Under the pieces are notes generated by a model. It searched no databases, was not told the origin of the DNA, and saw only the letters and a program-made list of their open reading frames with translations. A stretch of 32,000 nt of DNA from Bellilinea caldifistulae. GTDB lineage: Bacteria > Chloroflexota > Anaerolineae > Anaerolineales > Anaerolineaceae. Location: contig NZ_LGHJ01000012.1 in assembly GCF_001306055.1 (NCBI RefSeq), positions 30,001 to 62,000 on the forward strand, read 5' to 3'. Position 1 is the stretch's first letter. Every line of letters begins with the position of its first letter. The translations under genes were made by a program, and so were the position numbers. Positions 1 to 32,000 of this stretch are shown here, in pieces.

Positions 1-1
1 A

Positions 2-169
2 CTGGAAACCCTGAAATTGATTTGTCCCAATCTGGTGATTGCCGCCCTGTGCAGCGGTCAGATTACCGGTAAGGAAATCTGGATTGGGCAGGTCAATGCC
101 GTCTTCTGTAAGAGCGATCCGCCGGATTCACTCCTGAACTGGCTCAAGAACCCGTTTGGCCCCCGTTGA
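2..169 (+). CDS. 3' end of an unidentified protein-coding gene (partial, runs off the left edge)
   Basis: Frame 2 is open from the window edge to TGA at 167-169 (...LNWLKNPFGPR*). I recognise no motif. Confidence 0.35.
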   Translation: METLKLICPNLVIAALCSGQITGKEIWIGQVNAVFCKSDPPDSLLNWLKNPFGPR

Positions 170-179
170 GGCACGAGTC

Positions 180-698
180 CTATTCCAAAAACCGGCTTAC
201 CTGAGCCGATAAAAACCGGGCAATTTCCGTTTCTTCAAACGGCCAGGCATAAATCAAACGGATTGCGGGAAATTCGGATTGAAGTTTTTGGATTTGGGCA
301 GGAATCTCATGCTCAGCATGTTCACCGCCGCGGGTCATCATGGGAGTAACCACGGCAATTCGTTGAAAACCCTCTTCCACTGCTCCTTTCACCGCCTCTT
401 CCAGCGTCGGCGCACAAAACTCGTTGAAACACACCCGCGTTTCCAGCCCGCTTACGGCTTCGAGCTGTTGGGCAAGTGAAAGGCTGGCTGCATGAAAGGG
501 GTCATTTTCGGCTGTCCGCGGCCAGTTGCGCATTTTTCGATCCAGCTCCGCATAGCGGATTTGGCTGGCTTCGTCCATGCTGTGCGGGGCAGTTTCAAGC
601 CGCGCGTGGTATCCAAAAAGTTCCGCCAGTTCCCGTTTGGGAAAATCATTAGGTGGTGAGCCGTGCATGGCAAGGATTAATATCGTTTTCATCTTCAC
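180..698 (-). CDS. cbiX: CbiX/SirB-family sirohydrochlorin chelatase (small CbiX type)
   Basis: 172-aa ORF. The N-terminal LILAMHGSP and the later TRGGEHAEHEIP resemble the two His-containing CbiX motifs. Size fits the short CbiX form. Confidence 0.65.
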   Translation of the reverse strand: MKMKTILILAMHGSPPNDFPKRELAELFGYHARLETAPHSMDEASQIRYAELDRKMRNWPRTAENDPFHAASLSLAQQLEAVSGLETRVCFNEFCAPTLEEAVKGAVEEGFQRIAVVTPMMTRGGEHAEHEIPAQIQKLQSEFPAIRLIYAWPFEETEIARFLSAQVSRFLE

Positions 699-960
699 CC
701 TTTACAATAAACCTGTGATATTACTGAAAATCCTCTTGATCGGTTGGATCATTCTGATTGGGGCAATCATCCTGAACGGATTGGCTGGGGTGCTGGGACT
801 GACCACCTGGTACACCTTTCTGGGGAAAATCGCTCAGCAAGGCTGGCCTTCCACCTTGCGCCAGACCCCAATTATAAGTCATCTGTTCCTGTTTTTGATT
901 TATCCACTCCTGTTGGGCGGTTTGGCGTGGCTGGGGTTGAAGTTGTTCCGTTTGTGGTAA
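667..960 (+). CDS. small multi-pass membrane protein, function unknown
   Basis: Very hydrophobic product (ILLIGWIILIGAIILNGLAGVLGL..., LFLFLIYPLLLGGLAWLGL). The start is uncertain: ATG 667 overlaps the cbiX 5' end, and in-frame GTG 715 is an alternative. The 577 start in the track is unlikely. Confidence 0.45.
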   Translation: MARINIVFIFTLYNKPVILLKILLIGWIILIGAIILNGLAGVLGLTTWYTFLGKIAQQGWPSTLRQTPIISHLFLFLIYPLLLGGLAWLGLKLFRLW

Positions 961-1000
961 ACCGGACAAAGCAGGTGCAACCCTGAGGTACAATTCGGAC

Positions 1001-1483
1001 ATGGATGATTTTCTGCCTGAACCCTCTCGAATATCGGAAAACGGCCTGACCGCCGAACAACGCCGGACATTGGAAGGTCTGCTTTTTATCCTGAATCATG
1101 AATCCAACACCCACCTGCGCTTGAAAGCCGTACGCGCCCTCAGTCGTTTCGAAGAGATGAGTGCGCTGCGCACCCTCGCCGAACTTGCGCTTTATGAGGA
1201 AGATCAACCCGTTCGACAGGCAGCTCATCAAGAACTGGTCAACCTGTTTGGCGAGGAAAGCGATGCCTTTTTAGAAAGCATCCGCAGCGAATTTGAAGGT
1301 CAGGAAGAAGCCGAAGATGACCCCTTCCCCTTTTCATCGCCGCGGATGGATCCAATCATCTCCCAACCCGTGTCGGAGTATTCGTTTTCACCGGTCGTAC
1401 AGGAAGAACGGACACCCGTTTGGGTATGGCTGCTGATTGTATTATTCGTTTTTGGAGGCATTTTATTATTTGTTTTGAGATGA
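1001..1483 (+). CDS. HEAT-repeat-like protein with acidic linker and C-terminal transmembrane anchor
   Basis: LRLKAVRALSRFEEMSALRTLAELALYEEDQPVRQAAHQEL looks like HEAT/PBS-lyase repeats. The C-terminal WVWLLIVLFVFGGILLFVL is a TM helix. Confidence 0.6.
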   Translation: MDDFLPEPSRISENGLTAEQRRTLEGLLFILNHESNTHLRLKAVRALSRFEEMSALRTLAELALYEEDQPVRQAAHQELVNLFGEESDAFLESIRSEFEGQEEAEDDPFPFSSPRMDPIISQPVSEYSFSPVVQEERTPVWVWLLIVLFVFGGILLFVLR

Positions 1484-1494
1484 TAGGAAACCAG

Positions 1495-2577
1495 ATGAAC
1501 AGAGGAACACTCTCAAGAAGGGATTTTTTAAAATGGAGTGCAGCGGCTCTGGCGGGGATGGCTTTTCAGCCCAGGCTGGTCTGGCAGCAACTGACCGGGG
1601 AATGGCCGGATGCCGAACGCTTGGGCCGGGTGACTTCCGGCAGAGTCTCCATCTGGTCAAAACCGTCCGCCGAGAGCCAGCAGCTGAAAACCATCTACGA
1701 CGATCACATTGTTGTGTGGCTGCGCGAGGTCATCGGCGAACCACCCGGCCTGACCCTCAGTCGGCGCTGGGTTGAAACACCGGAGGGTTACATCTACGCA
1801 CCGCGCCTTCAGCCGGTGCGCTACCTGCCCAATGAACCTGTCAGCGACCTGCCAACCGGACCTCTGGGTAGGGGCATGTGGGCAGAAGTCACTGTTCCCT
1901 ATCTGGATGTCACTCTCCACAATCCGCCGGCTCGCGCCCCATGGTTGAAAGAGGCTCAATTCCCGCGTCTGTATTACAGCCAGATTTTCTGGATTGACGA
2001 CCTGCGCACCGGCAGCGATGGACAGGTGTACTACCGGGTCACCCAAAAGTACGGCTACGGTGATATTCTGTGGGCGCCGGCGTTCGGCTTCCGCCCCCTG
2101 ACCCGCGAAGAACTCGACCCGATCCACCCGGAAGCGGAAGACAAGCGCATTGTGGTCAATTTGAATTACCAAATGCTGTCCTGTTTTGAGGGCAGTCGTG
2201 AGGTGTACGCCTGCCGGATTTCATCCGGTGCAAAATTCGACAAGGACGGAAACCCGACCGAAAAATGGTCAACACCGGTCGGAACCATGCCGACCTGGCG
2301 CAAGCTGATTTCACACCACATGAGCGGCGGGGTGAGCGGCAGCGGCTGGGATTTACCCGGCATTGCCTGGACAATCCTCTTTTCCGGCAACGGTGAGGCG
2401 ATCCACTCCACTTTCTGGCACAATGACTTTGGCACACCCCGTTCGCGCGGCTGCATCAATGCCGCTCCCGATGATGCCAGGTGGATCTTCCGCTGGTCCG
2501 AGCCCCATATACCCTACGATGTCGGCGAGATGACCATTTCCATGCCGGGCGGCACCAAAGTGCAGGTCATCGGGTAA
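1495..2577 (+). CDS. Tat-signal L,D-transpeptidase (YkuD domain) family protein
   Basis: ATG 1495 gives MNRGTLSRRDFLKWSAAALAGMAF, a twin-arginine signal. The C-terminal IHSTFWHNDFGTPRSRGCIN matches the YkuD His...(S)xGC catalytic motif. The 1420 start in the track would bury the signal peptide. Confidence 0.8.
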   Translation: MNRGTLSRRDFLKWSAAALAGMAFQPRLVWQQLTGEWPDAERLGRVTSGRVSIWSKPSAESQQLKTIYDDHIVVWLREVIGEPPGLTLSRRWVETPEGYIYAPRLQPVRYLPNEPVSDLPTGPLGRGMWAEVTVPYLDVTLHNPPARAPWLKEAQFPRLYYSQIFWIDDLRTGSDGQVYYRVTQKYGYGDILWAPAFGFRPLTREELDPIHPEAEDKRIVVNLNYQMLSCFEGSREVYACRISSGAKFDKDGNPTEKWSTPVGTMPTWRKLISHHMSGGVSGSGWDLPGIAWTILFSGNGEAIHSTFWHNDFGTPRSRGCINAAPDDARWIFRWSEPHIPYDVGEMTISMPGGTKVQVIG

Positions 2578-2584
2578 CTCCGCC

Positions 2585-3112
2585 ATGCCGGTGACTCCCT
2601 TTCATTTCGGAGCAGGTCTGGCTGGCAAAGCGGCGCTACCACGCCGATTCGGGCTGCTGGCTTTTTGTGCTGCCAATATCATCATTGATGTTGAACCGCT
2701 TTATTACGCCCTTACGGGCCAGTACCCGCTGCACCGCTTTCTTCACACCTTGCCGGGCGCGCTGGTCGCTTCACTGTTGACCGTTGTCCTGTTCTGGCTG
2801 ATGAGATCTGCATGGACATGGCTGCGTCTGAGCCAGGATTTGATTCGGTTGGAATTGCATCCGTCAGCCGTCTGGCTGGGCGCATTGAGCGGGGCGTTCA
2901 GCCATGTGCTTTTCGACAGTGTGGTTCATGGGGATGTTCATCCCTTCTCGCCGCTTTCTCAGCTCAATCCGTTTTTGGATTGGTTCACAATCGGTCAGGT
3001 TCAAGGCTTCTTAACCCTGCTGGGGTTCTTCGGCATCGCAGGATGGGTATTCCGCACCTTTCTGCGCCCTTCCAGAAAATCCGCCTTTGAACCCTTCGAT
3101 AAAAATCCATGA
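2585..3112 (+). CDS. integral membrane protein, DUF4184/YdjM-like putative metal-dependent hydrolase
   Basis: 175-aa ORF with 4-5 hydrophobic segments and conserved-looking His residues (MPVTPFHFG, HRFLHTLPG, FSHVLFDSVVHGDVHPF). The family call is from memory only. Confidence 0.5.
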   Translation: MPVTPFHFGAGLAGKAALPRRFGLLAFCAANIIIDVEPLYYALTGQYPLHRFLHTLPGALVASLLTVVLFWLMRSAWTWLRLSQDLIRLELHPSAVWLGALSGAFSHVLFDSVVHGDVHPFSPLSQLNPFLDWFTIGQVQGFLTLLGFFGIAGWVFRTFLRPSRKSAFEPFDKNP

Positions 3113-3238
3113 TCCTGCCCACAGCCCCGATGGAAGCCAGATATTTTCCCAAACAGGTTCAGCCACAAGATGTCCACCAAGAGTTGAGACATTTCCTCCC
3201 CCCATCCAACGGCGAGCAGTGGTAAACTTATCTCGGCC

Positions 3239-3967
3239 ATGAACCGTTCCAGTCCCATCACTTCATTACTGGCGTTTGTACTTTTTAGCACAGGGCTTGC
3301 AGCCGGTTTAATCTGGTGGGGCAGTAGTGCCTGGGCCGATCTGGAAGCCTCGTTATTTGACGCCTCCATCACAGCCGATGTGGTCTTGAATGACCTTCGC
3401 TGTCCGCAATATATCACACCGGAAGAGATTGCCGCCGTTTCCATACGCGTGCAAAACCCCACCGACCGCATCCTGCGTCAGTCGGCGCGCATTCACATCA
3501 GTTACGGCTTTGTGACTCTCATGCGCGAAGAGAATATCCTGCTGGAAATGCAGCCGCGTGAAAGCCGTCAACTGGAATGGTATGTTACCGCCGACGATGT
3601 AGCCTGGGGTCGGCTGGTGCTGGTACGCCTGCACCTGTCCCGCAGTTTTCCGCTCCCCAGCCGCACCGCCACCTGCGGAATTGTGCTGGTCAATCTGCCG
3701 TGGCTGAACGGGAATCACATTTCCTTGCTGCTGGCCGGTATTACCCTGGCAGGCACAATCGGCGGCTGGCGGTTGTATCTCAAAGCCAACCAACCCCTGA
3801 CGAACCGTCAGCGCAATGTGGCCGCTTTGATGCTGGCGTGGACGATTTTATTGATTGCGGGAAACCTGCTGGCACTTTTGGGTATCTGGATCGCTGCCGG
3901 TGTATTGTTCCTGCTTTCGATTATTTTTCTGGTCATCAGCCTGACCTACCTGATTTACCCGGTCTGA
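3239..3967 (+). CDS. membrane protein: N-terminal TM, extracytoplasmic beta-rich domain, C-terminal TM bundle; function unknown
   Basis: 242-aa ORF. It has N-terminal hydrophobic ITSLLAFVLFSTGLAAGLIWW and three C-terminal TM segments. No catalytic motif recognised. Confidence 0.6.
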   Translation: MNRSSPITSLLAFVLFSTGLAAGLIWWGSSAWADLEASLFDASITADVVLNDLRCPQYITPEEIAAVSIRVQNPTDRILRQSARIHISYGFVTLMREENILLEMQPRESRQLEWYVTADDVAWGRLVLVRLHLSRSFPLPSRTATCGIVLVNLPWLNGNHISLLLAGITLAGTIGGWRLYLKANQPLTNRQRNVAALMLAWTILLIAGNLLALLGIWIAAGVLFLLSIIFLVISLTYLIYPV

Positions 3968-4048
3968 AAGATCCATCCTCCTTTTTTGTGAGCAAAGTTG
4001 TTTTGTGGGTTGATTCTGGATTTTGAGCCGCTTTCCGAATTTTTTTGA

Positions 4049-4077
4049 TTGACAGAGCAGTCCACCTGCGGTATGAT
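4049..4077 (+). promoter_or_regulatory. sigma70-type promoter of the SRP RNA gene
   Basis: TTGACA (4049-4054), a 17-nt spacer, then TATGAT (4072-4077). This places a start around 4083-4085, at the first paired base of the SRP RNA. Confidence 0.6.
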
Positions 4078-4082
4078 AAGCC

Positions 4083-4193
4083 CGCGTCCGGGTGGGACCG
4101 GCGCGGCAGAATCCGCCGAACCCTGTCAGGTCCGAGAGGAAGCAGCAGTAAGGTGGTCACTCTGGGCGCCGCCGGCAAACCTGCCCGGCGCAC
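4083..4193 (+). ncRNA. ffs: signal recognition particle RNA (small bacterial 4.5S type)
   Basis: CCCUGUCAGGUCCGAGAGGAAGCAGCAGUAAGG matches the conserved SRP domain IV (GUCAGGUCC-GNRA-GGAAGCAGC) with a GAGA tetraloop. The terminal helix is 4084-4096 (GCGUCCGGGUGGG) paired with 4180-4191 (CCUGCCCGGCGC). Confidence 0.8.
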
Positions 4194-4206
4194 TCGTTAA
4201 GCCAAG

Positions 4207-5091
4207 ATGACATCACAACCCCCCATTTGCGATTACGAAGGTTCAGACTATCAACAGCGCTTCTGGGAGCAAGGAGGACGCGCCTACGAAGATGCGGTTG
4301 AGGCGGTTGCCCTGCGCCGTTTACTGCCTCCCAAAGGCCGGCTGATGCTGGAATTGGGCGCCGGAGCAGGACGCAACACCCCCCGTTACGCCGGTTTTGA
4401 ACAGGTTGTCCTGCTCGATTACTCCCGCACTCAGTTGGAGCAGGCTCGCGCCCGGCTGGGCGACGGCCCGCGTTATCGCTTTGTGGCTGCGGATATTTAT
4501 CATCTTCCTTTTGTTCCTTCCCTGTTCGACGGCGCCACCATGATCCGCACGCTGCATCACATGGCCGAACCCCGCCGCGCGCTGGAAAATGTGCAACGGG
4601 TATTGCAGGATAACGCCGTCTTCATCCTGGAATTTGCCAACAAGCAAAATCTAAAAGCCATTCTGCGCTACTGGTTGCGAAGACAAACGTGGAGTCCTTT
4701 CAGCCCGGAACCGGTTGAGTTTGCCCCTTTGAATTTTGATTTTCATCCTGCAACGGTTCGTTCATGGCTGCACCAGTGTGGATTTGCCATTGAACGAACC
4801 CTGACGGTTTCGCACTTTCGGTTTGACCTGCTGAAACGCCTGATCCCGCTGCCAATCCTGGTTGGCATGGACAGTCTGGCACAATGGAGCGGCAACTGGT
4901 GGCAGCTCAGCCCAAGCGTTTTTGTCGGTTGCCGCGCGAAAAAAGACTCTCCATCCCGCCCGGTCAACGGATTCTTTGCCTGCCCGGTCTGTCAAACCCC
5001 GCTGGAAGATACCCCACCGCTGATCACCTGCCCGAACTGCGCCCGACAGTACCCGGTCGAAAATCAGATTTACGATTTTCGGCTGAAATAG
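4207..5091 (+). CDS. class I SAM-dependent methyltransferase with C-terminal Trm112-like zinc ribbon
   Basis: LELGAGAGRNT is a motif I glycine loop. The C-terminal FACPVCQTPLEDTPPLITCPNCARQYPVENQIYDF is a CxxC...CxxC Trm112-type ribbon. Confidence 0.8.
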   Translation: MTSQPPICDYEGSDYQQRFWEQGGRAYEDAVEAVALRRLLPPKGRLMLELGAGAGRNTPRYAGFEQVVLLDYSRTQLEQARARLGDGPRYRFVAADIYHLPFVPSLFDGATMIRTLHHMAEPRRALENVQRVLQDNAVFILEFANKQNLKAILRYWLRRQTWSPFSPEPVEFAPLNFDFHPATVRSWLHQCGFAIERTLTVSHFRFDLLKRLIPLPILVGMDSLAQWSGNWWQLSPSVFVGCRAKKDSPSRPVNGFFACPVCQTPLEDTPPLITCPNCARQYPVENQIYDFRLK

Positions 5092-5094
5092 ACC

Positions 5095-5841
5095 TCATCC
5101 CCTCCCGGCTGTCTTCTCAATCACCCAGAAATGCGACAAACCGAAAATCCGCAGGGGTGTCTTCTCAACCGATTGCAAGATAAAACGCAGCAACCTGCCC
5201 GCCCAACCAAACCGCTGAATCAGGTTGTCGTATGCCCCAAAAATGACGGTGCGGTGAATCACCTTGACCGGTAAATCCGCGAACAACCGTAATAAATCCG
5301 AACGGCTGTAAACCCGCACATGCGGCGCCAGGCGATTGCGCAAGGTGCGCGGCAGATAGTTGATCAATGGAATGTTGCCAAAACGGTATTTACCCTGCCA
5401 GTAAATTCCGTGGGTTTCAAACGGATAGCCGCGGTTGGGGCAGAACAAAACCAGCCGCCCGCCCGGTTTCAGCACCCGCACCATCTCGATGATCGCCTGC
5501 CGGTCATCCTGCACATGCTCAATGACCTCATGGCTCAATACCAGATCGAAGGTATTCTCCGGCAGAGGCAGAGCCTCCCCCGCCCCGCAAATGACCTGCT
5601 CGGAACGTTGATGCGCCTCTCTGGCGCGTTCATGCTCAATATCCAGTCCAACCGCTTGAACGGCATTTTCCGCAAGCCGGGCCAGGTACATCCCTACCCC
5701 ACAGCCGTCCACAAAGATGCGTCCCTTCAGGCGTTCGCCGGCAGCCTCGCGGATCATCTCTAACCGGCGCTCCTGGCCTGCCCGCCACACCTGGGAAGGA
5801 ACCCCGCGTTCGGCGGCTTTTTGCAAGATGCTGTTTTCCAT
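5095..5841 (-). CDS. class I SAM-dependent methyltransferase (Methyltransf_11-like)
   Basis: VDGCGVGMY is motif I, and FDLVLSHEVIEHVQDD and LKPGGRLVL match post-I/II motifs. I prefer ATG 5841 (MENSILQ..., AGGA upstream) over the track start 5922. Confidence 0.8.
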   Translation of the reverse strand: MENSILQKAAERGVPSQVWRAGQERRLEMIREAAGERLKGRIFVDGCGVGMYLARLAENAVQAVGLDIEHERAREAHQRSEQVICGAGEALPLPENTFDLVLSHEVIEHVQDDRQAIIEMVRVLKPGGRLVLFCPNRGYPFETHGIYWQGKYRFGNIPLINYLPRTLRNRLAPHVRVYSRSDLLRLFADLPVKVIHRTVIFGAYDNLIQRFGWAGRLLRFILQSVEKTPLRIFGLSHFWVIEKTAGRG

Positions 5842-5948
5842 ATCGCACAATCCTACCACGAATTTTCCCCAAAGGATTGACAAACAGGGGGTTTTATCCG
5901 AAAATGTAGCCCTCAAATTCATTCTATTTTCAGGAGGTGACGGTTCAA

Positions 5949-6323
5949 GTGAACACCCTTAAGCTTGGCGAGCATTTTATTTGCGATCTCTCGGAATGCG
6001 ACCGGGAGCTTTTGTTGGACGCCGAACGCGCCAGTGAGTTATTCACCCGCGCTGTGGATGAAAGCGGTCTGACCATCGTGAATAAAGGATTTTACAAGTT
6101 TAATCCGCACGGGTTTACCTGTTTTCTGTTATTGGCTGAATCCCACGCCAGTTTACACGCCTGGCCGGAATACGGGTACTGTGCGATTGATCTGTTCACT
6201 TGTAACCTGAGCCTGGATATTTCTCCTCTCGTTGGACGATTACAGGACCTTTTCGGTGCAAAACATTGCTCGGTGTATCATCTGGATCGGGCTGCTGAAG
6301 TAAGTGAGCCGGTATTGATCTGA
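5949..6323 (+). CDS. speH: S-adenosylmethionine decarboxylase proenzyme (pyruvoyl type, class 1)
   Basis: LLAESHASLHAWPEYGYCAIDLFTCN matches the ES self-cleavage site and following motif of bacterial AdoMetDC. AGGAGG at 5932-5937 is 11 nt upstream of in-frame GTG 5949, whereas GTG 5937 overlaps the SD. Confidence 0.85.
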   Translation: MNTLKLGEHFICDLSECDRELLLDAERASELFTRAVDESGLTIVNKGFYKFNPHGFTCFLLLAESHASLHAWPEYGYCAIDLFTCNLSLDISPLVGRLQDLFGAKHCSVYHLDRAAEVSEPVLI

Positions 6324-6327
6324 GGCG

Positions 6328-7161
6328 ATGAAGATGAGCAGCGTTTGGTTTACAGAAGAATTACACCCCTATTACCGCAAAGCCTTGCGGGTCAAAGCCA
6401 TTTTAGAAGACGAACAAACTCCCTACCAGCACATACAGGTGCTGGACACCGAGTTTTTTGGCAAAACCCTGATTCTGGACGACATCATCCAGCTAACCGA
6501 GCGGGATAATGCCGGCTATCATGAGATGATCACCCACATTCCCATGCTGGCACAGGGTTCCCCCCGGCGGGTATTGATTGTCGGCGGCGGAGATGGCGGC
6601 AGCCTTCAACAGGTTTTGAAGCATTCCTCCGTGGAGGAGGCCGTCGTTTGTGAGCTGGATCGGCGAGTGGTGGAAGTCAGCCGCAAGCACTTCACTCAAT
6701 TTGGCGACCCGTGGAGCGATCCGCGCGCCAGACTGGTGATTCAGGATGCCTTTACCTACCTGGAAGGCGGCCGCGAAAAATTCGATGTGATCATTTCGGA
6801 TACCACCGACCCAATCGGCATGGCTGAGCGTCTGTTCAGCGAGGAATTTTACCGCCTCATGTCGGCCGCCCTCAACCCCGGCGGGGCAATCGCTACCCAG
6901 TGCGAACAGCCCTTCTTCGATACGGCGCTGATCCGTGAAATTTACTCATTTGCCAGAACTCTGACGCGCCATCCTGCCTACTACTACGCTCACATCCCCA
7001 CCTACCCCGGCGGCGGCATCGGCTTCATGTACCTGTCAGATACGCCATGGCAGGAAGGCCTGAAACGCGACTACCCCCAGGGATTGAATTACCTCAACCG
7101 CGAAGTGCATCAGGCTGCATTTGCGCTGCCGGAATTTTTCCGGCGTGAGTTGTACGGCTGA
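6328..7161 (+). CDS. speE: spermidine synthase / polyamine aminopropyltransferase
   Basis: QHIQVLDTEFFGKTLILDDIIQLTERDNAGYHEMITHIP and VLIVGGGDGGSLQQVLKH are the canonical SpeE motifs. The gene sits 4 nt after speH. Confidence 0.9.
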   Translation: MKMSSVWFTEELHPYYRKALRVKAILEDEQTPYQHIQVLDTEFFGKTLILDDIIQLTERDNAGYHEMITHIPMLAQGSPRRVLIVGGGDGGSLQQVLKHSSVEEAVVCELDRRVVEVSRKHFTQFGDPWSDPRARLVIQDAFTYLEGGREKFDVIISDTTDPIGMAERLFSEEFYRLMSAALNPGGAIATQCEQPFFDTALIREIYSFARTLTRHPAYYYAHIPTYPGGGIGFMYLSDTPWQEGLKRDYPQGLNYLNREVHQAAFALPEFFRRELYG

Positions 7162-7162
7162 T

Positions 7163-7873
7163 TCAGCCCGGTTTGACGGCTTGATGAATGGCCACCACCC
7201 CAAACAGGTAACGGCGGAAAGTCACCTGTCGAAAACCAGCTGCTTCTATCGTCTGCGCCAGCGATTCAGCTCTTAAGAAATTCTCGCTGGAGGCTGGCAG
7301 GTACACATACGCATCCCGTTCCCCGGTGATGATTTGACCGAGCAGCGGGATGATCTGCCGCATGTGAAAGCGGATGAAGGGAGATAAAGGGCTTCTTTGC
7401 GGTGGTGGGGTTGTATCCAGCGCTGCCCAGCGTCCGCCCGGTTTAAGCACGCGGTATTGTTCGGCAATCGCCCTCGGCAGGTCGGCTACATTGCGTAGCA
7501 AAAAACCGGAAACCACCGCATCAAACGTTTCGTCGGGGTAAGGCAGGTTCAATGCATCGGCAGCACACCAGACCAGCCCGCGCAGATGGCGCGGTTGACC
7601 AGCCAGCATCATCCCCAGGGTAAAGTCCGCCGCTACCGAAAGGCATTCCGGCTGCTGACGCAAGGCTTCGCGGGCAATATCTCCCGTGCCCGCCCCCAAA
7701 TCCAGTAAGCGCGCACCGGGCTGAAGCCGTACCAGGCGGATGATTTCTTTCCGCCAGCGCACATCCTGACCGGCGGTCATCAGGCGGTTCATCAGGTCGT
7801 AACGCGGGGCAATCCGGCTGAACATCCCCCGCACGCGGGACGCCTTATCGCTGCTGCTCAGGTCATTCCTCAT
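7163..7873 (-). CDS. ubiE: demethylmenaquinone / ubiquinone-family C-methyltransferase UbiE/MenG
   Basis: The N-terminal SRVRGMFSRIAPRYDLMNRLMTAGQDVRWRKE is the UbiE/MenG signature. LDLGAGTGD is motif I and LKPGGRWAALD follows. Confidence 0.85.
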   Translation of the reverse strand: MRNDLSSSDKASRVRGMFSRIAPRYDLMNRLMTAGQDVRWRKEIIRLVRLQPGARLLDLGAGTGDIAREALRQQPECLSVAADFTLGMMLAGQPRHLRGLVWCAADALNLPYPDETFDAVVSGFLLRNVADLPRAIAEQYRVLKPGGRWAALDTTPPPQRSPLSPFIRFHMRQIIPLLGQIITGERDAYVYLPASSENFLRAESLAQTIEAAGFRQVTFRRYLFGVVAIHQAVKPG

Positions 7874-9548
7874 TACGGATCGGCACCCAGGCTAAAATGG
7901 TTGTGCCGTTGCCCGGTTCGGAGGTGATCTCCACATCTCCGCCAGCGTTACGGGCACGGGTGTGCATGTTCGAGAGGCCGTGTCCAATCGTCATCTGCAT
8001 TTTTTCGAGGTCGAATCCCCGTCCATCGTCATTGATTTCCATCAATGCCCGCTCCGCTGAAAGCCAGAGGGTGATGTTCACCGTCCTTGCGCGGGCATGT
8101 TTGGCAATGTTGGCCAGGGCTTCCTGACAAATGTGAAACAGGGCAACCGCCTGCGCTTCGCCCAGCACCGCCATTTCCTCATCCGAGCCTTGCAGGTTGA
8201 CGGTCAGCAGGGTATTGGCACGAAATTCCTGAATCAACCGCCGGATGCCCTGCATCAGGTTTTCGTTCCGCAGCTGACGCGGGCGTAAATCCAGAATATA
8301 GGCACGAATGTCCCGAATCGTGCTATTCAGATCGCTGATGGCCTGTTCAATCCGCTGGAGCATTCCTTGTGGGTCCTCTTTGACCAGTAAGCGGGCATGT
8401 TCCAGGGTCAGGCCGACCGCGTAAATGGACTGGATGATACCGTCGTGCAAATCCATGCCAATACGCTCCCGCTCCTCCAGGACTGCCAGACGACGGCCCT
8501 GCAGATTCAAACGCACGTTTTCAATGGCGGTTCCCACCCACGAACCAATCGTCGCCAAAAACTGTACTTCCATCTCATCCAGCGGACGGGGATGGCAAGA
8601 TGCCACGCACAAAACCCCCAAAACACCCTGGCGGCCGTTGATCGGCAGGCAGGCAATCTGATGGAATTCTCCCATCAAAACATCCGCGTGCAAATCGGCT
8701 GTGCCGGTATCGCTCAGGGAGATGATATGAGGCTGGTTGTTTTTGGCAACCCTCCCAATCACCCCCTCCCCCAACTGGTATTGATCTCTGGCAAACAAGG
8801 ATTTTGCCTGATGTCCACGGTGCAAAACCAGTTTGAGGGTGCGGCTGTTTTCCATGCGCAGGTACACTTCGCCCACCTCGATTTGCAGATAATCCAGCAC
8901 CTGCGTGAGGGCTTTATCCACAATCTGGTCAATGTCCGCCGAGGTTGCCAGGGTTGAGGCGAGTTCGTTGAGCAGCGCCAGGTTCTCGTTGCGGCGGGTG
9001 AGAATACGATCACGTTGAATCAGCTCCTGATACATGCGCGCATTGGTAATCGCCACCGCCGCATAAGCGGCCAGCATTTCGATCAACAACTGATCTTCTG
9101 GGGTAAATTCGGGAGCATCAATTTTATCGGTCAGATAAATCTGCCCAATATGCCGGCCGGCGTGACGAATAGGCACCCCCAGGAAGGAGGACATGGGCGG
9201 ATGATTTGGCGGGAATCCGACACTCCGCGGGTCGCTGGAAATGTCTGCCACTCGAATCGGCTGCTGAGAGTGCATCAGCGCTCCAATCAAGCCCAAACCG
9301 CGTGGCGGGTGGGCCATGCGCGCCAGTTCTTCTTCGCTCATCCCAACCGGAATAAAGGATTGCAACTCACCATCCGGCCCGATCACCCCCACAGCAGCAT
9401 AACGCGCCCCGGCCTGTTCACAGGCCACCGATGCGATTCGTTCCAGTAAAGTTTCGAGAGAGATTTCCTGAACCAGTTGTAAACTGGCTTGATGGAGTGC
9501 CAGTAAACGTTCCTCTAATTGCTCCCGAGTTAATTGTAATCCGCTCAT
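7863..9548 (-). CDS. cytoplasmic sensor histidine kinase, GAF-GAF-HisKA_3-HATPase_c
   Basis: No TM segments. There are two GAF-like blocks. ERERIGMDLHDGIIQSIYAVGL is a HisKA_3 H-box (NarX/LiaS type). The C-terminal DDGRGFD...GHGLSNMHTRA...GGDVEITSEPGNGTTI are the N/G1/G2 boxes. Confidence 0.85.
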   Translation of the reverse strand: MSGLQLTREQLEERLLALHQASLQLVQEISLETLLERIASVACEQAGARYAAVGVIGPDGELQSFIPVGMSEEELARMAHPPRGLGLIGALMHSQQPIRVADISSDPRSVGFPPNHPPMSSFLGVPIRHAGRHIGQIYLTDKIDAPEFTPEDQLLIEMLAAYAAVAITNARMYQELIQRDRILTRRNENLALLNELASTLATSADIDQIVDKALTQVLDYLQIEVGEVYLRMENSRTLKLVLHRGHQAKSLFARDQYQLGEGVIGRVAKNNQPHIISLSDTGTADLHADVLMGEFHQIACLPINGRQGVLGVLCVASCHPRPLDEMEVQFLATIGSWVGTAIENVRLNLQGRRLAVLEERERIGMDLHDGIIQSIYAVGLTLEHARLLVKEDPQGMLQRIEQAISDLNSTIRDIRAYILDLRPRQLRNENLMQGIRRLIQEFRANTLLTVNLQGSDEEMAVLGEAQAVALFHICQEALANIAKHARARTVNITLWLSAERALMEINDDGRGFDLEKMQMTIGHGLSNMHTRARNAGGDVEITSEPGNGTTILAWVPIRNEE

Positions 9549-9709
9549 ACAACCCTTTCCCTATCTTCCCGATGTATTTTACTCGAATTGTCCACGATCC
9601 GCAATTTCACCGGGTTCGACAGAATCGGCGATAATTTTAGAAATTTAAGGGGTCGCAATATCGGCTGGAGCGGGCTATAATAAGGATGAGGGAAGGAAGG
9701 AGATACCAT

Positions 9710-10522
9710 ATGGACGAACAACAACTCAAAAATCATCAACGCATCAACGACATTCTATTTGGTCCGCTCGAACGACCAGCCCTTGCCTGGCTGGCGCGCA
9801 AAATGCCGGCCTGGGTCACCCCCGATCTGTTGACCGGCATTGGTTTTGCCGCCAGCATATTGATTTTTGTTTCGTACTGGCTGACTTCGATCAGCCATTA
9901 CTTCCTCTGGCTGGCTTCGTTCGGCTTTGTCCTCAACTGGTTTGGGGATAGTCTGGACGGCACACTGGCGCGTTACCGCAAAATCGAACGCCCGCGATAC
10001 GGGTTTTTCATTGATCATGTGACAGATACCTTCAGTGAAATTCTGGTCTTCATCGGGATTGGGCTTTCGCCGTACGTGGACTTTCGGGTGGCGCTGATCG
10101 GTCTGATCAGTTACCTCAATATCTCAATTTTGGTGTACCTGATCATGGTCACCAAAGGGGTATTCAAAATCTCATTGTGGAAAATCGGCCCGACTGAAAT
10201 CCGCGTTATGGCCATCCTCGCCAACACCATTGTCTTTTTCGTCGGCAATCCGGCCTGGATTACACCGCTCGGAGAAGTCTCGTTATACAACACGATTGTG
10301 CTGTTCGTAGCAGCGTTGCTTTTGGTATTCTTCATCTACGAAGCTCTGCACACCGGCAGCGAGCTGGCAAGAGAGGATGATTTCTCCCGCCAGCGCCGTG
10401 AAGAGCGCGAGCGCCTGCGGGAGGCACGCCGTGCCCAGAAAGAACACGAGAAGATGATGCGCAAGGCACGCAAAGCCAGCGCTTCGCGCAAGAGCATTAC
10501 CGGCGGCATATCCTCGGACTAG
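9710..10522 (+). CDS. CDP-alcohol phosphatidyltransferase family protein with charged C-terminal tail
   Basis: GDSLDGTLARYRKIERPRYGFFIDHVTD matches D-x2-DG-x2-AR-x8-G-x3-D-x3-D. GGAGA lies 7 nt upstream of ATG 9710, which I prefer to the track start 9686. Confidence 0.8.
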   Translation: MDEQQLKNHQRINDILFGPLERPALAWLARKMPAWVTPDLLTGIGFAASILIFVSYWLTSISHYFLWLASFGFVLNWFGDSLDGTLARYRKIERPRYGFFIDHVTDTFSEILVFIGIGLSPYVDFRVALIGLISYLNISILVYLIMVTKGVFKISLWKIGPTEIRVMAILANTIVFFVGNPAWITPLGEVSLYNTIVLFVAALLLVFFIYEALHTGSELAREDDFSRQRREERERLREARRAQKEHEKMMRKARKASASRKSITGGISSD

Positions 10523-10570
10523 AACAAACCAAACAAAAACCAGCGAACTTTGTGTTCATCCACTTTACTG

Positions 10571-10611
10571 AGACCGAATCGGTTCAATCGCCCTCCCGAT
10601 TCGGTCTTTTT
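10571..10611 (+). terminator. rho-independent terminator
   Basis: A perfect 12-bp stem, AGACCGAAUCGG (10571-10582) with CCGAUUCGGUCU (10596-10607), runs into a U tract ending at 10611. Confidence 0.7.
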
Positions 10612-10709
10612 GCAATTCGTCAATCCATTATTTATATTATTGATAAAAATAATAACAAATTATTTACCAAAATTCTATAAAAATTATAAGATTTTCTAAC
10701 CATTTTCCT

Positions 10710-10738
10710 ATTGATCGCTTATATCTTACCCTTTATAA
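10710..10738 (+). promoter_or_regulatory. sigma70-type promoter for the leader and surface-protein transcript
   Basis: TTGATC (10710-10715), a 17-nt spacer, then a perfect TATAAT (10733-10738). It is embedded in a ~120-bp AT-rich block (10615-10740), possibly UP-element-like. Confidence 0.6.
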
Positions 10739-10744
10739 TACGGA

Positions 10745-11002
10745 TAACAAACCAAATAACCAGGGTTCACGCCTGAAGGCGGCGATGATCTGCGCAGAGG
10801 AAACTGGTCGCTAAACCTCGTAGGGAGGAACGATGCGCAGGGAGCCAGAGCGAAACCGGCCTGATCAGGCAGTGAAGCCAGACGAATTGGAGGCGTTGAA
10901 GCGTATGTCATAATCTGGTCGCTTCTCTCGGTTATGAGAGGGGCATACGCAGAGCCAGTAGCGAAACCGGCCACACCAGTATTGGTCGGTTGTTTTAATT
11001 TT
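10745..11002 (+). promoter_or_regulatory. candidate structured cis-regulatory leader RNA (tandem riboswitch-like units plus terminator), class unassigned
   Basis: Unit A (10804-10861) and unit B (10915-10972) share CUGGUCGCU ... (A/U)GCGCAG(G)GAGCCAG(A/U)AGCGAAACCGGCC. An internal hairpin covaries: CCUC/GAGG in A and CUCUC/GAGAG in B. The unit B 3' strand overlaps the terminator 5' arm. See finding. Confidence 0.5.
10966..11002 (+). terminator. leader (attenuator-type) intrinsic terminator
   Basis: ACCGGCC (10966-10972) pairs with GGUCGGU (10984-10990) for 7 bp including one G-U. UGUUUUAAUUUU follows. It lies 37 nt upstream of the start codon. Confidence 0.5.
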
Positions 11003-11038
11003 CATCATCATAGTTCGCCTTTGGGAGGGCAACACATT

Positions 11039-12421
11039 ATGAAACACAAAACCAATTTTTATCGTTCACTTTCCAGATTGACATTCTCCATTGGAAGCAT
11101 CCTCCTGATTGTTGGATTGCTGCTGGGTATGTTCCCCCAACCGGTCAGCGCAACGGTTCCGCCGGAATGGGACAAAAGCTCATTGAAGTTTAAGTCTGGT
11201 TGCACCGGCAATTGTACAGTGGTTAAAGCCAAAATTTGCAACACCGGCAGTGGTGATATGGCAGGCTCAACTACCTACGAGGTGTACTGGGCGGCCAGCG
11301 GCAACCCGAAATCTGGAAAGATTGTCGCCACAGGCACCGTTCCGGCTTTGGAATCAGGCAAATGCACCGAACTGACTTATGATCCCAAGACCAACCCGAA
11401 CGGTTCAGCCGGGAACTATATGTTCAAAGCCTATCAGCGCCCCGGCCATCCCGGCGCTGGCGAACTTTGGAGTGATCAGTGCAGTGTTGGCCAGTGCAGC
11501 CTGCCTACAGCCACGCCCATCACCCCAACACCAACGCCGATTTCACCCCTCTCGTTATCCTACACTTGCACCGATGGCGGTCAGCTTTGGCAAGTTACCA
11601 ATCCGAATAATTTTGACCTGAATTACACCTGGAGCTCCAGTACTGGTGATAGTGGAAGCAGCACAGTCCCCGCCAATGATTCCGACAATTTCTTTATCAG
11701 CGGGGAAGACAGTATGACCGTCACGGTCACTTATGAAGGCGGCTCGGTAAGCCAGACCTCCGAAGCCTGCCCCAAACCTACCGAAGAGCCAACTGAAACT
11801 CCCACCGAAACCCCGGTGGTCAGCGAGACGCCCTCGCCCACCCCTACCGACCAGCCCACCGAAACCCCGGTGGTCACCGAGACGCCTTCGCCCACCCCTA
11901 CCGACCAGCCCACCGAAACCCCGGTGGTCACCGAGACGCCTTCGCCCACCCCCACCGACCAGCCCACCGAAACCCCGGTGGTCACCGAGACGCCCTCGCC
12001 CACCCCTACCGACCAGCCCACCGAAACCCCGGTGGTCACCGAGACGCCCTCGCCCACCCCCACCGACCAGCCCACCGAAACGGTGACGCCAACCGAGAAA
12101 CCAACCGATACCGAAACTCCGCCGACCAAGACGGTAACCCCGGTAGGCACCGATGAACCCGGAAGCCCCACTCCGGAAATCACCGAAACCGCGGTGACCA
12201 CTCCCCAACCGACCAGTTCTGGGCGTGATGAAGACCGTGACCCGCAGCCACCCGCCACGCTGGCACCGCCCTCTGGCAGTAACACCTCATTGCTGATCCC
12301 CGTCACAGGTGGTGACTTAAGCCAGCCCAAGCCCTTCGGCTCCACCAGCCTGCTGCTGATCAACTTTGGTCTGGCCTTGCTCGGCTTCGGTCTGATCCTC
12401 AACGGTCTCGGACGGCACTAA
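11039..12421 (+). CDS. secreted cell-surface protein: signal peptide, Cys-containing beta-rich (CARDB-like) domains, Thr/Pro-rich tandem repeats, LPXTG-like C-terminal sorting signal
   Basis: ATG 11039 is preceded by GGGAGGG (11023-11029). The N-terminus MKHKTNFYRSLSRLTFSIGSILLIVGLLLGMFPQPVSA is a signal peptide. The C-terminus is LIPVTGG followed by the hydrophobic LLLINFGLALLGFGLILNGLG and then RH. The track start 10934 lies inside the leader hairpin and has no SD. Confidence 0.8.
   Translation: MKHKTNFYRSLSRLTFSIGSILLIVGLLLGMFPQPVSATVPPEWDKSSLKFKSGCTGNCTVVKAKICNTGSGDMAGSTTYEVYWAASGNPKSGKIVATGTVPALESGKCTELTYDPKTNPNGSAGNYMFKAYQRPGHPGAGELWSDQCSVGQCSLPTATPITPTPTPISPLSLSYTCTDGGQLWQVTNPNNFDLNYTWSSSTGDSGSSTVPANDSDNFFISGEDSMTVTVTYEGGSVSQTSEACPKPTEEPTETPTETPVVSETPSPTPTDQPTETPVVTETPSPTPTDQPTETPVVTETPSPTPTDQPTETPVVTETPSPTPTDQPTETPVVTETPSPTPTDQPTETVTPTEKPTDTETPPTKTVTPVGTDEPGSPTPEITETAVTTPQPTSSGRDEDRDPQPPATLAPPSGSNTSLLIPVTGGDLSQPKPFGSTSLLLINFGLALLGFGLILNGLGRH
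11807..12076 (+). repeat. five tandem copies of a 54-bp coding repeat (ETPVV(S/T)ETPSPTPTDQPT)
   Basis: Copies start at 11807, 11861, 11915, 11969 and 12023. They are near identical apart from a few synonymous third-position changes (ccctcg/ccttcg, cccctacc/ccccacc) and one Ser/Thr change in copy 1. Confidence 0.95.
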
Positions 12422-12439
12422 TCCGCTTCAAACCTCAAC

Positions 12440-12479
12440 AAAAAAAGCAGGGCTTGCTCAAGGCAGCCCTGCTTTTTTC
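12440..12479. terminator. bidirectional rho-independent terminator between convergent genes
   Basis: An A-run is followed by the stem GCAGGGCU (12447-12454) with AGCCCUGC (12465-12472) and then UUUUUU. This gives a U tract on both strands. It sits between the surface-protein gene and lysS. Confidence 0.75.
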
Positions 12480-12485
12480 TTTCAC

Positions 12486-14015
12486 TCAATCCTCGTCCCT
12501 TTCGCGCAAATGCGGGAAGAGAATCACCTCACGGATGGTACGCCGATCGGTCAGCAGCATCACCAGCCGGTCAATGCCCATGCCAAACCCACCGTTGGGC
12601 GGCATTCCGTAGGACATCGCCCTCAGGTAATCCTCGTCCATGGGATGACGTTCCTCGTCTTCTTCCTCATAAGCACGGCCCATTTCCAAAAAGCGTTTTT
12701 CCTGTTCCAGCGGATCGTTTAACTCGGTGAAGGCGTTGCACAATTCCATGCCGCCAATGAACCCTTCAAATCGTTCCACCGTGGTTGGGTCGCCCGGTTT
12801 GTTCTTGGCCAGCGGGGAAATGTCACGGGGGTAATCGTACAAAAAGGTCGGTTGAATCAGGGTAGGTTCCAGAAAGTCTCCCAACAGGGCATCAATCAGT
12901 TTACCGCGCGGGGCATCCGGTTTGACCGGTATATTCCGGGCGCGCATGGCTTCCGCCAGCGATTCGGTGGTGGGATGCTCGGCGATGTCAATCCCCACTG
13001 CTTCGATCAGCCCCTGTCGTAAAGAGAGCCGCCGCCACGGCGGGTTGAGGTCAATCGTATGACCGTCAAACTGGATCACCCGGGTGCCCAGCACCGAATC
13101 GCAGATGTAAACCAGCATCTCCTCGGTCAGGGTCATGACTTTTTCGTAATCGGCATAGGCCCAGTAATATTCCAGCTGGGTAAATTCCGGGTTGTGCTTG
13201 AAACTAACGCCCTCATTGCGAAAGTCGCGCCCGATTTCATAAACCCGCTCCAGCCCGCCCACCAGCAAGCGTTTGAGATACAGTTCAAAAGAGATGCGCA
13301 GATACAGGTCTTGTTTGAGTTGATTGTGGTGGGTGATAAAAGGACGCGCCGCCGCACCCCCATAAATGGGCTGCAAAATCGGAGTTTCCACTTCCAGAAA
13401 ACCACGCGCATCCAGAAATTCGCGAATCGCTCGAACAATGGCAGCCCGTTTACGGAAAACCTCGCGCACCTCCGGGTTGACCGCCAGGTCGGCGTAGCGC
13501 TGGCGGTAGCGCGTTTCCGGGTCAGTCAGGGCGGCATGACGAACCACCTGCCCGTCCACCACCTCATCTTTGGCAGCCGGCAGGGGAGAGATGGCTTTTG
13601 CCAGCATGCGAAAAGCATGGACATGCAGAGTAATTTCGCCGGTGCGGGTGCGAAACAACACGCCCTCAGCCTCGATAAAATCACCAAGGTCGAAATACTC
13701 GTTGAAGAACGCCAGTTGTTCCTCTCCCAGTTCATTAACCCGCAGGAACAGTTGAATCCGTCCGCTGCCGTCTTCGATATGCGCAAAGGTGATTTTGCCC
13801 ATCGTGCGCACCGAACGGATGCGCCCGGCCAGTGTGGCACGCACCGGCAGCAGATCAGCGCCATTTTGGGCATTTTGTTCCATCGCCTCAAATTCCTGAA
13901 TGGCCTGGGCAGCCGTATGGGTGGGATGAGCGCGGGTGGGATACGGTTCAATGCCCTGCTGGCGAAGTTTGAGCATTTTTTCCACACGAATTTTTTCCAG
14001 ATCAGATAATTCCAT
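12486..14015 (-). CDS. lysS: lysine--tRNA ligase (class II)
   Basis: The OB-fold N-terminal region plus class II motifs (FRNEGVSFKHNPEFTQLEYY; GGFGMGIDRLVMLLT) are typical LysS. ATG 14015 (MELSDLEKIR...) has a GAAGGAAAC SD. The GTG 14051 start in the track abuts the greA terminator U tract. Confidence 0.9.
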   Translation of the reverse strand: MELSDLEKIRVEKMLKLRQQGIEPYPTRAHPTHTAAQAIQEFEAMEQNAQNGADLLPVRATLAGRIRSVRTMGKITFAHIEDGSGRIQLFLRVNELGEEQLAFFNEYFDLGDFIEAEGVLFRTRTGEITLHVHAFRMLAKAISPLPAAKDEVVDGQVVRHAALTDPETRYRQRYADLAVNPEVREVFRKRAAIVRAIREFLDARGFLEVETPILQPIYGGAAARPFITHHNQLKQDLYLRISFELYLKRLLVGGLERVYEIGRDFRNEGVSFKHNPEFTQLEYYWAYADYEKVMTLTEEMLVYICDSVLGTRVIQFDGHTIDLNPPWRRLSLRQGLIEAVGIDIAEHPTTESLAEAMRARNIPVKPDAPRGKLIDALLGDFLEPTLIQPTFLYDYPRDISPLAKNKPGDPTTVERFEGFIGGMELCNAFTELNDPLEQEKRFLEMGRAYEEEDEERHPMDEDYLRAMSYGMPPNGGFGMGIDRLVMLLTDRRTIREVILFPHLRERDED

Positions 14016-14051
14016 GAGATGAGTTTCCTTCTTTTCGCTGCTTGATTTCAC

Positions 14052-14086
14052 AAAAAAGCCCCGCCGGCTTGTTCAGCGGGCGGGGC
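14052..14086 (-). terminator. rho-independent terminator after greA
   Basis: On the minus strand, GCCCCGCC...GGCGGGGC forms a stem (14058-14065 with 14079-14086) followed by UUUUUU (14052-14057). Confidence 0.7.
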
Positions 14087-14104
14087 GGTTAACCGACCCC
14101 CGGG

Positions 14105-14569
14105 TTATTCCACCTTGACGATGGTCACCCAGAACGAACCCGCCGGGGCATCCACCTGCACCTTATCACCCGGCTTATGATTGAGCAACGCCTTACCCAG
14201 CGGGGACTCGTTGGAAATTTTGCCCTCGCTCGGATCAGCCTCGGCTGCTCCAACAATACTGTAGGTTTCCTGCGTATCGCTGCCTTCTTCCTGAATGGTT
14301 ACCCGGCAGCCGACCTGCACGCTATCCGCCGCAGGAATTTCATCCACGATTCGGGCGGTTGCCAGCAGGATTTCCAGCTCCTTGATGCGGCCTTCCACAA
14401 AAGCCTGTTCGTTTTTTGCCGCTTCATATTCTGCGTTTTCGATCAGTTCGCCCCCTTCCATGGCTTCGTGCAGACGCTGGGCAATTTCCTGCCGGCGCTG
14501 AGTACGCAGATACTCCAGTTCCTCCTGTAGCTTTTCAAAACCCTCTCTGGTCAGGAATGAGGTTGGCAT
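14105..14569 (-). CDS. greA: transcription elongation factor GreA
   Basis: MPTSFLTREGFEKLQEELEYLRTQRRQEIAQRL... is a coiled-coil N-terminus. The C-terminal ISNESPLGKALLNHKPGDKVQVDAP is the GreA FKBP-like domain. AAAGGA lies upstream of ATG 14569. Confidence 0.9.
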   Translation of the reverse strand: MPTSFLTREGFEKLQEELEYLRTQRRQEIAQRLHEAMEGGELIENAEYEAAKNEQAFVEGRIKELEILLATARIVDEIPAADSVQVGCRVTIQEEGSDTQETYSIVGAAEADPSEGKISNESPLGKALLNHKPGDKVQVDAPAGSFWVTIVKVE

Positions 14570-14687
14570 GTTATCAATCCTTTTTCGGTGCGGTTGGTGA
14601 GTTACGGGCTTCCCCCACACGCCCACTGACGAGGCTTAAATGAAAGAAAATCACTCCCTGGGAGAGATTTTCGGCTGTGGTGAGAAA

Positions 14688-14716
14688 ATCATATCATAAA
14701 TTGTTTTGAATTGCAA
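14688..14716 (-). promoter_or_regulatory. putative sigma70 promoter for greA
   Basis: On the minus strand: TTGCAA (14716-14711), a 17-nt spacer, then TATGAT (14693-14688). Confidence 0.45.
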
Positions 14717-14801
14717 GTTTATCGCAACTCAGGCGCATCTCGCTGATGTATAATCCAATTGATCCAAGCCACTTATGTGGGTAATTTATCGGAGGTGTCC
14801 C

Positions 14802-16028
14802 GTGAAAACGCAGAGTATATCCTTTTCTTTTATCGGGTTGTTGATGATACTGATGATAGCCCTCTCGGCCTGCCTGCCGGGTCTGCCGTCAGGTGGCGAA
14901 CCAACGCCGGATGCGTTTGCAACCGTCTACGCCCAATTGACCAGCGAGGCGGGGGAAGTCACCACCGTGCCGCACAGCCCGCCTGCCACCGAAATGCCTC
15001 TCCCTACCCTCACAGAAACCATCCCCACCGCGGTGCCAACCCCAGTCGGGTTGTATCGCAGTTTTGTGGCATTGCGGGACGGACGGTTCGTCGCACTGGA
15101 TTTCAACGGTAATCCGCTGGGTTTTGAAGCCGACATCAGCGGCATCGAGGGGGTTGGCGCTTATAACACCTCCATTTTCCGCGATGGATTGGCATACTCG
15201 CGCTTCGAGGATGGCACGGTGACCGTCATCACCAGCACCGGCCGGCGCACACTCGATTTCATCCGTTCCGAAAACCCGATCAGCGCCCGCATCAGTCCGG
15301 ACGGGACTCAGATTGCCTGGTCTTATCAGTTCTGGGGTGAAAGCGCACCTTCCTCCGAGATCTGGATTGCCAATCTGGATGGCAGCAATGCCCGCAAGAT
15401 TGATGAAATCGGTGAAGAAGAAAACCGCGAACGCTGGCTGATTCTCCACCCCCATCGCTGGTTGCCGGATGGCAGGCTGTTGTATGCCACCCAGCCGACC
15501 GGTATTGGCGGTTACATCCTGTATGGTGATTGGAACGGTATGCGTCTGTACGACCCGATCAGCGGCACGACTACCGTGCTGGTCAGCGACGAGGAGCGGC
15601 TCGGCTTGAGCCTCAGTTCCATTTCAAATGATTTGAGCATGGCAGCAATCAGCGGTAATGGTGTACGCGTGCGCCGCCTGGGCAGCAGCGTTGAGGTATT
15701 GCTGCCCCCATCGGCTGGACTGACCACCTGCGGGGACGGAAGATTTTCACCCTCGGACGAGTGGCTGGCATATGCCTGCGGCCGCAACAACCCGGAAGAC
15801 GAAGCCGGGCAAGTCTTGCTTGCCCCGGTGGACGGCAGCTTGACCCCTCAAGTATTATTCGACGACCCGGCTAATGCCCCGCATGTCATGGGCTGGGTTG
15901 ACGAAAACACCATCGTAATTCAGACTTTTTCGCGCTTTGAATACGCCGGGGAAGTCTGGCGCGTTCAGCGCGATGGCACCCGTCTCACCCGCCTGACGGA
16001 GGGTATTTTCATCGGATTTGTGCCATGA
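14802..16028 (+). CDS. lipoprotein with TolB-like (PD40/WD40-like) beta-propeller repeats
   Basis: GGAGG (14791-14795) lies 6 nt upstream of GTG 14802. VKTQSISFSFIGLLMILMIALSAC is a lipobox signal. Repeated SPDGTQIAWSY, LPDGRLLYAT and FSPSDEWLAYAC are PD40-like strands. Confidence 0.75.
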   Translation: MKTQSISFSFIGLLMILMIALSACLPGLPSGGEPTPDAFATVYAQLTSEAGEVTTVPHSPPATEMPLPTLTETIPTAVPTPVGLYRSFVALRDGRFVALDFNGNPLGFEADISGIEGVGAYNTSIFRDGLAYSRFEDGTVTVITSTGRRTLDFIRSENPISARISPDGTQIAWSYQFWGESAPSSEIWIANLDGSNARKIDEIGEEENRERWLILHPHRWLPDGRLLYATQPTGIGGYILYGDWNGMRLYDPISGTTTVLVSDEERLGLSLSSISNDLSMAAISGNGVRVRRLGSSVEVLLPPSAGLTTCGDGRFSPSDEWLAYACGRNNPEDEAGQVLLAPVDGSLTPQVLFDDPANAPHVMGWVDENTIVIQTFSRFEYAGEVWRVQRDGTRLTRLTEGIFIGFVP

Positions 16029-16031
16029 GGC

Positions 16032-16069
16032 AAAAAAAAACTGCCCTCCCTGCTTAAGAGGGAGGGCAG
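16032..16069 (-). terminator. rho-independent terminator of the oxidoreductase operon (the hairpin is also positioned after the plus-strand lipoprotein gene)
   Basis: A perfect 10-bp stem joins CUGCCCUCCC (16041-16050) and GGGAGGGCAG (16060-16069). On the minus strand a 9-nt U tract follows (16032-16040). Confidence 0.8.
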
Positions 16070-16075
16070 ACATCC

Positions 16076-16621
16076 CTAAACTTTTTCCGCCAGATAGCGC
16101 GCCCCCTCACGCAGCGCCTGATAGTTCTTGGGCAGCAATTTGTGATGACGCTCCGGCAGGTGTTCCTGTAAGGCTTTCTCAATCGCTTCGATGCTCAAAA
16201 CCGGTAAATTCGCGAGGAAAGCCCCCAACATGACCATGTTCGCCATCCGCCGGTCGCCCAATTGTTCGGCAATATCATTTGCCGGCACCAGCGCCGCCTG
16301 AATGTCCTTTCGTTCGGGGGTACGGTCAATGATTGAGGAATTGACCACCAGCAAGCCGCCCGGCTTGACCAGCGGTTCGTACTTATCCAGCGAGGGGCGG
16401 TTCATCACAATAGCAACCTGCGGGTTGCGCACCACCGGCGAGCCGATTTCCTCATCGGCAATGATCACCGTGCAGTTGGCCGTGCCGCCGCGCATTTCCG
16501 GCCCGTAGGAGGGTATCCAGGTCGTTTCCAGACCGTTGTCCATGGCGGCATAAGCCAGCAACTGACCGGCAAACAAAATCCCCTGCCCGCCAAAACCAGC
16601 AATGATGATTTCGGTTTGCAT
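16076..16621 (-). CDS. 2-oxoacid:ferredoxin oxidoreductase, gamma subunit
   Basis: [23 protein letters not shown]... is the typical gamma-subunit GxGGQG N-terminus. It is the last gene of the four-gene operon. Confidence 0.85.
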
Positions 16622-16633
16622 TGCGCCCGCCTC

Positions 16634-17407
16634 CTATATTTTCAATTCCGCGACAATCGGGTGAACTTTATAGTCCCCAATCGGGTAGTAGGGGATCATG
16701 TGTTCTTCTAACCAGTGCAGCGATTGCACCGGTGTCATGCCCCAGTTGGTCGGACAGATGGAAAGCAGCTCGATCATCGAGAAACCCAACCCGCGTACCT
16801 GCACTTCAAAAGCGGTGCGGATGGCTTTCTTTGCCATGCGGATGTTTTTGGGGTCATGCAAGCTGCGCCGCACCACATAACTGGCACCTTCCAGGGTAGC
16901 CAGTAACTCCGAAGCGCGCACCGGATAGCCCTGAGTTTCCACATCCCGTCCTTTGGGGCTGGAGGTGGTCTGCTGGCCCGGTAACGTGGTGGGCGCCATC
17001 TGACCGCCGGTCATCCCGTAATTGGCATTGTTGAGGAAAAACACGGTAATATTTTCACCGCGGGCAGCCGCGTGGACAATTTCGCCCATGCCAATCGAAG
17101 CCATATCGCCATCGCCCTGATAAGTCATCACAATCCGGTCGGGCAGGACGCGCTTAATCCCGGTTGCCATGGCCGGGGCACGCCCGTGGGGAGCCTGGAC
17201 GAAGTCAAAATCAAAATAGTTGTAGGCAAACACCGAGCAGCCGACAGAGGCAACCCCAATCATCCGCTCACGCAGGCCCATCTCATCAATCACCTCAGCG
17301 ATCAGGCGATGGGCAACCCCGTGTGTGCAACCCGGGCAGTAATGGGTGGCGCACTCTTCCAGCGATTGCGGGCGTTGATAAACGACAACTTCATCAAGCA
17401 TCACCAT
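16634..17407 (-). CDS. 2-oxoacid:ferredoxin oxidoreductase, beta (TPP-binding) subunit
   Basis: [13 protein letters not shown] and [12 protein letters not shown]...[11 protein letters not shown] are the Cys cluster and TPP-binding motifs of the beta subunits. Confidence 0.9.
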
Positions 17408-17424
17408 GGTTTTTCGCTCCTTTC

Positions 17425-18543
17425 CTAATTGCTGCGAGGCATCCGCGCCAGCCAGCGATCGCGGGGGTGACCATCCTGAGTCAAAGGCTCCCGACTCAGG
17501 CGGCGGATCTCTTCCAGCACCTCATCCGGCATGGGGATGATGCCACCCAATCGTCCGTAAAACTCCACCGGAACCCGGCCGCCGACCACACGGCGAACAT
17601 CCTCCAGCATCTGACCGGAGTTCATTTCAACCACCAGTATACCCTCCACTCGTTGGGCCAGTTCGTCCAGTGCCTTAACCGGGAAGGGTTTCAGGGTGAT
17701 CGGACGCAGCAAACCCACAGGAATGCCCTCCGCCCGGGCAGCACGCACAGCCGAGAGAGCCACCCGTCCAGCCGACCCAAAGCCGACCACCACAAAACGG
17801 GCATCCTCCAGATAATAGCCCTTGAAACGCACCTCATTGGCTTCCACCTGCTGCCAGCGGCGCAGCATCCGTAAATTGGCGGCTTCCTCATCCGGCGGAT
17901 CGAGGTAAATTGAGGATAACACCCGCCGCTCACCGGGGTGTTCAACCATGCCGCGTACCGCCCAATCGGGATATTCGGTTTTGAGCGGACGCATCGGCGG
18001 CATTTCAGCCGGTTCCATCATCTGCCCGATACTGCCGTCAATCAAAATGACCGTAATGGCGCGGTATTTTTCTGCCAAATCGAAGGCCTCGTAGGTCAGG
18101 TCAACGGACTCTTGAATGGAAGCCGGTGCAAGCACAATTGCATTGTAATCGCCATGACCGCCGCCATGCACAATCTGGTTGTAATCGGACTGAGCGGGGG
18201 CAATATTGCCAAGGCCCGGCCCACCGCGCATGACATCCACCAGCACAATCGGCACTTCCGTGCCGGCGATGTACGAAATCCCCTCCATCATCAGGCTGAT
18301 ACCCGGGCTGGAAGAGGAGGTCATCACCCGCGCGCCGGTGCAGGCTGCGCCGTAGACCATGTTGATGGCGCCCAGTTCACTTTCGGCCTGAACGAACGCG
18401 CGTCCCAGTTCCGGCATGCGCGCCGAAAGATACTCCAGCAATTCGGTTTGAGGGGTGATGGGGTAGCCAAAATAGGCCTGTAAGCCGGCCCGCACCGCCG
18501 CCTCAGCAATCGCATTGTTGCCCTTCCACAGTTCTCTCGCCAT
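17425..18543 (-). CDS. 2-oxoacid:ferredoxin oxidoreductase, alpha subunit
   Basis: The N-terminal [33 protein letters not shown] is the conserved alpha-subunit start. I cannot set the substrate (2-oxoglutarate versus pyruvate or branched-chain) from sequence by eye. Confidence 0.9.
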
Positions 18544-18552
18544 ATCCGCCTC

Positions 18553-18798
18553 CTATGCGGCTGCCGTTTGACGGGCTTTTGCCGCTTCACGGTACACGGT
18601 GATCGCCGCTTCCGGGCAGACAATCGCACAGATACCGCAGCCGGTGCAGCCTTCCTGCACCAGCGTGGCCGGGTGATAGCCCTTGGCAGTGATTCGCACC
18701 GGGTCTAGAGCGATAACCTGCTGCGGGCAGGCATCCACACACAGCTCGCATCCCTTACAATAAGCCTCATTGACGACAATTCGTCCCTTTACGGGCAT
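18553..18798 (-). CDS. 2-oxoacid:ferredoxin oxidoreductase, delta subunit (2x[4Fe-4S] ferredoxin)
   Basis: It has two CxxCxxCxxxCP motifs (CKGCELCVDACP and CTGCGICAIVCP). A strong AAGGAGG SD precedes ATG 18798. Confidence 0.85.
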   Translation of the reverse strand: MPVKGRIVVNEAYCKGCELCVDACPQQVIALDPVRITAKGYHPATLVQEGCTGCGICAIVCPEAAITVYREAAKARQTAAA

Positions 18799-18962
18799 TG
18801 CTGTTCCTCCTTTTTGGGATTTCAGGAATATACAGAGAGCGGCGATGATGGCTGCAAATTCATTATCTTTCGCTTTGTGTTCAAAAGGTAGTGTCAGGTA
18901 TCACCCGTCCGAAAAACAAACTTCCTCAAATTTGACCGTATTTAGATAAAAATTAGCAAGAA

Positions 18963-20534
18963 ATGAATCACAGCATCCAAAATCACCTTCCAAAGAACTT
19001 GTCTTTTATAGTCAATCCTATAAAATGGTATCTGGTTCGAAATATGCCGCTCGTTCTAACAGATATGCACACCAAAGGGAAATTCGATTATCTCGTTAAT
19101 ATTCCCATTTTTTTGTTTTCTGTGATCAGTTTTATTTTCTTGATGGGAATTGCTTCATACAACCGCCTTTTTGCGGATGATTACTGCTATCTATTACAGT
19201 TGCGTTCTCGGGGATTGTTTAACTCTATTATCGATAGCTATCAATACTTAAATGGTCGTTGGTTATCTCATCTTATAAATTTTCTGCTTTACTCGACAAA
19301 TGAATTTTTCCTTCGGGCAGCACCATTGCTTTTTCCATTTCTTGCGATTGCGATTGGTTTTATTCTTTACCCAGTTTTTAGGAAAAGCCGAGAAAAGATT
19401 TTTTCACTTATCTCAATTTCATTCTTCTTGACTTTATTGGTAATTTTGATTTCTCCAGAATTTTTTCTAACTACTATTTGGACATTGCATGTAGCTATTT
19501 TGGTGGGTGGATTGACCTGTACATTGATGGCCAGCGGTTTATTTATCCGGCTTATGGTTAAGGAAATTCCAAATCAAGTTCAATGGAAATTCATGTTACT
19601 CATACTGGCATTACTCAGTACTTCCTTCCACGAAGGGATTGCTTTATTAGCCTTATATCTTTACATGTCTTTTTTCCTATTAGAAATCAAAGCGGGAAAG
19701 ATTAGTAAATTACCAACCGCTACTTATCTAATCGTTGGAGCAATTCTTGGAATTGTCAGTGTATTTTTAGCTTCCAGCAATATAAACAGGGCCGTGATTC
19801 TTGGATCTTCACCTGAAATATCAAAATTTTTTACAAGTATTGGATTACTTTTATTAAAGTATATTTTCTTTTTGGCTGGAGAATATCTTGCCGATTGGCG
19901 TGGACTTGCAATACCACTCCTTAGCTTATTCAGCGGTCTTGTCTTTTCAAGATTATCCAGGCCATTTCAAACCTTCATGCCAAACCATTCCTTTAGAAAA
20001 CTTGCCCCATTCATTTTTTCCTTGCCTTTTCTATTATCCTTTATGGTGATTCTTCCTTTTACTTTTGTTAGTGGCTATTTTCCCTTAAGAACTTTTTTTG
20101 TTATCGGTTTCATTTTGACATTAGGTAATTTTGTTCTAGGTTTGTGGATCGGCCAATTTGAATGGACAAAGAAAATATCTCCAAAAGTTATCTATGCGAT
20201 ATGGCTCTGCACCTTCCTCTTCACAAGCATCTCGAGTACATTACGGCTCAATAATTATCTATACCAAATTAAAGAGTACGCAAAAGAATTTGATGCCCGT
20301 GAAACTCTTATCCAAAATGCAGTCAACCAAAAACTTGACTATGTTAAGGTTCCAAAATTTAACCATCTGTTAGATGTGGAATGGGTATCGGATATCGACA
20401 ACAAAGAAGTAGACTGTAATCTAAAAAACAGTGATACATATCCCATAAAGTTGCTACTAACCGAAAATCCCCCAAATTGCTGTTTTAGCCGCTATTATGG
20501 CATAACCTTATTTCTTGAAGGTAGTTATCGTTAA
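18963..20534 (+). CDS. polytopic membrane protein, possible GT-C-fold glycosyltransferase / polymerase-like; in a low-GC island
   Basis: This is the only long ORF across a low-GC block, with about 12 hydrophobic segments. An FADDYCY acidic motif follows the first TM, then YLNGRW. The start codon is uncertain because no clear SD precedes 18963, 19044 or 19065. Function is inferred only. Confidence 0.65.
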   Translation: MNHSIQNHLPKNLSFIVNPIKWYLVRNMPLVLTDMHTKGKFDYLVNIPIFLFSVISFIFLMGIASYNRLFADDYCYLLQLRSRGLFNSIIDSYQYLNGRWLSHLINFLLYSTNEFFLRAAPLLFPFLAIAIGFILYPVFRKSREKIFSLISISFFLTLLVILISPEFFLTTIWTLHVAILVGGLTCTLMASGLFIRLMVKEIPNQVQWKFMLLILALLSTSFHEGIALLALYLYMSFFLLEIKAGKISKLPTATYLIVGAILGIVSVFLASSNINRAVILGSSPEISKFFTSIGLLLLKYIFFLAGEYLADWRGLAIPLLSLFSGLVFSRLSRPFQTFMPNHSFRKLAPFIFSLPFLLSFMVILPFTFVSGYFPLRTFFVIGFILTLGNFVLGLWIGQFEWTKKISPKVIYAIWLCTFLFTSISSTLRLNNYLYQIKEYAKEFDARETLIQNAVNQKLDYVKVPKFNHLLDVEWVSDIDNKEVDCNLKNSDTYPIKLLLTENPPNCCFSRYYGITLFLEGSYR

Positions 20535-20537
20535 CCT

Positions 20538-20567
20538 TGGACAGAGGTGATAAAATATTGATATAAT
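20538..20567 (+). promoter_or_regulatory. putative extended -10 promoter for moaA
   Basis: TGGACA (20538-20543), an 18-nt spacer, then TGaTATAAT (20559-20567). Confidence 0.45.
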
Positions 20568-20614
20568 TTATCCAATTACATGTATAAATCTTCCTGTTCT
20601 GTTAGTGGTATGGT

Positions 20615-21595
20615 ATGGCCCTTGACCGTTTTGGACGCAACATCCATTATCTCCGCATCAGCCTGACCGATCACTGTAACCTGCGCTGCGTGTATTGTAT
20701 GCCGGAGGACATGACTTTTCGCCCGAATGCAGAACTGATGCAAGATGACGAAGTCATTCTGCTGACGCGCCTGTTTGCATCCCTGGGTTTTGACAAAATC
20801 CGCCTGACCGGCGGTGAACCAACCGTTCGCGCCAATATTGTGGATCTGGTGCGCGAAATTGCCTCTACACCCGGCGTACGCTCGCTCTCGATGACCACCA
20901 ACGGTATCCTTTTGGAGAAGCTGGCACGCCCGCTTAAAGAAGCCGGCTTACAGCGGGTCAACATCAGTCTCGACACCCTCAACCCAATTCGTTTCAAAGC
21001 CATCACCCGTTGGGGATCATTCGATAAAGTGTGGGCCGGAATTATGGCCGCCGAACAGGCCGGCCTGCAACCCATCAAACTGAATGCAGTCATCGTGCGC
21101 GGGTTCAACGAAGAAGATGTCGTGCCGATGGCGCGCCTCTCCTGCACCCTTCCGTGGCAGATACGGTTCATCGAGATGATGCCGTTCGGTGGCGCAACCG
21201 AATTGCAGCGCCAGCAAGTGGTCACCACCCAGGAGATGATCCGCCGCATCGAAGCCGAACTTGGGCCGTTACACCCGGTCAACAACGGAAAACTGGATGG
21301 AGAAGCCCGCGTTTTTCGGCTGCCTGACGCCGTCGGTGAAATCGGTTTCATTGCCTCGGTTTCCATGCCCTTCTGCGCCGCCTGTACCCGTGCCCGCCTG
21401 ACAGCCGATGGAAAACTCCGCCTCTGCCTGCTGCGTGAAAAGGAAGTCGACCTGCTCACCCCGCTGCGGCAGGGCGCTACTCTGGAAGACCTGCGTCAAA
21501 TCATCATCAACGGCATCTGGCATAAACCTTGGGGACATGGCCTCGCCGAAGGTGATTTTGCTACCAACCGCACGATGAGTGAAATCGGCGGTTAA
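20615..21595 (+). CDS. moaA: GTP 3',8-cyclase MoaA (radical SAM, molybdenum cofactor biosynthesis)
   Basis: FGRNIHYLRISLTDHCNLRCVYCMP carries the CxxxCxxC radical-SAM cluster. The C-terminal FCAACTRARLTADGKLRLCL is the second-cluster motif, and the protein ends GG. Confidence 0.9.
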   Translation: MALDRFGRNIHYLRISLTDHCNLRCVYCMPEDMTFRPNAELMQDDEVILLTRLFASLGFDKIRLTGGEPTVRANIVDLVREIASTPGVRSLSMTTNGILLEKLARPLKEAGLQRVNISLDTLNPIRFKAITRWGSFDKVWAGIMAAEQAGLQPIKLNAVIVRGFNEEDVVPMARLSCTLPWQIRFIEMMPFGGATELQRQQVVTTQEMIRRIEAELGPLHPVNNGKLDGEARVFRLPDAVGEIGFIASVSMPFCAACTRARLTADGKLRLCLLREKEVDLLTPLRQGATLEDLRQIIINGIWHKPWGHGLAEGDFATNRTMSEIGG

Positions 21596-21703
21596 AAAAC
21601 CCGTCCGGGTTAATCGCCAATCCTCCCCACCTGACCAGTTCTCAATTCCCCAATTGGTACAGGGGGATTTTGGTCTTAAACCCCTTCCCATCTTTCATTT
21701 TTC

Positions 21704-21720
21704 TGATACAATGATACAAT
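21704..21720 (+). promoter_or_regulatory. duplicated extended -10 element (TGATACAAT x2) upstream of the ABC-2 operon
   Basis: TGATACAAT occurs at 21704-21712 and again at 21712-21720, sharing one T. The -35 is weak (TTCCCA, 21685-21690). Confidence 0.3.
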
Positions 21721-21777
21721 AATCGGGGTTCGACTGTTTCCTACCGCCTTCATCAACCACCCCGTGGAGAGAAAGAC

Positions 21778-22707
21778 ATGATTCGTACAGAAAACTTAAC
21801 CAAAACGTTCGCCCTGCGCAAAAATCAACCGCCCATTCAAGCCGTACAAAACCTGACCCTGGAAGTTAAGGAAGGCGAAGTCTTTGGATTTCTTGGCCCA
21901 AACGGCGCTGGTAAAACCACAACCGTGCGCATGTTAGCCGCACTCATCCGCCCTACCAGCGGCAGTGCCTTTATTAACCAATTCCAGATTGGACGCGATG
22001 ATACCCAAATCCGGCGCAGCATCGGGATTCTCACCGAAACACCCGGAATGTACGAACGCCTGAGCGCTGAAAAAAACCTGTCCATTTATGCTAATTTGTA
22101 TGATGTGGCAGACGTGAAGGGACAGGTTGAAAAATACCTGCGCATGTTGGGCTTGTGGAACCGACGCATGGATGAAGTTGGCAGTTTCAGCAAAGGCATG
22201 CGCCAGAAACTGGCCATTGCCCGGGCTCTGCTTCATGAGCCGCGCGTCCTGTTTCTGGATGAACCCACCAGCGGACTCGACCCCGAAGCGGCCAAACTGG
22301 TACGGGATTTCATCGAAGAGTTAAAAAGTGAAGGGCGCACCATCTTCCTTTGTACCCACAATCTGGATGAGGCCGACCGATTGTGTGACCGTATCGGCAT
22401 TTTCAAATCCCGCCTGATCGCTGTAGATACCCCCGCCAACCTGCGTCAGCGCTTGTTCGGGCGGAGAGTGGTATTCCACCTGCGCGCCCTTAATCCTGAG
22501 TGGGTTGAAACCCTGCGTCGCTTTGAGTTTGTCAAAGAAGTTACTCCGGTGGATAACCGCCTGCTGGTGCGGCTGGATGAGCCTGAACAATACAATCCTG
22601 TTTTGATTCGCAAACTGGTAGAATGCGGCGCCGACTTGCAATTTGTCGGCGAAATCCGCCATTCGCTGGAAGATATTTACCTGCAAACCCTGCAGGCAGA
22701 GGAGTAA
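21778..22707 (+). CDS. ABC transporter ATP-binding protein (ABC-2/NatA-like exporter subfamily)
   Basis: Walker A is GPNGAGKTT, the signature is FSKGMRQK and Walker B is LFLDEPTSGLD. A single NBD is followed by a ~90-aa C-terminal domain. Confidence 0.9.
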   Translation: MIRTENLTKTFALRKNQPPIQAVQNLTLEVKEGEVFGFLGPNGAGKTTTVRMLAALIRPTSGSAFINQFQIGRDDTQIRRSIGILTETPGMYERLSAEKNLSIYANLYDVADVKGQVEKYLRMLGLWNRRMDEVGSFSKGMRQKLAIARALLHEPRVLFLDEPTSGLDPEAAKLVRDFIEELKSEGRTIFLCTHNLDEADRLCDRIGIFKSRLIAVDTPANLRQRLFGRRVVFHLRALNPEWVETLRRFEFVKEVTPVDNRLLVRLDEPEQYNPVLIRKLVECGADLQFVGEIRHSLEDIYLQTLQAEE

Positions 22708-22712
22708 TTGCC

Positions 22713-23510
22713 ATGTTATCCTTCCGACATATTCGCACCATCATTGATAAGGAATGGGCAGAAGTATTCAAGAACAAAATGGTTTTATTCACCATTGTGT
22801 TGATGCCGTTATTGTTCACTGCCCTGCCGCTGATCATGCTGTATGTGACCACCGGCAGCACCATACCGGGTGGTGACACCGCCGACCTGCCCGAAATGTT
22901 TCTCTCGGTATGCGGGCAAATGGACTCGGCTTCCTGTATGCAGGTGTATGTGATTAACCAGTTCCTGATCCTGTATATGATGCTGCCATTGATCATCCCA
23001 ATTACCATCGCTGCTTACAGCATCGTTGGCGAAAAAACCACCCGCAGCCTCGAACCATTACTGGCCACTCCCATCTCAACCGAGGAGTTGCTCATCGGCA
23101 AAGCCCTTGCGGCTGCCATTCCCGCCGTTGGTGCTACGTGGTTATGTTTCTTCATCTTCCAAATCCTGATCCCGTTGACCGGTGCCAGCCAGCAGGTGCG
23201 CGCCTACGTGCTTGGGCCAACATGGCTGTTAGGTGTGCTGGTTGTCGGCCCGCTGATGGCCATCGCTGCCGTCAATTTTGCCATCATGGTATCCTCACGG
23301 GTCAACGATCCCCGCGTTGCCGAACAAATGGCAGCCATTTTGATTGTGCCGGTGCTGGCATTGCTCTTCGGGCAGGTTGCTGGTTTGCTGGTCATCAATC
23401 AGCAATTGATGCTCATCGTCATTTCCGCCCTCATCGCGGCAGATGCTTTACTCATCTATCTCGGCGCACGCCTGTTTCAGCGCGAGACTATTCTCACCCG
23501 ATGGAAGTAA
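22713..23510 (+). CDS. ABC-2 type transporter permease
   Basis: ATG 22713 is preceded by GAGGAG. MLSFRHIRTIIDKEWAEVFKNKMVLFTIVLMPL is a typical ABC-2 permease start, and there are six hydrophobic segments. Confidence 0.8.
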   Translation: MLSFRHIRTIIDKEWAEVFKNKMVLFTIVLMPLLFTALPLIMLYVTTGSTIPGGDTADLPEMFLSVCGQMDSASCMQVYVINQFLILYMMLPLIIPITIAAYSIVGEKTTRSLEPLLATPISTEELLIGKALAAAIPAVGATWLCFFIFQILIPLTGASQQVRAYVLGPTWLLGVLVVGPLMAIAAVNFAIMVSSRVNDPRVAEQMAAILIVPVLALLFGQVAGLLVINQQLMLIVISALIAADALLIYLGARLFQRETILTRWK

Positions 23511-23513
23511 ACC

Positions 23514-24299
23514 ATGAAAACCAAACTTTCCCTCCCAATCTTTCTCTGTATATCCCTGACTGCCAGCGTCATCATCAGTCTGCTGTTGACCTCCCCCGTC
23601 ATGGCACAGGATGGCTACCGCTTACTGATTGACCGCAATTTCGGTTTTGCCGCCGGCAGCCAGATTCGCGGTGATTTCACCCTCAAAATTTCAGGGGACC
23701 AGGATGCCCTCGTCTCCGTCACCTTCCTGCTGGATGGCGAGGAAATGGCCACCATCACCGAGGCGCCTTTCCGTTATCGCTTCAACACCAGCAACTACGC
23801 CGAGGGCATTCACGAACTGAGCGCCCGGTTGATTTTGAAGGACGGCTCAACGGTGGAGTTGACCCCACGCCGCTTTGAATTTGCCAGCAGTCAGGCCGAA
23901 AGAGAAGCGATTGTCAAAATCATTGTTCCGCTTCTGGGAGTGGTGCTGCTGTTGACCCTCGTGGGCGGCGGGGTGCAAATGCTTGCCTTGCGCGGTAAGC
24001 AAGCCGGACGGTACGCCCCCGGTGAAGCCCGCAATTACGGAGTCGCCGGCGGTGCAATTTGCCCCAAATGCCAGCGTCCAACCCCCATCCACCTGTGGAG
24101 CATCAATCTGGCAGTGGGCAGGTGGGATCGCTGCGAGAACTGCGGCCAGTTCAGCTTAATGCGCCGCCAACCGCTGGAAGTGCTGCGGGCTGCCGAAGCT
24201 GCCGAATTGCAAGCCGAGAAATCCCTCCGCCCCGCGAATGCGAAAAGTGAAGAGGAAAAACTACGCGAATTACTCGACCAATCCAAATACACCGAGTGA
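23514..24299 (+). CDS. bitopic membrane protein: signal peptide, Ig-like (Big_7-like) ectodomain, TM helix, cytoplasmic 4-Cys zinc ribbon, acidic coiled tail
   Basis: The signal ends VMA/QD. VTFLLDGEEMATITEAPFRYRFNTSNYAEGIHELSARLILKDGS resembles bacterial Ig-like domains. IIVPLLGVVLLLTLVGGGV is the TM helix and CPKC...CENC the zinc ribbon. The gene starts 4 nt after the permease stop. Confidence 0.7.
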   Translation: MKTKLSLPIFLCISLTASVIISLLLTSPVMAQDGYRLLIDRNFGFAAGSQIRGDFTLKISGDQDALVSVTFLLDGEEMATITEAPFRYRFNTSNYAEGIHELSARLILKDGSTVELTPRRFEFASSQAEREAIVKIIVPLLGVVLLLTLVGGGVQMLALRGKQAGRYAPGEARNYGVAGGAICPKCQRPTPIHLWSINLAVGRWDRCENCGQFSLMRRQPLEVLRAAEAAELQAEKSLRPANAKSEEEKLRELLDQSKYTE

Positions 24300-24307
24300 C
24301 CAAACCG

Positions 24308-24334
24308 CCAGCCGCAAAATTGACTTGCGGCTGG
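24308..24334 (+). other. perfect 10-bp stem-loop just after the operon stop codon (no U tract)
   Basis: CCAGCCGCAA (24308-24317) pairs with UUGCGGCUGG (24325-24334) around a 7-nt loop. Confidence 0.5.
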
Positions 24335-24384
24335 ATTACTGCTCCGGATTTACACATTTGCCAACCTTATTTCGCATTCTACAA

Positions 24385-24414
24385 GACGGGAGTATAATTC
24401 TCCCGTCGTTTTTT
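24385..24414 (+). terminator. rho-independent terminator
   Basis: GACGGGAG (24385-24392) pairs with CUCCCGUC (24400-24407) around the loop UAUAAUU. GUUUUUU follows. Confidence 0.8.
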
Positions 24415-24475
24415 AGCGCTTCAACCCGATCAGTAAGTCCACCTGACTTCACAATTCCATAAGGAGAATAAGAAG

Positions 24476-25510
24476 ATGAAGAAATTTGTGTTTCTGCTGA
24501 CCATTGTGACTTTAATCTTCAGTCTGGCAGCTTGCGCCCCGGCCACCAGCACCCAGGAACAACCCAAGCGGGTCGTCTACCTGATTAACGGCGCACTCGG
24601 CGATAATGCCTTCTACGATTCCGGCAAGGCCGGCATTGACAACATCGCCAGGGAGTACGGTGTAGAAACCCGCACCATCGAATGCAACTTCGATGCCGGC
24701 AAATACGAACCATCCCTGCGCGCCGCTGTGGACTTCGCCGATGTGATTTTTGTGATTTCCTACGGCTTTGAGGATCAATTGAAAGAATTTGCCGACCAGT
24801 ACCCGAATAAAATCTTCGTCAACATTGACACCGTCGTCGAAAACAGCAAAAAGACCATCACCTCGGTTGATTTCATTGAGGAAGAGAGCGCCTACCTTGC
24901 CGGTGTAGTCGCCGGTTTGGCAACCCTCGATACCACCATCCCCAACATCAACCCGGATAAAATCATCGGTGTGGTCGGCGGCGATGTGGACCCGGTGGTC
25001 AGCGCATTTGTGTTTGCCTACGAAAACGGCGCAAAATCAATTGACCCGGAAATTCAGGTATTGAAGAAATCGTTAGGCGGCGCCTGGGATGACTCGGCCC
25101 GCGGCAAGCAGGCTGCCCTGCAATTGTATGATCAGAAAGCCGATGTCGTCTTTCAGGTGGCTGCCGCGGCTGGGATCGGCGTTTTGCAAGCTGCCCGCGA
25201 ACGCCAGTTATATGCCATCGGCGTAGACACCAACCAGAACGACCTCGAACCCGGTTATGTGATCGCCAGCGACATTAAGAACGTCGGCAAGGCGATTGAA
25301 GATGTGTACAAAGCCATCAACGATGGCACCTACCAGCCCGGTCAGGTGTTGAAGTACGGCATTGCTCAGGGCGGTGTGGATATTGCCCTCGAAGCCCAGA
25401 TCCAGGTACTGCCTCAATCCATCATAGATCAGGTCATGGCGCTCCGCCAGCAGATCATTGACGGCAGTCTAAAAATCGAACTGTACAACAATCAGAATGT
25501 CTGGCAGTAA
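24476..25510 (+). CDS. BMP-family (PnrA/Med-like) ABC transporter substrate-binding lipoprotein
   Basis: The lipobox is LAAC. The fold-typical GDNAFYDSG and IGVDTNQN segments match basic membrane protein / purine-nucleoside receptor family SBPs. A strong AAGGAGA SD is present. Confidence 0.9.
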   Translation: MKKFVFLLTIVTLIFSLAACAPATSTQEQPKRVVYLINGALGDNAFYDSGKAGIDNIAREYGVETRTIECNFDAGKYEPSLRAAVDFADVIFVISYGFEDQLKEFADQYPNKIFVNIDTVVENSKKTITSVDFIEEESAYLAGVVAGLATLDTTIPNINPDKIIGVVGGDVDPVVSAFVFAYENGAKSIDPEIQVLKKSLGGAWDDSARGKQAALQLYDQKADVVFQVAAAAGIGVLQAARERQLYAIGVDTNQNDLEPGYVIASDIKNVGKAIEDVYKAINDGTYQPGQVLKYGIAQGGVDIALEAQIQVLPQSIIDQVMALRQQIIDGSLKIELYNNQNVWQ

Positions 25511-25541
25511 ATCACTGTCTGACTTTGCAGGAAAATCTTTC

Positions 25542-25572
25542 AGGATGGGTGAAGGACATCTTCACCCATCCT
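25542..25572 (+). other. intercistronic stem-loop after the SBP gene
   Basis: A perfect 13-bp stem joins AGGAUGGGUGAAG and CUUCACCCAUCCU around a 5-nt loop. No U tract follows. Confidence 0.6.
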
Positions 25573-25595
25573 TCTAAAACAGGTCGTTCAACAGC

Positions 25596-27134
25596 ATGAC
25601 AAACAACCCAACCTTGATCGAAATGCGTCACATCGTTAAGGTTTATCCGCCCAGTGTGCTGGCCCTGGACGATGTGACAGTGGACTTTCGGCGCGGCGAA
25701 ATTCATTCGATTGTCGGTGAAAATGGCGCCGGCAAAAGCACCCTGATGAAGGTGCTCTACGGCCTGACCCAGGCCAACTCCGGTGAAATCATTTATAAAG
25801 GCGAACCCGTCCACTTCCGCGAACCCGGTGAGGCGATTGCAGCCGGGATTGGCATGGTTCATCAGGAAATCGTCCTCATTCCAGAGTACACCGTTTGGGA
25901 AAACATCGTGCTGGGAGTTGAGCCGGTCAACTGGCTGGGAAAAATTGACCGCCAGCGCGCCCGCCAACTGGTCAAACAGAAAATTGACGAATTCCAGTTC
26001 AACCTCGACCCGGATGCCAGGGTGGAAAGCATCTCGGTGGCTGCCCGTCAAAAGGTGGAAATCCTCACCCTGCTTTACCGCAACGTGGAAGTCCTGATTC
26101 TGGACGAGCCGACCGCCGTATTGACCCCGCAGGAGATTCCCCAGCTGTTTGCCGAACTCAACCGCCTGCGGGACGGCGGCCACACCATTTTATTCATTTC
26201 CCACCGGCTTGAAGAGGTGTTGGAACTGAGTGATCGCATTACCGTCATGCGCAAGGGTAAAAAGGTGGATACTGTACCGGCTTCTGCCACTACCCGCCAG
26301 GAACTGGCACGCATGATGGTCGGCCGGGATGTAATTTTCACCACGCGGCGGAAACCGCAGCCGCCAGGTGAAGCCGTGCTGCGGGTGGAAAACCTCAGCC
26401 TGCGCGAGGATCACGGGCGGGTACGCCTGAACAACCTCAATTTTGAAGTACGGGCTGGTGAAATTGTCGGTGTGGCTGGCGTAGAAGGCAACGGACAGTT
26501 TGAATTGGTCAACACCCTGATGGGCATTCAAAAACCAACCAGCGGACGGATTTTCATCCGCAATGTGGACATTACCCACTTCGATATTCTGCAAAGGCGC
26601 CAATACATCTCGTTTGTCCCGCAGGATCGTGGCAAAATGGGCGCCAGTTTGGTAGCACCGCTCTGGGAAGACGCGATTATGACCCATCATCGCCTTAACC
26701 CGCGTTTTTCGCAGTGGAACGGACTGCTGCTCAACACCCGCTTTGCCCAGCAATTCACGCGGGACTTGATTGAAAACTTTTCGGTTGTAGCGCCTTCACC
26801 GCGCGCTCCTTTCCGCACGCTCTCCGGCGGAAACCAGCAAAAGGTCATTGTCGGTCGGGAATTACTCCTGCAAAGCGATTTTGTTCTGCTCGACCAACCA
26901 ACCCGTGGGCTGGATGTCGGCTCGATGGAATACATCCACGACCAGATCCTCCGTATTCGCGCCGAAGGCCGGGCAGTATTGATGATTTCGGCGGATTTAG
27001 AGGAAATTTTCCTGCTTTCCGACCGTATTCTGGTACTCTACCGCGGCCAGCTGGTTGGCAACCTGCCGGTTGAACAAACCAATCCGCAGGAAGTCGGATC
27101 CTTAATGCTGGAGGGGCAAGTTCAAAGCTCATGA
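25596..27134 (+). CDS. ABC transporter ATP-binding protein, duplicated NBD (sugar/nucleoside importer type)
   Basis: The first Walker A is GENGAGKST. The second NBD has GVEGNGQ, the signature LSGGNQQK and [10 protein letters not shown]. Confidence 0.9.
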
Positions 27135-28168
27135 GACAAAAGATCCTCAATGCTTTGATCGGGATTGTAGTGGCTCTCCTTCTGGGAGCCGTTCTGCTCC
27201 TGTTGCAGGGCTACGATCCGCTGGCCACCTACGAAGCACTCTTCCGCTATTCATTGTTCGGTTACTATCCATTTGCCACTACCCTGCGCAATGCAGTGCC
27301 GCTCGTGCTGCCGGGCCTTTCGGCAGCCATTGCTTTTGCCTCCGGGGTGGTCAATTTGGGGCAGCCCGGTCAACTGGTGATGGGAGCCTTGTTTGCCACG
27401 GTTGGCGGCCTTTACCTTGACTTGCCCCCCGCCCTGATGATTCCGGTGCTGGCGCTGCTGTCCATGCTGGGCGGATTGTTATGGGCGGGAGTGGCGGCTC
27501 TGCTGCGCCGCTTCTTTGATATGAGCGAATTCATCGTAACCTTGATGCTCAACATGATTGCTGACTTCTTCACCGCCTGGGCGATCACGGAACCCTTCAA
27601 AGACCCGGCCGCCTTCTCGCCAATGACCCCCCAAATCAACCCCAATGGCTGGCTGCCAAAGTGGGGCGAGTTCAATACCATGATTTTGTTCATGTTCGCC
27701 GCCGTCATCCTTGCCTGGTTCGTGTTCAACCGCTGGAAAGCCGGTTATGAATGGCGCATCACCGGGCAGAACGCCCTGTTTGCCCGGCTTGGGGGCTGTA
27801 ATATCAACCGCAACTTCATGGCGGTGATGCTGATGACCGGCGCACTGGCCGGACTGGCCGGCGGACTGGTGGTCATGGGTGGCCCGCACCGCTTCATCCG
27901 CGGGTTGGGTGCCAATTATGCCTGGGACGGTGTCATGATCGCCATTGTGGCTAACAATGGTCTGATTGCCACCTTTTTATACGGTTTGTTTTTCAGCGCC
28001 ATTCAGACCGGCGCACTGGGCATGGAGCTGATCACCAGTGTTCCCAACGAAATTTCTCAGGTCTTGCAGGCGGTTTTGGTACTGGTGATCGTTGCCAGCC
28101 GCGAGTATTTGAATACCTTTGTGGAGCAACGGGCTGCCCGCCGCCGGGCGCGGGAGGCGCGCACATGA
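27131..28168 (+). CDS. ABC transporter permease (BMP-family system)
   Basis: A multi-TM product. It overlaps the ATPase gene by ATGA (27131-27134). Confidence 0.85.
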
Positions 28169-29061
28169 AAATCCTCATCGGACTGATCAACGGCATGATT
28201 TCGGGGGCCACCCCCATTTTACTGGCCGCCCTCGGCGGCGCCTACACCTACTACGCCGGTGTCTTCAACATCGCCATGGAGGGGATGCTCCTGACGGGTG
28301 CCTTCTTTGCCGTGCTGGGTTCGTACTACACCGGCTCCTGGCTGATTGGCGTCCTGCTGGCAATTTTGGGCGCATTATTTCTCTCGCTCATTTTCATCCT
28401 TTTCGCAGTGGTGTTGAAAACGGATGAATTTGTCACCGGTATCGCCCTGAACTTGTTTGCTGTCGGTGCCACCACCTACATGCTCCGCAAAATCTTCAGC
28501 GTAAAAGGGGTTTTCTCCAATCCCGCCATCCAGCCCATCCCCGCCATCCGTCTGCCGCTGGCAGAAAATATCCCGTTCGTGGGTGAGATTCTCTCCGGAC
28601 AAATCCTAATGGTCTGGGTCGCCGGGCTGGCCACCATTCTGACCTATTTTCTCATCTTCCAAACCCGATTTGGACTGCGCCTGCGGGCAGCCGGTTACAA
28701 TCCGGCCCGTCTCGATTCAAGCGGAGTCCCTTCCAGCCGGATGCGTGCCCTTTCCTTACTTGCCTGCGGGGTATTGTGCGGATTAGGCGGATCTTTCCTC
28801 TCGCTGGGTTATGTTAACCTGTTCGCCGAGAACATGTCCGCCGGACGGGGATGGATCTCGCTGGCAGCCATCATCCTGGTCAACGGCAACCCCCTGGGAA
28901 TTGCCTTGATTTCGCTTTTGTTTGGTTTTTCGGACGGGCTGGGTTTATTGCTGCAGGGTTACCGCGTTCCCTCCCAGTTCACCGCCATGGTGCCTTATAT
29001 CGCCACCCTGATTGCGTTATACTTCTACGCAGCCCGAAAACGGAGGTTAAACTCAGCATGA
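28165..29061 (+). CDS. ABC transporter permease (BMP-family system, second subunit)
   Basis: A multi-TM product. It overlaps the preceding permease gene by ATGA (28165-28168). Confidence 0.85.
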
Positions 29062-30458
29062 TCGAACTCCCCCACCCCCTGCCTGAACGCGCCTGGCAAA
29101 TTGATCGAGCCATCCGCCTGAATGCCGTTCCACTTGACCGGCGCATCCATCCCAGCCAGTGGTACAACACCAGCACCGTATTCCCGCACGGGGACGACCT
29201 GATTGCCTTATTTTGGAACGCGCGGGTACCGGGCTCCGGCGCGCCGGAAATCCCGTATGTCGAAATGGTGCAGTCCCGCTACAATCAGGGTTTTGAGGTC
29301 AGCGAAGCGGAAGCGCTCATCCCGCAAGGACTGCAACTGGCCGCCGAGAAACGGCGCGACGATCTACGCGCCCACACCGCCCGTTTGCTCAGCGCCTTGC
29401 ACAACGCCCCGCGCATCCCCACCCACCCCTACTGGCAGTATCAGCGCCCGATGGATTGGGAAAGCATCCTCTCCAACATGAAGAATCCCACTTCGCAACC
29501 CGAAAGCAGCGCCCAAATGGATCTGGGCGATAAGCTGCTGCATGGATGGCTGGGGCAGCTGGCCGGCGGAAGTTTTGGTACGGTGATTGAAGGCTATCAT
29601 TCTAGCCAGATCCAAAAAGTGTACGGCGTGATTGACCACTATCTGATCGAGCCTGAAACGGTTAATGATGATGTGGTCTACGAGCTGGTATTTCTGGATG
29701 TGTTTGAAAAGCACGGCCGCAGCCTGACTTCAACCGATATCGGGCTGGAATGGCTTCGTCAGATTCCGTTTGGCTGGTCGGCCGAGTGGATCGCCCTGAA
29801 CAACCTCTCGCTCGGCTTCTTGCCGCCACTTTCCGGCGCTTTTCGCAATCCGTATAATGACTGGATTGGCGCGCAAATGCGCGGAATGGTATGCGGCATG
29901 CTGGCACCCGGCTGGCCGCTGGAAGCCGCCCGCCTGGCTTTTCTGGACGGGTGTGTTTCCCATGCGGCTAATGGCGTCTACGGTGGAATGTACGCTGCCG
30001 TCTTGACTGCGCTTGCCTTTGTGCGGGATGACCTGCGCGCCATGCTGGAAGAAGGATTGAACTACTTGCCGCAGCGCAGCGAGTACGTGGCAGTTGCCCG
30101 AGAAATTTTACAAACGCTCGCCACCACGCCCGACCCATTGCAAGCCTGGCAGCAACTGGACACGCGTTTTGAGGAGTACAACTGGATTCACGCCTATCCC
30201 AACCTGGCCGCAGATTTATTTGCCCTGTGGCATTGCAACGGCGACATGACGACCGCTTTCCGCTGGCTGGCCCACGCCGGGCTGGATGTGGACTGCAACG
30301 CCGGCCTGGTAGGGACGGTTTTAGGAATCATGTTCGGTACGCCCGCAAAATGGGCGGAACCGCTGCAAGATACCCTGGAAACCTACTTACGCGGTAAAGA
30401 ACGGCTCTCCATCCGGGCTCTTGCCGAGCGCACCTTGCAGTTAATAAAATCCAGTTAA
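29058..30458 (+). CDS. ADP-ribosylglycohydrolase (ARH/DraG) family protein with an N-terminal extension of about 150 aa
   Basis: ATG 29058 overlaps the permease stop by ATGA, and GGAGG lies 11 nt upstream. [25 protein letters not shown] and the C-terminal [20 protein letters not shown] resemble the N- and C-terminal metal-site motifs of the ARH family. The track start 28851 lies inside the permease gene. Confidence 0.75.
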
Positions 30459-30459
30459 C

Positions 30460-31764
30460 TCAAACCGCAACGGGCGTGCTTTCGAGGTAAATCGTCTCGC
30501 TCTTATCGTCGTAGCCCAGCACCTCGGCATAACGGCCCCAATTCACCACCGTTTCCAGTTGTTTCTCGGCTTCTTCGGGCGGAAATTCCAGTTCGAGCGC
30601 AGTTTGAATCACATTCCACTTCAACTGCTGATTCTCCGCCGAGCGCAGCATGTTGATAATCCAGCGGAAAATCGGCAGACGGCGGATGCGGGTTGCAAAA
30701 ATTTCCTTGCGCGCCAGAATGCTGGCTTCAGCAAAGGTTTCGCCCAGCACCGTCAGGGTAATATCGCCTTTCTGAATGGTCGCAAAGCGCAGCAGTTCGG
30801 CTGCCTCGGTCAAGCGCAGCAAGGTGTCCGAGTCAATCGAAAGTTCCTCAGCCAGACGATAGATATCCGCCCCATCTTTGTGGTTCTCAAAAATGTGTTC
30901 GAGCATACCGGTCAAATCACTGATGCTGATTTCCGGTAAGGCGCGGGTCGTACCCGGCTCACCCGGCGCCGATCCCAATTCTTCGGCTTCGGTCATGGTC
31001 TGTCCGGCAAGGATACCGTAGGTTCGGTCTACCAGCGCCTGAAATTCGGGTGATTTGCGCTGGCGCGGATGCGGCAGATTCACCTCAAAATCGGCTACCA
31101 CCCGTCCCGGGTTTTTATCCATTACCACCAGGCGGTCTGCCATAAAAACCGCTTCCTCGATATTGTGACTGACCATCAGGATGGCACGGGTTGGGATGTT
31201 GCCGCTCAGCCACAACTCAAGCAACTCGCCCCGCAGGGATTCGGCGCTCAGCACATCCAGCGCCGAAAACGGCTCATCCAGGCAGAGCAGCTCCGGCTCA
31301 ACCGCCATGGCACGCGCAAAACCCACTTTTTGGCGCATCCCACCAGAGAGTTCACGAGGATAAGCATTTTCAAAGCCATCCAGACCGACCCGGTCAATCA
31401 GGTCAATGGCCAGCCGGCGGCGGTTGTCCGCCTCCACCCCGCGGGCTTTGAGCGCCAGTTCAACATTTTCCTGAACGGTCAGCCACGGGAAGAGCGCAAA
31501 GGTCTGGAAGACAATCGAGGCATAGGGGTTTACTCCCATCAACCTTTGCCCACGGTAAAACACATCCCCCTCCGAGGCCTTTTGCAGACCGGTGATAATC
31601 CGCAGTAACGTGCTTTTACCACAGCCGGACGGCCCCAACAGAGCAACATATTCGCCTTCCCGCACGGTCAGGTTGACCTTGTCCACAGCCACAAAACGTT
31701 TCTCGCCGCTGCCGTACAACTGAGACACATTTTTCAGTTCGAGTAACACCGAATCGTTGCTCAT
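30460..31764 (-). CDS. NitT/TauT-family ABC transporter ATP-binding protein with an extra C-terminal domain
   Basis: Walker A is GPSGCGKST, the signature is LSGGMRQK and Walker B is LCLDEPFSALD. About 180 additional C-terminal residues remain with no NBD motifs. Confidence 0.85.
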   Translation of the reverse strand: MSNDSVLLELKNVSQLYGSGEKRFVAVDKVNLTVREGEYVALLGPSGCGKSTLLRIITGLQKASEGDVFYRGQRLMGVNPYASIVFQTFALFPWLTVQENVELALKARGVEADNRRRLAIDLIDRVGLDGFENAYPRELSGGMRQKVGFARAMAVEPELLCLDEPFSALDVLSAESLRGELLELWLSGNIPTRAILMVSHNIEEAVFMADRLVVMDKNPGRVVADFEVNLPHPRQRKSPEFQALVDRTYGILAGQTMTEAEELGSAPGEPGTTRALPEISISDLTGMLEHIFENHKDGADIYRLAEELSIDSDTLLRLTEAAELLRFATIQKGDITLTVLGETFAEASILARKEIFATRIRRLPIFRWIINMLRSAENQQLKWNVIQTALELEFPPEEAEKQLETVVNWGRYAEVLGYDDKSETIYLESTPVAV

Positions 31765-31768
31765 GGGT

Positions 31769-32000
31769 TCACTCCATCCGGTAAATTTCTTCGGCCTGCC
31801 GGTACAACGGCCGCCATACCAGCCGGTTGATCAGCACCACCACAACCACCATGACCAGAGTGCCTGCCAGCAGCAGAGGATAGTTCCCTTGATCGGTTGC
31901 ATGAGAAATGACCGCACCAATGCCGATTGTCTGCTGAACCTTGCCGCTAAAGGTCACATACTCTGCCACAATGCTGGCGTTCCAGGCTCCCCCGCTGGCG
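31769..32000 (-). CDS. NitT/TauT-family ABC transporter permease (partial, 5' end outside the window)
   Basis: The frame is open to the window edge (...AGGAWNASIVAEYVTF...LINRLVWRPLY..., a typical C-terminus for this permease family). Its stop lies 4 nt upstream of the ATPase start. Confidence 0.75.
   Translation of the reverse strand, partial: ASGGAWNASIVAEYVTFSGKVQQTIGIGAVISHATDQGNYPLLLAGTLVMVVVVVLINRLVWRPLYRQAEEIYRME

Follow-up and report, generated by a model that had tools for sequence, protein, structure and literature searches.

The DNA analyzed here, hereafter the window, is a 32,000-nucleotide stretch of a contig from Bellilinea caldifistulae that contains a gene for a 460-amino-acid protein preceded by a structured leader. 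The protein has an N-terminal signal peptide, a TapA-like domain (amino acids 43-154) and PT-rich tandem repeats, and its C-terminus, read by eye, carries a predicted sortase-type signal in which an IPVTGG motif is followed by a hydrophobic tail. The TapA-like domain is seen as a match to TIGR04087 (E 3.7e-18) whose 65.8 bits lie under the equivalog cut-off of 80, and the ortholog at locus L022 gives the same TapA match. No Pfam match was found for the 460-amino-acid protein. The gene upstream codes for a CDP-alcohol phosphatidyltransferase.

The features of the leader are collected in Table 1. The near-consensus promoter of the original prediction is present (its hexamers match 10 of 12 consensus positions), with coordinates shifted by one base to 10711-10739 from the 10710-10738 first given, and both the -35 and the -10 hexamer are kept at the orthologous loci L022, L089, L122, L120, L124 and L125. 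Transcription probably starts near 10746, and the leader stretch from there to 10765 is C/A-rich and G-poor. At the other end, the ATG at 11039 and its Shine-Dalgarno sequence are both conserved among the orthologs, in agreement with the start codon first proposed. The small hairpin that encloses the Shine-Dalgarno sequence folds at -6.9 kcal/mol with a z of -1.4, which is not significant. The original prediction had also named use of an upstream ATG at 10934 as the event that would turn the region into coding sequence. This start was rejected, as the ATG is missing from the orthologs, which have CGCAGG, AACACG or CUACAG in its place. The absence of conservation at 10934, together with conservation of ATG 11039 and its Shine-Dalgarno sequence, indicates that the leader region is non-coding.

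Table 1. Features of the leader and the gene that follows it (positions in the window)
Feature	Position	Strand	Basis or remark
Sigma-70-type promoter	10711-10739	+	-35 TTGATC 10711-10716, 17-nt spacer, -10 TATAAT 10734-10739
Aptamer A, c-di-GMP-II class, 'C-subtype'	10766-10876	+	RF01786 35.0 bits, R1 68.4 bits
A P1	5' strand UUCAC-GCCUGA-AGG 10766-10779; 3' strand CCU-GA-UCAGGC-A-GUGAA 10860-10876	+	~14 bp
A J1/2	C10780	+	
A P2	10781-10783 with 10844-10846	+	
A P3	10790-10796 with 10834-10840	+	
A pseudoknot	10804-10812 with 10849-10853 and 10856-10859	+	AA bulge 10854-10855
A inserted hairpin	10816-10828	+	CCUC/GAGG
A-B linker GCCAGACGAA	10877-10886	+	short (~10 nt), poorly conserved
Aptamer B, c-di-GMP-II class, 'A-subtype'	10887-10973	+	RF03169 47.0, RF01786 51.2, R1 74.8 bits
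B P1	UGG 10888-10890 with CCA 10971-10973	+	3 bp only
B J1/2	A10891	+	
B P2	10892-10894 with 10954-10956	+	
B P3	10901-10908 with 10943-10950	+	
B pseudoknot	10915-10923 with 10960-10964 and 10967-10970	+	AA bulge 10965-10966
B inserted hairpin	10924-10941	+	CUCUC/GAGAG
Intrinsic terminator, sole expression platform found	10965-11002	+	-12.6 kcal/mol fold
Terminator arms	5' AACCGGCCA 10965-10973; loop 10974-10982; 3' UGGUCGGUU 10983-10991	+	9 bp
Terminator U-tract GUUUUAAUUUU	10992-11002	+	interrupted
Shine-Dalgarno GGGAGGG	11023-11029	+	sequence; kept in orthologs; inside small hairpin 11013-11033
Predicted regulated gene, 460-aa secreted/surface protein	11039-12421	+	translation

We assigned the two repeated units of the leader, A and B, with cmscan, run over the whole window at gathering thresholds and over 10650-11100 permissively (E<=10). 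In the whole-window run, unit B (10880-10981) matches RF03169 (c-di-GMP-II-GAG) over model positions 1-86 with 47.0 bits, above the cut-off of 40. Its match to RF01786 (10881-10981, positions 1-84, E 1.7e-10) has 51.2 bits, which is 2.3 bits short of the cut-off of 53.5. Unit A (10771-10870) also matches RF01786 over positions 1-84, with 35.0 bits (E 6.7e-6), and passes the cut-off of neither RF01786 nor RF03169. On these matches both units are members of the c-di-GMP-II clan CL00127 (RF01786/RF03169). The view of this region as a riboswitch leader is upheld, and so is its tandem arrangement; both units match RF01786 over the complete model. The original prediction had, however, called the riboswitch unassigned, a label that it had tied to the absence of any match to a known family, and this label is dropped now that cmscan puts both units in the clan. 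It had also seen a likeness to the c-di-GMP-I core and the ydaO 3' segment. Neither of these families, nor glnA, has a match at E<=10 over 10650-11100 in the permissive scan, and the other Rfam matches over this interval are chance snoRNA and lncRNA matches only (E>0.4).

A second covariance model, R1, was built from 20 unrelated Chloroflexota singleton aptamers with the window excluded. R1 matches B with 74.8 bits (E 2.6e-21) and A with 68.4 bits (E 2.5e-19), both at full length including an inserted hairpin, and has no further matches in the 32 kb window. The full-length match of A indicates that A is a complete member of the subfamily and not a fragment. We attribute the probable cause of the Rfam shortfall of the window copies to an insertion of 18-20 nt combined with an altered pseudoknot sequence. 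Other copies do rise above the RF01786 cut-off (57.5 bits for aptamer B of L089, 54.2 bits for L001), and most Chloroflexota copies are called RF03169 by Rfam with some called RF01786. The upstream aptamers of tandems are never called by Rfam at cut-off.

The strands that first drew attention to the two units are where they had been reported, with CUGGUCGCU at 10804-10812 and 10915-10923 and AGCGA-AA-CCGG (AGCGAAACCGG) at 10849-10859 and 10960-10970. The combined strand pattern has two occurrences in the window and none in 100 shuffles. The Rfam alignments change the interpretation of these strands. Specifically, the helix that had been taken for a closing P1 is the class-II pseudoknot, in which CUGGUCGCU pairs with AGCGA-AA-CCGG in both A and B and joins the P3 loop to the 3' tail. 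The 58-nt units are the 3' two-thirds of each aptamer, with the 5' strands of P1, P2 and P3 lying 30-40 nt upstream of their former boundaries. The junction noted as conserved between the units is made up of the 3' strand of P3, GGA/AGA and the 3' strand of P2. What had been read as a third partial copy, UGCGCAGAGGAAA (10791-10803), forms the 5' side of P3 in aptamer A, where its partner is 10834-10840; its likeness to a repeat comes from the GCGC palindrome alone. Both internal hairpins are present and fold, but the compensatory variation seen between them within this single locus is that of a variable insertion and not of a core helix. An unconstrained minimum-free-energy fold of A recovers its P1, P2, P3 and hairpin (-47.7 kcal/mol, z -2.8). 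Pairing between A and B through their identical strands, as had been suggested, is possible.

Relatives were collected by scanning a single genome of each species for the strand pattern, which gave at least 119 loci, with about 79 parsing as aptamers among the matches listed. Two populations are evident among these listed matches, one without an insertion that is mostly from Actinomycetota and one with an inserted hairpin that is confined almost entirely to Anaerolineae and other Chloroflexota. The inserted hairpin of the relatives is at the same site as in the window, in the P3 loop and 3' of the pseudoknot strand. This hairpin appears to define a lineage-specific subtype of the Chloroflexota (Anaerolineae). 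When the inserts are folded without recourse to an alignment, 28 of 29 give a single hairpin of 4-9 bp; their sequences are unrelated, and the mean z is -2.7.

Support for the shared fold is provided by covariation. In a MAFFT alignment (A1) of 29 insertion-type aptamers 94.5% of cells are paired, all eight P3 pairs are compensatory, and the covariation of 0.412 (0.128 when shuffled) is reached by 0 of 500 shuffles. A larger alignment (A3) of 103 aptamers, 98 of them distinct, has 95.6% paired cells versus 76.1% shuffled and a covariation of 0.383 versus 0.098, again reached by 0 of 500 shuffles, with slid controls at 0.02-0.07; A3 is fitted to the model and so favours structure, and the independent A1 gives the same result. 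Compensatory pairs in A3 include 8/8 in P3, 3/3 in P1 and 5/5 in the inserted hairpin. The covariation proposed as a check in relatives is found for P1, P3 and the inserted hairpin. The pseudoknot, to which the originally proposed P1 corresponds, has a core that the search pattern fixed and that is the same in every family member collected. The outer pair of the pseudoknot does vary in A3 (UA 35, CG 16, GC 4).

The terminator hairpin downstream of B has 9 bp and, by direct folding, -12.6 kcal/mol with a z of -2.2. A simple terminator scan passed over it, which we ascribe to its 9-nt loop exceeding the 8-nt loop limit of the scan. The 5' arm of this terminator is composed of the bulge and 3' strand of the B pseudoknot together with the 3' strand of P1. 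The same shared-strand terminator, with AAACCGGCC or AAACCGG(CC), is present in 23/23 of the Chloroflexota singleton or downstream aptamers tested. The mutually exclusive, ON-type relation between unit B and the terminator that had been proposed holds, all 23 of these aptamers have the same design, and comparison gives good support to B being a standard transcriptional ON switch. In the proposed mechanism, AACCGGCCA would pair with UGGUCGGUU when no ligand is present to form the terminator, and transcription would end near 11000. Upon binding of c-di-GMP the AACCGGCCA strand would be held in the pseudoknot and short P1 of B, which would block the terminator and allow transcription of the TapA-like surface-protein gene. 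Aptamer A, closed by a long P1 of about 14 bp and situated about 10 nt upstream of B, has no terminator of its own.

With regard to the ligand, the consensus lines of the two Rfam models differ at the bulge, where the GAG variant has GCGAGACCG and the canonical class has GUGCAACCG. Comparison of these lines suggests that 'GAG' stands for a G at the first bulge position, where the canonical class has an adenosine. Both window aptamers instead read GCGAAACCG (10850-10858 in A, 10961-10969 in B), with a mismatch to RF03169 at exactly that column, so that neither carries the G diagnostic of the variant. Since the canonical bulge adenosine is kept, we file A and B with the c-di-GMP-II class and not with the GAG variant proper, and from the canonical AA bulge in both aptamers we infer that c-di-GMP is their likely ligand. 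The genes found after related aptamers include those for a TasA/camelysin-like protein with a SipW-type signal, TapA-like orthologs, a sortase-fused DUF11/DUF7933 protein, TAT-exported multicopper oxidases and a subtilase. A regulon of this kind, made up of extracellular matrix and surface proteins, is in keeping with c-di-GMP being the ligand. The earlier idea of a cyclic dinucleotide acting on a surface protein was a sensible one. No GGDEF or EAL genes were found among the window ORFs scanned. We put the probability that the leader is a c-di-GMP-II-type ON switch, acting on a terminator and controlling the TapA-like surface protein, at roughly 0.85.

The tandem is kept at syntenic positions in L022, L089, L122, L120, L124 and L125, with 80-86% nucleotide identity to the window. 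It is found at no fewer than two further genome loci (L022, from a Bellilinea sp. MAG, and L089) and on the metagenome contigs L120, L121, L122, L124 and L125, with L121 being from the same species as the window (99-100% identity). The order of elements is conserved as promoter, A, short linker, B, terminator, Shine-Dalgarno sequence and ATGAAACA start. Two adjacent homologous aptamers followed by one terminator are present in four lineages, and a hairpin with a U-tract after A was found in none of the window, L022 and L089, whose upstream aptamers are the sole exceptions to the terminator design within the Chloroflexota tested. By this layout the leader is a putative dual aptamer with one expression platform.

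The role of A within this arrangement can be read in several ways. Our tentative preference is that A tunes B by sharpening or shifting its response. It might do so by tertiary contact with B, or it might prevent mispairing between its own 3' pseudoknot strand and the identical 5' pseudoknot strand of B. A more elaborate version, possible but doubtful, is a second-messenger device resembling the glycine riboswitch, in which a C-type A with a 14-bp P1 and an A-type B with a 3-bp P1 would serve one terminator and A would cooperatively sharpen the response or, were its specificity different from that of B, gate it.

We consider it rather unlikely that A is an independent riboswitch with a non-terminator platform, for example a Rho loading site or mRNA 5'-end decay, such that A and B would be separate checkpoints. 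In favour of this reading, independent platforms are what has been described for c-di-GMP tandems (PMC9481103; PMC12452182), the Chloroflexota tandems L123 and L061 have a terminator after each aptamer, and the leader begins with a C/A-rich, G-poor stretch. However, no terminator follows A in any lineage, the linker is short, poorly conserved and contains neither a hairpin nor a U-tract (10877-10886), and the 3' strand of A is locked in its long P1 and is not common to an alternative helix. Both tandem architectures exist in the phylum, with the single-platform form specific to the lineage of this gene.

Could A instead be a functionless, decaying relic of a complete riboswitch, with B alone regulating? 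That A scores below B on the Rfam models and has no platform would fit such a history, but conservation makes it improbable. Aptamer A is full length in all lineages (63-68 bits on R1), and its identity to orthologs is 73-86% (84-89% for B) versus 30-40% for the adjacent linker. Furthermore, its substitutions are compensatory in P3, which reads GCGCA/UGCGC, GCAUC/GAUGC, GCACA/UGUGC and GCACC/GGUGC across four lineages, and in P1, where GCCUGA/UCAGGC changes to GCCCGA/UCGGGC and CAC/GUG to CAUC/GAUG. This conservation relative to the linker, together with the compensatory changes, indicates that A is under structural selection.

A last alternative arises from the sequence of A itself, where C10780 stands in J1/2 in place of a strongly conserved adenosine and the conserved AGU block is without its U, so that ligand or affinity could differ. 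Both Rfam consensus lines give the J1/2 A in upper case, the mark of high conservation. Among the matches listed, 16 of the 98 distinct aptamers are of the C-subtype, every one of them from Chloroflexota, and L123, an independent tandem, has the same order of a C-type aptamer followed by an A-type one. It is nevertheless very improbable that A responds to another ligand than B, for instance a further cyclic dinucleotide, and forms a two-input gate with it, as C-subtype singletons, among them terminator-bearing ones, control the same kind of secreted proteins with the same terminator design, the AA bulge and the remaining core of A are unchanged, and a mutual-information scan gave no specific covariation partner for the A-to-C change in J1/2 but only lineage-type associations that look like shared ancestry.

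The c-di-GMP-II riboswitch class reportedly goes back to Lee et al. in 2010 and the GAG variant is said to come from Weinberg et al. (PNAS, 2017); 3Q3Z is a crystal structure of the c-di-GMP-II class. The window aptamers resemble RF01786 in their P1-P2-P3 arrangement, in a pseudoknot that joins P3 loop and 3' tail around an AA bulge, in the predicted ON logic, in the GA, UGA, GAG, AGU and ACCG blocks (A lacking the U of AGU) and in their full-length model matches. They differ from it in the pseudoknot, which is UCGC/GCGA in place of the canonical GCAC/GUGC (GGGCAC/GUGC-AA-CCG) and so has two compensated pairs, in the 18-20 nt hairpin after the pseudoknot 5' strand and in an Anaerolineae host. 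With RF03169, whose cut-off B exceeds, they have the uCGC/GCGA pseudoknot strands in common but not the bulge sequence described above.

Tandems of this class have been described. Sherlock et al. 2022 (PMC9481103) count 59 doublets and 9 triplets among c-di-GMP-II riboswitches, most of them in Paraclostridium and its relatives ahead of a gene for a surface anchor protein (COG4932), and class them as pseudo-cooperative with multiple expression platforms and an expected sharper response to c-di-GMP; their column for dual aptamers with one platform holds glycine and guanidine-II. In a 2025 survey (PMC12452182), too, the c-di-GMP tandems are enriched as complete units, and it is for glycine that adjacent aptamers are typical. 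The window shares with the Paraclostridium tandems of PMC9481103 the same class in tandem before a surface-protein gene, but those are complete riboswitches in another phylum whereas A of the window is without a platform. With the glycine riboswitch, as reviewed in PMC9481103, it shares tandem aptamers and one expression platform; class and ligand are different, and cooperativity and inter-aptamer contacts have been demonstrated for glycine, whereas in the window tandem they are hypothetical. Several c-di-GMP aptamers in one 5' UTR are also present in Bacillus thuringiensis Bc3-5, but these are three complete class I riboswitches (PMC4759541) and are not homologous. Our search found no paper on c-di-GMP-II riboswitches in Chloroflexota, the sole co-mention being the 2025 survey (PMC12452182). 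The class, the ON logic and the theme of a tandem before a surface-protein gene are already known. The expansion of the P3 loop by a hairpin and the use of two c-di-GMP-II aptamers with one terminator appear unreported when set against the published descriptions of tandems.

Routine Rfam annotation calls aptamer B, and the locus adds no new riboswitch class. At the Rfam cut-offs the upstream aptamer goes uncalled in all orthologs, and automated surveys would as a result log a single riboswitch and overlook the tandem. Adjacent aptamers with one common platform are, in the reviews consulted, typical of glycine and a few other classes and not of c-di-GMP-II. As a conserved case of adjacent aptamers, the locus offers a second system for testing whether adjacency gives cooperativity. 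It would also bring TapA/TasA-like matrix proteins under c-di-GMP sensing in the filamentous Anaerolineae, which are abundant in anaerobic digesters and granules and are genetically intractable. If the glycine-like device is real, A would sharpen or gate the way in which an Anaerolineae biofilm-matrix gene responds. Finally, aptamers without a terminator are also seen outside this tandem, in the GA-bulge aptamers L058, L066 and L075 of Actinomycetota, a phylum in which true GA-bulge relatives occur.

The riboswitch leader is a separate transcription unit, because a strong intrinsic terminator (-20.4 kcal/mol, z -4.95 by folding) follows the CDP-alcohol phosphatidyltransferase gene upstream of it. 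Between this terminator and the leader promoter there is an AT-rich block of 27 nt, AATTCTATAAAAATTATAAGATTTTCT (window 10671-10697), that L022, L089 and L122, three of the loci syntenic with the window, share with 100% identity. The non-coding DNA flanking this block has an identity of only 59-79% in the same comparisons. Inside the block is the inverted repeat TATAA-AAA-TTATA, the centre of which precedes the inferred transcription start by ~62 nt. The block is a candidate site for a transcription factor that would act jointly with the riboswitch.

The metagenome contig Ga0232067_106511 (L121) exhibits 98.9-100% identity to the window from 10759 on. L121:1-121 is unrelated to the window sequence upstream of 10759, which is the stretch where the window has its promoter. 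This break may stem from a chimeric assembly or from replacement of the promoter at the strain level. The two sequences also differ in the length of the PT-repeat region.

At the conserved site that joins P1 to P2, aptamer A has a C (C10780) and aptamer B has an A (A10891), and the independent Chloroflexota tandem L123 (2806-3019, - strand) likewise has the C-type aptamer upstream and the A-type downstream. Unlike the window tandem, L123 has a terminator between its aptamers. Another feature of the leader RNA is the hairpin inserted in the P3 loop of aptamer A (CCUC-GUAGG-GAGG, 10816-10828), the stem sequence of which is invariant across four lineages that keep the tandem layout, whereas the P3 helix of A covaries. 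This hairpin holds GGGAGG, the sequence of the Shine-Dalgarno (SD) site at 11023-11029, together with its complement CCUC; this may be a coincidence or may reflect an SD mimic or anti-SD element.

There are also two small local hairpins. The first, CGCC-UGAA-GGCG at 10770-10781 (-6.1 kcal/mol, not significant by folding), is kept in orthologs as CGCC-CGAA-GGCG and CGCC-UGCG-GGCG, and it would compete with P1 and P2 of aptamer A during transcription. The second, GCCUU-UGGG-AGGGC at 11013-11033 (-6.9 kcal/mol, z -1.4 by folding), encloses part of the SD, and orthologs conserve its sequence, with the loop showing a U/C change.

The true GAG-type aptamers with a GA bulge in Actinomycetota (L076, L081, L091, L096 and L097) contain an insertion of 25-36 nt. 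In these aptamers the insertion lies 5' of the pseudoknot strand, in contrast to 3' of it in window-type aptamers. Thus, the P3 loop accommodates an insertion at either of two sites, which differ between phyla. On visual inspection, the Actinomycetota inserts look hairpin-capable.

The protein encoded by the regulated gene (11039-12421) has a TapA-like domain at aa 43-154, ~5 tandem copies of a PT-rich 18-aa unit (PTDQPTETPVVTETPSPT) and, at its C-terminus, an IPVTGG motif plus a hydrophobic tail. In the window, neither a SipW nor a TasA gene adjoins it, and the next gene codes for lysyl-tRNA synthetase on the opposite strand.

Additional features in the window and aptamers at multi-aptamer loci
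Feature	Location	Position	Strand	Details
Intrinsic terminator after CDP-alcohol phosphatidyltransferase gene	window	10570-10608		13-bp stem, then UUUUU
Bacterial small SRP RNA	window	4090-4189	+	56.7 bits (Rfam cmscan)
Aptamers	L078	1259, 2461, 5787		
Aptamers	L050	5130, 6230		
Aptamers	L017	3545, 4546		
Aptamers	L039	618, 3061		

Among the matches listed, single 8-kb Anaerolineae loci contain 2 or 3 separate aptamers of the insertion subtype, each located before different genes. This arrangement suggests clusters of surface-protein genes controlled by c-di-GMP. Finally, the bacterial small SRP RNA is also present in L089, at the syntenic distance.
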